DNA of 64,000 bases, from the NCBI GenBank assembly GCA_018646105.1, contig JABGVJ010000013.1, forward strand, positions 1,517 through 65,516. The letters are read 5' to 3'. Made by a program: the position numbers and the translations under genes. Positions 1-64,000 of the stretch are shown piece by piece. Below the pieces are notes generated by a model that made no database searches, was not told where the DNA came from, and saw nothing but the letters and a program-made list of their open reading frames with translations. Numbering within the stretch: position 1 is the first letter of the stretch; each line of letters opens with the position of its first letter. Origin of the DNA: a bacterium (lineage in GTDB: Bacteria > Margulisbacteria > Marinamargulisbacteria > JABGVJ01).

Positions 1-247
1 AAAATTTACCGCCAAGATAAAAGCCTATACCAAAAGAAAGTGAACCAACCAGCCCACAAATACCATAAGGGATTCCTTGTAAAACGAAAGGGATTCCTTG
101 TTCAATACTATAGAAAAAAATCATTATGCCTGTGCCAAGCGGTAACCCGACTAAAAGGCCTCCTATTTTAGGGTTTCTTTCAGAAATAAAGACTAACCCC
201 AAAACAATAAAAACTGAAACTAAAATTTTTAATAAGATAATAAACAT
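1..247 (-). CDS. partial small multi-pass membrane protein (N-terminal part; gene runs off window start)
   Basis: Minus-strand ATG at 247-245; translation MFIILLKILVSVFIVLGLVFISERNPKIGGLLVGLPLGTGIM... is hydrophobic and open to the window edge. Not in ORF track because incomplete. Confidence 0.4.
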   Translation of the reverse strand, partial: MFIILLKILVSVFIVLGLVFISERNPKIGGLLVGLPLGTGIMIFFYSIEQGIPFVLQGIPYGICGLVGSLSFGIGFYLGGKF

Positions 248-590
248 TTTTTATAATATATACCTTTATTCAGAACTGTAGTTTTTATCCAAAAATCATA
301 TAAATTTTTTTCGATAATAGTGGGTAAATTTAACACTACGTCCCTATTCAACATTACTCTCCAGCCACTGCAAATATGGTTTATAACCATTCTGTACAGG
401 CATGGCTAAAATTTCCGGGATTTCGTAAGTTAGCTGTAACGATGGTGCTGCACAACTTTTTAGCGGTCTCTTTATTTTTTACAGCTATAAAAACTTGGAT
501 AAATTCTTTCATAATTTATATTATACATTATTTTGTTTTGCGTTTGGTTTAACGGACTTTGATCGAAAAATATAGTATTATTAAATTATT

Positions 591-1223
591 ATGAAAATAC
601 CAACTTTCAGTACAAACAGGATTGAAACCTTAGTTGATGGAGTATTTGCCATATCGATGACGCTTTTAGTGCTAGACCTAAAAGTACCTCCACATCTGAA
701 TATCACAACAGCTCAAGGCTTAATAACTGTACTTTGCGGGGTCTGGCCTTTATTTATAAATTATTTAATAAGTTTTTTTATTTTGGCTGCCATCTGGGTT
801 AATAATAATGAACAATTTCACTATATCAAAGAAACTAACAAAACCTACCTTTTACTAAATTTATACTCTCTTTTCTTTGTGGTTTTGATCCCTTTTTCAA
901 CTTCCTTAATTGGCGATTATCCCGGTATTTGGGCGGGAGAGCTTGTATTCCACGCTAATTTTATGTTTTTAGGTCTAATGGCTTTTTTGATTTGGAATTA
1001 TGCGATCAAAAATCAAAATTTACTGGATAAAGACAAGGTTAATTTAGAAAGAATCAAGCATCATAGAGCAAGGGCTCGCCTTATCTTTCTAATCCCGTTC
1101 TTAGCTATGGCCATCTCTTTTTTGTACCCAGGCTATAGTAACCTGACCTACTTGTTGCTTCCGCTAATAGGTTTTTTGAAGAGAAAAAAAGTTGTTTACA
1201 ATGAAACCAAACATTTCTCATAA
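591..1223 (+). CDS. DUF1211 / TMEM175-like putative K+ channel membrane protein
   Basis: N-terminus RIETLVDGVFAISMTLLVLDLKVP matches the DUF1211 signature (RxEAFSDGVFAIAITLLVLEL); several TM segments. Confidence 0.6.
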   Translation: MKIPTFSTNRIETLVDGVFAISMTLLVLDLKVPPHLNITTAQGLITVLCGVWPLFINYLISFFILAAIWVNNNEQFHYIKETNKTYLLLNLYSLFFVVLIPFSTSLIGDYPGIWAGELVFHANFMFLGLMAFLIWNYAIKNQNLLDKDKVNLERIKHHRARARLIFLIPFLAMAISFLYPGYSNLTYLLLPLIGFLKRKKVVYNETKHFS

Positions 1224-1929
1224 AATTCCTACTGACATTTTGGAAATTTGCCAAACCTTTAAAAAAAATGGCTTCCAAATCTATCTGGTTGGTGGGAGCG
1301 TACGAGACTTGCTTTTAAACAGGTCGGTAGAGGATTATGATCTGGCTACTGACGCATATCCAGAGCAAAGCGATTCCTTGTTTGCCAAAGCAGAGACCCG
1401 AGGTGAGGAATTTGGCACCATCGCGATACCACGTAAAAACCAGCCCGGACATTGGGCTGAAATCACAACGTTTCGGTTGGAGTCCGAATATACGGCAGCC
1501 AGGTATCCGAGGAAAATCATTTTTGTTTCGGACCTAAAAGAGGATTTGGCCCGAAGAGATTTTACGGTTAATGCCTTGGCATATGACCCGATTAATCATA
1601 TTTTAATAGACGAATATGAAGGACTGCGCGATCTAAAAGCAAAAATTTTACGGTGTGTGGGCGACCCTGAACAAAAATTCACAGAAGATACGCTGCGTAT
1701 TTTACGCGCTTTACGTTTTGTGGGACAACTCGATTTTGAGCTTGAAGAAAATTGTGCACGGGTGATTCAAAAAATAGCAGCCTCCTTTAAACTACCTTCG
1801 AAAATACGTATTAAGCAAGAATTAACTAAAATAAAACAAACAAAAAATTCTAAAAAAAGCTTGATGTTGTTACAAAAAACCGGTATTTTACAAAGAATTC
1901 AAGCAAAAATAGGGAGTACACATGTATAA
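1201..1929 (+). CDS. tRNA nucleotidyltransferase / poly(A) polymerase family protein (head domain only, ~243 aa)
   Basis: LVGGSVRDLLLNRSVEDYDLAT motif of CCA-adding/PAP class II nucleotidyltransferases; start moved to ATG 1201 (MKPNISHK); shorter than canonical ~400 aa CCA enzymes. Confidence 0.65.
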   Translation: MKPNISHKIPTDILEICQTFKKNGFQIYLVGGSVRDLLLNRSVEDYDLATDAYPEQSDSLFAKAETRGEEFGTIAIPRKNQPGHWAEITTFRLESEYTAARYPRKIIFVSDLKEDLARRDFTVNALAYDPINHILIDEYEGLRDLKAKILRCVGDPEQKFTEDTLRILRALRFVGQLDFELEENCARVIQKIAASFKLPSKIRIKQELTKIKQTKNSKKSLMLLQKTGILQRIQAKIGSTHV

Positions 1930-2842
1930 AATATTTATAACCGGAGCTTCTGGTTGCGTAGGACATTATATCGTAGAAAAATTTTTAAATAACAAAAATT
2001 ATGAACTTCATCTCTTGATACGTAATCCTAAAAAATTAAAATTTAATGCGCTAAATTATGATAATCTCCAAATACATCAAGGGTCACTAGAAGAAATCGC
2101 CAAGTTTAAAGATCTTTTGGCGAGCGTGGATTATATAATTCATATAGCCACGGCCTGGGAAAATTCAGATTTGGCTTATTTAATAAATGTAGAAAAGACT
2201 CTGGAACTTTTACATTATGGGAAAAATTGTAAAAAAATAATTTATTTTTCTACCGCTAGTATTTTAGGTAAAAATAATCAACCAAAAAAAGAAGCGCGTC
2301 TTTTTGGAACGGGTTATGTAAAAACCAAATATTTAGCTTATGAAAAAATAATGGCTGACAATGAATTAAAACAAAAAACCATTACTTTATTTCCAACCTT
2401 GCTTTTTGGAGGAGATAGCACACACCCGTATTCTCATGTAAGTAGTGGTATTAGACCTAACCTAAAATACTTAAAACTATTACGTTTCATTTATATGAAT
2501 AGCGCTTTCCATTTTATACATGCTGCAGACATTGCCACTATTACTAAATATTTAATTGATAATGATGTTGTAGAAAAAAACCTAGTGTTAGGTAATGCGC
2601 GTATCACAGGTAAAGAGGTTATTAAACAATTATGCGACTTTTTTCGAATAAAAATGTTTTTTCGAATAAAAATGTTTCCTGATTTTATTTTCTTTTTAGC
2701 TAAGTTGTTACGTATAAAAATAGCTCCTTGGGATAAACATTGTATTGAACATCCTTTTTTTGACTATGATGTAGTTAGCCCCGCCAGTTTTGGGCTGCCT
2801 ACAAAGTATGAAAACTTAAAAAGTCTTTTAAAAGATGTGTGA
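1922..2842 (+). CDS. NAD-dependent epimerase/dehydratase family protein
   Basis: N-terminal Rossmann motif IFITGASGCVGHYIVEKFL; ends with TGA stop; contains perfect in-frame 18-bp tandem duplication (2639-2674). Confidence 0.7.
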   Translation: MYKIFITGASGCVGHYIVEKFLNNKNYELHLLIRNPKKLKFNALNYDNLQIHQGSLEEIAKFKDLLASVDYIIHIATAWENSDLAYLINVEKTLELLHYGKNCKKIIYFSTASILGKNNQPKKEARLFGTGYVKTKYLAYEKIMADNELKQKTITLFPTLLFGGDSTHPYSHVSSGIRPNLKYLKLLRFIYMNSAFHFIHAADIATITKYLIDNDVVEKNLVLGNARITGKEVIKQLCDFFRIKMFFRIKMFPDFIFFLAKLLRIKIAPWDKHCIEHPFFDYDVVSPASFGLPTKYENLKSLLKDV

Positions 2843-3046
2843 AAGGAACTCGCTAATACAATGAAATAAATATAGTGGCCATATAACGGATTTCAGTATG
2901 TGAAAAAAATAAACTTTGTGCTAAACTAAATCTGGTCAATATTCTCTTTTAGGCGTTTACTATAATCTTTTTAAACCCTAGTTATGTTTTAGGGAGGGCT
3001 GGCTTCGCTTGAAAATATGTCAAAAGAAAGAAGGTCTGGAAACTAA

Positions 3047-5023
3047 ATGAATCACGAATATAATGCTACCCAAATAAAAGTTTTAGAAGGTCTTGAAGCT
3101 GTTCGTAAAAGACCTAGTATGTACATAGGCTCTACGGGCACACCTGGTTTAAACCATCTTGTTTACGAAGTAGTAGATAATAGTATTGATGAAGCCATGG
3201 CGGGCTTTTGTGATGTGGTAACAGTCACCATCGAACCTGATAATATCGTTACGGTAATTGATAACGGCCGTGGAATTCCAATTGATATACATAAAGATAA
3301 AGGACTACCCGCTGTTGAGGTGGTAATGACGACTTTACATGCTGGTGGAAAATTTGAAGGAAAAGGCTATAAAGTATCAGGCGGTTTGCACGGAGTAGGA
3401 GTTTCCGTAGTTAATGCCTTAGCGGAATGGTTAGTAGTAGAAGTTAAAAGAGATGGTAAAAAATATACGCAAAAATATTTTAGAGGGACTCCTAAAGAAA
3501 AATCTGGAAAACTAGAAGATTATAATGGTGATGATAGTGGAACGTTAATTCGCTTTAAGCCTGATCCGCAAATTTTTGAGTCTTGAGAATTCACTTCCGA
3601 AATAATCGATCATAGATTAAAAGAATTGGCCTTTTTAAATAAAGGTATAAAAATTATTTTTAAAGATACACGTTATGAAACCCCTACTGAAAAAGAATAT
3701 GTTTTTGAAGGCGGTCTTAAAGCTTATGTGGAAAATATTAATGAAAAAAAAGAACCTTTGTTTGCGCCTCCTATTTATCTAAAAAAAACCAGAGAACCTT
3801 ACGAAATAGAAGTCGCTATTCAATACGTTTCTGATTATTACGATGAACAGGTAATTTCTTTTGCTAATAATATTAGAACCAAAGAAGGTGGAACGCATAT
3901 CGCCGGCTTTAGAACTGCCTTAACTAGAGTAATCAACTCATTTGCTAAAAAATATGATTTGATAAAAGATAAAACCAAAAATTTTTCTGGCAATGATTTA
4001 AAAGAAGGTCTGACTGCTGTTATTAGTGTAAAACTACCACATCCTCAGTTTGAAGGGCAAACCAAAACCAAACTAGGAAACTCTGAGCTTAAAGGCATAG
4101 TGGATTCCATGGTAGACGAGAGCCTGACAGACGCAATTGAAACTACCCCTAAAATAGCAAAATTAATTATTAATAAAGCAGTTATTGCGCAAAGGGTGCG
4201 TGAAGCTACCAGACGAGCCCAAGATTTAGCGAGAAGAAAAAGCAGTCTGGAAAGCACAACGCTGCCAGGTAAGCTTGCGGACTGCTCTGATAAAGACCCT
4301 GCAAATTGCGAAGTATTTATTGTTGAGGGTGATTCTGCCGGAGGTTCCGCCAAGCAAGGAAGAGACAGAAACTTTCAGGCTATTTTACCTTTACGCGGTA
4401 AAATTTTAAATGTAGAGAAAGCAAGATTGGATAAAATTTTAGCAAATGAAGAAATTAAAGCTATGATTACAGCGCTTGGGCCAGAAGCTATTTCCGGTCT
4501 TTCTTCAGAGGATGACAATGAAGAAAACGGGACGGAAACTGAAGATGAAGATATAAAAAGAACTCTGAGTAAATTAAGATATCATAAAATCATCATCATG
4601 ACAGATGCTGATGTGGACGGATCTCATATTAGAACGCTGCTGTTAACTTTCTTTTTCAGACATGCAAAAGAAGTTATCTTGGCCGGTGGATTATATATTG
4701 CGCAACCACCTTTGTATTCTATAGGCCGCGGAAATGCAAAACAATACGCTATTGATGATGCGGCACTAGAGAAACTGTTAAAAGAAAAAGATATAACAAA
4801 AGAAGGGGCTCACATTCAACGCTACAAAGGTCTGGGAGAAATGAACCCTGATCAGCTTTGGGACACGACCATGGACCCAGAAAAAAGAAGTATGTTGCAA
4901 GTGACTATTGAAGACGCTGAAGAAGCGGACGATATTTTTACCACTTTAATGGGGAATAAAGTAGAGCCAAGGCGTGAATTTATTGAAAAATACGCCAAAA
5001 ACGTACGTTGGATAGATGTTTAA
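3047..5023 (+). CDS. gyrB: DNA gyrase subunit B, single reading frame interrupted by one in-frame TGA codon at 3584-3586 (possible pseudogene, sequencing error or recoding)
   Basis: ORFs 3047-3586 and 3626-5023 are in the same frame; concatenated translation aligns colinearly with GyrB (…[25 protein letters not shown]… vs B. subtilis …[27 protein letters not shown]…) with no indel; GHKL ATPase, TOPRIM (EGDSAGGS) and C-terminal domains all present. Confidence 0.85.
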
Positions 5024-5050
5024 AACTATAGTTAAAGGGGATAAATAAAA

Positions 5051-7576
5051 ATGAGCGACGAGCAAAAACTATTTGAAGACACAAAAATAAAAAATATCAA
5101 CATTGACGCTGAAATGAAAAATTCCTTTTTGGAATATGCGATGTCCGTAATTGTTACCCGTGCTTTGCCAGATGTACGAGACGGATTAAAGCCAGTACAT
5201 AGAAGAATTATTTATGCTATGTATAATTCTGGCTTTACGGCAGGCAAACCTTATAAGAAATGTGCCAGAATTGTGGGGGATGTTTTAGGACGATACCATC
5301 CACATGGTGATACCGCCGTATACGACTCTCTTGTCAGAATGGCCCAAAATTTCTCACTACGTTATATGTTGATTGATGGACAGGGCAACTTTGGCTCTGT
5401 AGATGGAGACAGCGCTGCGGCTATGCGTTATACAGAAGCCAGAATGTCGAAAATCAGCATGGAGCTTGTCAAAGATCTTGAAAAAGAAACAGTAGAATGG
5501 GCACCAAATTTTGATGAATCATTAACAGAACCCTTGGTTTTACCCACCAGATTGCCGTCTTTGCTACTTAATGGATCTTCGGGAATTGCGGTAGGGATGG
5601 CTACCAATATACCTCCTCATAATTTAAATGAGTTATCGGACGGTGTTTGCGCCTTAATTGACAACCCAGAACTAGAGGGTCTTGAATTAATGAATTATAT
5701 TAAAGGCCCGGATTTCCCAACCGGCGGTATTATTTGCGGAGAAGAAGGTATTAGAAAAGCTTATCTCACAGGAAAAGGTTCTGTTGTAATAAGAAGTAAA
5801 ACAAGTATCGAAGAATCTAAAAAGAAAAATAAAAAAGCTATTATCGTGCATGAAATTCCTTATCAAGTTAATAAAGCTAATCTAATAATAAAAATAGCTG
5901 AACTTGTACAAGATAAAAAAATAACTGGAATTTCTGATTTAAGAGATGAGTCTGACAGAAAAGGTTTGCGAATCTATATTGAACTTAAAAAAGATGCGAT
6001 TCCAGATGTTATTTTAAATCAGCTGTTTAAGCATACTCAGCTGCAAGTCAGCTTTGGGGTAAACACAGTCGCACTTGTAAATGGCGTGCCTAAAACTTTA
6101 ACCTTAAAAAAAATTCTATCTTATTATATTTTACATAGAAAAGAAGTTGTAACAAAAAGAACGGAATATGACCTTAAAAATGCTAAGGCTAGACTCCATA
6201 TTTTAGAAGGTTTAAAAATCGCCCTTGATAACATTGACGAAATTATTGCTCTAATCAAAAAATCAACAAACACTATTGAAGCCAGATCAAATTTAATGAG
6301 TAAATTCAATTTATCTGAAAAGCAGTCTAACGCTATTTTGGATATGAAATTACAAAGATTAACTGGACTGGAAAGAGAAAAAATAGAATCCGAATATACG
6401 GAAATCATGAAAAAAATCGAAGATTTAGAAGATATTCTCGTTAATGAACCTAGAATTTACAATATTATTAAAGAAGAACAACTTGAGGTTAAGGATAAAT
6501 ATGGAGATAAAAGAAAAACAGAAATAAGCGGCGCTGTTGGGACAATGGATATAGAAGATTTAATTCCCAAACAACAAGTCGCGGTACTTATTTCCAAAAA
6601 AGGTTTTATAAAAAGATTACCTTTACATATTTTTAAAAGCCAATTAAGAGGTGGTCGCGGGGTCAGTGGTATGACCACTAGAGAAGAAGATATTATTGAT
6701 CAAATATTTGTGACTTCTTCTCATAACTTTTTATTGTGTTTTACTAATAAGGGTAAGGTTTTTAAAATCAAATGTTATCAAATTCCGGAAGCATCACGGC
6801 AAAGCAAGGGAGTTTCTATTTCACACTTTTTAAATTTTGATGAAGAAGAAAAAATTTCAACCATAATCCCTGTGAAAAATTTTGATACTGAAGACTATTT
6901 GTTAATGACTACGCAAAAAGGCATAGTTAAAAAAACAGCCGTAACTCTTTTTGCTTATTTAAAAAACAGTTCTATTATTGCGATTAATCTAGACGCTGGT
7001 GATAATCTTAAATGGGTAAAACGAACATCGGGGGATAAAAATGTCATCCTTTCTACTTCTGCGGGTATGGTAATCCGTTTTGAGGAAACGCAAATTCGAC
7101 CAATGGGTAGAAGTACGCGCGGTGTAAAAGGCATTAATATTAAGCCTGAAGACAATCTAACCAGTATGGATGTCATTGATCCAGAAGATAATACTCTTCA
7201 ATTATTGATCATCACCAAAAAAGGGTATGGTAAAAATTTAAAACTAGCGGAATTTAGATGTCAAAAACGAGGTGGTATTGGCGTAAAATGTTTGAAATTC
7301 AGAAAAACAATTAAAAATGATTTAGTAACCGATGCTTTGATCACCACTAAAGAAGATGAATTGATGATCGCTACTAAAGAAGGGGTTTTATGCCGACAAA
7401 AAATAGAGAATATCTCTACGCAAAGAAGACAATCTCAAGGCGTTAAAATTCAAAAACTAGATGCTAAAGACGAAGTAATAGCTATTGCACGTGTAATCAC
7501 AGAAAACGAGGCTATTAGTGAAGAAGAACCAGCCTCCACTGAAGTGGCTACGCAGAGCATGCCTTTGGTTGATTAA
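5051..7576 (+). CDS. gyrA: DNA gyrase subunit A
   Basis: 841 aa; [23 protein letters not shown], catalytic Tyr region RYTEARM, C-terminal beta-pinwheel repeats. Confidence 0.95.
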
Positions 7577-7587
7577 GCATATATGAC

Positions 7588-7821
7588 ATGAACAAAAATA
7601 TTGACCAGAAAAAGCCGATGGAGCTAGCTGAGTATTTTACATTAATAACCCAACTGGGTTTGGTTATGATCAGTCAAATATTTATTTTCTTTTTCCTAGG
7701 GCTTTTTCTGGTGAAAAAATTTCATTTGCCCAATATTTTTATTTTGTTATTTGTTTTAGTTGGTATTATTAGTGGGTTTTATTTTACATACGCCCTTATC
7801 CGTAAAGCTATTGATAACTAA
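7588..7821 (+). CDS. AtpZ/AtpR-like small 2-TM protein preceding ATP synthase operon
   Basis: 77 aa, two TM helices, position immediately upstream of atpI; resembles PF09527 putative F0F1-ATPase gene-1 proteins. Confidence 0.45.
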   Translation: MNKNIDQKKPMELAEYFTLITQLGLVMISQIFIFFFLGLFLVKKFHLPNIFILLFVLVGIISGFYFTYALIRKAIDN

Positions 7822-7865
7822 TTTAAAATTTGTTATAATATTTTTTTGATTTTTGATTTTTCTAT

Positions 7866-8279
7866 TTGCTTGTGAAAAAAATAACAATGAAAAAACCCAA
7901 AAATTTATTATTAATGTATAAACACTCGTTAAAAATCGTGGGGGGACTTTTAGTAATGTTTGGTTTAATTGCGCTTGTAACTCAAAAAACCTGGTTATTC
8001 TCTTCTTCGGTACTCGGTTTTGCTTTTGGTTTAGTAATTTTTAAAAATTGGATTACAAGTCAACAGAAAATTATGGAGTCTGCAAAAACCGGAACGTATT
8101 TTTTTTACTATGTTAGTCGCTTAATTCTTTTTACAATCCCCTTGATTACTGCTTTGTATTTTAAGTCTTTTTTTAATGTTTATATAACGTTGCTTTTTTT
8201 GCTTGCGTTCCAATGGTCTATGGTCTTAACAGAAGGCCTAAGAAACTTTGCCAAAGTAAAAAATAATCACTCGGAGTAA
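7866..8279 (+). CDS. atpI: ATP synthase protein I (AtpI)-like membrane protein
   Basis: 137 aa, multi-TM, located directly upstream of atpB as in canonical atpIBEFHAGDC operons. Confidence 0.5.
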   Translation: MLVKKITMKKPKNLLLMYKHSLKIVGGLLVMFGLIALVTQKTWLFSSSVLGFAFGLVIFKNWITSQQKIMESAKTGTYFFYYVSRLILFTIPLITALYFKSFFNVYITLLFLLAFQWSMVLTEGLRNFAKVKNNHSE

Positions 8280-8287
8280 AGAGAAAA

Positions 8288-9142
8288 ATGGAAGAATTAA
8301 CAAAAATTACTAGCGCTAGTATAAATTTATTTGGGCATATAATAACTTTTAACCCAAATGTATTTTATATGACTTGGTTGGTGATGGCGCTTATTATAAT
8401 TGTTCTTTTTTTGTGCACGCGCAAACTAACCGTTATCCCGCATAAATCACAAAATATTGTGGAAGTGGTCGTGGATTTTATTAAAAATATTACTTATTCT
8501 ACTTTAGGAAAAGAAGATGGCAAAAAATTCTTTCCTTTCATAATGACTTTATTTTTGTTTATCCTGATTTCAAACTGGATTGGCATTGTGCCTAATTTTA
8601 TACATTTTATAGGAGTCTTGTTTGCGGGCGCTCATAAACTACTCGGATCTGAAAATGTAAAAATCACTTATGAAGGGCTTACTTATATAAAGCTTTATCC
8701 AGATCCGAATGCTTGGTATGCCTTCTTTTTCAAGTTCCCAAAAATTGAAGAGCCTACTAAATTTTTGAGTACGGATTTGGCCGCAGCTCTTTTGGTTTTC
8801 TTAGTAGGACATGCTAGTGCAATCAAGGAAAAAGGGTTCTTGGCATATTTTAAAGGATATATGGATCCGGTGCCGTCTCATGCTCCTTGGATATTCTTTT
8901 TCTTTTTAAATCCATTTTTTTATTTAAATATTATAGGAGAACTAGGAAAAGTAGTGTCACATTCTGTACGACTTTTTGGGAATGTTTTTGGTGGCGGAAT
9001 TATTATTTTTATCGTCGCGACTCTTTTACGACATGTCTTATTGCCTGTTGGCCTTTATGCTTTTTTTGGTTTATTGGCTGGGTCTATTCAAGCATTTGTA
9101 TTTACAATGCTTGCGGTAACCTATATTTCCTTAGCAAAATAA
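8288..9142 (+). CDS. atpB: F0F1 ATP synthase subunit a
   Basis: 284 aa; conserved stator Arg region SHSVRLFGNVFGG. Confidence 0.9.
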   Translation: MEELTKITSASINLFGHIITFNPNVFYMTWLVMALIIIVLFLCTRKLTVIPHKSQNIVEVVVDFIKNITYSTLGKEDGKKFFPFIMTLFLFILISNWIGIVPNFIHFIGVLFAGAHKLLGSENVKITYEGLTYIKLYPDPNAWYAFFFKFPKIEEPTKFLSTDLAAALLVFLVGHASAIKEKGFLAYFKGYMDPVPSHAPWIFFFFLNPFFYLNIIGELGKVVSHSVRLFGNVFGGGIIIFIVATLLRHVLLPVGLYAFFGLLAGSIQAFVFTMLAVTYISLAK

Positions 9143-9155
9143 AAAGGAGCACGTT

Positions 9156-9626
9156 TTGAATTTTGTAACTTTGTGCGCGATTTTGGGAGCTGGTTTTAGT
9201 ATGGGCATTGGAGCTTTAGGGCCGGCCATGGGCGAAGGCATAATTGCGCTAAATGCAGTTAAAGCATTATCGAGACAACCTCGTGCCGCGGGCAAACTAA
9301 TGCGTATTATGTTGATAGGACAGGCCATAACCGAAACGCCGGCTATTTTTGCTTTGGTAATATCCTTACTGCTATTGTTTCAGGACAGCGGGGATTCATT
9401 TGTAAAAGGGGTGGCTTTTTTAATAGCGGGTATAGCGATGGGTATATCAACTCTAGGCGCTAGTTTTGGAGCCTCTTTCCCTGGAAAAACGGCTAGTACA
9501 GCAGTGGGCAGACAGCCCGAAAATATTGAGGCCTTGATGGTTAGCATGATAATTGGACAAGCTATAACTGGGACTACGGTTATTTACACGACCGTGGTAG
9601 CTATGATTTTAATTTTTGTTGTTTAA
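9156..9626 (+). CDS. atpE: ATP synthase c subunit, tandem-fused double hairpin (4 TM, 156 aa); second hairpin lacks the ion-binding Glu
   Basis: Two c-subunit repeats, each with the RQP loop. Hairpin 1 helix 2 is LIGQAITETPAIF (Glu present); hairpin 2 helix 4 is IIGQAITGTTVIY (Glu replaced by Gly). Confidence 0.8.
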   Translation: MNFVTLCAILGAGFSMGIGALGPAMGEGIIALNAVKALSRQPRAAGKLMRIMLIGQAITETPAIFALVISLLLLFQDSGDSFVKGVAFLIAGIAMGISTLGASFGASFPGKTASTAVGRQPENIEALMVSMIIGQAITGTTVIYTTVVAMILIFVV

Positions 9627-9708
9627 TCTGAAAGGAGCGTATAAATTAGTCATATTTAAAAACGTTAAAAAAATTAATAAATATTAAAAAAGAAAGGAAG
9701 TATGAAAA

Positions 9709-9960
9709 ATGGAAGGAATAAGTGGAGCAGATTTAATTAAAGTGGTTTCTTTAGCAGTGGCGGGAATTACAATGGCTATTGGTTCAATTGGGCCAAGTCT
9801 AGGAGAAGGTTTTGTGGCAGCAAAGGCATGCGAAGCGCTTGGTAAAAGACCGGATCAAGCTGAAGTTATCACTAGAACAATGCTAATTGGACAGGCAGTT
9901 ACAGAAACAACTGGTATTTACTGTTTAGTTATAGCTTTGATTCTAATTTTTGTTGTTTAA
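9709..9960 (+). CDS. atpE: ATP synthase c subunit (single hairpin, 83 aa) with E/E-T-T-Y putative Na+-binding motif
   Basis: GPSLGEGFVAAKA…LIGQAVTETTGIYCLVIALILIF; aligns to Ilyobacter/Fusobacterium c subunits with Glu at positions 32 and 65 equivalents, T66, T67, Y70. Confidence 0.9.
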   Translation: MEGISGADLIKVVSLAVAGITMAIGSIGPSLGEGFVAAKACEALGKRPDQAEVITRTMLIGQAVTETTGIYCLVIALILIFVV

Positions 9961-9981
9961 GAAAAAACGGATACTTTTTAT

Positions 9982-10005
9982 GTCCCCCAGGGCATGCCCT
10001 GGGAC
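9982..10005 (+). other. GC-rich perfect palindrome/hairpin between atpE and atpF (possible intra-operon attenuator/mRNA stability element)
   Basis: CCCAGGGCATGCCCTGGG (9986-10003), a 7-bp G+C stem in an AT-rich region with no following U-tract. Confidence 0.35.
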
Positions 10006-10064
10006 CGGCTTTCGTCGCTAAGTTGCGCGGATGGCTAAGTAAAATAAAATAAAGGAGAGAATAC

Positions 10065-10544
10065 GTGATTTCGCTTAATATATATGAAATCATAATGCAA
10101 ATTTTTAATTTCTTTTTGCTATTATGGGTTCTAAAGTTATTAGTATATAAGCCTCTGCTTGCTTTTTTAGATAAAAGGGCGGACTCCATTCAAAATAATA
10201 TTAAAGAAACAGAAGCTAATAAAAAAGAAGCTCAAGAAATTTTAACAGAACAAAAAGAAGTTTTTGTCCAAGCTCGCTTGGAAGCAAAAAAAATAAGAGA
10301 GCATGTTGAAGCAAACAGCCAGCAAGAACGAGAATTAACATTGGCTAAAACTGAAGATGCTGCTAAAAAAATAATCGAAAATGCCAAAAAAGAAATTGAT
10401 GCTAATTTAGTAGAGGCGCAAAAAGTATTGTTGAAAAAAGTAGGGGCGACTTCAATTTTATTGGCGGAAAAAATATTAAAGAAAAATCTAAATACGGAAG
10501 AAAATAAAAATATTATCAAAACTTATTTGGAAGAAGAAAAATGA
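10065..10544 (+). CDS. atpF: ATP synthase subunit b
   Basis: 159 aa, N-terminal TM then long charged coiled coil; operon position. Confidence 0.75.
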   Translation: MISLNIYEIIMQIFNFFLLLWVLKLLVYKPLLAFLDKRADSIQNNIKETEANKKEAQEILTEQKEVFVQARLEAKKIREHVEANSQQERELTLAKTEDAAKKIIENAKKEIDANLVEAQKVLLKKVGATSILLAEKILKKNLNTEENKNIIKTYLEEEK

Positions 10545-11071
10545 AAAAAATGAAATTAGCTAAACGGTACATGGCGGCTTTTCAAGCTACTTTAGCAGAC
10601 AAAGACCATCAAGCTGCTTTGGCTGAATTTATAGCTATTACAAACTTATTTTTAGAAAAAAAGATAATATTAAATTTTCTAAAAAGTCCGTTAGTTGATA
10701 TAGAAAAAAAGATATCATTTATGAAAAAAGTTTGTGTAAACTTAAAATATACAGATAAAATAAAAAAACTTTTAATTTTATTGTTAAGAAAAAAACGGCA
10801 AGAAATTTTTTTGGAACTAAAAATAATAGCTGAAAAAGAAATAGAAAAACTGCAAAATTTATGGCCTGCTAAAATTGTTTTGTCTGAAGATTGTACTGAA
10901 AACATTAAAAAAAATATTGTTAAAAAATTAGAAGAAAAAGAAAACAAAAAAATAAAACCTATGTTTATTATTAACCCTGTTATATTGGGTGGGTTTAAAG
11001 CTTATATTGAAAATAAAGTTTATGATGCCTCTATAAAAACAGTTTTAAATAAAATAAAAGCTAAACTTTAA
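10541..11071 (+). CDS. atpH: ATP synthase subunit delta
   Basis: 176 aa, position between b and alpha; start overlaps atpF stop (ATGA). Confidence 0.7.
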
Positions 11072-11085
11072 AAAAAGGAGATGAA

Positions 11086-12594
11086 ATGAAAATAAATCCA
11101 GAAGAAATAACGGCAATACTGCAAAAAGAAATTGAAGAATATAAAATGGCCTTGGACGTTTCTGAAACAGGAACTGTTTTACAAGTAGGAGATAATACGG
11201 CACGGGTCTTTGGTTTAGAAAACGTAATGTCTCAAGAATTAGTAAAATTTTCAGATGTTCTTTATGGTATTGCTATCAACTTAGAAGAAGATAGTGTGGG
11301 ATGTGTGGTTCTAGGCGATTGTACCGAAATAAAAGAAGGCGATACTGTAGAAAGAACCGGCCATATTTTATCTGTTCCGGTAGGAGAAAGTTTGTTGGGA
11401 CGCGTAGTAGATCCTTTAGGTAATCCGCTGGATAACGCCGGCGAAATTAAAAGCACAAAAAGAAAACCTATTGAGCGTATTGCGGCTGGCGTGTGTGACC
11501 GGCAACCTGTAAAAGAATCTTTGCAAACAGGCATTAAATGTGTGGATACAATGATTCCTATTGGACGCGGGCAAAGAGAATTAATTATCGGAGACCGGAA
11601 AACCGGAAAGACAGCGATTGCCATTGATACGATTATTAATCAAAAAGATACTGGCGTAATCTGTATTTATGTAGCGATCGGTCAGAAAAAGTCTTCAATT
11701 TCTAAAATAGTACATACCTTAAAAAATTATGGGGCTATGGATTATACCATAGTCGTAGCGGCCGCGGCATCAGACACTGCCGCGCTACAATATATCGCCC
11801 CTTATGCAGGATGTGCGATGGGCGAAGAATTTATGGATAATGGAAAAGCGGTTTTAATTGTATATGATGATTTATCTAAACATGCTACTGCTTATCGTCA
11901 ATTATCTTTGCTTTTACGAAGACCTCCGGGAAGAGAAGCTTTTCCAGGTGATGTTTTTTACCTACATTCCCGTCTTTTAGAAAGAGCCTTAAAATATTCT
12001 AAAGAAAAGGGCGGAGGCTCTTTAACTGCTTTGCCAATTATTGAGACGCAGGCAAGTGATGTTTCTGCTTATATTCCTACGAATGTTATCTCGATTACAG
12101 ATGGACAAATTTATTTAGAAGCTAATTTGTTTAATGCGGGCATTAAACCTGCTATCAATCCAGGTATTTCCGTTTCGCGTGTAGGTGGTAGTGCTCAAAT
12201 AAAAGCTACCAAACAAGTAGCGGGAAGTTTGCGTATAGATCTGGCTCAATATTGGGAAATCGAAGCTTTTTCTCAATTTGGTTCTGATCTAGATAAAGCT
12301 ACCTTGGCCCAATTAGCACGGGGGAAAAGATTGGTGGAAATTTTAAAGCAAGATCAATATGATCCTATTCCTATTTCTTTACAAATAGCAATTGTGTATG
12401 CAGCTGTAAAAGGATATTTAGACAGCATTAGCCTGAAAAATATAGCTGAGTTTGAAAAAGAGCTTTTTGCAGTTTTAAGAACACAAAAACGGGATTTGCT
12501 TGAAAAAATAGAAACAAAAAAAATCTTGGATGATGATATAAAAAAAGAATTAAATACCGTGATTCAAACCTGCAAAGAAACCTTGGTGAATTAA
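11086..12594 (+). CDS. atpA: ATP synthase subunit alpha
   Basis: 502 aa; Walker A GDRKTGKT; strong family similarity. Confidence 0.95.
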
Positions 12595-12612
12595 TAAAAG
12601 TAAAAGGTAATT

Positions 12613-13485
12613 ATGGCAAACATAAATAAAATTAAAAACAGAATTAGTTCTGTTAAAAAAATCAGAAAAATAACCCAAGCCATGAAAATGGTATCGGCGG
12701 CAAAGTTTAAAAAAGCAACTAATCTTGTGAATACGGCCCGCAATTATGATGATGCCCTTAAAGAAATTATCAATAGTTTTGCTTACAAATTAGAAGATGC
12801 TTCATTACCTATTTATTTTCAAAATAGTAGCCGACGAAAAATAGCGGTAATCGTAGTTGCGGCAGACCGAGGTTTATGCGGAGCTTTTAATAGTGCTCTC
12901 TTAAAGTCAACACAAGCTTTTTTAGAAAAACAAACACAAGCTGAGAAAATTGATTTGTACTTATTTGGAAAAAGAGCGGAACTTTTTTTTAAAAACAAAA
13001 AATGGCCTATTAAAAAAACTTTTTCGGTTGAACTAGGTCATTTAAAAACAGAGGATATCTTAGAAAAACTAGCTGAATTGCCCGAAAACTTTAGAAACGA
13101 AGAGATAGATACTATCCTTCTTTTTGCAAATAAATTAAACGGGGCTTTATCTAATGAAATGACGCCTGCTCAAATTTTGCCAATTAGTATGCCTCAAAAA
13201 AATATAGAAGATGATAAAATTTTCACAGATTTTATTTATGAAGTTGATCAAGAGAAAACTTTAAAAAATCTAGCTTTAAAATGCTTTTGCTTTTTCATTT
13301 ACCATGCGTTAATTGAAAGTAGAGCAACAGAAGAAAAATTAAGAATGGTGGCCATGGATGCCGCTACCAAAAATGCTAATGATTTTATTAATAGCTTAAC
13401 GATAATTTATAATCGAACCAGGCAAGCTATAATAACCAAAGAAATTTCAGAAATAGTAGCTGGGGCTGAAGCTTTAGCTGATTAA
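12613..13485 (+). CDS. atpG: ATP synthase subunit gamma
   Basis: 290 aa; N-terminus IKNRISSVKKIRKITQAMKMVSAAKF and C-terminus RQAIITKEISEIVAGAEAL are typical of gamma. Confidence 0.9.
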   Translation: MANINKIKNRISSVKKIRKITQAMKMVSAAKFKKATNLVNTARNYDDALKEIINSFAYKLEDASLPIYFQNSSRRKIAVIVVAADRGLCGAFNSALLKSTQAFLEKQTQAEKIDLYLFGKRAELFFKNKKWPIKKTFSVELGHLKTEDILEKLAELPENFRNEEIDTILLFANKLNGALSNEMTPAQILPISMPQKNIEDDKIFTDFIYEVDQEKTLKNLALKCFCFFIYHALIESRATEEKLRMVAMDAATKNANDFINSLTIIYNRTRQAIITKEISEIVAGAEALAD

Positions 13486-13489
13486 ATAA

Positions 13490-15171
<1,682 letters not shown>

Positions 15172-15270
15172 TAACAAACCATGGCGGGCTTATAACATTT
15201 ATTGACATTTTTCAATAGATAATGTTAAGCTTTTTAAGCTAATTAAATTGTTGATTATTGGAGGAAAAAA

Positions 15271-15633
15271 ATGATTGCGGTAATAGAAACTGGCGGTAAA
15301 CAATACAAAATAGAAGAAGGCCTAATTTTAGATATTGAAAAAATAGAAGCCGCAAACAAAAAAGAAGTTGCTTTTGATAAGGTTTTGTTAATAAAAAATA
15401 AAGATACGGTTTTAATAGGACAGCCTTATATTGATAAAGCAGTTGTAATGGCTGAAATATTGGAAGACTATAAAGATAAAAAAGTAATTGTATTTAAATT
15501 TAAAAAGAAAACCGGTTATAAAAAAACCAAAGGACATAGACAGCACTTGACTAGAATTAAAATAAATAAAATTAAGTTGCCGACTGAAAAAAAAGAAGTT
15601 AAAAAGGAAAAGAATACAAGGGAGTCAAAATAA
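15271..15633 (+). CDS. rplU: 50S ribosomal protein L21
   Basis: MIAVIETGGKQYKIEEG… bL21 signature; lysine-rich C-terminal extension. Confidence 0.9.
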   Translation: MIAVIETGGKQYKIEEGLILDIEKIEAANKKEVAFDKVLLIKNKDTVLIGQPYIDKAVVMAEILEDYKDKKVIVFKFKKKTGYKKTKGHRQHLTRIKINKIKLPTEKKEVKKEKNTRESK

Positions 15634-15888
15634 ATGGCACATAAAAAAGGGAAAGGCAGCTCTAAAAACGGTAGAGATAGTCAATCTAAACGTTTAGGTG
15701 TGAAATGTTTTGGAGGACAATTAGTATCGCCTGGAAATATAATTGTAAGACAAAGAGGAACAAAATTTCGACCAGGAGTTAACGTTGGTATGGGAAATGA
15801 TTTTACTATTTATGCTAAAATCGACGGCGAAATAAAGTTTGAATATGTAAAAAAAGGCAAACAACAAATCTCTGTTTATCCTGCTTAA
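15634..15888 (+). CDS. rpmA: 50S ribosomal protein L27
   Basis: [24 protein letters not shown]… bL27 signature. Confidence 0.95.
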
Positions 15889-15911
15889 AATTGATTGTAG
15901 ATAGCTAATAA

Positions 15912-15958
15912 ATCACACCACTATGTATATATATTGAGGTGTGATTTTTGTTTTATTT
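15912..15958 (+). terminator. putative Rho-independent terminator/attenuator after rpmA
   Basis: Stem ATCACACC (15912-15919) pairs with GGTGTGAT (15938-15945), followed by TTTTTGTTTTATTT; the loop is long (~18 nt). Confidence 0.4.
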
Positions 15959-15975
15959 GGATTGAGGGTTGAGTA

Positions 15976-16965
15976 ATGAAATTTGTAGATACTGTAAACA
16001 TTAAAGTTATAGGCGGAAAAGGCGGCGCGGGAGCCGTAAGCTTCCGAAGAGAAAAATATGCTCCAAATGGCGGTCCTGATGGAGGAAAAGGTGGCAGAGG
16101 AGGAAATGTGGTCATTGAAGCCTGTTCTAAACTACAAACTTTGATGGATTTAAAAATAAAAAAACTTTATAAGGCAAGCAATGGTGCTGCCGGAAAAGGG
16201 AAAAATCAATTTGGAACTCAAGGGCAAGATTTAATATTAAAAGTTCCTTGTGGCACGATAATTTTAGATACAAAAAATAATATAATAGGCGATTTGGTGA
16301 ATTTAGACGAAACGCTTATAGTGGCCCCAGGAGGGGCTGGCGGATCGGGTAACAAATGTTTTGCTACATCTAGGAATAAAGCTCCTAGATATGCCCAGCC
16401 TGGTTTGCCTGGCGAAGAAAAAGAATTAGCTTTAGAGCTGCGTTTAATAGCTCAACTAGGCATTATTGGGTTGCCAAACGCTGGCAAGTCGACACTATTA
16501 AAAAAGCTAACGAATGCCTCGCCTAAAATTGCTAATTATCCTTTTACAACTCTTTATCCTAATCTTGGTGTTTTGAAGATTTTTGATCAAGAAATAATCA
16601 TAGCAGATATTCCCGGCCTAATAGAAGGAGCCTCGCACGGACTAGGACTAGGACATGCTTTTTTACGACATGTGGAGCGCACAAAATATTTAATTCATTT
16701 AGTAGCTTTAAATGATACGGAGCCTAAAAATATATGGGCGGATTATAATGTAGTAAATAAAGAATTACAAAAAAATTCTTTAATAAGCCTGATACAAAAA
16801 AAACAGTTGGTAGTTTTTTCTAAAACAGATTTGGTAGATAAAAAAATGGTTACTAAAACAATTGATTTTTTTCAACGAAAAGGGATAAAGGCCATGGCTA
16901 TTTCAGCGCTCACGTCCGACAATACAGATTCCCTGATCCAAAAAATAAGAACGATAGTTTCTTAA
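15976..16965 (+). CDS. obg: GTPase Obg (short form without C-terminal OCT domain)
   Basis: N-terminal glycine-rich Obg fold MKFVDTVNIKVIGGKGGAGAVSFRREKYAPNGGPDGGKGGRGG; G1 motif GLPNAGKST. Confidence 0.9.
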   Translation: MKFVDTVNIKVIGGKGGAGAVSFRREKYAPNGGPDGGKGGRGGNVVIEACSKLQTLMDLKIKKLYKASNGAAGKGKNQFGTQGQDLILKVPCGTIILDTKNNIIGDLVNLDETLIVAPGGAGGSGNKCFATSRNKAPRYAQPGLPGEEKELALELRLIAQLGIIGLPNAGKSTLLKKLTNASPKIANYPFTTLYPNLGVLKIFDQEIIIADIPGLIEGASHGLGLGHAFLRHVERTKYLIHLVALNDTEPKNIWADYNVVNKELQKNSLISLIQKKQLVVFSKTDLVDKKMVTKTIDFFQRKGIKAMAISALTSDNTDSLIQKIRTIVS

Positions 16966-16970
16966 CTCTT

Positions 16971-17558
16971 TTAAGCAATAGTGCTAAAGTCTGATCCGTC
17001 TTGATTAATGGGATCTAACAAAGGATAGGTATTAATACCTTTTTGCATGTTTTCAATAATTTCTTGTAAACGCCTTAATTCTTCGGCCATGCTAGACGCG
17101 GTTATTTGGGTGGTTTTTTGATTTAAATCAACGACCGTAATTCCCTTGTTATTAATGACTTTGATGGGCGTCCGGGCGTACGTAGAACCAGAGACCGTCC
17201 AGGCCGCGAATTCGGGGTTTTTAAGATCTTTTAGAGATACAATGAAATGATATTTCTGTCGGGTTCTTAAATCTTGTTTAGAGGGCTCGGCAATCCCATG
17301 TGGATGAGTGTGATATACGCCGTAAAATTCTAAGCCATGCTTTTCGAAAAACCTGTGGGCGCGTAAAATATCATCGTCGGTAATGGCATAAGTTTTAGTT
17401 CTATCATATAAATGTTGATTGAAAACCGGTAAAATAGCTTTAATTGTATTATTTTCGCCACCCAAAAAACCTCCGGATTCTTCCGGATAATTTTTGACTG
17501 CTTGTTGTACAATAATTTCATAGTGTCTTTGCGTAATAATAAAAACATCTACGGTCAT
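16971..17558 (-). CDS. JAB/MPN (JAMM) family metalloprotease
   Basis: Complete JAMM motif E…GGFLGG…HTHPHGIAEPSKQD (E-x(n)-HxH-x7-S-x2-D); 195 aa with ~60-aa C-terminal extension. Confidence 0.75.
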   Translation of the reverse strand: MTVDVFIITQRHYEIIVQQAVKNYPEESGGFLGGENNTIKAILPVFNQHLYDRTKTYAITDDDILRAHRFFEKHGLEFYGVYHTHPHGIAEPSKQDLRTRQKYHFIVSLKDLKNPEFAAWTVSGSTYARTPIKVINNKGITVVDLNQKTTQITASSMAEELRRLQEIIENMQKGINTYPLLDPINQDGSDFSTIA

Positions 17559-17571
17559 AAAAACCCCTTAT

Positions 17572-18090
17572 TTATTTAGCTGATTTTTTTCGTTCTTGTT
17601 CTAAATATAACATGTTTTGAATTCGGTTTTGTAACGATTTGTTGCGGATTTTAAAATTTAGTTTTTTTAATTCAATGGTATAGCCACAAACGCTTGGTAA
17701 TTTTGAGTGTTTAAGAAAATAACTGAAAGGAAAATTTTTACAAACAGCCGGACGGCGAGAGTAGTCCTGACACGTACCATTTTTAAGTAAAATGCAATTA
17801 AAATATGCGATTTTTTTATTGCTTGTGTGCGCAGGGACAAACCGTTTGTAAGTGTAATTACTTTTAACAAGTTCATCATATTTTTCCTGGGTATCAACAA
17901 GCTGCTGATTATGATATAAATCTAGGCGACAACAACAATCCCCGTCTTTTTTACAATCACCTGCCAGATAAAATAATTCGTTTTTACTTAACCACCAAAG
18001 CCAATCTGCTATTTTTTCACGTTTAAAGGTCCAGTCATTAAGTAAATATAAAAAATATATACCGCAGAAAAAAAAGTTAGGGAAATACAT
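17572..18090 (-). CDS. Cys-rich YkgJ/UPF0153-like putative Fe-S/Zn-binding protein
   Basis: CKKDGDCCC and C…C clusters resembling the CxxCxxCC family; adjacent to and co-oriented with the JAB gene. Confidence 0.45.
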   Translation of the reverse strand: MYFPNFFFCGIYFLYLLNDWTFKREKIADWLWWLSKNELFYLAGDCKKDGDCCCRLDLYHNQQLVDTQEKYDELVKSNYTYKRFVPAHTSNKKIAYFNCILLKNGTCQDYSRRPAVCKNFPFSYFLKHSKLPSVCGYTIELKKLNFKIRNKSLQNRIQNMLYLEQERKKSAK

Positions 18091-18101
18091 GCTAAAAAAA
18101 A

Positions 18102-18800
18102 CTAAAAACCATCTTTAATTTTGACAATAATTTGATTTATACCTTTTTTAGCTAAAGCCAACATAGCCAGTAATTGTTCATGTGAAAAAGTGTTTTTTTC
18201 AGCAGTTCCTTGGATTTCAACAAATTTACCGCTTTCCGTCATTACAATATTCATATCTACATCGGCATTTAAATCATGTTTATAATCTAAATCTAAAATC
18301 ACTTCTTGATTAAACACCCCTACACTAACCGCTGCTAATAATTCTCTAATAGGGTTTTTAGTGATTTTTTTATTTTCTTGTAAATATTGAACAGCGCTGA
18401 CAAGAGCGGCCATGCCTCCAGAAATAGCGGCCGTACGCGTGCCTCCGTCAGCCTGTAAAACGTCAGCATCAATATAAATAGTACGTTCCCCTAAAGCTTT
18501 TAAGTCTGAAATAGATCTTAGAGAACGACCAATTAAACGCTGTATTTCAGAAGTACGTCCGGATAATTTACCTTTACTAATTTCTCTATTCGTACGTGAA
18601 ACAGTAGAAGATGGCAAAAGCGAATATTCAGCGGTCAACCATCCTTGCCCTCTTCCCTTAAGAAAAGAAGGCACTTTTTCTTCGATAGTAGCGGTACATA
18701 AAACCTTGGTATTACCATAAGAAACCAAAACAGAGCCCGGCGCATATTTAGTAAATTTCTTAATAAAAGTTACAGGTCTTAGTTCTTCAGTTTTTTTCAT
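18102..18800 (-). CDS. rph: ribonuclease PH
   Basis: 232 aa, near end-to-end similarity to RNase PH (ELRPVTF…[16 protein letters not shown]…[10 protein letters not shown]…). Confidence 0.95.
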
Positions 18801-19266
18801 TTATAACAGTCTCCTTTTGTTTTTTAGCTATTTTATCTAAAATCTCACGGCTATTTTCTAATGTTTTCTCCATCATGCCGAGATTTTTTTGATTTTTAGT
18901 AACTGTCAATTGTAAATTAGCCAATACCTGATCGGCATAATCTTTTGCTCCTTGGATAATTTCTTTAGCATTATCCTGGGCATCGGTTAATATCTCGTCG
19001 GCTTTTTGATCAGTATAATAAGAATTTTTTTGTCCTGGCTTTAAGTTATAAAAAGAGGGAGGTTGAGCCGTTTGGAAATTTTTAGGTTCTGAGGTGGTCA
19101 AGGCTTCGTGAACTATATCCCCATTGCTTTTAAGCGTTAAACGCATCTTATCTATTAAAGAAAGTAAATTCTTTTCTTCTATGATAACCTTATCGGTTAA
19201 AGGTATTTTTTTGCTTTCTAAAATAGTAGCCTCGAGAGAATCTAACAAACCTAAAACTTCATTCAT
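18787..19266 (-). CDS. hypothetical coiled-coil protein (translationally coupled between coaD and rph)
   Basis: 159 aa, charged and helical; no recognisable motif. Confidence 0.4.
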
Positions 19267-19748
19267 TTTTTTGCTTTTTCTTGTAAGAAATCTAGAACAT
19301 TAGCTGAAATAAATTCCTGTACATTACCTCCATTCGATGCGATTTGTTTAACTAAACTAGAGCTTAAATAAGAATATTTTTCATCTGTCATCAAAAATAC
19401 TGTGTCTAGTTTAGGACTTAATTTCCTATTAATAAGCGCCATTTGAAATTCATAATCAAAATCAGAAACCAGTCTTAACCCGCGTATAATCGTGAAAATA
19501 TTTTTTTGAGCGGCGTAGTCTACTAAAAGTCCCTCAAAGCCCTCTACAAAAATATTTTCTTGTCCGGCAAAGCATTCTTTAATCAAATCTATTCTCTCAC
19601 GCATAGAAAAAATCGCCTTTTTTTCCGGGTTATGAATTACCGCCACATGTACTTCCGTAAAAAGATTTTGGGCTCTTTTAATAATATCAAGATGACCGTT
19701 AGTGATAGGGTCAAAACTTCCTGGATAAATAGCTTTTTTCATTGACAC
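19263..19748 (-). CDS. coaD: phosphopantetheine adenylyltransferase
   Basis: AIYPGSFDPITNGHLDII nucleotidyltransferase H/T-x-G-H motif; 161 aa. Confidence 0.9.
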   Translation of the reverse strand: MSMKKAIYPGSFDPITNGHLDIIKRAQNLFTEVHVAVIHNPEKKAIFSMRERIDLIKECFAGQENIFVEGFEGLLVDYAAQKNIFTIIRGLRLVSDFDYEFQMALINRKLSPKLDTVFLMTDEKYSYLSSSLVKQIASNGGNVQEFISANVLDFLQEKAKK

Positions 19749-19791
19749 TTTTTTTCCTTATTTTAAAATCATGGTCTTTTAGGCGTTATGT

Positions 19792-20325
19792 TTACTGTGT
19801 AGCGTGGTCATATACGGTAAGATACGTACTTCCGTATTTATAAGTCCGAACTTTTCCCGCAGGAAAACCATTTTTCACTTCTATTTTCTTATAATGTTCA
19901 CATATTATAAGTCCTGTTTCAAGTATATCAAATTCAAATATAGCCTTCAACGTATACTCATATAAAGAGGCTTCTTTCCAGGGAGGATCTAAAAAAATGA
20001 TATTAAATTTTTCTTGATTAAATTTAAAAAATTTTTTGATGTCTCCCGCAACAACTTGATAACACTCCGGGGGGATGCCCTGAAGATTCTGTTTTAATAA
20101 TTGAGTGTTTTCATCTGAAAAAACGACTTTACGGGCTCCCCTTGATAACGCTTCCAGACCAATGGCTCCGGTACCGCAAAACAAATCTAAAAAAACACTA
20201 TCCCCTACTCTATCCTGAATAATATTAAACAAAGCTTCTTTGACTTTAGATTGAGTTGGCCTAAAGCTATGGTTTTTTGGATATTTTAAATTTTTACCTT
20301 TATATTGACCTGCTATAATTCTCAT
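19792..20325 (-). CDS. rsmD: 16S rRNA (guanine966-N2)-methyltransferase RsmD
   Basis: RIIAG…FLDLFCGTGAIGLEALSRGA…FLDPPW motifs; conserved rsmD-coaD neighbourhood. Confidence 0.85.
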   Translation of the reverse strand: MRIIAGQYKGKNLKYPKNHSFRPTQSKVKEALFNIIQDRVGDSVFLDLFCGTGAIGLEALSRGARKVVFSDENTQLLKQNLQGIPPECYQVVAGDIKKFFKFNQEKFNIIFLDPPWKEASLYEYTLKAIFEFDILETGLIICEHYKKIEVKNGFPAGKVRTYKYGSTYLTVYDHATQ

Positions 20326-20331
20326 TTTTTT

Positions 20332-22413
20332 TTAATTTAAGGTTTCATTAAATAACATTTTATGCTTTTTTATTAAAATCTCTTTGATTTTAGCATGTTC
20401 TGGACTGCTTAACGTAGGGTCTTTTTTTAAAATATAGCTAGCCGCTGCTCTGGCTGCCAACAAAATAGGTTCGTCTTGGACAAGATCCGCATATTTCAAA
20501 TCGCTAACACCGGATTGTCTGACACCCAATCTGTCCCCCGGCCCCCTAATATTCAAATCTAATTCTGCTATTTTAAAGCCGTCTGCAGTTTCTAGCATTG
20601 CGGCAATCCTTTTTTTAGCGCTAGCACTTTTAGGATCGGCTACTAAAAAACATGTTGATTGCTGACCATTGCGCCCGATACGTCCGCGTAACTGATGTAG
20701 TTGGGAAAGACCAAATCTTTCGGCATGCTGGATAACCATAGTGTTGGCGTTTGGAACATCGATGCCGACCTCGATAACAGTAGTTGAAACTAAAACCTGA
20801 AGCTTATTTTGCTTAAAGCCATCCATCATCTTTTCTTTTTCTTTGATAGGCATTTTGCCATGCACCAGCCCAACCGCAAAATCGGAAAAAACGTGTTTTT
20901 GCAAATAAATAAAACTCTCCGTAGCAGCTTGAAGATCAAGTTTTGCGGATTCCTCAATTAAAGGGTAAACAATATATACCTGCCCACCTTTTTTTAATTG
21001 AATTTGACAAAACTCATAAATTTTAGCAATGTTTTTTAAGCGCATAAAATAAGTCGTAGGCCGTATTCGTCCTGGAGGAAGCTCGTTGATAATGGTTTTG
21101 TCCAAGTCCCCGAAGCAGGTTAGCATTAAAGAACGAGGAATAGGCGTTGCAGTCATAAACAAACAATGCGGGGCATAGTTCTTCTTTTTTAAACGAAGTC
21201 TTTGTACAACCCCAAATTTATGTTGTTCATCAATAATAGCCAGTGCTAACTTGGGTATAGAAATCTTATCCTGAATCAACGCATGGGTACCTACTATAAT
21301 TTGTGGGCCGGGGTTTTTAATTTGAGCTAGCGCTTGCTTTTTTACGGCTGTCGGAAGCTTGCCTTTAAGCAATAAAATTTTGATGTTCAAGGGGCTTATA
21401 TATTTTTTAAGCCTTAGGTAGTGCTGTTGCGCCAATATTTCTGTAGGCGCCATAAGCACAGCGTTAAAGCCAGACTCAATGGCCATTAACAAGGCAATGA
21501 TAGCCACGTCCGTTTTACCACATCCGACATCTCCCTGGATAATTCTGTTCATGGCCTGGCCGCTAAGCACATCCTGTTGTATCTCTTTAATGCTATTAAG
21601 CTGAGCTGCGGTGAGTTGATAAGGCAAGGATTGCAAATAAGCTTTGTGATGAGATCCGTCTGTTATTAGCTTTAGGCCTTTAACAGAGGTGGCTATTAGT
21701 TGTTTACGGCTTAAAAGAGAAAGTTGTAAATAAAAGAATTCATCAAAAACAATCCTTTTCCTAGCTTGTTGATAAGTGGGCAAGTCTTGAGGATAATGTA
21801 AATTTTTTAAAGCGCTTTTTAAATCCAATAAATTAATTTTACTTCTAATATTATGGGGCAGCGGCTCCTCTATATACTTAAAAAAATGCTGGGTAATTTC
21901 TGTATAAATATCACGCATTTTTCTCTGCGATAGCCCTTTGGTTAAGGTATACAGTGGGATAAGACGGCCCGCATGTTTAAAATAATCCTGCTTGTTTTCT
22001 AAGACAATATATTCTTGCACATTTAATTCTATATCCTGGATAAAAGGATTGTATTCAACTTTGCCGCCGATTAAAACTAATTGCCCTGGTTTTATGATAT
22101 TTGTGACATAGGGCTGGTTAAACCAGACCATATTTAAGCTAGAAGACGAATCAAAAGCCAGGGCTTTAGTTAAATACGTATCTTGTTTTTTTTCTTGATT
22201 AAAATATTTTATTTTGACCAGGGTAAAGACAGTCTCTCCTTCTTTTAATTCCGAAAGCTTGGGCAGGACTTTTCGGTCCGCATGATCTTTAGGTAAAAAA
22301 TACAAAAAATCACTTACGGTATTAATACCCAACTTGGCTAAATACCGTGCCACTTTAGGGCCCACATTTTTAACGTATTGAATAGAAGCTGTTAGTTTAG
22401 GATGAAATAACAT
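20332..22413 (-). CDS. recG: ATP-dependent DNA helicase RecG
   Basis: 693 aa; wedge/OB N-terminal domain, helicase motifs GDVGCGKT and DEQHKFG. Confidence 0.95.
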   Translation of the reverse strand: MLFHPKLTASIQYVKNVGPKVARYLAKLGINTVSDFLYFLPKDHADRKVLPKLSELKEGETVFTLVKIKYFNQEKKQDTYLTKALAFDSSSSLNMVWFNQPYVTNIIKPGQLVLIGGKVEYNPFIQDIELNVQEYIVLENKQDYFKHAGRLIPLYTLTKGLSQRKMRDIYTEITQHFFKYIEEPLPHNIRSKINLLDLKSALKNLHYPQDLPTYQQARKRIVFDEFFYLQLSLLSRKQLIATSVKGLKLITDGSHHKAYLQSLPYQLTAAQLNSIKEIQQDVLSGQAMNRIIQGDVGCGKTDVAIIALLMAIESGFNAVLMAPTEILAQQHYLRLKKYISPLNIKILLLKGKLPTAVKKQALAQIKNPGPQIIVGTHALIQDKISIPKLALAIIDEQHKFGVVQRLRLKKKNYAPHCLFMTATPIPRSLMLTCFGDLDKTIINELPPGRIRPTTYFMRLKNIAKIYEFCQIQLKKGGQVYIVYPLIEESAKLDLQAATESFIYLQKHVFSDFAVGLVHGKMPIKEKEKMMDGFKQNKLQVLVSTTVIEVGIDVPNANTMVIQHAERFGLSQLHQLRGRIGRNGQQSTCFLVADPKSASAKKRIAAMLETADGFKIAELDLNIRGPGDRLGVRQSGVSDLKYADLVQDEPILLAARAAASYILKKDPTLSSPEHAKIKEILIKKHKMLFNETLN

Positions 22414-22493
22414 TTTTTAAAATTAAAGTTTCCTTTTTTTTTATCGATATTATACCTAAGAAGCTTTTTTAAACAAACCTAAAGGATGGTAAT

Positions 22494-23186
22494 ATGAGTA
22501 ACCCAAAAGAAAAAATTGAAAAGATACAACTTAATAAACCCGCTGATTCTCCCATAGATACTGTGCGATATATAAAACAATTAAAAAGAATGGATGCTGT
22601 CCAGATTTCTAGAGTATCACAGCGCGAAAAAATAGCGATGGTAAAACAGATGGCCAATGTTTTGGTATTTCAAATACAATCAGGTTCGCTTTCGGAAGAA
22701 ACCGCCAGGTTGAAAATCGCCTATTTGATGCAAATCATAAATTCTTTGGGAATTGCAGGCTGTTTGATCATAAAAGAAATTTTAGATTTGATAGACAAGG
22801 CTTTTATCCTAAAGTTTAAAAACCAGTCTTTATCTTTGGTTTTGTTATTAAAGGCTTTAGCCAAAAAAATGGCTAGAAAAACAGCTGATGTTAAGGCTTT
22901 GATAAATATAATTTTAAGTGATTCTTTAATATCAGATCCTGCCTTGGAAAATTTTGTAAATACTGTTTTTGAGGAAATGGCCAGTTTGTCTAGCAATAAT
23001 AATGCTTTTTTCAAAACACAAGAAGCGTTGAGTGCTTATAAAATCAAAAAAAGTCTCAAAAAAGTAGCTCAAAACGACCAAGACCAATTAATGCCGGGTA
23101 TACAAATAAACACGACGCACATACTACCAACTGGTTTGGCTTCACTTTGCTCAATGGTCTCTACTATCAATGTGCTTCTTGAATAA
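22494..23186 (+). CDS. hypothetical alpha-helical protein
   Basis: 230 aa ORF with plausible RBS (AAAGGA) upstream; no recognisable domain. Confidence 0.4.
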   Translation: MSNPKEKIEKIQLNKPADSPIDTVRYIKQLKRMDAVQISRVSQREKIAMVKQMANVLVFQIQSGSLSEETARLKIAYLMQIINSLGIAGCLIIKEILDLIDKAFILKFKNQSLSLVLLLKALAKKMARKTADVKALINIILSDSLISDPALENFVNTVFEEMASLSSNNNAFFKTQEALSAYKIKKSLKKVAQNDQDQLMPGIQINTTHILPTGLASLCSMVSTINVLLE

Positions 23187-24231
23187 TTCCGCCACCTAAA
23201 ACATTTTCTTCTTGATAAAAAGCAATGACCTGACCGGGGGTAATGGCCTTTTGAGGTCTCGCAAATTCGACCCTAACCAAATCATTTTTTAGAGGAATAA
23301 TTTGAGCTGGTTCCGCCTCTTGTCGATAGCGAATTTTGGCTTTTATCTGGATAGGGGTCTCTACTTTTTTGACTGAAATCCAATTTAGGCTACTGGCTAT
23401 CAAAGAATTATGATATAACTCGGTCTCTTCGCCTACTATGATCTGATTTTGGGCGCGGTCAATGCTAATAACATACAAAGGCGAGGCCGAAGAAATGCCC
23501 AGCCCTTTCCTTTGACCAATAGTGTAATGACAAATGCCTTTATGTTTTCCTAAAACGATTCCTTTTTTATTTACTATATCTCCTTGAGGCGGCAGGCTGT
23601 CTAATAGTTCCGTATAGTCTCCGGAATAAAAATCCTGACTTTCTTTTTTATCATGCGTAGGCAGATTGAATTCTGCGGCTATGTTTCTAACCTCTGCTTT
23701 TTGATATCCCCCTAAAGGGAATATAACCTGAGCTAATTGTTCTTGGCTTAGAAATACCAAAAAATAACTTTGGTCTTTAAGATCATATTTGGCGGTTTTT
23801 AATAAATAGCGGTCCTCTTGTTTTTCAACCCGCGCATAATGGCCGGTTGCAAAATAATTAAAATCAATTCCTGAATTTCTAGCTTTATCTAAAAGAGCTC
23901 CAAACTTAATTAGTTTATTACATTTGACACAAGGATTTGGGGTCCGCCCTGCCAAATATTCGGCCTTAAAATAACTAAGAATGTTGGCTTTATATTCTTG
24001 GGATAAATCTAAAACATGATAAGGAATATCTAATAACTCAGCTATTTTTTGCGCATCTTTGATATCATCCTTTTCATCAGGGCCAAAACAAGCAGATTTA
24101 ACTCCTGTCCCCTGATAAGAGATGTCCCACACTTTCATGGTTAGCCCGATGACGCTATGTCCTTGTTTTTTTAAAATAGCGGCTGCGGTAGAAGAATCTA
24201 CGCCGCCACTTAACCCTACTGCTATTTTCAT
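23167..24231 (-). CDS. mnmA: tRNA 2-thiouridine(34) synthase MnmA
   Basis: PP-loop IAVGLSGGVDSS, conserved Cys pair and C-terminal barrel; start set at MKIAVGL (ATG 24231-24229), preceded by AAGGAG. Confidence 0.9.
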   Translation of the reverse strand: MKIAVGLSGGVDSSTAAAILKKQGHSVIGLTMKVWDISYQGTGVKSACFGPDEKDDIKDAQKIAELLDIPYHVLDLSQEYKANILSYFKAEYLAGRTPNPCVKCNKLIKFGALLDKARNSGIDFNYFATGHYARVEKQEDRYLLKTAKYDLKDQSYFLVFLSQEQLAQVIFPLGGYQKAEVRNIAAEFNLPTHDKKESQDFYSGDYTELLDSLPPQGDIVNKKGIVLGKHKGICHYTIGQRKGLGISSASPLYVISIDRAQNQIIVGEETELYHNSLIASSLNWISVKKVETPIQIKAKIRYRQEAEPAQIIPLKNDLVRVEFARPQKAITPGQVIAFYQEENVLGGGIIQEAH

Positions 24232-24409
24232 ATATATCTCCTTGACTAGAGTTTGTCGCGAAACACGCTGTTTCATTTACAAAGTAAAAAAATATCATAA
24301 CAAAGATCAAAACAAAAGTTAAATATTTGTTTCTTGGCATTAATATGCTAATATAATTTTACAATTAACGGCTTATAAATTAATTACTGTTTATAAAGGA
24401 GGATTTTTA

Positions 24410-24502
24410 GTGGGTAGTGTATTAAAAAAACGCAAGAAAAAAATGAGTAAACATAAATATAAAAAATACGGCAAAAAAATGAAGGCTAATAAAAAGAAAT
24501 AA
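24410..24502 (+). CDS. small ultra-basic protein resembling ribosomal protein bS22 (30 aa)
   Basis: GTG start 7 nt after AAAGGAGGA; translation (M)GSVLKKRKKKMSKHKYKKYGKKMKANKKK closely resembles actinobacterial bS22 ([21 protein letters not shown]…). Confidence 0.55.
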   Translation: MGSVLKKRKKKMSKHKYKKYGKKMKANKKK

Positions 24503-24508
24503 AAAAGC

Positions 24509-24880
24509 ATGACTGCTAAAATTTTAATCGTAGATGATGATCTTTCTATTTTAGAACTAGTACGAATCCTCTTAGTTAAAGAAGGTTTTGAGGTAAAAAC
24601 GGCTACTAATGGGGAGACTGGATTAAAAGAAATCACAGAATGGCGACCAGATGTTCTTGTTTTAGATATTATGATGCCTAAAATGTCCGGATATATGGTA
24701 GCCGCTATCATGGAAAAAGATGAAAATCTAAAAAAAATTCCTATTATTCAATTAACCGCAACTTCGCAATTAGTGGGAGGGATATCTTTAAAAAGCCCAA
24801 GTCCCTATCGTATTCAAAAACCTTTTCAGCCTGAAGAATTATTAGAGCTGATTAATGAGATACTTTCTAAACAAAACTAG
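24509..24880 (+). CDS. single-domain response regulator (CheY-like receiver)
   Basis: ILIVDDD…VLVLDIMMP…KP receiver motifs with phospho-acceptor Asp; no output domain. Confidence 0.8.
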   Translation: MTAKILIVDDDLSILELVRILLVKEGFEVKTATNGETGLKEITEWRPDVLVLDIMMPKMSGYMVAAIMEKDENLKKIPIIQLTATSQLVGGISLKSPSPYRIQKPFQPEELLELINEILSKQN

Positions 24881-24921
24881 CGCCTGTTTCACAATTATGA
24901 ATTTGACCTTATAGTTTAAAC

Positions 24922-25290
24922 TTAATCTTGGAGGATTTTATCTATGACGGAAAGTACCTCTTCCATATCAAATGGCTTATAAATAATACCGTATGCGCCT
25001 AAAGTAAAGGCTTCTTTTACAAGCTCATCTTCTGAATAACCAGTCATTAAAACAACTAATTGAGAAGGGTGTTTTTTTTGAATTTCTTTAAAAATATCAA
25101 TACCTGTCATTCCGGGCATTTTGACATCTAAAAAAATCAAATCTACGGCTTTGGATTGTAAAATATCCAGACACTCTAGGCCATTTTGCGCGGTAATCGT
25201 CTGGTACCCTGTTCCTTTAAGAACAAAGTCAAATATGGAAATAACTGATTTGTCATCATCAACTATTAAAATTGTTTTGTTTTTACTCAT
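24922..25290 (-). CDS. single-domain response regulator (CheY-like receiver)
   Basis: ILIVDDDKS…LIFLDVKMPGMTG…YKPF receiver motifs. Confidence 0.8.
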   Translation of the reverse strand: MSKNKTILIVDDDKSVISIFDFVLKGTGYQTITAQNGLECLDILQSKAVDLIFLDVKMPGMTGIDIFKEIQKKHPSQLVVLMTGYSEDELVKEAFTLGAYGIIYKPFDMEEVLSVIDKILQD

Positions 25291-25429
25291 AATATGATAA
25301 AAAGATTATCATTTTTAAGTTTTAATTACAATATTTTCAGAGGTTTTCAGAGGCCTCTAAAAATTTAAATAATAAACTTTGAAAAAATATTTTTTCTACG
25401 GTAACATGTAACATTATAGTAAAACAGGG

Positions 25430-26635
25430 TTGTCAAGAAAGAAGAGGTGTGTGATGGGTCGCAAAAAAAACAGTAAAGATAAAGTTAAAAGAAAAATAAA
25501 AACTGAAATAAATTTTGAAAAAAAATTGTATAAAATTGGGGATATGACTCGTTTATTGGGAATTACTTCGCGAACAGTTCGATATTATGAACAAATGGGA
25601 TTATTACCGCATGTTAAAAGAACAGATGGCAATGTGCGGCTTTTTAGTACAGAAGATGTGGATATAATTAAAAGAATAAAAAAATTACAAGAAGAGTATT
25701 ATTACCCTTTAGAAGTAATTAAAGATATGATCTTTGGCAAAAAACCAGAGGCTCCTTTAGCAAATAAAATAGCAATCGTCACAGATAGTTCAGCGGGCTT
25801 TGATAAAGAAACCGCTAAAAAATTAAAGATCAAAATTATACACTTGAAAATCAAGATGCCCCCCTCGGTTAAACTATCCGTGGCTGAAAAAGTAAACCTT
25901 ACCTCATTATGGCCAAAAAAAGATCAAGATATTAAATTTATCCCACAGGTAGTAGCTCCTTCAATAGACGAATTCGTAGAATTTTATCTGGACTTACATA
26001 AAAAAGGGTTTCATGAAATTCATTCTATTCATTTGTCTTCTGCTTTATCAGACACCTATAAAAATGCGCTTGTAGCCGCAAATCACGTAGAAAGCAAAAT
26101 AAAAGTAACGGTTACGGACACTAAAACACTAGGTGGAGGGGTTTATTTATTAGCTAAAACATTAGCAGAAGCTATACAAAAAGGATCCTCACCGAAAGAA
26201 ATAGAGGTTTTATTATCTAAAAATTGTCCTCTTTTATACAACATGGTTATAACTAATTCATTGAAATATATCATTACTATTAAAAACTTTACTGATGATA
26301 TTGATAAAAACAGACGAAATATTTTTAATGGTTTAGTAGCTTTTAAGCCGCTTATGCTTTTTAACCCAAAAGGGGATTTAGAGATAGTAGATTGCTATAA
26401 AGATGTACAAGAAGGGGTGGATTTTTTGTCTGCCTTATTAAATAAGGAATTGATGAATAGAGGTAATTATTTAAAACAAGCCATTATTTATTATGATTAT
26501 TTATATACAGAAGCGGTTGAATTAGCGAATAAGTTAAGTAAAGAATATAAAAATGCGGAAATAATTTTAGAAAAAAGTAATGCAGTCATATCTTCTTATA
26601 TCGGGCCGGAATCTTTGGGTGTAGCGATATTATAA
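25430..26635 (+). CDS. MerR-family HTH fused to DegV-family (fatty-acid-binding) domain
   Basis: N-terminal YKIGDMTRLLGITSRTVRYYEQMGLL (MerR HTH); C-terminal IAIVTDSSAGF…HLSSALSDTYKNA…DTKTLGGG (DegV/FakB fold). Likely true start is ATG 25454, which has a better RBS. Confidence 0.7.
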   Translation: MSRKKRCVMGRKKNSKDKVKRKIKTEINFEKKLYKIGDMTRLLGITSRTVRYYEQMGLLPHVKRTDGNVRLFSTEDVDIIKRIKKLQEEYYYPLEVIKDMIFGKKPEAPLANKIAIVTDSSAGFDKETAKKLKIKIIHLKIKMPPSVKLSVAEKVNLTSLWPKKDQDIKFIPQVVAPSIDEFVEFYLDLHKKGFHEIHSIHLSSALSDTYKNALVAANHVESKIKVTVTDTKTLGGGVYLLAKTLAEAIQKGSSPKEIEVLLSKNCPLLYNMVITNSLKYIITIKNFTDDIDKNRRNIFNGLVAFKPLMLFNPKGDLEIVDCYKDVQEGVDFLSALLNKELMNRGNYLKQAIIYYDYLYTEAVELANKLSKEYKNAEIILEKSNAVISSYIGPESLGVAIL

Positions 26636-26770
26636 TTTAGTAAAATTAAGTTCGTTTACGGGCGCTCTTCAGGTAGACTTTCTTTAGCTTATATGGTATT
26701 CTTTCTTCCATCTTATTTATGGGGCGTTTGGGGGCCTTTACATTACCAACAAAACTGAGGAAAAATTCAT

Positions 26771-27268
26771 ATGAACTGTTTTAAAAATCATTTGGAAGTA
26801 ATTTTTAAATATCATAAATCAAAAATAAGCGCTTTCTGTACAGCTTTTCCAAATTGTAAGGGGGCTGGCGAAGACAAAAAAACAGCTTTACATAATTTAA
26901 GTAAGTCGATAGCTAAGTTTGTTAGTCAATTAACAGAAAAAAAAATAAAAGAAATTTTGTTATCGGAAAACTATTCTGAGGTTATTTTAGATGTTAGTCA
27001 TAAAAATACTAAAGAAGAAAAAAAAATATTTTATTTAAATTCTCCTTTAATAAATCATATTAATAATTCTATGTTGCTTAAAATAAAAACATCGGCCATA
27101 ACAGAGAGTCTTGATAATTTAAATATAAACGAAACGCTGGATGAAAAACAATCTTATGCTGAAGATCTGGATTTATCTGCTTATAATATAGATAACAAAA
27201 AAACAAATCGTCTCTTGATAAATAATCAAGAAGATATGTATTTTGGGTTTCCATTAAGCTTTAATTAA
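26771..27268 (+). CDS. hypothetical protein, N-terminal HicB/UPF0150-like fold
   Basis: KISAFCTAFPNCKGAGEDKKTALHNLSKSIAKFV resembles the HicB-type antitoxin N-domain; rest is Asn/Lys-rich low complexity; no HicA nearby. Confidence 0.35.
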   Translation: MNCFKNHLEVIFKYHKSKISAFCTAFPNCKGAGEDKKTALHNLSKSIAKFVSQLTEKKIKEILLSENYSEVILDVSHKNTKEEKKIFYLNSPLINHINNSMLLKIKTSAITESLDNLNINETLDEKQSYAEDLDLSAYNIDNKKTNRLLINNQEDMYFGFPLSFN

Positions 27269-27385
27269 TTTTAATTTTGCTGTTTTAGAACAGCGGGGGC
27301 TCATATTGTCTTAGAATCATTGACACTACAAGAAAAAAAACCTTATACTTATAAGGCTAATTAATTTATATTTGGGAGCGTATTT

Positions 27386-27889
27386 ATAAAAAAAATTATT
27401 TTAAATGAAAGAATCCGGGCTAAAGAAATCCGATTAATAGATGACCAGGGCACCCAAGTAGGTGTTGTTTCATTAGAAGAAGGGTTGAAATTAGCAAAGG
27501 ATAAAGACCTGGATCTGCTAATGGTAAGTGATGCTACCATGCCGCCTGTATGTAAAATTATTGATTATGGGCAATTTAAATACGAACAACATAAAAGAGA
27601 AAAATTAGCGAAAAAAAGCGTTAAAAGTCAAGTTATTAAAGAATTGAAGCTGAGCTCGAAAATTTCTCCAAATGATTACAATGTGCGGTTAACGTTGGGG
27701 AAGAAATTTTTAGGAAAAGGATACAAACTAAAAATTTCTTTATTATTTAAAGGTAGAGAAATCGAACATATTGAGTTGGGTAAAAAAGTTATAAATAATT
27801 TTTTAAAAGATATTCAAGAATATGGAAAACCGGCTAATGACTTAAGCAAATCAGGCAGAATGTTATCCGTAGTAATATCACCTAAATAA
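27386..27889 (+). CDS. infC: translation initiation factor IF-3 with non-AUG (AUA/AUU) start
   Basis: ORF-track ATG (27485) lies inside the conserved IF3 N-domain; reading frame is open upstream to 27365 and encodes IKKIILNERIRAKEIRLIDDQGTQVGVVSLEEGLKLAKDKDLDL; GGGAG SD 7 nt before ATA 27386 (ATT codons at 27395/27398). Confidence 0.8.
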   Translation: MKKIILNERIRAKEIRLIDDQGTQVGVVSLEEGLKLAKDKDLDLLMVSDATMPPVCKIIDYGQFKYEQHKREKLAKKSVKSQVIKELKLSSKISPNDYNVRLTLGKKFLGKGYKLKISLLFKGREIEHIELGKKVINNFLKDIQEYGKPANDLSKSGRMLSVVISPK

Positions 27890-27913
27890 TTTAGAAAAGA
27901 GGTTCTAAAACTA

Positions 27914-28117
27914 ATGAGTAATAAATTAAAGATTAAAAAAGCAATTAAAAAAAGATTTTCCGTAACTAAAAAAGGGAAAGTAAAAAGAGGTTATACGGGT
28001 AAACTACATATGCTTGAGCACAAGTCCAAGAGTAGTAAAAGAAGTAAAAGAAAACAAACAGATCTTTCAAAGGCGGATCATAAAAAACTAAAAAAAGTAC
28101 TGTCTGCCTTAGTTTAA
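27914..28117 (+). CDS. rpmI: 50S ribosomal protein L35
   Basis: 67 aa, basic, bL35-like; infC-rpmI-rplT order. Confidence 0.9.
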   Translation: MSNKLKIKKAIKKRFSVTKKGKVKRGYTGKLHMLEHKSKSSKRSKRKQTDLSKADHKKLKKVLSALV

Positions 28118-28129
28118 TAGGAGGAATTT

Positions 28130-28477
28130 ATGACTAGAGTAAAAAGAGGGAATGTCGCAAGACAGCGTAGAAAAAAAGTTTTAAAACTAGCTAAAGGGTT
28201 TAGAGGAAGTTTATCTAAACTGTTTAAGCCTGCAAAACAAGCTGTTTTACACGCTTTAAGTTATGCATATAAAGATAGAAGAAATAAAAAACGAGATTTT
28301 AGATCTTTATGGATTGCGCGAATTAATGCGGGTCTACAAGATAAAAAAATCACATATTCAAAATTCATTGCTCTTTTGAAAAAAAATAATATACAATTAA
28401 ACCGAAAAGTTTTAGCGGATTTAGCGCATAGTAATCCTGAAGTTTTCAATGAAATTGTAGTAAAAGCACAATCGTAG
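28130..28477 (+). CDS. rplT: 50S ribosomal protein L20
   Basis: [26 protein letters not shown]… bL20 signature. Confidence 0.95.
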
Positions 28478-28489
28478 GGAGTTATCAAA

Positions 28490-28984
28490 ATGGTTGAAAT
28501 GCAATTAGGTGGTTTGGGGTTTGACCCAAAAAACATGTCGCCGATTGTTTTGTTAAAGGATCAAGAAGAAAGAAATTTTCTCCCTATTTGGATTGGAATG
28601 TTTGAGGCCGCCGCGATTGCCATGGAACTACAGGATTTTACTCCACCACGGCCGATGACGCATGATGTAATCACTAAAATAATTACAGAATTAAAAGCAA
28701 AAGTAACAAAAATAATTATTAGTGAAATAATTGATAATACTTTTTATGCGATAGTCGAAATTCAGTCTGAAAAAGACGAGAATATTATTAAACTGGATTG
28801 TCGGCCTTCCGACGCAATCGCTATTGGCGTAAGATCTAAAGTTCCTTTTTATGTATCTGAATCGGTAATGCTAAAAGCTAAAATGGTTAATTCTGAAAAA
28901 GACGAAGAGGAAACTAAAAAATTTAAAAATTTTGTTGAAAATATCAAACCAGAAGACTTTTCAAAATATATAGATAAAAGATAA
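28490..28984 (+). CDS. bifunctional nuclease (BFN/DUF151) family protein
   Basis: PIVLLKDQEERNFLPIWIGMFEAAAIAMELQ matches the DUF151 core. Confidence 0.7.
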   Translation: MVEMQLGGLGFDPKNMSPIVLLKDQEERNFLPIWIGMFEAAAIAMELQDFTPPRPMTHDVITKIITELKAKVTKIIISEIIDNTFYAIVEIQSEKDENIIKLDCRPSDAIAIGVRSKVPFYVSESVMLKAKMVNSEKDEEETKKFKNFVENIKPEDFSKYIDKR

Positions 28985-28995
28985 GTTTTTTTTAT

Positions 28996-29072
<77 letters not shown>

Positions 29073-29337
29073 AACCTTTCCCAAAGCTATAAATATTAAT
29101 TTATATGGCAGATAATCAGTCTCTCACTGCTCATTTATTACATATAAATTGCGCGGCTAGCTTCCTGATTATCCTTTGTCTAAATTAATATTTAGGTACG
29201 CTTTGGGAAAGGTTGCTTTTTCCTGTGTCTAAGACCAAATTTACTTCAATTTCAAAGAAAAGCACTAGTTTTTTTGTTGAAGTACACTAAAGAGAGGCCT
29301 TTCGGTCTCTCTTTAGTGGTGCGTTAGCGACAGTAGT

Positions 29338-29691
29338 TTACACTACTTTTGTTACAGTGGCGTCTTTGGTTGGAAAACTTAAAAATTCGATCTTATCTGC
29401 GATTACTTCTGTGAACCATTTTCTTTCGTTGTCTTTTTCGTAACTATGGACTTGTATCCGTCCTACTACTAATATAGCGCGTCCTTTAGTTAAATATTTT
29501 GTACTGACATCAGCCATTTTACCAAATGCTTTAATATTAATAAAATCCGTGTCTTTTGTTCCGTCTTCCTTTTTATAGTTGCGATCAACGGCTAAGGCAA
29601 AGGTGCTACAGGCGAGCTCAGTCGTGTTTTTGGTTTCCGGGTCTTTGGTCAAACGCCCTATTAAAGTAGCTTGATTAAAACTAAATCCCAT
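29338..29691 (-). CDS. ssb: single-stranded DNA-binding (OB-fold) protein lacking acidic C-terminal tail
   Basis: MGFSFNQATLIGRLTKDPE…W…F… SSB OB-fold; strong AAGGAG RBS before ATG 29691; C-terminus …KDATVTKVV has no DDDIPF-type tail. Confidence 0.7.
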   Translation of the reverse strand: MGFSFNQATLIGRLTKDPETKNTTELACSTFALAVDRNYKKEDGTKDTDFINIKAFGKMADVSTKYLTKGRAILVVGRIQVHSYEKDNERKWFTEVIADKIEFLSFPTKDATVTKVV

Positions 29692-29837
29692 AATGCGGTC
29701 TCCTTTCTTTTTTTTATTTGCCATAAAATATACATCGGATATTATGTGTCGTCAATCTTTTTTTTATATTTTATTTTATTAACGTACTGTATTAAAAAAA
29801 GTAAAAGGATCCCCTGGAATATAAAAAGTAATTAAGG

Positions 29838-31550
29838 CTATTCGAGAAAAAGATATTTGATTTTTTTGTTTTCTTTATCTTGCAAGGCTAGCAAAACACC
29901 GTTTTCTAAAAAATAATGTTGGGTAATATCAATAATTACATTGCCGTTAAATAATTCTAAAATCAATTCATGGCTAGGCTTACCTGTTAGAGCTTCTAAA
30001 GTCATATAATAAATTAGCGTTTTATATCCTATATTTAGCGTCTTATAAAAAGAGATTTGATCCAAACCAACCTTGGGTTGAAAAAAATCACTCTCCACAT
30101 CTCTTGGTACTTTGTAATCCCATAAAGTTTTACCGGTAACTGTATCCAGACTAACAATCAAATCATCGACTGAAGCTGTTTTCGAGTCTGGTTTTAAAAA
30201 AGTCACTAATGTTTTTTCGGATAGAGCTGCGGATTGTGAGAAAAAATAGCCTGCCGGCAGCCCCATATTTTCCCAAACAGTGTTGCCGTCCAAAAGATTT
30301 AAAGCTAAAACACCATGTCTATCGCCACGCTGTACCAATAAAAAGATATTCTTTTCATAAATAATAGGAGAACATGAAATACTGTCCCAGTGCTTTTGTT
30401 GCCAAATAAGGTCTCCGGTAAGTGCGTCAACGGCTAATAAATCATTATTTTGGTTGGTAACTAAAATTGTATTTTCCGAAATTACCGGGTGTGACTTTGT
30501 AGTAAGTTGTAAATCTTTTTCCCAGTTTTTAGCTCCCGTATCACTAACGTAAGAGATTAACTTGCCCTGATCCAATAAATAAAAATTATTCTGTAAAAAA
30601 ACAGGAGGTGTACATGAATCAGTATCCCCAATCGGGATTTTAAATAAAATATTGCCGTTATTAGTTAAAATAGCATATAGCTCCCCTCTACCATCACCTA
30701 ATATAAAATATAAAATATCATTATTCAAAGAAATCATCTTTTTGATGTTTGCCGGCGTTTGATATTTCCAATTAAGCTGGCCATTTTTAATGCCTATCGA
30801 ATAAATATAGCGTCCCAAAGAAAAATAAAGACTTTTCTCATCATAAACCAAAGAATTATGTTTTAGCCCGTCGGAGTTAATTTTTTTAGGCATAAATTCC
30901 CAAATAATAGACATATGGTTCCGTAAACTCAAATTAATTTTAAGGTTATTATGGTTGGCCGCGTTTCTGCCGATCATCCCCCATCCGCGGAATAAGGCCG
31001 GGTTAAAAAAAGTTTGCGCGCTTCGCCTCCCCGTCCCTACCCAAAACCCGTCTACGATGAGCTTAATATCCTTTTGAATCGAGCTCCATTTTTCCATATT
31101 AGTATTAATGGTAATTACATAGCCGCGATTATCTTTAGTATAATAATACTCTCCGGCTAAAACATTGTGATAGTTAAGGCTTTCGTCTACTAACCTTTTT
31201 TTATAGATAGCTACATATTTATCATCAACATTCGCCCGAACCCTTTCTTCGTTGGATCCCACTCTCTCTCCAAGATTGATCCAGCCATCGTATAATGCCC
31301 CCATCCTTTTTATCTGCAAAGCATTGGCGGTAATAGGTTCTGAAAACTGAAAAATAGCAATATTAACGGAAACAGTGTCTTCCATATCGGTTAGGACTAT
31401 TTTTTTAGCCGCTGGTTTTTCCTCTACATTCCAATTAAGTGGATATTTAAAATTAATCGCATAAGTAGCGCTTTTATAAACATTAAACTCTTGCGCATAA
31501 ATAAAACTAAAGAAAAATGTGAGAAAAAGAAAAAATATGATTCTCTTCAT
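29838..31550 (-). CDS. secreted PQQ-like beta-propeller repeat protein with extra N-terminal domain
   Basis: Signal peptide MKRIIFFLFLTFFFSFIYA; C-terminal two-thirds has repeated W/Y-containing blades typical of PQQ/BamB-like propellers; 570 aa. Confidence 0.55.
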   Translation of the reverse strand: MKRIIFFLFLTFFFSFIYAQEFNVYKSATYAINFKYPLNWNVEEKPAAKKIVLTDMEDTVSVNIAIFQFSEPITANALQIKRMGALYDGWINLGERVGSNEERVRANVDDKYVAIYKKRLVDESLNYHNVLAGEYYYTKDNRGYVITINTNMEKWSSIQKDIKLIVDGFWVGTGRRSAQTFFNPALFRGWGMIGRNAANHNNLKINLSLRNHMSIIWEFMPKKINSDGLKHNSLVYDEKSLYFSLGRYIYSIGIKNGQLNWKYQTPANIKKMISLNNDILYFILGDGRGELYAILTNNGNILFKIPIGDTDSCTPPVFLQNNFYLLDQGKLISYVSDTGAKNWEKDLQLTTKSHPVISENTILVTNQNNDLLAVDALTGDLIWQQKHWDSISCSPIIYEKNIFLLVQRGDRHGVLALNLLDGNTVWENMGLPAGYFFSQSAALSEKTLVTFLKPDSKTASVDDLIVSLDTVTGKTLWDYKVPRDVESDFFQPKVGLDQISFYKTLNIGYKTLIYYMTLEALTGKPSHELILELFNGNVIIDITQHYFLENGVLLALQDKENKKIKYLFLE

Positions 31551-31712
31551 ATATGCATACCCCTTTTAAAATCTTTGATCAAAGGACTGTTTTTATACTC
31601 TATCTATGAAGTCTGTCGCGAAACATCTTAATTTGGGATAAACATCCAAAAAAAATTTGCTAGCCACATTATAGAATGTTACTATATTAGATAATTTTGG
31701 AGGGTTTTACAA

Positions 31713-32060
31713 ATGGTTCTTGATTTTAATATAAATATTACCGAAGAAAAAAAAGCCCATACGGTTAGAGTTGCTGGAGACATCGATATTTACACAAGCC
31801 CTAAGTTGAAAAGTTTTTTAAAAAATTTATTGGGTGCGGGGCCAAAAAACGTTGTTTTAAATTTAGAAAATGTAAAATACATCGACAGTACCGGCTTAGG
31901 TACCATTGTTTTTTTATCAAAAGAATTGTACAAAAAAGAGCGGGGTTTTAGTATCGTGTCGCAAAGTTTACAATTAAAAAAAATATTTGAGGTTGCTGGG
32001 TTAACCAAAAAAAATATTTTGATTTTTGAAGAAGAATCCCTCGCATTGGCGAGCTTATAA
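31713..32060 (+). CDS. STAS-domain anti-sigma-factor antagonist (SpoIIAA/RsbV-like)
   Basis: 115 aa; VRVAGDIDIYTSPKLK…YIDSTGLG phospho-Ser loop motif (DSTG). Confidence 0.8.
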   Translation: MVLDFNINITEEKKAHTVRVAGDIDIYTSPKLKSFLKNLLGAGPKNVVLNLENVKYIDSTGLGTIVFLSKELYKKERGFSIVSQSLQLKKIFEVAGLTKKNILIFEEESLALASL

Positions 32061-32078
32061 GCTTGGGAGATAAAATTT

Positions 32079-32531
32079 ATGAAAAAAACCGATGTAAAAA
32101 CAACTGCAAAGTGTATAAGTATCAAAATTCCTTGTTATTCAGAATATGTGGGCGTTGTTAGATTAGCTGTTTCAGGTTTAGCTACACGAATGAACTTTTC
32201 AATTGAAGATATTGAAGATATTAAAATAGCTGTTTCAGAAGCTTGTACCAATTCCGTGCAATATGCTTATACAGAAAAAGAGAATAAATATATAGACATC
32301 TTATGTAATTCCTATAAGGATAAATTAGAACTTATCGTATCTGATACAGGAATAGGTTTTGATCTCAATACAGTTACAAACAGCCGCAAAGTTATAGAAA
32401 AAGACAAATTGGGTTTAGGTTTGGGTATAACTTTTATGAAAAGTTTAATGGACAAAACAGATATTATATCCACTATCGGACAAGGTACAACCATAAAAAT
32501 GACTAAAAAATTATCCGTACCCCGCAAATAG
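32079..32531 (+). CDS. anti-sigma regulatory factor serine kinase (SpoIIAB/RsbW-like HATPase)
   Basis: 150 aa; E…N-box AVSEACTNSVQYAY, G-boxes SDTGIGF and GLGLGIT; adjacent to STAS gene. Confidence 0.75.
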   Translation: MKKTDVKTTAKCISIKIPCYSEYVGVVRLAVSGLATRMNFSIEDIEDIKIAVSEACTNSVQYAYTEKENKYIDILCNSYKDKLELIVSDTGIGFDLNTVTNSRKVIEKDKLGLGLGITFMKSLMDKTDIISTIGQGTTIKMTKKLSVPRK

Positions 32532-32565
32532 GAGTTCCATTCTGATTAAATTTCTTTTTTGGTTA

Positions 32566-32829
32566 TTGACAATTGTGTTATACGCTTGGGTTTTCAAGCA
32601 AGTTTTTAAGTTGAACACTTTTCTCGCTTTGCTATTTAGCTTAACGGCCTCTGTTTTTCCGATTAGCATTCTCTTGATTTTACCTATATGCTTTTTTAAA
32701 TCTAATCGGTCTCTCTTTACTCATAAAGGGAAAAAAATATTCGATACCATTTTATGTTCAAAATGTGGTAAAGAAAATTCGAAAGATAGAGCTTCTTGCT
32801 CCAAATGCCAAAATAAACTTATAGTTTAG
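32566..32829 (+). CDS. small membrane protein with C-terminal zinc-ribbon
   Basis: Two TM helices followed by CSKCGKEN…CSKCQNK. Confidence 0.4.
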   Translation: MTIVLYAWVFKQVFKLNTFLALLFSLTASVFPISILLILPICFFKSNRSLFTHKGKKIFDTILCSKCGKENSKDRASCSKCQNKLIV

Positions 32830-32906
32830 ATAGAAATGCTTGAAGCGTCTCCTTAAAAGGTCTATACTTTATAAAAAAATCCTAGGAATTAAAGTGATTG
32901 TTTTGA

Positions 32907-33776
32907 ATGAATAAAAAAAAACTGTTTTATATTAGTGCTTTTCTTTTTTTTACGGCTATTCTAGGGCTTTTTTTTACAGCTGAGTTTAATACTAATTTTA
33001 AAGTAGATAGTGAATATTTTTTAAACTCCGTTGAAAACAAAGAAAAACAATTAGAGTATTATTTTTTTAAACAAGAGTTAGCTCAAAAATTATTAAAAGA
33101 TGCCCTCTTGATGGAAAAAGAAGTAAAAAACTACCTAGCATCCCGAGAAAATTCCCATATTGATAATTATGACTTATATTGGACCAGTTTTACTAAAGAA
33201 ATGGGCCTGCTTTATTCTAGTTTTACGCAAAATTCTTTAGAAAAAGAAAAACAATTATTAGATGATGTTATGGATAGCTATACCAAATATACAATTAGCT
33301 ACACTAATCTACGATCTATAACAAATACGGAAAAAAGCGGAGTCGCCTCTTTAAGTCGTTTAAGTTCTGATCTTGATCAAATTAACAAAAAAATTGTTTT
33401 AAATTTAGACTCTTTAAATTTGCTATATGCAAAAAAAATACAAAAAACATTTAGAGAGCATAAGCAAATCTCTTATTTTACCTTACAGGCCGTTAATGAA
33501 AACCTGATCTCTAAAACACATAAAATTAAACAAGGCTTATATTTTGCTATCTTTTTGATATTTGGTGGGTTTCTAATATATATGGCGCTCTTTTTATTAA
33601 ACCCGGAAAATTTTCAAAAGGAAAAAAAACAAGAAAAAGACGATATTTTAAACTTAAATAAAAATCAAAATTCCTGGAAAAAAATACCGGAAGAAAACAC
33701 AGAAATTAAGCTTGATCAATTAAAAAAAGAAACGCGTAGCCCTTATTTAAAAGAAGTGTTTTATGGTAAACCGTGA
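32907..33776 (+). CDS. hypothetical bitopic membrane / coiled-coil protein
   Basis: N-terminal TM, long helical region, second TM near 200-225, K/E-rich tail. Confidence 0.4.
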   Translation: MNKKKLFYISAFLFFTAILGLFFTAEFNTNFKVDSEYFLNSVENKEKQLEYYFFKQELAQKLLKDALLMEKEVKNYLASRENSHIDNYDLYWTSFTKEMGLLYSSFTQNSLEKEKQLLDDVMDSYTKYTISYTNLRSITNTEKSGVASLSRLSSDLDQINKKIVLNLDSLNLLYAKKIQKTFREHKQISYFTLQAVNENLISKTHKIKQGLYFAIFLIFGGFLIYMALFLLNPENFQKEKKQEKDDILNLNKNQNSWKKIPEENTEIKLDQLKKETRSPYLKEVFYGKP

Positions 33777-33849
33777 TTTACACGTAGAAAGCCACCCGCG
33801 GTTCTTCTGCTAATTCGCGGAGTAATGTCATTCTCGTTTAGGGGGAAAA

Positions 33850-35394
33850 ATGTCACAAAATCTTTATTCCATATTATCGAAGTATAAATTACTATCTAAA
33901 ACTAAACTTGACCCCTTTAAAAATTTTAATAATCCGGATTTATTTGAAATAGTTCGAGATAATTTTCAAATACCAGAAGAAAAATTATTAACCGCAATTG
34001 CTAAAGAGTGCTCATTAGCTTTTGAAAAATTAAATGCCCTTTTTATAGATCATGAATTTTTAAAACAATTCAAAAATACTATTTTACAAGAATATCGTTT
34101 TTTGCCTATTTATGAAAAAGAAAATTATATCTATATTGCTACGGACAATCCTTTTGATACTAAAAAAACTGATTATCTAAAAAAAACGTATCAAAAAAAA
34201 ATACGCTTAATCTTAATATCTTCTGTTGATCTTAATACATATTTGGGACAAAAAAATAAACAAATAACTAATTTAAAAAATACTATTTTAGATAAATTAA
34301 TAATTTTAGCATTAGAAAAAAAAGCTTCTGATATTCATATTAATCGAAAAGAAAAAGAAGCCACGATAAAATTTAGAATAAACGGGCAATTACATTTTGT
34401 GGAAAGCTTCGATTTAGAAAACAGCGAAAAATTAATGGCTATTTTAAAATTCCAGGCTGGAATGGATATTTCAAAAATAATAAAGCCTCAAGACGGAAGA
34501 ATTTCTTATGATTATAAAAATCAAAAATATGATATGAGGGTAGCCTCTCTACCTACGGTTTATGGTGAAGATTTTGTTTTGCGTTTATTTAACACAACTA
34601 CAACCACGGGAACTTGGTCGGAGCTAGGTTTCACTTCTAAAAATAAAAAAGTTATTGAAAAATTATTACGAGAGACTGCGGGATTAATCTTAGTAACAGG
34701 AACAACTGGCTCTGGTAAAAGTACAACTTTGTATTCTTTTTTAGAATATTTAAAACAAGATAATACAAAAAATATCGTTTCTTTAGAAGATCCAGTAGAA
34801 TATATTCTTGACGGAGTGCGCCAATCTCAAATTAACACGCAAGCTGGCTATACTTTTGTTAATGGCTTAAAGGCTGTTTTAAGACAAGATCCCGATATTA
34901 TAATGATTGGGGAAATAAGAGACAGGGAAACAGCCAAAATAGCCTTAGACGCTGCATACACTGGCCACTTAGTTTTAGCTACTTTGCACACCACCAACGT
35001 ACAAGCTACGCTTTTAAGGCTAATGAGTTTCGAACTAGATCCTTTTATAATACAGCATTCTTTAAAAGGTATAATTTCACAAAAATTAGTAGCACGTTTA
35101 TGCCCGTACTGTAGAAAAGAAATAAAAATAAAAGGTTTTAAAAAGGCCTTTCACTCCATCGGTTGTCAAAAATGTTTATATACAAAACAAGATGGTAGAA
35201 TATTACTTTCCGAAATATGGACGGCAAAAAAGAAAAAACACAAAAAAACAAGCTTCCATATCAATACAGTGTCGGATTCTTTAAATGACCTTGCTTTTAA
35301 TGGCTATTCTTTGTTTACAGATGACTTAACGGAAAAAATAGAAACCGGTCTTGTTTCTTACCAGGAAGCGAGCCTTGTGGAAAATGCTTTTTAA
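33850..35394 (+). CDS. GspE/PilB-family secretion ATPase (type II secretion / type IV pilus assembly ATPase)
   Basis: N-terminal GSPII_E_N-like domain, Walker A LVTGTTGSGKSTT, Asp box, Walker B, tetra-Cys zinc motif CPYC…CQKC. Confidence 0.85.
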   Translation: MSQNLYSILSKYKLLSKTKLDPFKNFNNPDLFEIVRDNFQIPEEKLLTAIAKECSLAFEKLNALFIDHEFLKQFKNTILQEYRFLPIYEKENYIYIATDNPFDTKKTDYLKKTYQKKIRLILISSVDLNTYLGQKNKQITNLKNTILDKLIILALEKKASDIHINRKEKEATIKFRINGQLHFVESFDLENSEKLMAILKFQAGMDISKIIKPQDGRISYDYKNQKYDMRVASLPTVYGEDFVLRLFNTTTTTGTWSELGFTSKNKKVIEKLLRETAGLILVTGTTGSGKSTTLYSFLEYLKQDNTKNIVSLEDPVEYILDGVRQSQINTQAGYTFVNGLKAVLRQDPDIIMIGEIRDRETAKIALDAAYTGHLVLATLHTTNVQATLLRLMSFELDPFIIQHSLKGIISQKLVARLCPYCRKEIKIKGFKKAFHSIGCQKCLYTKQDGRILLSEIWTAKKKKHKKTSFHINTVSDSLNDLAFNGYSLFTDDLTEKIETGLVSYQEASLVENAF

Positions 35395-37547
35395 TTTTGT
35401 AAACTAAGCATTTGTTTAAGTCCTGTGTATCTTAATTTTTCACGGTTATTTTGAATCGCAATTTCCACAGCTTTTTTACTTCCTACTAAAATTACTAATT
35501 GTTTACCACGGGTAATAGCGGTATAAAGAAGGTTTCTGTTGAGCATTATAAAATGGGTGGAATGAATTGGTATCACGACACAAGGGCATTCGCTCCCTTG
35601 ATATTTATGGATAGATACTGCATATGATAAAATTAATTCATCTATTTCGGAAAAAGAATAGACGACGTTTTTTTCTTCAAAATCTATTTGTATTTGCTCG
35701 TCTAAAATATTTATTTTAGAGACGTAACCGATATCTCCGTTATATACCTCTTTATAATAATTATTTTTGATCTGCATAATTTTGTCCCCTACTAAAAAAT
35801 TTCTGCCAAGTTTAGATAGTGGCTCTTCTTTAGTAGTATTTAAGTTGGTCTGTAATAAAAAATTTAAATTTTCCGTACCGATCGGGCCTTTTTTCATGGG
35901 GGTTAACACTTGAATGTCTCTTAATGGATCCAATTGGTATTTTGAGGGTAACCGTTTTGTCAATAAATCAACTATTATATTTTGTATCTTCCCTAAATTT
36001 TCTTCTTCCAAAAAGAAAAAATCTCCGTGACTATAATTCTTTAAATCTAGCGACTGCCCATTGTTTACTTTATGTGCATTAATAATAATATTGGAAAAAG
36101 CGCCCTGGCGAAAAATTTCCACCAACTTGGATACTGATATCCTATGGGAACAAATAAAGTCCCTAAGGACATTTCCAGGGCCAATGCTCGGCAATTGATC
36201 TATGTCACCAATGAACAATATTTTACTGTGGTTCGGAATAGCCTTTAAAAGATGATACATTAAAAAAGTGTCCATCATACTAACTTCATCTATAATCAGA
36301 AAATCACATTGCAACGGATTTTTTCTATTTCTTTTAAACCCGCGCTTTTTAAAATCATATCCTAATAAAGTATGTATAGTGGAGGCCTGCAGTCCCGTAA
36401 TTTCAGTCATTCTTTTGGCAGCTCTTCCCGTAGGTGCCGCTAAAAAAATCTTGGTTTTATACTTTTCGGTGATACAAACCAAGGCTTTAATTAAAGTGCT
36501 TTTACCGGTACCTGGTCCGCCTGTAATGATGTGTATTTTTCTATTAAATACTTCTTGAATTGTTGAGAGTTGACTAGGAGATAACTGGAGTTCCAGGTGC
36601 TGCTGAAGCCATTCTAAATTTTCCGAGGCATTAAAATCTATTGCTAAATCAGAAAAGCTTAACAACCGATTTATTTCTTTGGCAATACCAATTTCGCTCA
36701 AGTAATACGGCTTAAACCAGATAAAAAGGCCCTCGTCTTCTTGTTCGGACAAAATAATTCTTTCATTAATAACTAAGGCCTGTAGTCGGCTTTCTATAAA
36801 ATCGGGAGCAACTCCTAAAATTTTTTTGGCTCGGGGAATAAATCCTTTTAAGGGGTAACAAACATTTCCTTCTTTTGCTAATTCCAAAAGGCAAAATTCA
36901 ATGCCGGCATCAATTCTTTTATTAGAGGACAATCCTATGCCCATTTTTTGAGCAATCGCGTCAGCACTCTTAAATCCTATCCCATCTATTTTTTGTGCTA
37001 ATTCATATGGATTTTCTTTGATTTTTTCTATACAATTATCCCCAAAAAGAGAGATGATTTTTTGCGTATAGATAGCGCTAATATCATAAGTTTGAAGAAA
37101 AAAGACAATTTCACGAAGAGATTTTTGATCTTGCCAATTTTTTTTTATTTTTTCAATCTTTTTTTTACCTATTCCTGGTATTTCTAACAGTCGGTATGGT
37201 GAATGCTCTAAAATATCTAGAGTCGTGAGTTTAAAATAATCTACTATTTTTTGAGCATATACAGCTCCTATGCCTGATAAAAAACCTGAGCTAAGATATT
37301 TTTCAATAGCTACTAAATCTCGTGGTTTTTCTAAAGTATAGCTCTGAACCTCAAATTGAGGGCCGAAAACAGGGTGGGTTTTCCAGCGCCCGACACAAGC
37401 AATAGTTTCTCCGGCTTGTACACTAGAAATTTTACCTACAATACAGGTTAGTTCTTTTTTTTTTGGTTCTTTAATACGAGCTATCGTAAAACCGTTTTCC
37501 AAATTTTGAAAAGTAATTCTTTCTATATATCCAGTGATTTCTTCCAT
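35391..37547 (-). CDS. recD2: RecD2-like ATP-dependent DNA helicase (SF1)
   Basis: 718 aa; N-terminal OB/HhH, Walker A ITGGPGTGKST, DEVSMMD (Walker B), C-terminal SH3-like. Confidence 0.85.
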   Translation of the reverse strand: MEEITGYIERITFQNLENGFTIARIKEPKKKELTCIVGKISSVQAGETIACVGRWKTHPVFGPQFEVQSYTLEKPRDLVAIEKYLSSGFLSGIGAVYAQKIVDYFKLTTLDILEHSPYRLLEIPGIGKKKIEKIKKNWQDQKSLREIVFFLQTYDISAIYTQKIISLFGDNCIEKIKENPYELAQKIDGIGFKSADAIAQKMGIGLSSNKRIDAGIEFCLLELAKEGNVCYPLKGFIPRAKKILGVAPDFIESRLQALVINERIILSEQEDEGLFIWFKPYYLSEIGIAKEINRLLSFSDLAIDFNASENLEWLQQHLELQLSPSQLSTIQEVFNRKIHIITGGPGTGKSTLIKALVCITEKYKTKIFLAAPTGRAAKRMTEITGLQASTIHTLLGYDFKKRGFKRNRKNPLQCDFLIIDEVSMMDTFLMYHLLKAIPNHSKILFIGDIDQLPSIGPGNVLRDFICSHRISVSKLVEIFRQGAFSNIIINAHKVNNGQSLDLKNYSHGDFFFLEEENLGKIQNIIVDLLTKRLPSKYQLDPLRDIQVLTPMKKGPIGTENLNFLLQTNLNTTKEEPLSKLGRNFLVGDKIMQIKNNYYKEVYNGDIGYVSKINILDEQIQIDFEEKNVVYSFSEIDELILSYAVSIHKYQGSECPCVVIPIHSTHFIMLNRNLLYTAITRGKQLVILVGSKKAVEIAIQNNREKLRYTGLKQMLSLQN

Positions 37548-37568
37548 AGCTGGTTATTTTAGCATAAT

Positions 37569-38897
37569 TTATAAGATGTCGTATTTAATGTTTAGTTTTT
37601 TTAAAATGGAAAAAAAATTAGGAAATGAAGTGTTAATACAATCACAATTTTTAATCAGTGCTGTTTTGCCAGCGGCTATGGCGCCGATAATAGCAGACAT
37701 GGCTATACGATGATCTAGATTGGGGTCTAGCTCAAAATCCTGAAATTCACCTGTAGGCGTAATTTCAAAACCATCTTCAAATTCAAGGATGTGTCCGCCC
37801 ATTTTACGAACTAAATTAACAATGGCTTTAATACGATCAGATTCTTTAACCCTTAATTCTTGGGCATTTCTAATTATAAATTTGCCTTTACCAAACATTG
37901 CGGCAACCGCTAAAATCGGAATTTCATCAATAAAATAAGGAATATCTTGATTTATTTTTAGATTTTTCAACACCGAGCTTTTGATTTCAATATCTCCACG
38001 AGGCTCAAACTCCTCTGAAAAATTGGTGGTGATTATTTTTCCTTCCATCTCTTTTAAGATGTGTGCAATTTTATTGCGTGTGGGATTAAGGCCTATGTTT
38101 TTTAAACAAAGTTTACTGTTTTTTAAAATAAGCCCTAAAACCATAAAAAAAGCTGCCGATGAAATATCAGATGGAATCGCGATGCTTGTGCTCTTTGAGT
38201 TAATTAAACTTAATTTTTTAGAGCCTGAAATTTCAATGGTTTTGTCTTTTATTTTAAGATCCGCATTAAATAGTTTGAGCATTCTCTCAGTGTGATCACG
38301 AGATGTTTCTTTTTGATAAATAATAGTTTTTTTTAAGGAGTATAGAGACGCTAACATAATACAAGATTTAAGCTGTGCACTTGGTATTGGCAATAAATAT
38401 TCTATATTTTTTAAGGGGGCTCCAATTATTTTTAGTGGTGGGTAAATATTGTTATTTTGTTTTTCACCTTTTATCTTAGCGCCCATGGCGACTAAAGGGG
38501 TTATAATTCTTTTCATAGGTCTTTTTTGTATAGAACTGTCTCCGGTTATTACAGAGGTGAATTTTTGACCGGCTAAAATTCCGGCAATAAGCCTGATAGA
38601 TGTACCGGAATTGCCTACATTTAAATTTTCTACAGGAGGGGTTAGACCATATAAACCGACTCCTTCAATTTCTATTTTATGCTGGGGGTTATTAATTTTA
38701 ATATTTACCCCTAATGATTGAAATATTTTAATAGTATTCAAACAATCTTCAGAGAATAAAAAATTAGAAAATTTTACTCGGTTTTGAGATAAAGATGAAA
38801 TAATAACAGCTCTATGGGAAATAGATTTATCGCCTGGTATATCAGAGATTAGATGATTCGTATTAATATTTTCTGATGGGAAAATTTTACAATCCAT
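37569..38897 (-). CDS. aroA: 3-phosphoshikimate 1-carboxyvinyltransferase (EPSP synthase)
   Basis: IPGDKSISHRAVIISSL and NVGNSGTSIRLIAGILAG match AroA signatures; 442 aa. Confidence 0.85.
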   Translation of the reverse strand: MDCKIFPSENINTNHLISDIPGDKSISHRAVIISSLSQNRVKFSNFLFSEDCLNTIKIFQSLGVNIKINNPQHKIEIEGVGLYGLTPPVENLNVGNSGTSIRLIAGILAGQKFTSVITGDSSIQKRPMKRIITPLVAMGAKIKGEKQNNNIYPPLKIIGAPLKNIEYLLPIPSAQLKSCIMLASLYSLKKTIIYQKETSRDHTERMLKLFNADLKIKDKTIEISGSKKLSLINSKSTSIAIPSDISSAAFFMVLGLILKNSKLCLKNIGLNPTRNKIAHILKEMEGKIITTNFSEEFEPRGDIEIKSSVLKNLKINQDIPYFIDEIPILAVAAMFGKGKFIIRNAQELRVKESDRIKAIVNLVRKMGGHILEFEDGFEITPTGEFQDFELDPNLDHRIAMSAIIGAIAAGKTALIKNCDCINTSFPNFFSILKKLNIKYDIL

Positions 38898-38901
38898 AAA
38901 A

Positions 38902-39216
38902 TTAAATGATAATCTTTCTTTTTAATTCGCTTAAAACATCTTTTTCCCATTTGTGTGTAATATTACCTGAAAATTCGCCCCGTTTAACACCTTTCGTGTT
39001 GCCCAAATCAAGGGTTTGAATATTAATGTTATGCCGCTGGTTTAACTTAGGAAGGCCATCTAACAGAACATTGATCTTTTTTTCTTTTTCATCAATTTCG
39101 GTATTTAAAATATTAATGAATTCTTTGGCTAATTTATTGAATTCTTTTACAATACCCACTAGTTTTTGCGAGTCTTTTTGTTTTATTTTTCTTTTAAACT
39201 TATTTTCTAAGGTCAT
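38902..39216 (-). CDS. hypothetical protein
   Basis: 104-aa ORF tightly packed between aroA and upstream ORF (overlapping stop/start). Confidence 0.35.
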   Translation of the reverse strand: MTLENKFKRKIKQKDSQKLVGIVKEFNKLAKEFINILNTEIDEKEKKINVLLDGLPKLNQRHNINIQTLDLGNTKGVKRGEFSGNITHKWEKDVLSELKRKIII

Positions 39217-39866
39217 TTGTCTTCTCTTTTTTTATCTTGACCAGGATGCCTGTCTTTATGATCAGAGGATTCTTTTTTAGAAAATCGTTTTAGGCGTTCC
39301 TCTAGCTCCTCTAACCTTCGTCCTAATTCTTTGTTGCGATTATGCTTTGATTCCATTTCATCAACATATTTAAAAAATAAAGCTACTAATTCAGCATGTT
39401 CCGGGTTATCAAATTCAACATCAACTAATACTTTTTTTAGGGCTGCTATTTTCGCCATCTTAGCTTCGCGGGTAAGACCTGCTTTTTGAGCCTCTTTCTT
39501 GATTTTGGCCTCTTCTAATAGAGATAGCGCTTGGTCACTCAATGTTTCCTGAGATATTTCTTTTTCTTTTGTAGTTAATGGTTTTTTATCTTGACCTATT
39601 TGGGTGTGTTTATCAACAGCCTGAATATCATCGTGCTGAACACTTTTCTCAGCATCCTGAAAGGCTTCGTCTTTTAAACTATTGGGGTTTTCTACGCGTT
39701 TACCTTTTTTTGGCACAATACCAATTTCTTCTGAAAGATCTGAAATAGCCTCTCTCATTTGGTTAGCTATATCCTCTGCTCCTTTTCGGAGTTCAGCTGT
39801 TTTATTCCAAGCATTTTTAGTTAGTTGCTGAATAGAATCAGGAACTTTGTTAAACATAAGTGACAT
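39213..39866 (-). CDS. hypothetical charged coiled-coil protein
   Basis: 217 aa, E/K-rich, heads the putative operon hyp-hyp-aroA-recD2. Confidence 0.35.
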   Translation of the reverse strand: MSLMFNKVPDSIQQLTKNAWNKTAELRKGAEDIANQMREAISDLSEEIGIVPKKGKRVENPNSLKDEAFQDAEKSVQHDDIQAVDKHTQIGQDKKPLTTKEKEISQETLSDQALSLLEEAKIKKEAQKAGLTREAKMAKIAALKKVLVDVEFDNPEHAELVALFFKYVDEMESKHNRNKELGRRLEELEERLKRFSKKESSDHKDRHPGQDKKREDK

Positions 39867-40087
39867 ATATTGTATCTCCCTTCTTATATAGAGATTTTAA
39901 TTAAAATTATATTTTTTAGCAATTATAATTAACTGGCATAGATTTAGAAAGATACAAAAAGGAACTAACTATGTTATTAACAAGGCTCTAATATAAATTT
40001 AGAAGTGGTTGTGGTATATTATAAAGCGTGGTTGTTAATAAATTTACCGGTTCTTGTTTCGGTTAAAAATGATTTGAAAAATTAATT

Positions 40088-40639
40088 ATGTTAAAAAAAT
40101 ATTTTTTTATTCTTATTTTTGGTTTATGGGCTTTTATTAATCCTGTTGGTTTAAACGCTCAAATCAATCCTGTATTTAACAATGAGGATTTTCTAAATCC
40201 TGCTAAAATATCTTCTGCGAATTTATTTCAAACCGAAAATGTTTCTCGGTCTCAGCTTTTAAAAGAAACTAATAAAAATATTAGTATTTATTTTTATTTA
40301 TTTTTATTTATTTTTTTAACTACGCTCTCTGGAATATTTTTTGTGGGCTATTTAAATTACAAAAAACGCAAGTTATTCAGGAGTAGTGTTAAAAATTTTA
40401 AATTATTAGAAACATATAATTTAAAATCAAAATTAAATATACATATTTTAAAATTAGCTGATGAATTACTAATAATTGGAGAAAATAATAAACAATTTAA
40501 CTTTATACACGAAATTAAAAACGCAGAGTCAAAAAACAAAATACTCCTTAATGCTAAAAATGAAGGGCTTGATACGGAGCTAGAGTTTAGTCAATACTTA
40601 CAAAATTTCATTGAAAATAAAAATACGGATAAAGATTAA
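40088..40639 (+). CDS. hypothetical secreted/membrane protein
   Basis: Signal peptide, one additional TM; immediately upstream of sigma-28-like gene. Confidence 0.35.
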   Translation: MLKKYFFILIFGLWAFINPVGLNAQINPVFNNEDFLNPAKISSANLFQTENVSRSQLLKETNKNISIYFYLFLFIFLTTLSGIFFVGYLNYKKRKLFRSSVKNFKLLETYNLKSKLNIHILKLADELLIIGENNKQFNFIHEIKNAESKNKILLNAKNEGLDTELEFSQYLQNFIENKNTDKD

Positions 40640-40669
40640 TTTTAAAATTGAGGACAAAACAAAACTAAA

Positions 40670-41386
40670 ATGATCTTAAAAATAAAAAATAAAAATACGG
40701 AAAAATTAATTTTAAACAATTTGGATTTAGTGCGTTTTATTGTTGATAGATTGTGCTTTAAGTTGCCAGCTCATATAGAAAAAAAAGAATTAATTAGTAT
40801 CGGCTGCTTGGGTTTAATCGACGCGGCTCAAAAATATGATCCTCAAAAAAAATGTTCTTTTTCTACTTATGCTAATTTTAGAATAAAGGGTACTATTTTA
40901 GATAGTTTGAGAAAAAACAAACTAGGAGGACAGGCTCTTTGCAAAAAAATTAGAAAACTAGAAAATGCTATGGAAATTATTAAAAACAAAAAAAATGCAC
41001 CTGCTACAGATAAAGAAATAGCGACTTTTTTAAAAATTAAAGAAACAGATTTACAAGAATTATATTCGGAAATCTATAGATCGAATTACTTATCTCTAGA
41101 TACCTCTTTTAATAATACAAATACCGAGGGTATGAATAAACTCGATACAATATGTTCGGTTCATGATCATACTAATGAAGTTGAGATGCAAAATGTATTG
41201 AGTCAGGCTTTAAATAAATTAGCTGAAAAAGAAAAGTCGGTTTTAACTCATTACTATTATGAGGGGTTGTCTTTAAAAGAAATTGGCAGTGTATTAAGTT
41301 TGACTGAATCAAGAATTTCTCAATTACATACAAAAGCCATTTTGAAGTTAAGGAAAACTTTTCAATCCTGGGTAACTGAAATTTAG
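40670..41386 (+). CDS. fliA: sigma-28 (FliA/WhiG)-family RNA polymerase sigma factor
   Basis: Region 2 ISIGCLGLIDAAQKYDPQKKCSFSTYANFRIKGTILDSLRK; region 4 HTH VLTHYYYEGLSLKEIGSVLSLTESRISQLH. Confidence 0.8.
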   Translation: MILKIKNKNTEKLILNNLDLVRFIVDRLCFKLPAHIEKKELISIGCLGLIDAAQKYDPQKKCSFSTYANFRIKGTILDSLRKNKLGGQALCKKIRKLENAMEIIKNKKNAPATDKEIATFLKIKETDLQELYSEIYRSNYLSLDTSFNNTNTEGMNKLDTICSVHDHTNEVEMQNVLSQALNKLAEKEKSVLTHYYYEGLSLKEIGSVLSLTESRISQLHTKAILKLRKTFQSWVTEI

Positions 41387-41402
41387 TTTGGAGTAAAAAA
41401 TA

Positions 41403-42356
41403 ATGAAAAAATATCTTTTTTTAATTTTTATGTTAGTTTGTTTTTTTAATATTGTTTTAGCGGCAAACGATATAAAAATCAGTACAAAAGTTGTTAATGA
41501 ACGGCTAATTCCGGTAATTAATATAAATAATCAAATTGTTTTAGAGGTTTTGGATAAAGGTTCTTTTATTTCTTCCTTTGATCGGGCTGAACATATTTAT
41601 TCAGTATTAGTTGAGGTTGAAGAAAAAGGTTTGGCTTTAAAAAATATTCAGATTAGACGGTCTAAAAAAAATTATATTGGCGTCATAGATAAAATTCAGG
41701 TTTTTGAAATAAATCGAGGAGATAGTATAGCCTATAATATGTCTGCTTATAAATTGGCTACTCACTGGTTAGCCAATATAAAAAAAGCATTGGTTTTAAA
41801 AAAAGACGCGCAGGCTAAACAAATAAATTCAGATAACGAAATAGATGTGTTATTGCAAAAAAACTTTAAGGCTTCTGTGGTTAAAAAAACTAATAAAAAC
41901 ATGTTTCCTTTAATGGGAATCATCAATACTCTCGGTCGACTAAATGTGCTGGCTTTTTTACAATATCTAATTATTTTTGCGGTTATTCAAATGTTAATAT
42001 CTTTTGCTGTTTTCAAATATTTATCAAATAAAGATAAAAACAGAAATGAAGAATATTTAAAAATTCAAACAAAAGTAGAAAATTTACAAAATACCGTAAT
42101 TTACTTAAAAAAAGAACTGAAATTTATTTTAAGTGAAAAAGAAAATAAAAAAATAAATAGTAAGTCGGTTAAACAGCCAGCCCCTGCTAAGCAAGCTCAA
42201 AAAACAATACCAAAAGCACCTATTTTATCAAAATCAGATGAAATATATAGATTAGAAAAAGAAGGTAAAACAGCGTTAGAAATCTCAAAAGTCCTTAATA
42301 TTAGTTTGGGCGAGGTTGTTTTAAACCTTAATTTAAAAAAGAAAAAGAATGATTAA
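41403..42356 (+). CDS. hypothetical membrane protein with C-terminal HTH-like segment
   Basis: Signal peptide, internal TM, coiled coil, C-terminal TALEISKVLNISLGEVVLNL. Confidence 0.4.
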   Translation: MKKYLFLIFMLVCFFNIVLAANDIKISTKVVNERLIPVININNQIVLEVLDKGSFISSFDRAEHIYSVLVEVEEKGLALKNIQIRRSKKNYIGVIDKIQVFEINRGDSIAYNMSAYKLATHWLANIKKALVLKKDAQAKQINSDNEIDVLLQKNFKASVVKKTNKNMFPLMGIINTLGRLNVLAFLQYLIIFAVIQMLISFAVFKYLSNKDKNRNEEYLKIQTKVENLQNTVIYLKKELKFILSEKENKKINSKSVKQPAPAKQAQKTIPKAPILSKSDEIYRLEKEGKTALEISKVLNISLGEVVLNLNLKKKKND

Positions 42357-42957
42357 AGAAGTAACGGATATAAAAAATGTAGCTGAATTATTATCAAATG
42401 GGAAAATAGGAATATTTCCATTCGATACTATTTGGGGGATTACGGGCATAATTTCAGATGAAGTGGCTAACAAAATTCACTTAATAAAAAAAAGAGATGA
42501 AAAAAAACCATTTTTAATTGTTATTCCTAATGAAGCTTATTTAAAAAATTATATAACAAATATTCCAGAAAAATATCATAATTTCATTAAATCTTGTTGG
42601 CCGGGCCCAGTCACCTTAATTTTTAATAAAAATAAGAATGTGTCTAAAATAATAACTGGGGGGTTATCTACTATTGGCGTAAGATACCCGGCCTTTCCAG
42701 TCTTAAATGAATTATTAAATTCTTTAAAACAAGGATTAATTTCTACAAGCCTCAATATTTCCATGGAAAATCACGTAAATACGATAAAAAATATAAATCC
42801 TGAGATATTAGAAAAAGTGGATTTTATATACAAAATAGAAAAACCGCCAAGCTCCGCCCCGTCGACAATAGTGGATTGCACGGATTCAAGTCCGAAAATC
42901 TCAAGAGAAGGCGTAAATATAATGTTTATAAAAAATTATATAAAAAATCATTTTTAG
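42349..42957 (+). CDS. tsaC: L-threonylcarbamoyladenylate synthase (TsaC/YrdC)
   Basis: 202 aa; GKIGIFPFDTIWGI…HLIKKRDEKKPFLIV YrdC fold motifs. Confidence 0.8.
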   Translation: MIKEVTDIKNVAELLSNGKIGIFPFDTIWGITGIISDEVANKIHLIKKRDEKKPFLIVIPNEAYLKNYITNIPEKYHNFIKSCWPGPVTLIFNKNKNVSKIITGGLSTIGVRYPAFPVLNELLNSLKQGLISTSLNISMENHVNTIKNINPEILEKVDFIYKIEKPPSSAPSTIVDCTDSSPKISREGVNIMFIKNYIKNHF

Positions 42958-42966
42958 GAGAACACA

Positions 42967-43440
42967 ATGAGAATTGGAAATGGTTACGACGTACACCAAT
43001 TAACACTCGGAAGAAAACTTATGCTTGGGGGCGTTGAAATACCGCACACAAGGGGATTATTGGGGCATAGTGATGCAGATGTATTAACACATGCTATAAT
43101 GGACGCCCTGCTGGGCGCTTTAGCACTAGGGAATATAGGGGATCATTTTCCAGATACAGATAAAATTTATAAAGATATTTCTAGTTTAAAATTATTAAAG
43201 AAAGTTCATTCTTTAATAATAAGTAAAGGTTACATTATATCCAACATAGACTCTATAATCGTAGCTCAATCGCCAAAATTAAAACCGTTTATTTTTGAAA
43301 TGCGCAAACAAATCAGCAATATATTAGAAATAGACTTGGATTTAATCTCAATAAAAGCTACGACTACAGAAAATTTAGGTTTCGCAGGTCGGGCTGAAGG
43401 AATTGCCGCCTATGCTGTAACTTTATTGAAAAAATGTTAA
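42967..43440 (+). CDS. ispF: 2-C-methyl-D-erythritol 2,4-cyclodiphosphate synthase
   Basis: MRIGNGYDVHQL…GHSDADVLTHAIMDALLGA conserved IspF motifs. Confidence 0.9.
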   Translation: MRIGNGYDVHQLTLGRKLMLGGVEIPHTRGLLGHSDADVLTHAIMDALLGALALGNIGDHFPDTDKIYKDISSLKLLKKVHSLIISKGYIISNIDSIIVAQSPKLKPFIFEMRKQISNILEIDLDLISIKATTTENLGFAGRAEGIAAYAVTLLKKC

Positions 43441-44213
43441 TTCAAAGTAAAGATAATCAGAAATTAAAATTAGCTAAACTTCTTTTTTCCAGCAAAAAAA
43501 ACATTAAAAAAACAAATTTTTTTATAATTGATAATATCAAATTAATTAAAGAAATACACTTAAAATCACCCGAACAACTTGCCTACATATTAGTTTGCGA
43601 AAAAACAAATTTAGACTCTTTGGTTTTTAACAATCCTACTAAAATACATTTTATTGAAAAAAACATATTCAAAAGCTCATTTACAGACAAAACAAAAGAA
43701 TCAGTATTGGCGGTTTGTAAAGTAAAAAAGCCTGATTACTTAGCGATATTACCAAAATTAAAAAACATTTTGATCCTGGATCAAATATCAATTCCTCAAA
43801 ATTTTGGAGCCATCATAAGAACAGCCGCTGCCTTCAATATTGATGCCGTTTTTTATACCAAAGGAACCACTTTTTATTATAACCCTCAAACAATACGCGC
43901 CGCTGCTGGTTATATTTTTGAAATTCCTATATTAGAATTAAATAAGGACACTTTAATCTTTTTACAAGAAAAAAGCTTTGTTTTTTACGTTTTAGATATA
44001 GCTGCAAAAGAATATTTACAAGATGTAAATTTTAGTAAAAAGAACGCTTTTGTTTTAGGGTCAGAAGGAAATGGCATTATTTCAAATGATTTAAAAAATG
44101 ATTTGAAGACTAAAAAAATAAAAATTCCTATGAAAAACAAGGTTGAGTCCTTAAACGTGGCTGTAACAGCAGGAATCCTGCTTTACCATCTTTTTTTTAA
44201 AAAAATAATTTAA
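43434..44213 (+). CDS. TrmH/SpoU-family RNA 2'-O-methyltransferase
   Basis: SPOUT motifs NFGAIIRTAAAF, VLGSEGNG, ESLNVAVTAGILLY. Confidence 0.8.
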   Translation: MLIQSKDNQKLKLAKLLFSSKKNIKKTNFFIIDNIKLIKEIHLKSPEQLAYILVCEKTNLDSLVFNNPTKIHFIEKNIFKSSFTDKTKESVLAVCKVKKPDYLAILPKLKNILILDQISIPQNFGAIIRTAAAFNIDAVFYTKGTTFYYNPQTIRAAAGYIFEIPILELNKDTLIFLQEKSFVFYVLDIAAKEYLQDVNFSKKNAFVLGSEGNGIISNDLKNDLKTKKIKIPMKNKVESLNVAVTAGILLYHLFFKKII

Positions 44214-45031
44214 TCTAAAACGCTAAGAATTCTTTCAAATTCAGCCTTGGATTTATAATAAATTTCTATTCTTCCTCTTGTTTCTTTACCTGAAATTTTA
44301 ATTTTTGTAGAAAACTTACTGGCTAAGTTTTTTACAAATTTAGTAAAAATCTTATCTACTGCTTTTTTTTGCTTTTTTTGGGTTACTAAAGCCTCTGTCT
44401 CTCTAACATTTAAATTATTTACGGCTATTTTTTTTAAGATCTTATATATAAGATCTTCGCTCTCAAGAGAAAGAAGAGATCGCGCATGCCCCTCTGTTAA
44501 ACTACCGTTAATAATTTCTCTCTTTATGGATTCTGGGAGATTAAGCATTCTTAAAGTATTAGTAATCGCCGAGCGGCTTTTTCCAAAAATACCAGCTAAA
44601 TCGTTATGGGACAAATTAAATTCTTGAATTAGTTTTTCATATCCATAAGCAATTTCTATACAATTTAAATCTTCTCTTTGTAAATTTTCAATTAATGCCA
44701 ATTGAATAGAATCTCTATCGGAAACATTTTTAATAATAGTAGGAATAGTATCTTTACCCGCTAAAAGACTCGCCTTATACCTTCTTTCTCCAGCTATTAA
44801 CTCATAACCATCTTCTTTTTTTCTAACCAAAATGGGCTGGCAGATACCATATGTTTTAATAGATTCTGCTAAAGACTGAATAGCTTTTTCATCAAAATAT
44901 TGCCTGGGCTGATATTTATTTGGGCATATTTCCTTTATTGGTATATTAGTAATAGTTTTTCCGGATGATAAAAAATTTCGAGGAATTAAGGCCTCTAATC
45001 CTTTTCCTAATTTTGGTTTATTGTTTGACAC
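44210..45031 (-). CDS. parB: chromosome partitioning protein ParB
   Basis: ParB box LIAGERRYKAS, HTH, 273 aa; coupled with parA. Confidence 0.9.
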   Translation of the reverse strand: MSNNKPKLGKGLEALIPRNFLSSGKTITNIPIKEICPNKYQPRQYFDEKAIQSLAESIKTYGICQPILVRKKEDGYELIAGERRYKASLLAGKDTIPTIIKNVSDRDSIQLALIENLQREDLNCIEIAYGYEKLIQEFNLSHNDLAGIFGKSRSAITNTLRMLNLPESIKREIINGSLTEGHARSLLSLESEDLIYKILKKIAVNNLNVRETEALVTQKKQKKAVDKIFTKFVKNLASKFSTKIKISGKETRGRIEIYYKSKAEFERILSVLD

Positions 45032-45791
45032 GCTGTAATACCTCCTTTGTTAAATTAAAATAAGCCGTAGCTCCTGAACTATTTGGATTATACAAAGAAA
45101 TAGGCAGCCCATGACTTGGTGCCTCTGTTAATTTGATATTTCTAGGTATAATTGTTTCAAAGATTAAATCACCAAAAAATTCTTTAGCATTTTTGATAAT
45201 ATGCTTGTTCAAGACTGTTCTTTTATCAAACATCGTTAATAAAATCCCTAATAATTGTAAGTTTTCATTTAAATTTTCTTGTATAAGCTGGACTGTTTTT
45301 AATAAATTAGCAATTCCCTCTAAAGCAAAATATTCGCACTGCAACGGTATTAAGGTATGAGTTGAAGCCACTAGCGCATTCACAGTCAACAGACCTATGG
45401 ATGGCGGGCAATCAATAATAATAATGTCATAATATTTTTTGATTTTTTCAAGGCTATTTATTAAGCATGTTTCACGTGAAACAACGTCTACTAATTCTAT
45501 CTCGGCCCCTGAAAGATCTTTAGAGGAAGGAATTAGGTTTAAATGGTTGAAAACAGTTGGATAGAGACATTCTGTTATTGGGGTTTGTCTAATTAAAACA
45601 TCGTAAATTGTCTTTTTTATTTTTTTTTTGTCTAAGCCGACACCTGAAGTAGCGTTGGCCTGTGGATCTAAATCAATTAAAAGTGTTTTGTGCTTTTTTT
45701 CACTTAAATATGAAGCTAGATTTATAGAAGTGGTGGTTTTTCCCACCCCTCCTTTTTGGTTAACAATTGAGATAATAATTGGGTTATTCAT
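45018..45791 (-). CDS. parA: chromosome partitioning ATPase ParA
   Basis: Deviant Walker A KGGVGKTTTSINLA; start moved to internal Met (MNNPIIISIVNQKGG), N-terminal 41 codons of ORF-track unlikely. Confidence 0.9.
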   Translation of the reverse strand: MNNPIIISIVNQKGGVGKTTTSINLASYLSEKKHKTLLIDLDPQANATSGVGLDKKKIKKTIYDVLIRQTPITECLYPTVFNHLNLIPSSKDLSGAEIELVDVVSRETCLINSLEKIKKYYDIIIIDCPPSIGLLTVNALVASTHTLIPLQCEYFALEGIANLLKTVQLIQENLNENLQLLGILLTMFDKRTVLNKHIIKNAKEFFGDLIFETIIPRNIKLTEAPSHGLPISLYNPNSSGATAYFNLTKEVLQRVKQ

Positions 45792-45998
45792 AGCTGTAAA
45801 AGTATAGCATAGTTTTAAATTTACTAAAATAATTAGTCCGTTGTTATTTTTAAATTTTTGAGGTTCAACCCTCTCTTTTTTCGCACATGTTACCACAAAA
45901 GCAGATTCGCACATGCTCTTATTTAATCTTTTTTATAGAATTTTAGGGAAAGCTTTTATATAATACAAATTATATGCTTTTATAAAAAGGAGAATTAA

Positions 45999-47558
45999 AT
46001 GACAGCTACTATAAAAATTCATGAAAAAGATTTAGATAAAACTGAGGTTTATAGAAAGTTAATTTTATTAACTAAAAAGCGCGTAGATTTAAAAAAAATA
46101 TTAACTAAAAAGCGAATAGAAAAATGTATTATAAAAACTCCTTTATTGGGTTTTTCTTTTGCTGCATCTTTAATTAACGACGAGATTTTAAAGCTTTTGC
46201 AAAAATTAGCAGATGAACAAATGGTTGTAGAAAAATATCAACAAATTCTAAACGGATCTATAATGAATGTTGGTGAAAAGAGAGCTGTTTTACACCATAA
46301 AACTAGATCAAAAAAACGCGGGTTTTATGGTAAAGAACAAAAAAAAATAGCTGCTTTTACAAAAAAAATCCATACGGGGACAATAAAAGGCGCTACAGAT
46401 AAAAAATTTGAGACCGTGGTGCAAATAGGTATCGGTGGGTCGGATTTGGGCCCCAGGGCGTTATGTCTCGCTCTAGAGAAAAGCTGTCAGCATGACGCGC
46501 TTTTGAAAGCGAGGTTCATTGCCAATGTTGATCCGGATGATGCTCACCAAGTTTTAAATTCTATTGATTTTGAAAAAACGCTTTTTATTGTAGTTTCTAA
46601 AAGCGGAACTACTCAGGAAACGTTGACTAACTTAAATATCATACGTAAAAAATTCTTAGAAATTGGTTATAAAAAAGAAAATTTAAAAAAACATTTTATT
46701 GCGGTTACGGGAAAAGGAAGTCCTTTGGATAATCCTCAAAAATATTTAGCTTCCTTTTATATTGATGATTGTATAGGCGGGAGATATTCTTCAACCAGTG
46801 CAGTAGGAGGAGCTATTTTAAGCTTAGCTTTTGGGGCTCCTGTTTTTGAGAAATTATTAAAAGGGGCTTTTGTTTTAGATGAAAATGCTAACAAACGAAA
46901 TATAATGGAAAACATGTCTTTAATGGCCGCCTTAATCGGTGTTTGGGAGCGCTCTTTTTTAGGATTGCCTTCAAAGGCAATTATTCCTTACAGCGAGGCC
47001 TTAAGCCGGTTTCCTGCTCATTTACAGCAACTAGACTGTGAAAGCAATGGTAAAAGTGTAAATATTAATTTCAAAAAAATTAATTATCAAACAGGGCCTA
47101 TGATTTTTGGAGAACCCGGTACTAATGGGCAGCATTCTTTTTTTCAAAAATTACATCAGGGTTCTGATGTTATTCCAATACAATTTATTGGTTTTAAACA
47201 CGCCCAAATTAATAAAGATAAGATATATATGCGCTCTACTAGTCAAAAAAAACTTATTTCTAATCTGGTAGCTCAAATAGCGGCTTTTGCTCTGGGTAAA
47301 TATGATGAAAATGAGAATAAAAATTTTTCAGGGAACCGCCCTAGTAGTTTGATTTTTGCAGATAAACTAACTCCTTATACATTAGGTGCTCTTTTAGCTT
47401 TTTATGAAAACATAGTAATGTTTCAGTCTTTTATCTGGAACATAAATGCTTTTGACCAAGAAGGTGTGCAGTTGGGTAAAATTTTAACAAAAAAAATTCT
47501 AGCCACGGAACATTGTGATGATGAAATACTAAATTCTTTAATGGCTATTTTTCAATGA
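45999..47558 (+). CDS. pgi: glucose-6-phosphate isomerase
   Basis: 519 aa; IGIGGSDLGP and SKSGTTQET PGI signatures. Confidence 0.9.
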   Translation: MTATIKIHEKDLDKTEVYRKLILLTKKRVDLKKILTKKRIEKCIIKTPLLGFSFAASLINDEILKLLQKLADEQMVVEKYQQILNGSIMNVGEKRAVLHHKTRSKKRGFYGKEQKKIAAFTKKIHTGTIKGATDKKFETVVQIGIGGSDLGPRALCLALEKSCQHDALLKARFIANVDPDDAHQVLNSIDFEKTLFIVVSKSGTTQETLTNLNIIRKKFLEIGYKKENLKKHFIAVTGKGSPLDNPQKYLASFYIDDCIGGRYSSTSAVGGAILSLAFGAPVFEKLLKGAFVLDENANKRNIMENMSLMAALIGVWERSFLGLPSKAIIPYSEALSRFPAHLQQLDCESNGKSVNINFKKINYQTGPMIFGEPGTNGQHSFFQKLHQGSDVIPIQFIGFKHAQINKDKIYMRSTSQKKLISNLVAQIAAFALGKYDENENKNFSGNRPSSLIFADKLTPYTLGALLAFYENIVMFQSFIWNINAFDQEGVQLGKILTKKILATEHCDDEILNSLMAIFQ

Positions 47559-47982
47559 TAATTGTAATAGGGCCGTCATTGATAATCGTTACCTTCATGT
47601 CGGCGCCAAATACACCTGTTTTAACTTTAGTATGAAAGCCGGTTAGCTGTTGAACCATATAATCGTAAAGCGGTTCAGCTATAGAGGGCGGCGCGGCCTG
47701 AACAAAACTAGGTCGACAACCTTTTTGACAATTGCCGTATAAAGTAAATTGAGAGATTAGTAAAAGCTCACCCTCTATTTGTTTTAAACTTAAATTCATT
47801 TTGCTGTTTTCATCGCTAAAAATTCTGAGGTTTAATAATTTTTGCAAGCAATAATCTGTAGTTGTATGGGTATCATTATGTGTAATACCTACTAAAACTA
47901 ATAACCCTTTGTTTATTTGGGCATGTATTTTATGGTCGATTGCTACCGATGCGTGCTTTACTCTTTGGACAACTAATCTCAT
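47545..47982 (-). CDS. dtd: D-aminoacyl-tRNA deacylase
   Basis: MRLVVQRV…SQFTLYG…GVFGADM…NDGP motifs; 145 aa. Confidence 0.9.
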   Translation of the reverse strand: MRLVVQRVKHASVAIDHKIHAQINKGLLVLVGITHNDTHTTTDYCLQKLLNLRIFSDENSKMNLSLKQIEGELLLISQFTLYGNCQKGCRPSFVQAAPPSIAEPLYDYMVQQLTGFHTKVKTGVFGADMKVTIINDGPITIIIEK

Positions 47983-48152
47983 CTAAATAATCCTCTTCTG
48001 TTTTTATATTAAAGTGACAGGCTTCTTGTTTATTGGCTTGTTACTAAGCCGTAAGACACTGTATTTTTTTATTATATAATAATTTACAAAAGTTTGTTTT
48101 GTATAGTATTATTAGCCAACATTGAAATCAATGTTTAGTATAAACCTAATAA

Positions 48153-48351
48153 TTATCCACAATTATTAGATCTTATTGTTGATAAACTTGTTGACAACCT
48201 TGTTAATAACTTTTTTTCGTGAGTAATTACTATTTAGTTAATATTTTTTGTGGGTTAGATTTCCTTATAATATATTAAACTTTACCAAAAAAAAGAGCGC
48301 TCGGTTAATTTTATTTTGTTTTTATTTTTTTTGTGGATAATTTGTGGATAA
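48153..48351. promoter_or_regulatory. DnaA-box cluster upstream of dnaA (putative oriC half / dnaA autoregulatory region)
   Basis: Perfect TTATCCACA at 48153-48161; two perfect TGTGGATAA at 48332-48340 and 48343-48351; three tandem 12-bp degenerate boxes TTGTTGATAAAC / TTGTTGACAACC / TTGTTAATAAC at 48176-48210. Confidence 0.6.
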
Positions 48352-48377
48352 TATAATAAAACAGGTGGTTTTTTACG

Positions 48378-49703
48378 ATGAATACGGTTTGGAATTCAAT
48401 TGTTACGGTTTTAAAAGAAAAGCTTTCGGATCCTAATTTTCAAATATTTTATAGTTCTACAAAACCTATTAATTATTTAGAAAACATTCTGACTTTAAAG
48501 GTAGACAGTCAGTTTTCTAAAGCATGGGTTATGGAAAAATGTGATCCATTAATTAAGGTTTTTTTTAAAGACACTGAATATGAAAATATAGTGCTAAATA
48601 TTATAGTAGAAGAACCACAAGAAGAAGAGCCCGCGGCTTTACCTCTTTTTAAGCGGCCCGTTTCTAATGTTTCTAATAGACTAAACCCTAAGTTTTCTTT
48701 TGAAAATTTTATAGCTGGTAATAATAATAGATTTGCACACGCCGCGGCCATGGCTGTAGCTAAAAGTCCAGCTAAAGCTTATAACCCTTTGTTTATCTAT
48801 GGTCCGGTTGGTATAGGTAAAACCCACCTTTTACACGCTATTTGTTGGTATTTAATAAAAATTAATCCTGGTATAAAAGTAAAAATCGTTACTTCTGAAA
48901 AGTTTACGAACGAACTGATTAATTCCATAAAAGATAGAAATGTGAAAAATTTCAAAAATAATTATAGAAATATAGATGTATTGCTAGTTGATGATATACA
49001 ATTTTTAGCGGGAAAAGAAACGACTCAAGAAGAGTTCTTTCATACATTTAATGAATTACATGGAAACAATAAACAAATCGTTATGACGTCGGATAGACCG
49101 CCTAAAGATATTCCCACATTACAAGATAGGTTACGAACCAGATTTACCTGGGGGTTAATTGCGGATATACAACCACCGGAACTAGAAACACGTATTGCTA
49201 TTTTAAAAAAAATCACAGAGATAAATAATATTATTATTTCTGATGAAATTTTACACTTTGTAGCAACTCAAATCCCTAGTAATGTAAGGGAACTAGAAGG
49301 CGCCTTAACGCGTATAGTGGCTTATTCATCTTTATTGAACACCGAGGCGACTCTTTCTATAGCAAGTAATGTAATACGAGATATAGTAACAATAAAACAA
49401 GAAAGACCATTAACGATTAGTTTAATAAAAAGAAAAGCTTGTGATTATTTTAATATAGACTTTGATAGATTATCTTCAAAAAACAGAACAAGGGATTTGG
49501 CATATGCGAGACAAATAGCTATGTACTTAGCAAGAGAACTAACTAATGTTTCTTTACCTAAAATTGGTGAGAATTTTGGAAACCGTGACCATACAACAGT
49601 AATGCATGCTTGTGATAAAATAAAAAATTTAATAGATACTGACAGTAATACAAAAAATATTATTAATATATTAATTTCATCTATTAAAAATGCGGGAGCT
49701 TAA
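48378..49703 (+). CDS. dnaA: chromosomal replication initiator protein DnaA
   Basis: 441 aa; AAA+ Walker A GPVGIGKTHLL, LLVDDIQFL, C-terminal DNA-binding domain. Confidence 0.95.
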   Translation: MNTVWNSIVTVLKEKLSDPNFQIFYSSTKPINYLENILTLKVDSQFSKAWVMEKCDPLIKVFFKDTEYENIVLNIIVEEPQEEEPAALPLFKRPVSNVSNRLNPKFSFENFIAGNNNRFAHAAAMAVAKSPAKAYNPLFIYGPVGIGKTHLLHAICWYLIKINPGIKVKIVTSEKFTNELINSIKDRNVKNFKNNYRNIDVLLVDDIQFLAGKETTQEEFFHTFNELHGNNKQIVMTSDRPPKDIPTLQDRLRTRFTWGLIADIQPPELETRIAILKKITEINNIIISDEILHFVATQIPSNVRELEGALTRIVAYSSLLNTEATLSIASNVIRDIVTIKQERPLTISLIKRKACDYFNIDFDRLSSKNRTRDLAYARQIAMYLARELTNVSLPKIGENFGNRDHTTVMHACDKIKNLIDTDSNTKNIINILISSIKNAGA

Positions 49704-49732
49704 TTAGCTTCTACGCTGTTTAGATATTAAGG

Positions 49733-49950
49733 TTGTTGATTAGTTGTTGATTAGTTGTTAATAAATTGTTGATAAATTGTTAAAATAATCATATAAAAAG
49801 AAAGTGGTTTGAGTTATCCTCAAATTATAAAATCTAAAAAAGGGGTTTTTAAGTTTAAAAGAGAGGTTATCCACATATTAACAGCTCTTACTAATACAAT
49901 ATATAATATAATTATTAATTAATAGTAGTTATATATAATAAATAAAGGAG
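49733..49950. promoter_or_regulatory. DnaA-box array plus AT-rich unwinding-like region between dnaA and dnaN (putative oriC)
   Basis: Five head-to-tail 11-bp repeats TTGTTGATTAG x2, TTGTTAATAAA, TTGTTGATAAA, TTGTTAAAATA (49733-49787); TTATCCTCA (49814-49822); perfect TTATCCACA (49867-49875); then >70 bp of nearly pure A/T (49880-49950). Confidence 0.6.
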
Positions 49951-49958
49951 GTATTTAA

Positions 49959-51101
49959 ATGAAATTTAAGTGTTCTAGTTCTTTGTTACAAAAAGGGGTT
50001 AATATCGTTGAGAAAGCGGTTTCTCAGAAAACCAATTTACCTATAATGGAAAATATTTTTATGGAGTTAAAAGATCATAAATTGAAAATGATGGGTAATG
50101 ATTTGGAATTAGGTATCGAGTATTTTATTTCTATCGAAAACATAGAACAGGAAGGGGCTGTTTTATTAAAAGCCAAGACAATTAGTAGTATTGTTTCTAA
50201 GTTAGATAACCAGCTACTTAGTTTACAAGTTGATGAAAATAAAAAAATTATTATTAATGCTGATAAAGTGGATTTTAATATTCTTGGTACTGATGTGTCT
50301 GAATATCCTGTTTTCCCGCAGGTTGAAGAGGGCCTTTCTTTTGAGCTTGAAGTTCGTGATTTAAAAGAATTACTTAAATACACTATTTTTGCGGTTTCTT
50401 TTGATGAAACTAAGGAATTTCTAAATGGTATTTTAATAAAAAATGAAGAGGATTATTTGTATTTTGTTTCTACAGATGGGTATCGACTTTCTTTGAAGAG
50501 AAAAAAAATAACTAAACCAGCTACTGATTTTTCCGCAATAGTTCCTTTTAGAGTCATGAATGAATTGTATAAAATTTTACAAAATATAGATCCTGATGCG
50601 AAAATTAAACTTAATATTTCAACTAATCAGGTGTCGTTTATGATGGATGGTTTTTTATTGGTATCTAGGGTTATCCAGGGAACTTTTCCTGATTATAAAC
50701 AGGTTTTACCTAAAGAATTTGATAATGTCATTACGGTCGGTAGAAGAAATTTTATTCAAGCGGCAGAAAGAGCGTCTATTATAGCTTCCGTTTCTAATAA
50801 TGTGGTTAAATTGATTTTTAGCGATGTTTTAGAAATTAAGGCGAACGCTCCTAAAATGGGTGGTTTTAATGAAGAAATTAATATTACCAATCAAAACATA
50901 AAGGGTATAGATAATTTAAAGGTAGCTTTTAATGTTAGACTTCTTTTAGATGTAATGAAAACTCTAGAAGCTGATGATGTTTTGATCGAAGTTAATGATG
51001 AGTTAAAACCATGTGTAATTAGATCTGTTGCTGATGAAGACTATACTTATATTATTATGCCTATAAGAACAAGTGACTATAAGAATGAAGATGATTCTTA
51101 A
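49959..51101 (+). CDS. dnaN: DNA polymerase III beta sliding clamp
   Basis: 380 aa, three-domain clamp organisation, position after dnaA. Confidence 0.9.
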   Translation: MKFKCSSSLLQKGVNIVEKAVSQKTNLPIMENIFMELKDHKLKMMGNDLELGIEYFISIENIEQEGAVLLKAKTISSIVSKLDNQLLSLQVDENKKIIINADKVDFNILGTDVSEYPVFPQVEEGLSFELEVRDLKELLKYTIFAVSFDETKEFLNGILIKNEEDYLYFVSTDGYRLSLKRKKITKPATDFSAIVPFRVMNELYKILQNIDPDAKIKLNISTNQVSFMMDGFLLVSRVIQGTFPDYKQVLPKEFDNVITVGRRNFIQAAERASIIASVSNNVVKLIFSDVLEIKANAPKMGGFNEEINITNQNIKGIDNLKVAFNVRLLLDVMKTLEADDVLIEVNDELKPCVIRSVADEDYTYIIMPIRTSDYKNEDDS

Positions 51102-51114
51102 ATAAGATTTTGTA

Positions 51115-51588
51115 ATGCAGTATATTTTTGAGATATTAAAAAAAAATAGTAAGTATAAAACTATTACCAAAGATTTAGAACGAGGAATTGTAATTAAGAA
51201 GAATTGGGAAGGTCTTTTTGGTAAATTAGCATCTGAATTAAAGTATGGTTATTTAAAAAAGGGCTTGTTGGTCATAGAATCCAGAAATCAAATGTGGGTA
51301 AATGAAATAGATTTTTATAAAAACGATTTATTAAAAAAGATTAATAGTTTGTTTGCTAGAAAGGTCGTTTATAATTTAAAAATTGTTTTTGGTTTTTCTG
51401 CGGACGAGGTTTTTACTCCAACAACTAAAGTGAAAAATACAAGTATTTCTCTACATGAAAAGGTTTTAAAAAAAATACAACTGAAAAGAAAAGCCGGTTA
51501 TAAAGTTTGTAAGGTGTGTAAAATTAATTTAACAAGTAATGAGATTTGTGTTTTGTGTAAAATAAAAACAAACAGACCCATTAGGTAA
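51115..51588 (+). CDS. DUF721 (DciA-like) protein with C-terminal Cys4 zinc ribbon
   Basis: Position immediately after dnaN typical for DUF721; C-terminal CKVCK…CVLCK. Confidence 0.55.
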   Translation: MQYIFEILKKNSKYKTITKDLERGIVIKKNWEGLFGKLASELKYGYLKKGLLVIESRNQMWVNEIDFYKNDLLKKINSLFARKVVYNLKIVFGFSADEVFTPTTKVKNTSISLHEKVLKKIQLKRKAGYKVCKVCKINLTSNEICVLCKIKTNRPIR

Positions 51589-51612
51589 TTGAGAAATTTT
51601 AGGGGCTATTTT

Positions 51613-51894
51613 TTAAAGTTTTTTTGTTAAAAAGTTTAAAACATCAATATCTTTGATTATTTTTTCAGCTAAAATTTTATTACTAGGTTGTTGATATGTT
51701 TTGTTTTCTAGTTGGTTTTTTATTTTTTTGACTTTGTTTTTATGCTGGTCTTTTTTTAAATCGTTTATTTTACTAGTTATTTTTTCAGATAGGTTTTGGT
51801 TTTTTTTGTTTATAGTAATAGTTGTAGCTAAACCATCTATAATTTCTTGGTTTGTTTTATGCTCTATTTTGGTAGTTATTTTTTCTTGAGGCAT
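51613..51894 (-). CDS. hypothetical lysine-rich small protein
   Basis: 93-aa ORF; low complexity; weak coding evidence. Confidence 0.3.
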   Translation of the reverse strand: MPQEKITTKIEHKTNQEIIDGLATTITINKKNQNLSEKITSKINDLKKDQHKNKVKKIKNQLENKTYQQPSNKILAEKIIKDIDVLNFLTKKL

Positions 51895-51997
51895 TTTATT
51901 GTCCCTTTCATATATAAAAGATTTTATTGAACTATATTCTTTATCGATAAAAAAACAAAAAACTTTAAGGTTTTTAAAGAAAGATTAAAAATTTTTT

Positions 51998-52612
51998 TTA
52001 TTCAGGTTGAATATCATCAAAAACTACCGGAATATTTAGTTTGCACCAGTTTAATAAATCCGTTAAGACTTTTTTTATTTCCCAATGAGCAGCCTTGCTG
52101 GTTCTTAGTTTGAAAATATGGCGCCACTCTCTAAAATTTGTGGTCATAACTATTTCAGTACGAATACCGATAGGAAGAATTTGACGTATATCTTCAGCTT
52201 TCCAACCAATTTTTTTGAGTTTTTTATAACACTCTTCGATTTGCGTGAGCACTGTGTCTATATCTTTTATTTCAGGGGTGTTTATTTTGTGAGGAGGGAC
52301 GATAATCTCTAGATCCCCTTTGTGGTATCCCACATAGCGGGTAGATTCTTGGCTAAAGGCGCATAAGCGGTGCCTTACTATTTCATGTGTGAAGCCGCGG
52401 GAAATGTTGTAAAAACGGACAGTCATGGAGGAGTGTTCTAAAACAGATTCGTGGCCTAGTTTTCTTATTTTTTCAATAAATATTTTAGCGGATTGATTTG
52501 TTATGTTACTTTGGGATTTATAGCAGGTACGGCCGGCTTTTTCCATAACCTCAAGAGCGTTAGAGCTGAGAGATAAGATTTCAAACTTTCCTGCATTTAT
52601 TAGTTTTTTCAT
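51998..52612 (-). CDS. thyX: flavin-dependent thymidylate synthase ThyX
   Basis: ThyX motif RHRLCAFSQESTRY (RHRxxSxxxxSxRY); 204 aa. Confidence 0.9.
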   Translation of the reverse strand: MKKLINAGKFEILSLSSNALEVMEKAGRTCYKSQSNITNQSAKIFIEKIRKLGHESVLEHSSMTVRFYNISRGFTHEIVRHRLCAFSQESTRYVGYHKGDLEIIVPPHKINTPEIKDIDTVLTQIEECYKKLKKIGWKAEDIRQILPIGIRTEIVMTTNFREWRHIFKLRTSKAAHWEIKKVLTDLLNWCKLNIPVVFDDIQPE

Positions 52613-52623
52613 TAGTTCCTCCT

Positions 52624-53988
52624 TTAGTCTGTTTGGTTTAGGGCGGCTATAGCAGCACCTAAGAGGGATCCATTTTTAGTTAACACAAGGTTTATTTTTT
52701 TATTATTATTTTTAAAGATATTATTTAAAGAGGATATCATTCTTTCTGAGTATTTATAATATTTTTCGAAAATAGAGCCATCGATAGCAACGACATGGTT
52801 TTGGGAAAGAGTGGGGTCGATTTTTTTTAAAGATCCGGCTAAACAAGCCGCGGCTATTTTTGCGCTACGGTTAGAAATAAGTTGGATGATTTTTTTTGCT
52901 TTGATTCTAGTGGCTAGAGTAGATTCGATTTGGAGGGTAGTTAAGATTTGTTTGGTTTTTTTTAAGCCTAAAGAAGTATCTTTTTCTATTTCAGATAAAT
53001 AGGGGGTATGAAAACTGTTTTTTTTGTGAATGAGGTGTGAGGACGGTAAATTAGTAAGGGTTTTTAAAATTATTAATCTAAAGAGCTCGCCTAAATATGC
53101 CCCTGAAATCATTTTTTCAGCTATTTGTTGCCCGGGGTTTTCTGAATTTTGGTCTAATGTTTTATCAAACTCAGTGCGAGGAATAATTTGTTGAATAGCA
53201 AAATCCCCAGATTCGGTAACATAAATCATTTTGTCTATTAAAAGGCAAATATTAGTTCCGCTACCAAGTATCATAGAAACATCGCAATTTTGATTAAAAT
53301 AAGCTTTGGTGATGAGGGTGCCTGTAGTGTCGTTTAAAAGAGCTTTTATTTTTATATTGGAAAGGTGGATTTTTTTTAGAGCGTTTTGTAAAAGGACATG
53401 GGGGTCTTTGCCTTTAATTTCTGTTTCGCAGAATTCTTTGGATAAGGTTATGATTTGGCCATGGCTAGCATTTTTAGCGTTTAAATGGAAGCTAAAGGTA
53501 AGGCCTAAAGAAATGTCTGTTTGGTTGTTTTCTTGCGAGATAAGTTTACGAATGTGTTGCGCTATGTGGTCAAAAATAAGCAGAGGGTGTTTTTTTTCAA
53601 TAGGACTAATTTTTTTTTGAATTTTTTTTGAGATATCTATTTCTTCTGGATTAATTATTTTAGGATCTAAGTTTACTTTTAAAATTCTTAAATTTGAGCC
53701 GCCCCAATCAATCGCTAAGGTAATCCCGCTTTTTTTTTGAGAAGAAGGCTTAATATGGGTTTTCAGCATTTTGAGAGAGCTTTTTTTTTGATGTAAACCG
53801 TTATTTATTTCAGTTAGAAAAAATAGGGTGATATCTATAAGGGTTTGAGAAGAAAGAGTAAGCTGTTTTTTTAAGGATTGATGGTGTGAAGATATTTTAG
53901 GAAGAGATATTTTACTAAAAGACGGAGACAGAGGGGCTTTGTGCTTATAATGTTTAAAAAGATTGGTTTTTAAGGCCTGTTTTTTCAT
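52624..53988 (-). CDS. hexokinase-family sugar kinase
   Basis: Hexokinase signatures LAIDWGGSNLRILKV, LGLTFSFHL, ALLNDTTGTL, GSGTNICL, ISGAYLGE, VAIDGSIF, GSLLGAAIAA. Confidence 0.8.
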   Translation of the reverse strand: MKKQALKTNLFKHYKHKAPLSPSFSKISLPKISSHHQSLKKQLTLSSQTLIDITLFFLTEINNGLHQKKSSLKMLKTHIKPSSQKKSGITLAIDWGGSNLRILKVNLDPKIINPEEIDISKKIQKKISPIEKKHPLLIFDHIAQHIRKLISQENNQTDISLGLTFSFHLNAKNASHGQIITLSKEFCETEIKGKDPHVLLQNALKKIHLSNIKIKALLNDTTGTLITKAYFNQNCDVSMILGSGTNICLLIDKMIYVTESGDFAIQQIIPRTEFDKTLDQNSENPGQQIAEKMISGAYLGELFRLIILKTLTNLPSSHLIHKKNSFHTPYLSEIEKDTSLGLKKTKQILTTLQIESTLATRIKAKKIIQLISNRSAKIAAACLAGSLKKIDPTLSQNHVVAIDGSIFEKYYKYSERMISSLNNIFKNNNKKINLVLTKNGSLLGAAIAALNQTD

Positions 53989-53989
53989 T

Positions 53990-56900
53990 TTAACTTATCC
54001 AAACTTTGGTTTCATGTATAATTTGATATAGGCTTTCGGTTGTTTCGGGAGAAATGGTTAACCAATATTTTTCGTGGGTTAATATTATTTTACCATTAAT
54101 ATGAAAGTATAGGGGAGATTTACCCTTATATTTTTGACACAATTGTTTTATTTGAGGCGCAATTTTGGTGAAATCTAAATATTCGGCGTCAATATGGACT
54201 TGATTGTTTTTGATGTTTTCCAAAAGTTCAATTTCATTACAGATAAGAATAGGGCTATCGTCCCTGATACTTACTTTGGCTTTTAAACGAACTAAGTTAT
54301 CGTCTTGGAACAATGCAGCATTTTTGTCAAAAGATTCATTTTGAAACATAAGAACAGAGATACTGCCATGTAAATCTTCTAGTTTAGCAGCGATCATTTC
54401 TTTTTTATTTTTATTGAGGATACGACGACAGTTGCTTAGTATTCCCCCGATAATTATTTGTTTCTGATGGTCGTTACTACCTATTTTTAGGGTGTTATAG
54501 GGTAATTTAGCTAGTTTTTGTTTAACTAATTTCAAAGGATGGCCGGATACATATAGACCCATAAGTTCTTTTTCCATTTTTAATTTTTCATGAGGAGAAA
54601 GATAAATATAAGAGGTATTATTTTTTAAATGAGTGTTTTGTTTTAAAAGGATAGTGTCTGAAAACAAACCAGATTGGCCTTTGTTTTTTTCTTTGATAGT
54701 GGCTTGAGCACTTTCTAAAAGAGATTCATAACAAGACAATAATTTGTTTCTGTCTTCAATTTCATCAAAGGCCCCACATTTGATAAGACTGTCCAGCACT
54801 CTTTTGTTTACTTGTTTTAGGTCTACCCTTAAACAAAAATCAGAAAGCGTAGTGAAAGGACCGTTTTTTGTTACGTTTTTGTTGATACTTTCGATAGCTC
54901 CGTCACCGACATTTTTAATAGCGCCTAAGCCAAAACGAATTCCTTCTGGCGTAATGGTAAAATCGGCTTTGGATTTGTTAATATTTGGAGGCAATACTTT
55001 GATATTAGATTGTTGGCATTCAGCAATATAAAGAGAGACTTTATCTATATTGCCTAAAACAGAAGTTAGGAGCGAAGCTAGATATTCGATAGGATAATTT
55101 GCTTTAAGGTAGGCGGTTTGATAGGAAATTAAAGCATAAGCGGCGCTGTGTGATTTGTTGAAACCATATTCAGCGAATTTGTAACATAATTCAAATATTT
55201 TGGCTGCTTTTTCAAGAGGAATTTTATTTTTCATAGCTCCGTTTAGGAATTCTACTTTCATTTGTTCCATAACGTTTTTTTTCTTTTTCCCCATAGCTTT
55301 TCTAAGCATATCAGCTTGTCCCATGCTAAAGCCGCCGATAGTATGAGCTATTTGCATAACTTGTTCCTGATAAAGGATCATTCCGTGGGTTTCTTGTAAA
55401 ATAGGTTTCAAAATAGGTAAGTCGTACTTGACTTTGGTTTTTCCGTTTTTATTAGAGACAAAATCATTTACCATGCCAGAACCCAAAGGCCCTGGTCTGT
55501 AAAGAGCTAACAAAGCGATAATGTCTTCAAAATTTTTGGGTTGGAGATCTTTTATTAACTTGCGCATACCCGAGCCTTCTAACTGGAAAACCCCAATAGT
55601 TTCCCCCGCACATAATAGCTTAAATGTTTTTTTGTCATTTAGTGGTAGTTTATTAAGATCTAGTTCTAGATTGTGATTGTTTTTTATTCTTTTTACAGTA
55701 TCTTGGAGTACGGTAAGGTTTCTTAAACCTAAAATATCAAGTTTCAATAAACCTATTTTTTCGACAGCTGCCATTGAAAACTGAGTTACGGGTTGCCCTT
55801 CATTTAAAGTTAGAGGTACCGTTTTGGATAAGGGTTCAGAAGAAACCACGACCCCTGCAGCGTGGGTGGAGGTGTGACGAGCAAACCCTTCTAATTGAAT
55901 GCCAATATCAAGTAGCTTGCGGTAATTTTTATTTTGATAAGCTTTGTTTAATTCGGGAACTATTTTAATAGCTTCTTGAATACTTGTCTGATTACCTGGT
56001 GTAGAAGGAATGAGTTTGGCTAAAAAATCTACTTCAGGCAAAGGAATGTCTAATACTCTGCCTACATCACGTATAACTCCTCTTGAGGCCATAGTTCCAA
56101 AAGTGATGATTTGTGAAACATGGTCGTTTCCGTATTTTTGAGATATATATTCGATAATTTCGTAACGTCGTTTAATGCAAAAATCAAGATCGATATCTGG
56201 CATGGAAACTCTTTCTGGATTGAGAAATCTTTCAAAAAGAAGTTTGTATTTGAGGGGATCTATTTTAGTAATATCTAAGGCATAAGCAACGATAGACCCG
56301 GCTGCGGATCCTCGTCCCGGTCCAAAAGGAATGTTTTGGAGGCGCGCATAATTTAAAAAATCACAGATGATTAAAAAGTAGTTAGAATAATACATTTTGG
56401 TAATAATCTGAAGTTCATATTCGGCGCGTTTTTTTATTTCTTCTGTAATGTTTTGATATTTTAGTGCTAATCCTTGATAAACTAGTTCTTTGAGATATTG
56501 TTCGCTTGATTTTTGGTCGGGACATTCAAACTTAGGCAGTTTTACTTGTTCTGTATCTAGTTTTAAACGGCATTGTTCTGCTATTTTGATAGTGTTGGAA
56601 AGGGCTTCTGGTATGTCTTTAAATAATTCAGCCATTTCTTGAGGGCTTTTTAAGTATTTTTCTTGAGTTTGAAATTTGAGAGAGTTTTCATCATCGATTT
56701 TTTTACCGGTTTGGATACAGACTAAAATATCTCTTAGGTGAGCATCTTCTTTGTCACAATAGTAAACATCGTTTGTGGCGACGATTTCAATATTTAGTTT
56801 TTTACTTATACTGATGGTTTCTTCTTTGATAATATCTTCATAATGGAGACCTAAAGATTGGATGCCAAGATAAAAATTATCATGATAGATGTCTTGTAAA

Positions 56901-57370
56901 GTTGAGGCGGTTTTTTCACCTTTTTCAAATTCGCCCTTTTTAAAAAGATTGGCCACAGGTCCTTGAAACCCAGGAGAAATAGCGATTAGATCATCAGCGT
57001 ATTTTTTTAAATGGTTTAAGTCTATTCTGGGTTTATAATAAAAACCGTTTAAATGCGAAATGGTAACGATTTCGATAAGGTTTTGATAGCCATTATAGTT
57101 TTTACTCAGTAGAATCAAGCGATCGCGAGCTCGTTCTTTTTGAGAAATGTCGTCGGTAAGGTAGACTTCGCAACCAATGATAGGGTTGAGCCCATTATTT
57201 TTGGCGGTAGTATAAAAGTCGATAGCTCCATATAAATTAGCGTTATCGGTTATAGCGATAGCCGGCATATCAAAATCTTTGCATTGTTTGACTAAGGCCG
57301 GAATTTTTAAAGCTCCATCAAGCAAAGAGTACTCAGTGTGACAATGTAAATGTATAAAATTGTTGTTCAT
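53990..57370 (-). CDS. dnaE: DNA polymerase III alpha subunit
   Basis: 1126 aa; PHP domain N-terminus (IHLHCHTEYSLLDG), polymerase core, OB fold. Confidence 0.95.
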   Translation of the reverse strand: MNNNFIHLHCHTEYSLLDGALKIPALVKQCKDFDMPAIAITDNANLYGAIDFYTTAKNNGLNPIIGCEVYLTDDISQKERARDRLILLSKNYNGYQNLIEIVTISHLNGFYYKPRIDLNHLKKYADDLIAISPGFQGPVANLFKKGEFEKGEKTASTLQDIYHDNFYLGIQSLGLHYEDIIKEETISISKKLNIEIVATNDVYYCDKEDAHLRDILVCIQTGKKIDDENSLKFQTQEKYLKSPQEMAELFKDIPEALSNTIKIAEQCRLKLDTEQVKLPKFECPDQKSSEQYLKELVYQGLALKYQNITEEIKKRAEYELQIITKMYYSNYFLIICDFLNYARLQNIPFGPGRGSAAGSIVAYALDITKIDPLKYKLLFERFLNPERVSMPDIDLDFCIKRRYEIIEYISQKYGNDHVSQIITFGTMASRGVIRDVGRVLDIPLPEVDFLAKLIPSTPGNQTSIQEAIKIVPELNKAYQNKNYRKLLDIGIQLEGFARHTSTHAAGVVVSSEPLSKTVPLTLNEGQPVTQFSMAAVEKIGLLKLDILGLRNLTVLQDTVKRIKNNHNLELDLNKLPLNDKKTFKLLCAGETIGVFQLEGSGMRKLIKDLQPKNFEDIIALLALYRPGPLGSGMVNDFVSNKNGKTKVKYDLPILKPILQETHGMILYQEQVMQIAHTIGGFSMGQADMLRKAMGKKKKNVMEQMKVEFLNGAMKNKIPLEKAAKIFELCYKFAEYGFNKSHSAAYALISYQTAYLKANYPIEYLASLLTSVLGNIDKVSLYIAECQQSNIKVLPPNINKSKADFTITPEGIRFGLGAIKNVGDGAIESINKNVTKNGPFTTLSDFCLRVDLKQVNKRVLDSLIKCGAFDEIEDRNKLLSCYESLLESAQATIKEKNKGQSGLFSDTILLKQNTHLKNNTSYIYLSPHEKLKMEKELMGLYVSGHPLKLVKQKLAKLPYNTLKIGSNDHQKQIIIGGILSNCRRILNKNKKEMIAAKLEDLHGSISVLMFQNESFDKNAALFQDDNLVRLKAKVSIRDDSPILICNEIELLENIKNNQVHIDAEYLDFTKIAPQIKQLCQKYKGKSPLYFHINGKIILTHEKYWLTISPETTESLYQIIHETKVWIS

Positions 57371-57470
57371 AATTGTTTTTTTTAGATTAAGCAGCAGAAT
57401 AGAAGTTGCTTAATATTCTAGAATAATTTATATTAAGCAACTTTTTCGATTTTTTTAAGGTCTTTGGTTT

Positions 57471-58145
57471 TTATAAAAATCTAGTCCAAGACACTCCTAC
57501 GTTATAAAGCATGCCTTCGCCTCTAGCATTTGTTATATCCAAGATAGAAGCTCTAAAGAAAATATTATCTGAGAAATAATAACGAACACCAGAGTTGATT
57601 CTATATTGATTTCCTAAGTTGAGGATATCTGTCTCTATGGAAAATTCATCCGAAAGAAGATACTCAAGCCCTAACATAATGGAAGAATCGATTTCTGCGC
57701 CTAGAAAATGCGCTTTAAAACCAAAGTGGCCGTGAAACCCTTCCTGGAATTTTTTAGAAGCGACTAAATAAGCACTAGAATCTGTATGTGAGGTAAGTTT
57801 TTCCATACCGATAGCGATGGAAATAGGGTATCGGGAATTATCGGACATTAAATAATATTTTAGATTAACAAAAACGCCTTCTGTAGGAATGGTGCCTCCG
57901 ACAATTCCTAATTCAAAGCCTTTGAAGGAACCTAAGTTTAATTTGTAGTAATATACACCGTTATTGCTAGAAGGGGTGGCTTCGGATTTGACGCTATAGT
58001 CTAAACCAACATTGAACTCTTTATATTGTAGAGATTCAGCGGTTGGCATCTCAATGAGTCCTGAAGAACCATAGATGTTGGGTGCGGCATATCCTAATGA
58101 GGTGATCATAAAGATAGCGATTAGTATATAAAATATTTTTTTCAT
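57471..58145 (-). CDS. outer-membrane beta-barrel protein (OmpA/OmpW-like barrel)
   Basis: Signal peptide MKKIFYILIAIFMITSLGYA, alternating amphipathic beta strands, C-terminal aromatic residue. Confidence 0.55.
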   Translation of the reverse strand: MKKIFYILIAIFMITSLGYAAPNIYGSSGLIEMPTAESLQYKEFNVGLDYSVKSEATPSSNNGVYYYKLNLGSFKGFELGIVGGTIPTEGVFVNLKYYLMSDNSRYPISIAIGMEKLTSHTDSSAYLVASKKFQEGFHGHFGFKAHFLGAEIDSSIMLGLEYLLSDEFSIETDILNLGNQYRINSGVRYYFSDNIFFRASILDITNARGEGMLYNVGVSWTRFL

Positions 58146-58148
58146 AAT

Positions 58149-59132
58149 TTAGCCTCCTTTTTTTAATTCTTTTTTTACGAGTTTTTTTAAAACGGCTTTT
58201 TTTCGCATTTCAAGCCGATGGTTTTGGGCGGGAAATCCGGAAACTATAGTGTTGCTTGGAAGGTTTTTTGTAACACCTGTTTTGGCCATAACCACAACAT
58301 TATCACCAATAGTTATATGTCCGTTAAAACCAGCCTGTCCGCCTATTAATACATTATCTCCTAAAGTAACACTTCCGGCAAATCCTATTAGACCGGCTAA
58401 AGCGCAGTTTTTACCTATGATGGTATTATGCGCTAAATGATTTAAATTATCTATCTTCGTTCCTTGTTGAACAACGGTATTTCCTAAGCAACCTCTATCT
58501 ATACAGGTGTTAGCTCCTATTTCAACGTTGTTTTCGATGATGACTCGCCCAATATGCTGTATTTTGAGAAATTTTTTATTTTCTTGATAATAACCAAAGC
58601 CGTCGACTCCAATATTAGAACCGGCATGGATAATAACATTGTCGCCTATTTGAGTGTGATCATAAATGGTGACGCCAGGATAAATAAGGCAATTTTGGCC
58701 AATCTGAACATGTTGACCAATATTTACATTTGAACCTATGCGCGTTTTGGTGCCAATTATGGTTTTCTCACCAATAGATGTAAAGGCAGATATTTGAACC
58801 TGGTCAGCTAATTGTGCTGATTTGTGAATTTCTGTTTTAGAAGATATGTTAAAAGTTTCGACAGGTTTGGCAGGAGATAAGAGATTAATAGCCAAGGCCA
58901 AGGCTTTGCGAGGGTTTTTAACGATAATTTGATTTTTAAGATTATTTATAGGCTTAAAAGTAATAAAAGCGGCGGCTGAGGAAGCTTGGCTCTCTTTGAT
59001 ATATTTTGATTCTAGGACAAATGAAAGATCATTAGCCTGCGCCTGATCTAGACTAGCAAGGCTAATGATTTCAAGGTCAGGGTTTCCGATTAAGGTTCCT
59101 GCTAATTGAGTAGCTATTTTTCGAAGATTCAT
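58149..59132 (-). CDS. lpxD: UDP-3-O-acylglucosamine N-acyltransferase
   Basis: 327 aa; left-handed beta-helix hexapeptide repeats, N-terminal LpxD domain; bamA-skp-lpxD synteny. Confidence 0.85.
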   Translation of the reverse strand: MNLRKIATQLAGTLIGNPDLEIISLASLDQAQANDLSFVLESKYIKESQASSAAAFITFKPINNLKNQIIVKNPRKALALAINLLSPAKPVETFNISSKTEIHKSAQLADQVQISAFTSIGEKTIIGTKTRIGSNVNIGQHVQIGQNCLIYPGVTIYDHTQIGDNVIIHAGSNIGVDGFGYYQENKKFLKIQHIGRVIIENNVEIGANTCIDRGCLGNTVVQQGTKIDNLNHLAHNTIIGKNCALAGLIGFAGSVTLGDNVLIGGQAGFNGHITIGDNVVVMAKTGVTKNLPSNTIVSGFPAQNHRLEMRKKAVLKKLVKKELKKGG

Positions 59133-59135
59133 TAA

Positions 59136-59594
59136 TTAATTGTTTAATTTTTCTAATACGTAATCTGTCATGTCAAAGCCACCACTAATAATAACTTGTT
59201 TATCCAAGACTACCGTAATATTGTATTCTTTAGCTACTTCATCAGTAGCACTTATAATATCGTTTTTTAGCTTGAAAGTTAGTTCTTGATTTAATTTAAG
59301 AAGAGCCTCTTTTTTTGGCTCTAATTCTTTTTCTAGTTTTTCAATAAGTTTTTTTATTTTTTTATCATTTTGTTTTTTGTTTTTGGCTTCTTCTATTTTT
59401 TCTTGTCTTTTTTCTAATTCCTTTTGAAATTCGTCTTGTTTTTTCTTTAAACTATCCTGGGCTTTTTGTGCTTCAGCGTAACTATAGTAAATTTTTTGAA
59501 GATCAACCACTCCTACGGTATCTGCTGCAAAAGCTAAGCTAGGGATTAACATTATACCTGCGACTAGTAGACTTAATAAAATATTTTTTTTCAT
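59136..59594 (-). CDS. skp: periplasmic chaperone Skp (OmpH family)
   Basis: Signal peptide MKKNILLSLLVAGIMLIPSLAFA then K/E-rich coiled coil; position between bamA and lpxD; start set at internal Met. Confidence 0.7.
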   Translation of the reverse strand: MKKNILLSLLVAGIMLIPSLAFAADTVGVVDLQKIYYSYAEAQKAQDSLKKKQDEFQKELEKRQEKIEEAKNKKQNDKKIKKLIEKLEKELEPKKEALLKLNQELTFKLKNDIISATDEVAKEYNITVVLDKQVIISGGFDMTDYVLEKLNN

Positions 59595-59617
59595 TTTTAA
59601 CTCCTTTTTTGTTTTTT

Positions 59618-61384
59618 TTAGAAAGCATGCCCAATATTGAAGTGGGTATACCAATTTCCTTGTTCGTTATTACCAAAGTCTAGCCTAAAAGGTCCCAATG
59701 GGGTATTGAGTCTTAAGCCAAACCCTTTGCCGATTTTGTAGCCCTGAGAAAAAGACAGGACATTTTCTAAACTGTTAGAAGCAAGTCCTGTATCAATAAA
59801 GAGCACTCCTTGAAAGACCTCATTGAAAGAAACGCGATATTCTATACTTGCTAATAATCGTTTGCTACCAACGCTATAAGGGGACAGATCGCTATAGCCA
59901 CGGACAGTGTTTACACCTCCAGTATAATACAGTTCTGAATCCTGAAGATCGCCGGCCATATATCCTAGCTCTATTCTAGTAGCAATGGTTTGATTTTCAA
60001 AGGTTTGAAAAAATTTTCTTAGCCCTAAATCTGTTTTGATGAAATTTAAAGAATCTGCGTTTATTTTAAATCCTTTTTCCACGGACCAGGTATAATAGTC
60101 GCCGTTTAAAGGGTTAAACCAGACATCTCTGGTGTCATAAGAAAGCATTGGCGTATAGCTTTGTACTGAATAGACGTTGTTATCATCAGTCACATTAATG
60201 TTTTCTAAGCGTATTTTATGAGATACTCGTAGCTTTTCATCAAGAGGGATGCTTACGGACGCATCTAGACCGTTGCGGATTTCGTCTCTATAAGAGATAG
60301 CGCCTGCATTGGTGAGATTGCTAAGAAAGGCCTGCTCTCCATTGGTATGCCAAGCGCGAAATGTAAATGCTTTTCTTTCGGGCCACATCCAAGGATTGTG
60401 ATATTTGAATTGATAGGTAGAGCTTTTAAATTGACGGGCGAATTGTCCTTTTAAAGAGACTAACTGACCGGTGCCTAATATATTGTCCCAATAAACATCA
60501 GCAAAAACAAAAAGACCACTAGTATCACCATAACCGCCTCCAAAATTTATGGAGCTGGAAGATTTCTCAGTAAGATTTATCTTTAAAATATAATGAGCTG
60601 GTTCCTGGGCGGGAATAAAATCAGGGAGTGCTTCAGAAAAATAATTTAAATTAAAAATATTTTTAAGATCTTTTCTAAGTTCTTTTTGATTTAGGACATC
60701 GCCGGGTTTTGTTTTTATTTCTCTGAAGATCACATAATCTTTAGTCGTTGTATTACCGGTAATGAGGATTTTATCTAGAATTCCTTCGCCTATATAAAAA
60801 ACAAGGTTTTTATTTTTAGAGGTAGGGACATCTACTTTATAGATTTTAGCTAGAAAATAGCCTTGGTCTTTATAAAGCTTTTCGATGTTTTGCATATCTT
60901 TACGCAGTGTGTTGTAATTGAAAACTTTGTTTTTTTGAGAGGAAATGGTTTCTCTTAATTTTTCAGAGTTTATTTTTGTAGCGCCTTTAAAAATAATGTT
61001 TTTAACGAGAGGGTTTTCTTTTACTTTAAAGATTAAGATTTTATGGTTTTTAGAGGCTTTTTGAAGCTGATATTCCACATTGGAAAACAATCCAAGCGAT
61101 TTAATATTTTTAATGATTTGGTTGATTTTAATATTGTTAGCCTGGTCACCTGGTTTTAAATTTATTTCATTACTAATAAGTTTTAGAGGAATGTTTTTGT
61201 TGCCAATGATTTTGATGTCGGAAATTTTATTTTTTTGAGTTTGAGTCTTTGTGGGAGCACTTTGCGTTTCTAGGGCATTAAAAGAATTGACAATGGTTTC
61301 TAAATCAATAGTTTTGGGACTGTTAGCATAAAGGGGTGTAATAAATAATACAGTAAAAATAATTAAAGCTTTGCAATATTTCAA
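59618..61384 (-). CDS. bamA: outer membrane protein assembly factor BamA (Omp85), short form
   Basis: 588 aa; POTRA-like N-terminal repeats and Omp85 barrel ending …NIGHAF; shorter than 5-POTRA proteobacterial BamA. Confidence 0.8.
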   Translation of the reverse strand: MKYCKALIIFTVLFITPLYANSPKTIDLETIVNSFNALETQSAPTKTQTQKNKISDIKIIGNKNIPLKLISNEINLKPGDQANNIKINQIIKNIKSLGLFSNVEYQLQKASKNHKILIFKVKENPLVKNIIFKGATKINSEKLRETISSQKNKVFNYNTLRKDMQNIEKLYKDQGYFLAKIYKVDVPTSKNKNLVFYIGEGILDKILITGNTTTKDYVIFREIKTKPGDVLNQKELRKDLKNIFNLNYFSEALPDFIPAQEPAHYILKINLTEKSSSSINFGGGYGDTSGLFVFADVYWDNILGTGQLVSLKGQFARQFKSSTYQFKYHNPWMWPERKAFTFRAWHTNGEQAFLSNLTNAGAISYRDEIRNGLDASVSIPLDEKLRVSHKIRLENINVTDDNNVYSVQSYTPMLSYDTRDVWFNPLNGDYYTWSVEKGFKINADSLNFIKTDLGLRKFFQTFENQTIATRIELGYMAGDLQDSELYYTGGVNTVRGYSDLSPYSVGSKRLLASIEYRVSFNEVFQGVLFIDTGLASNSLENVLSFSQGYKIGKGFGLRLNTPLGPFRLDFGNNEQGNWYTHFNIGHAF

Positions 61385-61400
61385 AAAATAACTCCTTTTT

Positions 61401-61622
61401 TTAAGTAATAATGATGCCTAAAATAGCGGCGCTAATAAAAAAAACAAATCCTAAAAAAGAAGTTATTTTATTGAGGCCGGACTCGATGCCTTTGGTATAG
61501 TTGAAAACCTGAGCTTGTCCACCAATACTTCCAAGACCTTCTCCTTTAGGGGAGTGCATTAAGATGGTAATAACGAGTAAGATGCCAGAAATAAATTCTG
61601 TAGTTAAAAGAAAAGTTTTCAT
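61401..61622 (-). CDS. secG: preprotein translocase subunit SecG
   Basis: 73 aa, two TM helices, LLVITILMHSPKGEGLG motif. Confidence 0.75.
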   Translation of the reverse strand: MKTFLLTTEFISGILLVITILMHSPKGEGLGSIGGQAQVFNYTKGIESGLNKITSFLGFVFFISAAILGIIIT

Positions 61623-61674
61623 GTAAGCTCCTTTTTTTTAATAATTCATAGATCTTTAGAGAATTATACCTAAT

Positions 61675-62772
61675 CTATTGGGATTTTGAAATATTTAATA
61701 TTACACTAATAAAAAATATGGAAGTGAGTAGAGAGGTTCCTCCATAGCTGATGAAGGTTAAAGGGATGCCTGTGGTGGGCAAAACGCCAATGACTACGCC
61801 GATATTTATAAATGCTTGGACAACCAAAAACAAGGAAAGCCCTAACGCAAGGAAATAAGCAAACGTGTTTTTTGCAAAAAGAGCGATTTTTAATCCCCTA
61901 AAGAATAGAAAGGTAAAAAGAAAAAGAATGATGCTCGCTAAAATAAACCCTCCCTCTTCGCAGATGATAGCATAAATAAAGTCTGAATAATGAAGAGGTA
62001 GATAAAAATATTTTAGTTTGCTTTGTCCAAGCCCGTTTCCTAGAATGCCGCCAGAGCCAATGGCCGTGAAAGATTGTACTGTGTGATAATTTTTTCCTAA
62101 AGGATCGGCCCAGGGCGTTAAGAAAGATTGGATTCTGGTTATTTGATAGGGATGCATAAAAATATTTATGGAAATTAAGGAAATTCCAATAAAAGCGAAG
62201 ATGAGTAAATGTTTGATTTTGGCCTTGCTTAAAAATAAAAGTGAAAAAGTGACGATTAAGATAACAACTATGTTGCCAAGGTCTGGTTGTAAACCTAAGA
62301 GTAGGATAGGGATGCTGATAATGAGTAGTAGCGGGAGTATTCCTTTGAAAAAACTTTGAATTTGTTTTTTTTTATTAGCAAAAGCGGCGGCTAGAAAAAC
62401 AGTAATAAAAAATTTGCAGATTTCGACAGGCTGGAGTTGAAAAAAGTAAAGGTTTATCCAGCGAGAAGCCCCTCCTATTTTACGACCAATAGAAGGAGCA
62501 AAGGTCAAGAGCAGTAAAAGAATAGAAAAAAGCAGGCCGCTAAAAGCAAATTTTTGATAATGTTTATAGGGAATAAGATAGCCGGCTATAAATAGAGGAA
62601 TGCCAATAAGAAAGAATATGAAAAAGCGTTTAATAAAAAAATAACTATCATTATAAGTAGAGTAACCAACAACAGGGCTGGTAGAAAAAAGCATAACCGT
62701 GCCGATAGTAATTAATAGGCAGGTCGTGATAAAAAGAGGCCAGTCCCAAATTTGATGCTTGTTTTTATTCAT
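61675..62772 (-). CDS. SEDS-family peptidoglycan glycosyltransferase (FtsW/RodA)
   Basis: 365 aa, ~10 TM, SEDS motifs (PDLG, …SGG…), start ATG overlaps tetR stop (ATGA). Confidence 0.8.
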   Translation of the reverse strand: MNKNKHQIWDWPLFITTCLLITIGTVMLFSTSPVVGYSTYNDSYFFIKRFFIFFLIGIPLFIAGYLIPYKHYQKFAFSGLLFSILLLLLTFAPSIGRKIGGASRWINLYFFQLQPVEICKFFITVFLAAAFANKKKQIQSFFKGILPLLLIISIPILLLGLQPDLGNIVVILIVTFSLLFLSKAKIKHLLIFAFIGISLISINIFMHPYQITRIQSFLTPWADPLGKNYHTVQSFTAIGSGGILGNGLGQSKLKYFYLPLHYSDFIYAIICEEGGFILASIILFLFTFLFFRGLKIALFAKNTFAYFLALGLSLFLVVQAFINIGVVIGVLPTTGIPLTFISYGGTSLLTSIFFISVILNISKSQ

Positions 62773-63359
62773 AAATCTAGTATTCCGTCTAGATATCCAC
62801 GGACAAAGGAATCTGCTAGGCTGTAGGCGTTTTCAAGACTAATGATGCTCATTTTGCCGCTAAGACATAACGTACAAATTCCGTGCATTCCAGCCCAAAG
62901 GACACTGGTGGCTTTTTGAGCCAAAGGTAGGTTGTTTTTTAAAGTAGGGAGAAGGGCGCTTGATACTGTGAGGAACATTTTGTCTATTTCTAGCTGAGCC
63001 CAAGGGGGGAACTCTTCGCCTTTGGGCATACTATAATTGAAAAGCATGTTAGCAAGCTGGAAGTTTGATTTCCAAAAATCAATATAACATTTAGCCAATT
63101 CAGGCATAGAATTATGATGTTGAGTAAGGTTTAACTTTATTTTTGTGTGTAAATTGATAAGGGTGCGAGCATTAACTTTTAAAATGATTTCGTTGAGATT
63201 TTTAAATACATTATATAGGGTGCCTACTGTATAGCCGATTTCTTGAGATATTTTGCGGGCTGATAATTTTTGATAGCCTTCTTGTTCTATGATTTTTTCA
63301 GCCGCCTTTAGAATTAATTCTTGTAATTGTTCTATGGAATGATCATTGCGACGACCCAT
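62769..63359 (-). CDS. TetR/AcrR-family transcriptional regulator
   Basis: N-terminal HTH LSARKISQEIGYTVGTLYNVF; 196 aa. Confidence 0.8.
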   Translation of the reverse strand: MGRRNDHSIEQLQELILKAAEKIIEQEGYQKLSARKISQEIGYTVGTLYNVFKNLNEIILKVNARTLINLHTKIKLNLTQHHNSMPELAKCYIDFWKSNFQLANMLFNYSMPKGEEFPPWAQLEIDKMFLTVSSALLPTLKNNLPLAQKATSVLWAGMHGICTLCLSGKMSIISLENAYSLADSFVRGYLDGILDL

Positions 63360-63428
63360 TTGAAATCTCCTTTAAAAGTTTATAGGTGGATTTTAATATA
63401 ACGGAAAATAGTAGATGTGTAAAGAAAA

Positions 63429-63601
63429 ATGAACGCTGTTCAATACACTTGACAAAAGAAAAAAGACAGTGTTGAATTGAACGGTGATCAATTAATTTTT
63501 TTAGTGAGTATTGAACATTGTTCAATATTGTAAACGAAGGGAGGATGTAGAGAAAAAGAGGTTTTTATATATTTTTTTGGTGGATATTGAACGCTGTTCA
63601 A
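63429..63601. promoter_or_regulatory. four palindromic operator-like sites TTGAAC-N3-GWTCAA in tetR/ABC divergent intergenic region
   Basis: tGAACGCTGTTCAA (63430-63444), TTGAACGGTGATCAA (63477-63491), TTGAACATTGTTCAA (63511-63525), TTGAACGCTGTTCAA (63587-63601). Confidence 0.55.
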
Positions 63602-63655
63602 TATGGGGATTAAAAGAGGGTGGGGCGGGCGTAATTTTTTTTAAAGGAGGTTGAG

Positions 63656-63838
63656 ATGAAAAAAAGAAAAGGAATGTTGTTGAAAGCTATTGGTGGTTTT
63701 TATTTTTTGGATTTTAAAACAATAAAGTTAGAAAAAGTAGGTGCTTGGAGAGATTGTTTTTTTGATGAGGGTAACGGATATAAGGATTTAGAGTTGGTTT
63801 GGAATGGTTTAGGAATAACAAAGGAGAAAAAGAAATGA
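63656..63838 (+). CDS. hypothetical small protein
   Basis: 60-aa ORF with GGAGG RBS; overlaps start of ABC gene by 3 nt. Confidence 0.3.
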
Positions 63839-64000
63839 TAAAGTTAAAAAAGGTTAGTAAAAACATAAAAGTAAAAGGGGAAAAACAAGTAATATTGCAT
63901 AATATAAATTTAGAAATAGAGAAAGGGGAATTTGTATCTATTATGGGGCCAGTGGGTAGCGGTAAAAGCACGCTCTTAAGTATTATGGGGTTAATGCATA
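63836..64000 (+). CDS. ABC transporter ATP-binding protein (MacB/LolD-like), partial, continues beyond window
   Basis: [55 protein letters not shown]: Walker [10 protein letters not shown]. Confidence 0.8.

What the first reader, a model, noticed from the sequence alone, without database searches (positions are those of the whole stretch)
62769..63655. TetR regulator translationally coupled to an envelope-biogenesis gene string, with four palindromic operators in its divergent promoter
The tetR-family stop overlaps the SEDS (ftsW/rodA) start in an ATGA. secG, bamA, skp, lpxD and an OMP follow on the same strand with short gaps, which would make a TetR-headed envelope operon. The 296-bp region between tetR and the divergent small ORF plus ABC ATPase carries four copies of the 15-bp palindrome TTGAAC-N3-GWTCAA, three of them nearly identical. 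That arrangement is typical of TetR operators controlling both divergent transcripts. A TetR repressor wired to core outer-membrane biogenesis genes is unusual.
Basis: seen in the sequence. Interest (0 to 1): 0.5.

Follow-up and report, generated by a model that had tools for sequence, protein, structure and literature searches.

The report
TetR cassette inserted upstream of ftsW
A small-molecule-responsive TetR repressor, together with its own four-site operator region, sits between mraY and ftsW in a marine Margulisbacterium. The cell-division gene ftsW is therefore now read from the repressor's self-controlled promoter, which is an ordinary kind of regulator in an unusual, lineage-specific position.

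Summary
The tetR stop and the ftsW start share an ATGA at 62769-62772. The 296-bp divergent region carries four 15-bp palindromes, TTGAAC-N3-GWTCAA, and these are the only such sites in the 64 kb.

Comparative data show that the palindromes are the cognate operator of this TetR subfamily (PF00440 plus a WHG-type C-domain). The motif is about 22-fold enriched upstream of about 80 homologues from unrelated genomes. It often occurs in arrays of 3-4 sites with about 33-bp phasing. A matrix built only from those other genomes picks out exactly the four window sites.

The "TetR-headed envelope operon" is only partly supported. tetR-ftsW coupling is solid, because ftsW has no Shine-Dalgarno sequence of its own. 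In five of five relatives, however, ftsW directly follows mraY or murD. The block of degenerate ABC ATPase, orphan 60-aa ORF, operators and tetR is therefore best read as a lineage-specific insertion into a dcw/envelope gene string.

secG-bamA-skp-lpxD may have their own promoter in the 52-bp gap after ftsW. Control of ftsW by TetR is plausible but untested. The ligand is unknown; the closest characterised relatives sense acyl-CoA. Overall this is a new member of a known kind and of modest interest.

The parts
62769..63359 (-). tetR: 196-aa TetR/AcrR-family regulator with a WHG-type C-terminal domain
   Evidence: Pfam gives PF00440 at 35.8 bits and PF13305 at 25.4 bits. The alignment profile matches PDB 3cjd at E = 2.5e-32. 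The AlphaFold2 model has pLDDT 90.7 and nine helices. The best Foldseek match is 3cjd, followed by FasR and FadR-type TetRs. A strong AAGGAG ribosome-binding site precedes the gene.
62769..62772 (-). ATGA overlap of the tetR stop with the ftsW start (translational coupling)
   Evidence: The window reads tcat at these positions. ftsW has no Shine-Dalgarno sequence upstream. The FtsW N-terminus aligns over its full length with homologues.
61675..62772 (-). ftsW (SEDS), the positional orthologue of the dcw-cluster ftsW
   Evidence: TIGR02614 scores 354 bits against a cut-off of 337.5. Relatives carry it directly after mraY or murD. No paralogue occurs in the window.
63429..63443 (.). Operator O1 (ATGAACGCTGTTCAA). 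It ends 5 bp upstream of the -35 of the best tetR-directed promoter-like site.
   Evidence: The family matrix scores it 25.2 bits. An equivalent site lies at the same distance from the tetR ATG in L007.
63477..63491 (.). Operator O2 (TTGAACGGTGATCAA). It abuts the -10-like hexamer of a + strand TTGACA-17-TTGAAT site and lies 34 bp downstream of O3 in the tetR direction.
   Evidence: The family matrix scores it 17.4 bits. The 48-bp O1-O2 spacing is shared with L007.
63511..63525 (.). Operator O3 (TTGAACATTGTTCAA), inside the spacer of a tetR-directed TTTACA-16-AATACT promoter-like site
   Evidence: The family matrix scores it 24.1 bits. Family loci show the same operator-in-spacer layout with a second site 33 bp downstream.
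63587..63601 (.). Operator O4 (TTGAACGCTGTTCAA), 55 bp upstream of the 60-aa ORF start
   Evidence: The family matrix scores it 26.6 bits. In family loci the most distal operator likewise lies next to the ribosome-binding site of the divergent gene.
63395..63423 (-). Promoter-like site P1 toward tetR (TTTACA-17-TATATT, 10 of 12)
   Evidence: Found by the consensus scan and placed relative to the operators. This is a consensus match only.
63507..63534 (-). Promoter-like site P2 toward tetR (TTTACA-16-AATACT, 9 of 12), with O3 in its spacer
   Evidence: This is a consensus match only.
63449..63477 (+). Promoter-like site toward orf60/ABC (TTGACA-17-TTGAAT). Its last base is the first base of O2.
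   Evidence: Read directly from the sequence. L007 has an analogous divergent TTGACA between its two sites. The site was not reported by the scanner, because position 2 of the -10 is T.
63656..63838 (+). Orphan 60-aa ORF with a strong AAGGAGG ribosome-binding site, ATGA-coupled to the ABC ATPase
   Evidence: It has no Pfam or NCBIfam hit. No homologue outside its own cluster was found among 1.84 billion representative proteins.
63835..64000 (+). 5' part of a 224-aa MacB/LolD/FtsE-class ABC ATPase (the gene runs off the window; the full gene is L001 8851-9525, minus strand)
   Evidence: The nearest non-self homologue is 45% identical. The catalytic Glu is replaced by Asn, and the LSGGQ signature reads ISSGE. 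No permease gene is adjacent; the next gene is a convergent mraY.
57471..61622 (-). secG (61401-61622), bamA (59618-61384), skp (59136-59594), lpxD (58149-59132) and a 224-aa OMP-like gene (57471-58145). These are co-directional downstream genes that may or may not share the tetR transcript.
   Evidence: Gene identities come from Pfam. The same ftsW-secG-bamA-skp order occurs in the closest relative without tetR. No terminator-like site lies on this strand.
61663..61690 (-). Candidate internal promoter (TTCAAA-16-TATAAT) in the ftsW-secG gap
   Evidence: This is a consensus match in AT-rich DNA and is not significant on its own.

Best explanation
The four palindromes are the cognate operators of the adjacent TetR.

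Regulation (shown by comparison, except where marked):
- TetR dimers bind the four 15-bp sites.
- By inference, binding represses the promoters that fire toward tetR and the promoter(s) that fire toward the 60-aa ORF and ABC gene.
- By inference, an unknown small ligand releases the repressor. The closest characterised relatives suggest a fatty-acyl or lipid compound.

Origin of the arrangement:
- tetR, its operator region and the two divergent genes form a block of about 1.8 kb.
- In this Margulisbacteria lineage the block lies between mraY and ftsW of an older co-directional murE-murF-mraY-ftsW-secG-bamA-skp-lpxD string.
- The convergent ABC gene now separates ftsW from the mur/mraY transcript.

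Consequence for ftsW:
- ftsW has no ribosome-binding site of its own and overlaps the tetR stop.
- It is therefore transcribed from the autoregulated tetR promoter(s) and translated by coupling to tetR.
- Negative autoregulation would hold tetR-ftsW output at a steady basal level and raise it when the ligand is present.

Downstream genes:
- secG-bamA-skp-lpxD-omp probably receive read-through transcription.
- They may also be served by their own promoter in the ftsW-secG gap.
For: Operator assignment:
- The motif occurs only in this region of the 64 kb.
- The 59%-identical TetR of another Margulisbacterium (L007) sits in a different neighbourhood, yet has ATGAAC-N3-GTTCAG twice upstream. The 48-bp spacing and the distances to its ATG match O1 and O2.
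- Across about 80 homologue loci with GC from 30 to 68%, TGAAC-N3-GTTCA (up to 2 mismatches) occurs at 7.66 per kb in the 250 bp upstream, against 0.35 per kb elsewhere.
- 38 of 79 loci have two or more sites, and the dominant spacing is 33 bp.
- A matrix built from 127 sites of other genomes returns exactly the four window sites (26.6, 25.2, 24.1 and 17.4 bits) and nothing else at 8 bits or above.
- The recognition-helix region IGYTVGTLYNVF is nearly invariant in the subfamily.
- Operators overlap or abut promoter-like elements, as they do in family loci.

Coupling of tetR and ftsW:
- The ATGA overlap is present.
- ftsW has no Shine-Dalgarno sequence, whereas its neighbours have AAGGAG.
- No terminator-like site is found on this strand.

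Insertion:
- The window genome has murE-murF-mraY, then the convergent ABC and orf60, then tetR-ftsW.
- The closest relative (FtsW 68% identical) has mraY overlapping ftsW, followed by secG-bamA-skp.
- Four further relatives have mraY-murD-ftsW-murG or murD-ftsW-murG.
- No other family member lies near ftsW, bamA or lpxD.

Ligand hint:
- After 3cjd, the closest structural neighbours are the acyl-CoA sensors FasR and the FadRs of Thermus and Bacillus.
- 18 of 80 homologue loci carry an acyl-ACP-phospholipid acyltransferase (Aas/LplT) next to tetR.
Against: - There is no expression data, so the promoters are only consensus matches in 33%-GC DNA (30 found against 23 expected).
- O1 lies just upstream of the -35 of the best promoter-like site. 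This is not a classical blocking position, so repression at that promoter is not a given.
- A promoter for ftsW inside the tetR coding sequence cannot be excluded.
- The direction of the evolutionary event rests on parsimony from five relatives. Only one of them is close, and it has no DNA available.
- No direct repeats or compositional signature mark the block's borders.
- Only 64 kb plus about 9 kb of the genome could be scanned for further operators.
- ftsW is normally essential, and it is awkward to place such a gene behind a tight repressor.
Confidence: 0.68

Rival explanations
1. TetR is a dedicated, selected regulator of envelope growth. One long transcript, tetR-ftsW-secG-bamA-skp-lpxD-omp, is switched by a lipid or envelope signal.
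For: - The genes are co-directional with gaps of 3-52 nt, and no terminator-like site lies on this strand.
- The subfamily is repeatedly found next to envelope or lipid genes: Aas/LplT, rhombosortase with its target, and a small signal-peptide protein in L007.
- Members often head operons. 33 of 68 loci have a same-strand ORF within 60 nt downstream, and some overlap by 4 nt.
Against: - The linkage to ftsW is seen only in this species.
- The same ftsW-secG-bamA-skp string exists without tetR in the closest relative.
- The ftsW-secG gap carries TTCAAA-16-TATAAT plus a strong ribosome-binding site.
- No operator lies near secG, bamA or lpxD.
Confidence: 0.2
2. The block is a decaying remnant and its regulation is neutral. 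tetR still autoregulates, but ftsW is expressed from an unrecognised constitutive promoter inside or upstream of tetR. The divergent ABC gene and orf60 are on their way to becoming pseudogenes.
For: - The ABC ATPase has lost its catalytic Glu and the LSGGQ signature. It has no adjacent permease and no close homologue.
- orf60 is an orphan.
- ftsW is expected to need steady expression; this rests on established knowledge of SEDS proteins.
Against: - The TetR protein and all four operators are intact and identical in seven independent assemblies.
- orf60, the ABC gene and tetR all keep strong ribosome-binding sites and intact reading frames.
- No promoter-like site was found on the coding strand inside tetR.
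Confidence: 0.1
3. The palindromes belong to another system: LexA/SOS boxes, a dispersed repeat element, or an RNA structure in the leader of the ABC transcript.
For: - The GAAC/GTTC half-sites resemble the Gram-positive LexA box (from memory).
- RNA covering O3 and O4 folds with z = -5.2.
Against: - The half-site spacing is N3, not N4.
- The motif follows the TetR gene across unrelated genomes and neighbourhoods.
- It occurs nowhere else in the 64 kb.
- There is no Rfam match.
- The RNA fold is the trivial pairing of two near-identical palindromes.
Confidence: 0.02

Closest known systems
Classical divergent TetR/operator modules (TetR-tetA, QacR-qacA, AcrR-acrAB)
   Same: An autoregulated TetR gene is transcribed divergently from a transport-type gene. 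Palindromic operators in the shared intergenic region overlap the promoters.
   Different: There are four operators spread over about 170 bp instead of one or two. tetR is also the first gene of an operon. The divergent 'transporter' is a lone, degenerate ATPase. The co-transcribed gene is ftsW, which is a core cell-division gene rather than an efflux or catabolic gene.
Thermus thermophilus FadR (TetR family), with consensus site 5'-TTRNACYNRGTNYAA-3' (PMC5597230)
   Same: The palindrome is 15 bp long with the same outer half-sites (TTGAAC and GTTCAA fit TTRNAC and GTNYAA). The protein is a TetR-family member, and the acyl-CoA-bound structures 3ang and 3anp are among the structural neighbours.
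   Different: The central triplet prefers RNY here, against YNR in FadR. Structural identity to FadR is only about 15%. The protein is far below the cut-off of the NCBIfam FadR model, which is built on Bacillus-type FadR (32 bits against 200). It is not next to fatty-acid degradation genes.
PDB 3cjd, an uncharacterised TetR regulator of Jannaschia sp. CCS1
   Same: It is the closest solved relative both by sequence profile (E = 2.5e-32) and by fold (TM 0.76-0.83).
   Different: It is only 24-25% identical, and no function, ligand or operator has been reported for it.
Mycobacterium tuberculosis FasR (acyl-CoA-sensing TetR-family activator of fas-acpS)
   Same: It is the next-best structural neighbour. 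It is a TetR that binds upstream of a promoter for an essential lipid or envelope operon and is released by long-chain acyl-CoA.
   Different: FasR activates transcription. It is only 16-17% identical, and its operator is different. There is no evidence here for activation, although O1 lies just upstream of a -35.
Listeria monocytogenes LstR (PadR-type repressor), whose own operon contains an FtsW/RodA homologue (PMC6624303)
   Same: A small-molecule-type repressor heads and autoregulates an operon that includes a SEDS-family gene.
   Different: The regulator family differs. The Listeria SEDS homologue is non-canonical and lacks FtsW/RodA function, according to that paper. Here the gene is the positional orthologue of the dcw ftsW.

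Membership tests
TetR/AcrR family of transcriptional regulators | N-terminal helix-turn-helix DNA-binding domain (PF00440) | tested here: met
   It scores 35.8 bits against a cut-off of 24, over residues 16-59.
TetR/AcrR family of transcriptional regulators | All-helical fold of about nine helices, with a C-terminal ligand and dimerisation domain | tested here: met
   The AlphaFold2 model has pLDDT 90.7 and nine helices. All top Foldseek hits are TetR-family structures.
TetR/AcrR family of transcriptional regulators | Palindromic operator near its own promoter (autoregulation) | tested here: met
   This is met by comparative footprinting only: 22-fold enrichment upstream of homologues, and a matrix from other genomes that finds the four sites. 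Binding itself was not tested.
TetR/AcrR family of transcriptional regulators | Ligand-induced release from DNA | not testable with these tools
   This needs EMSA or ITC with candidate ligands.
TetR_C_33 / WHG-type subfamily (PF13305) | C-terminal domain model above the gathering score, with the W..HG motif | tested here: inconclusive
   The score is 25.4 bits against a cut-off of 26.8. W155, H159 and G160 are invariant in the alignment, and nearly all homologues carry PF13305.
FadR-type fatty-acid TetR regulators (Bacillus and Thermus) | Protein passes the equivalog model and lies in a fatty-acid degradation context | tested here: not met
   NF053878 scores 32 bits against a cut-off of 200, in the N-terminal domain only. 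There are no fad genes nearby.
FadR-type fatty-acid TetR regulators (Bacillus and Thermus) | 15-bp operator TTRNACYNRGTNYAA (Thermus FadR, PMC5597230) | tested here: inconclusive
   The half-sites and length fit. The central triplet is RNY here, not YNR.
LexA (SOS) box of the Gram-positive type | GAAC-N4-GTTC spacing (recalled from memory) | tested here: not met
   The spacing is N3 in all four sites and in 127 family sites.
FtsW (SEDS) of the dcw cluster | Passes the FtsW equivalog model and is syntenic with the mur/mraY genes | tested here: met
   TIGR02614 scores 354 bits against a cut-off of 337.5. Relatives carry it directly after mraY or murD.
Functional MacB/LolD/FtsE-class ABC transporter | Intact Walker B catalytic Glu and LSGGQ signature, with a partner permease | tested here: not met
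   ILADEPTG reads ILADNPTN and LSGGQ reads ISSGE, although both are invariant in eight homologues. No permease gene is adjacent. All NCBIfam equivalog scores are below cut-off.
Single tetR-to-lpxD envelope operon | One transcript from the tetR promoter through secG-bamA-skp-lpxD | not testable with these tools
   Short gaps and the absence of a terminator-like site favour it. A promoter-like site in the ftsW-secG gap argues for at least one additional start.

The most novel reading that the evidence does not exclude
Insertion of a ligand-responsive TetR module has turned the canonical ftsW into a naturally inducible unit. Through read-through the same may apply to secG-bamA-skp-lpxD. This Margulisbacterium would then tie septal peptidoglycan synthesis and outer-membrane assembly to a lipid-type signal sensed by a so far uncharacterised, widely distributed TetR subfamily. 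The hallmark of that subfamily is an array of up to four TGAAC-N3-GTTCA operators phased at about 33 bp.
Probability: 0.15. Interest if true: 0.6.

Novelty: new member of a known kind. Interest (0 to 1): 0.33.

Why it matters
If TetR really gates ftsW, this would be a natural case of an essential division gene captured by a small-molecule switch after a gene-order accident. That would be useful for thinking about how core operons get rewired.

The more robust outcome is an inferred operator and a multi-site architecture for an uncharacterised TetR subfamily found across phyla. The operator is wwATTGAAC-RNY-GTTCAATww. The subfamily is often found next to lysophospholipid-recycling (Aas/LplT) and rhombosortase genes. 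This makes its regulon and ligand directly testable. None of it changes current concepts of TetR regulation.

Tried and rejected
- A genome-contig scan with FtsW returned only distant phyla (up to 44% identity) and no Margulisbacteria.
- The LexA-box idea was rejected because the half-site spacing is N3, not N4, and because the motif co-occurs with TetR homologues.
- A dispersed repeat or MITE was rejected because the motif is absent elsewhere in the 64 kb.
- A riboswitch or leader RNA was rejected. Rfam finds nothing in 61300-64000 at E up to 1. The strong RNA fold (z = -5.2) is just O3 pairing with O4.
- Signs of recent horizontal transfer were sought without success. GC and GC3 of tetR, ABC and orf60 match their neighbours, and no 8-mer or longer is shared at the block borders.
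- Homologues of orf60 were sought among 1.84 billion representatives, and none was found.
- Close homologues of the ABC ATPase were sought to find its permease partner.
- Literature searches for the motif, for PF13305, for TetR with LplT/Aas, and for TetR with rhombosortase found no description of this subfamily.
- Two more distant TetR homologues show only a degenerate single site each (L008 and L010). 29 of 79 family loci have no site at up to 1 mismatch. The motif is therefore not universal in the wider family.
Full report
**1. What is in the sequence**

On the minus strand, tetR (62769-63359, 196 aa) ends in a TGA that shares three bases with the ATG of a SEDS gene (61675-62772). The window reads tcat at 62769-62772.

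Pfam and NCBIfam confirm the gene identities:
- TetR_N scores 35.8 bits. TetR_C_33 scores 25.4 bits, just under its cut-off.
- The SEDS protein passes the FtsW equivalog TIGR02614 (354 bits against 337.5).
- Downstream come SecG, BamA (POTRA plus Omp85), Skp (OmpH), LpxD and a 224-aa OMP-like protein.
- Gaps on this strand are 52, 16, 23, 3 and 3 nt. dnaE and a hexokinase follow.

The 296-bp region up to the divergent 60-aa ORF (63656-63838) holds four 15-bp palindromes at 63429, 63477, 63511 and 63587. At 0 mismatches the pattern occurs nowhere else in the 64 kb. At up to 1 mismatch there are 11 strand-matches against 0.86 expected.

**2. Whose sites are they?**

The exact TetR protein is found on 21 or more contigs from marine metagenomes and MAGs, including GCA_018644845.1. 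All show the same arrangement and identical sites. The organism belongs to Candidatus Margulisiibacteriota, going by the names attached to homologues.

The nearest TetR homologue is 59% identical and sits in another Margulisbacterium (L007) in a different neighbourhood. It is divergent from a 169-aa signal-peptide protein and lies upstream of dnaX-ybaB-recR. Its upstream region nevertheless carries ATGAACACCGTTCAG and ATGAACAATGTTCAG, 48 bp apart, at -134 and -86 from the ATG. O2 and O1 of the window lie at -131 and -83.

A metagenome scan with an alignment of the subfamily returned 80 loci. Apart from L093, which is the window's own species at 100% identity, their TetRs are 37-49% identical, and the loci range from 30 to 68% GC.
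- TGAAC-N3-GTTCA (up to 2 mismatches) occurs 157 times in 20.5 kb of upstream sequence, or 7.66 per kb. It occurs 143 times in the remaining 410 kb, or 0.35 per kb.
- At up to 1 mismatch, 12 loci have two sites, 13 have three and 13 have four. The dominant spacing is 33 bp (28 cases), and a second cluster lies at 64-68 bp.
- A matrix built from 127 sites, none from the window's species, gives the consensus wwATTGAAC-RNY-GTTCAATww. Scanned over the window it returns exactly four hits at 8 bits or above, namely the four palindromes at 26.6, 25.2, 24.1 and 17.4 bits.
- The recognition-helix segment IGYTVGTLYNVF is almost invariant in the subfamily.

The palindromes are therefore the cognate operator of this TetR subfamily. 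The four-site array is a family trait, not a peculiarity of this locus.

**3. Layout relative to promoters (consensus matches only)**

In family loci, one operator fills the spacer between a -35 and a -10 that point toward tetR. A second operator lies 33 bp downstream. The most distal one lies about 10 nt from the ribosome-binding site of the divergent gene.

The window repeats this pattern:
- O3 fills the spacer of TTTACA-16-AATACT, which points toward tetR.
- O2 lies 34 bp downstream of O3.
- O1 ends 5 bp before the -35 of the best promoter-like site, TTTACA-17-TATATT (10 of 12).
- On the other strand, a perfect TTGACA (63449) followed by 17 nt and TTGAAT runs directly into O2.
- O4 lies 55 bp upstream of the orf60 start.

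Promoter-like matches are not enriched in this AT-rich DNA (30 found against 23 expected). These assignments are therefore inference.

**4. Is it a TetR-headed envelope operon?**

The tetR-ftsW link is strong:
- The two genes overlap by 4 nt.
- ftsW has no Shine-Dalgarno sequence, whereas tetR, orf60, ABC, secG, bamA, skp and omp all have AAGGAG.
- No terminator-like site lies on this strand.
- No promoter-like site lies on the coding strand inside tetR.

Beyond ftsW the case weakens:
- The 52-bp ftsW-secG gap carries TTCAAA-16-TATAAT followed by a strong ribosome-binding site.
- No operator lies anywhere downstream.

Read-through is likely, but exclusive control by TetR is not shown.

**5. 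How the arrangement arose**

Beyond the window end, the ABC gene is followed by a convergent mraY, preceded by murF and murE. In tetR orientation the order is murE, murF and mraY on the forward strand, then ABC and orf60 on the reverse strand, then the operators, then tetR, ftsW, secG and bamA on the forward strand.
- In the closest relative (FtsW 68% identical), mraY overlaps ftsW by 13 nt, and secG-bamA-skp follow. There is no tetR.
- Four more distant Marinamargulisbacteria-type relatives (56-59% identical) have mraY-murD-ftsW-murG or murD-ftsW-murG.
- None of the other TetR-family loci sampled has ftsW, bamA or lpxD nearby.

The parsimonious reading is that a block of about 1.8 kb (ABC, orf60, operators, tetR) was inserted between mraY and ftsW. 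The insertion cut ftsW off from the mur/mraY transcript and replaced translational coupling to mraY with coupling to tetR.

No border repeats or compositional anomaly remain. A 97-99% identical strain variant probably carries the block as well, because the TetR (P0001) and FtsW (P0065) variants come from a contig of the same length. The event is therefore not very recent.

**6. The divergent genes**

The 224-aa ATPase belongs to the MacB/LolD/FtsE class but is below every equivalog cut-off.
- Its best non-self homologue is 45% identical.
- In an alignment with eight homologues, the otherwise invariant ILADEPTG reads ILADNPTN, so the catalytic Glu is Asn. LSGGQ reads ISSGE, and Walker A GPSGSGKST reads GPVGSGKST.
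- No permease gene is adjacent.

orf60 has no family hit and no homologue among 1.84 billion representatives, yet it has a strong ribosome-binding site. The presumed primary target of the repressor is thus an odd, possibly hydrolysis-dead ATPase with an orphan peptide.

**7. What the subfamily usually sits next to, and the ligand**

In Proteobacteria-like loci, the divergent genes are often a GlyGly-CTERM-type target protein (25 of 80) and a rhombosortase (13 of 80). The downstream gene is often an acyl-ACP-phospholipid O-acyltransferase, the Aas/LplT fusion (18 of 80; NF006386 at 1570 bits).

About half of the loci with enough sequence have a same-strand ORF within 60 nt of the tetR stop. Several overlap by 4 nt. 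Heading an operon is therefore normal for this subfamily.

The AlphaFold2 model (pLDDT 90.7) is closest to the uncharacterised 3cjd. After that come the acyl-CoA sensors FasR (M. tuberculosis) and FadR (Thermus, Bacillus). The operator has the same length and outer half-sites as the Thermus FadR consensus TTRNACYNRGTNYAA (PMC5597230), but a different centre. A fatty-acyl or lipid ligand is a reasonable guess and nothing more.

**8. Verdict**

The comparative data turn that guess into a well-supported assignment.

The proposed operon is solid only for tetR-ftsW. The unusual wiring is best explained as a lineage-specific insertion of a standard TetR module into a dcw/envelope string. [quoted passage not shown]

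Whether ftsW, and by read-through bamA and lpxD, really respond to the TetR ligand is open and testable. Interest is modest.

Noticed in passing
window 63835-64000 and beyond (L001 8851-9525, minus strand): The ABC ATPase divergent from tetR has a degenerate active site. Walker B ILADEPTG reads ILADNPTN, so the catalytic Glu is Asn. The signature LSGGQ reads ISSGE. It has no homologue above 45% identity and no adjacent permease. It may be a hydrolysis-dead or repurposed ATPase.
   Followed up: partly
window 63656-63838: A 60-aa ORF with a strong AAGGAGG ribosome-binding site is ATGA-coupled to the ABC gene. It has no homologue outside its own cluster among 1.84 billion representative proteins.
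   Followed up: yes
window 63605-63629 (+): A G-quadruplex-like run, GGGGATTAAAAGAGGGTGGGGCGGG, lies between O4 and the orf60 ribosome-binding site. It is one of only two such four-run motifs in the 64-kb, 33%-GC window.
   Followed up: no
loci L106-L170 (for example L122 1008-8134): In many Proteobacteria-like metagenome loci the same TetR subfamily sits between a divergent rhombosortase with its GlyGly-CTERM-type target and a downstream 1150-aa Aas/LplT acyl-ACP-phospholipid acyltransferase. Three or four operators lie at fixed offsets of about -229, -162, -96 and -63 from the tetR ATG. This looks like an undescribed regulon.
   Followed up: partly
L007 3216-3330: The closest TetR orthologue has three sites, the third degenerate (TAAACAGTGTTTA), spaced exactly 48 bp apart. 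Its tetR precedes dnaX-ybaB-recR after a 178-bp gap. This is another case of the regulator sitting upstream of housekeeping genes.
   Followed up: partly
window 63485-63660 (+): RNA from this stretch folds far better than shuffles (z = -5.2) because O3 and O4 are near-identical palindromes that pair with each other. This is probably a by-product, but it would form in any leader transcribed from upstream of O3.
   Followed up: partly
window 52624-53988 (-): A eukaryote-type hexokinase (Hexokinase_1 plus Hexokinase_2 domains, 454 aa) lies immediately downstream of dnaE on the same strand, with a 1-nt gap.
   Followed up: no
L001 5610-8806 versus relatives: In this lineage and its closest relative, murD and murG are missing from their usual places on either side of ftsW, and secG-bamA-skp-lpxD follow ftsW instead. 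This rearrangement of the dcw cluster predates the tetR insertion.
   Followed up: partly
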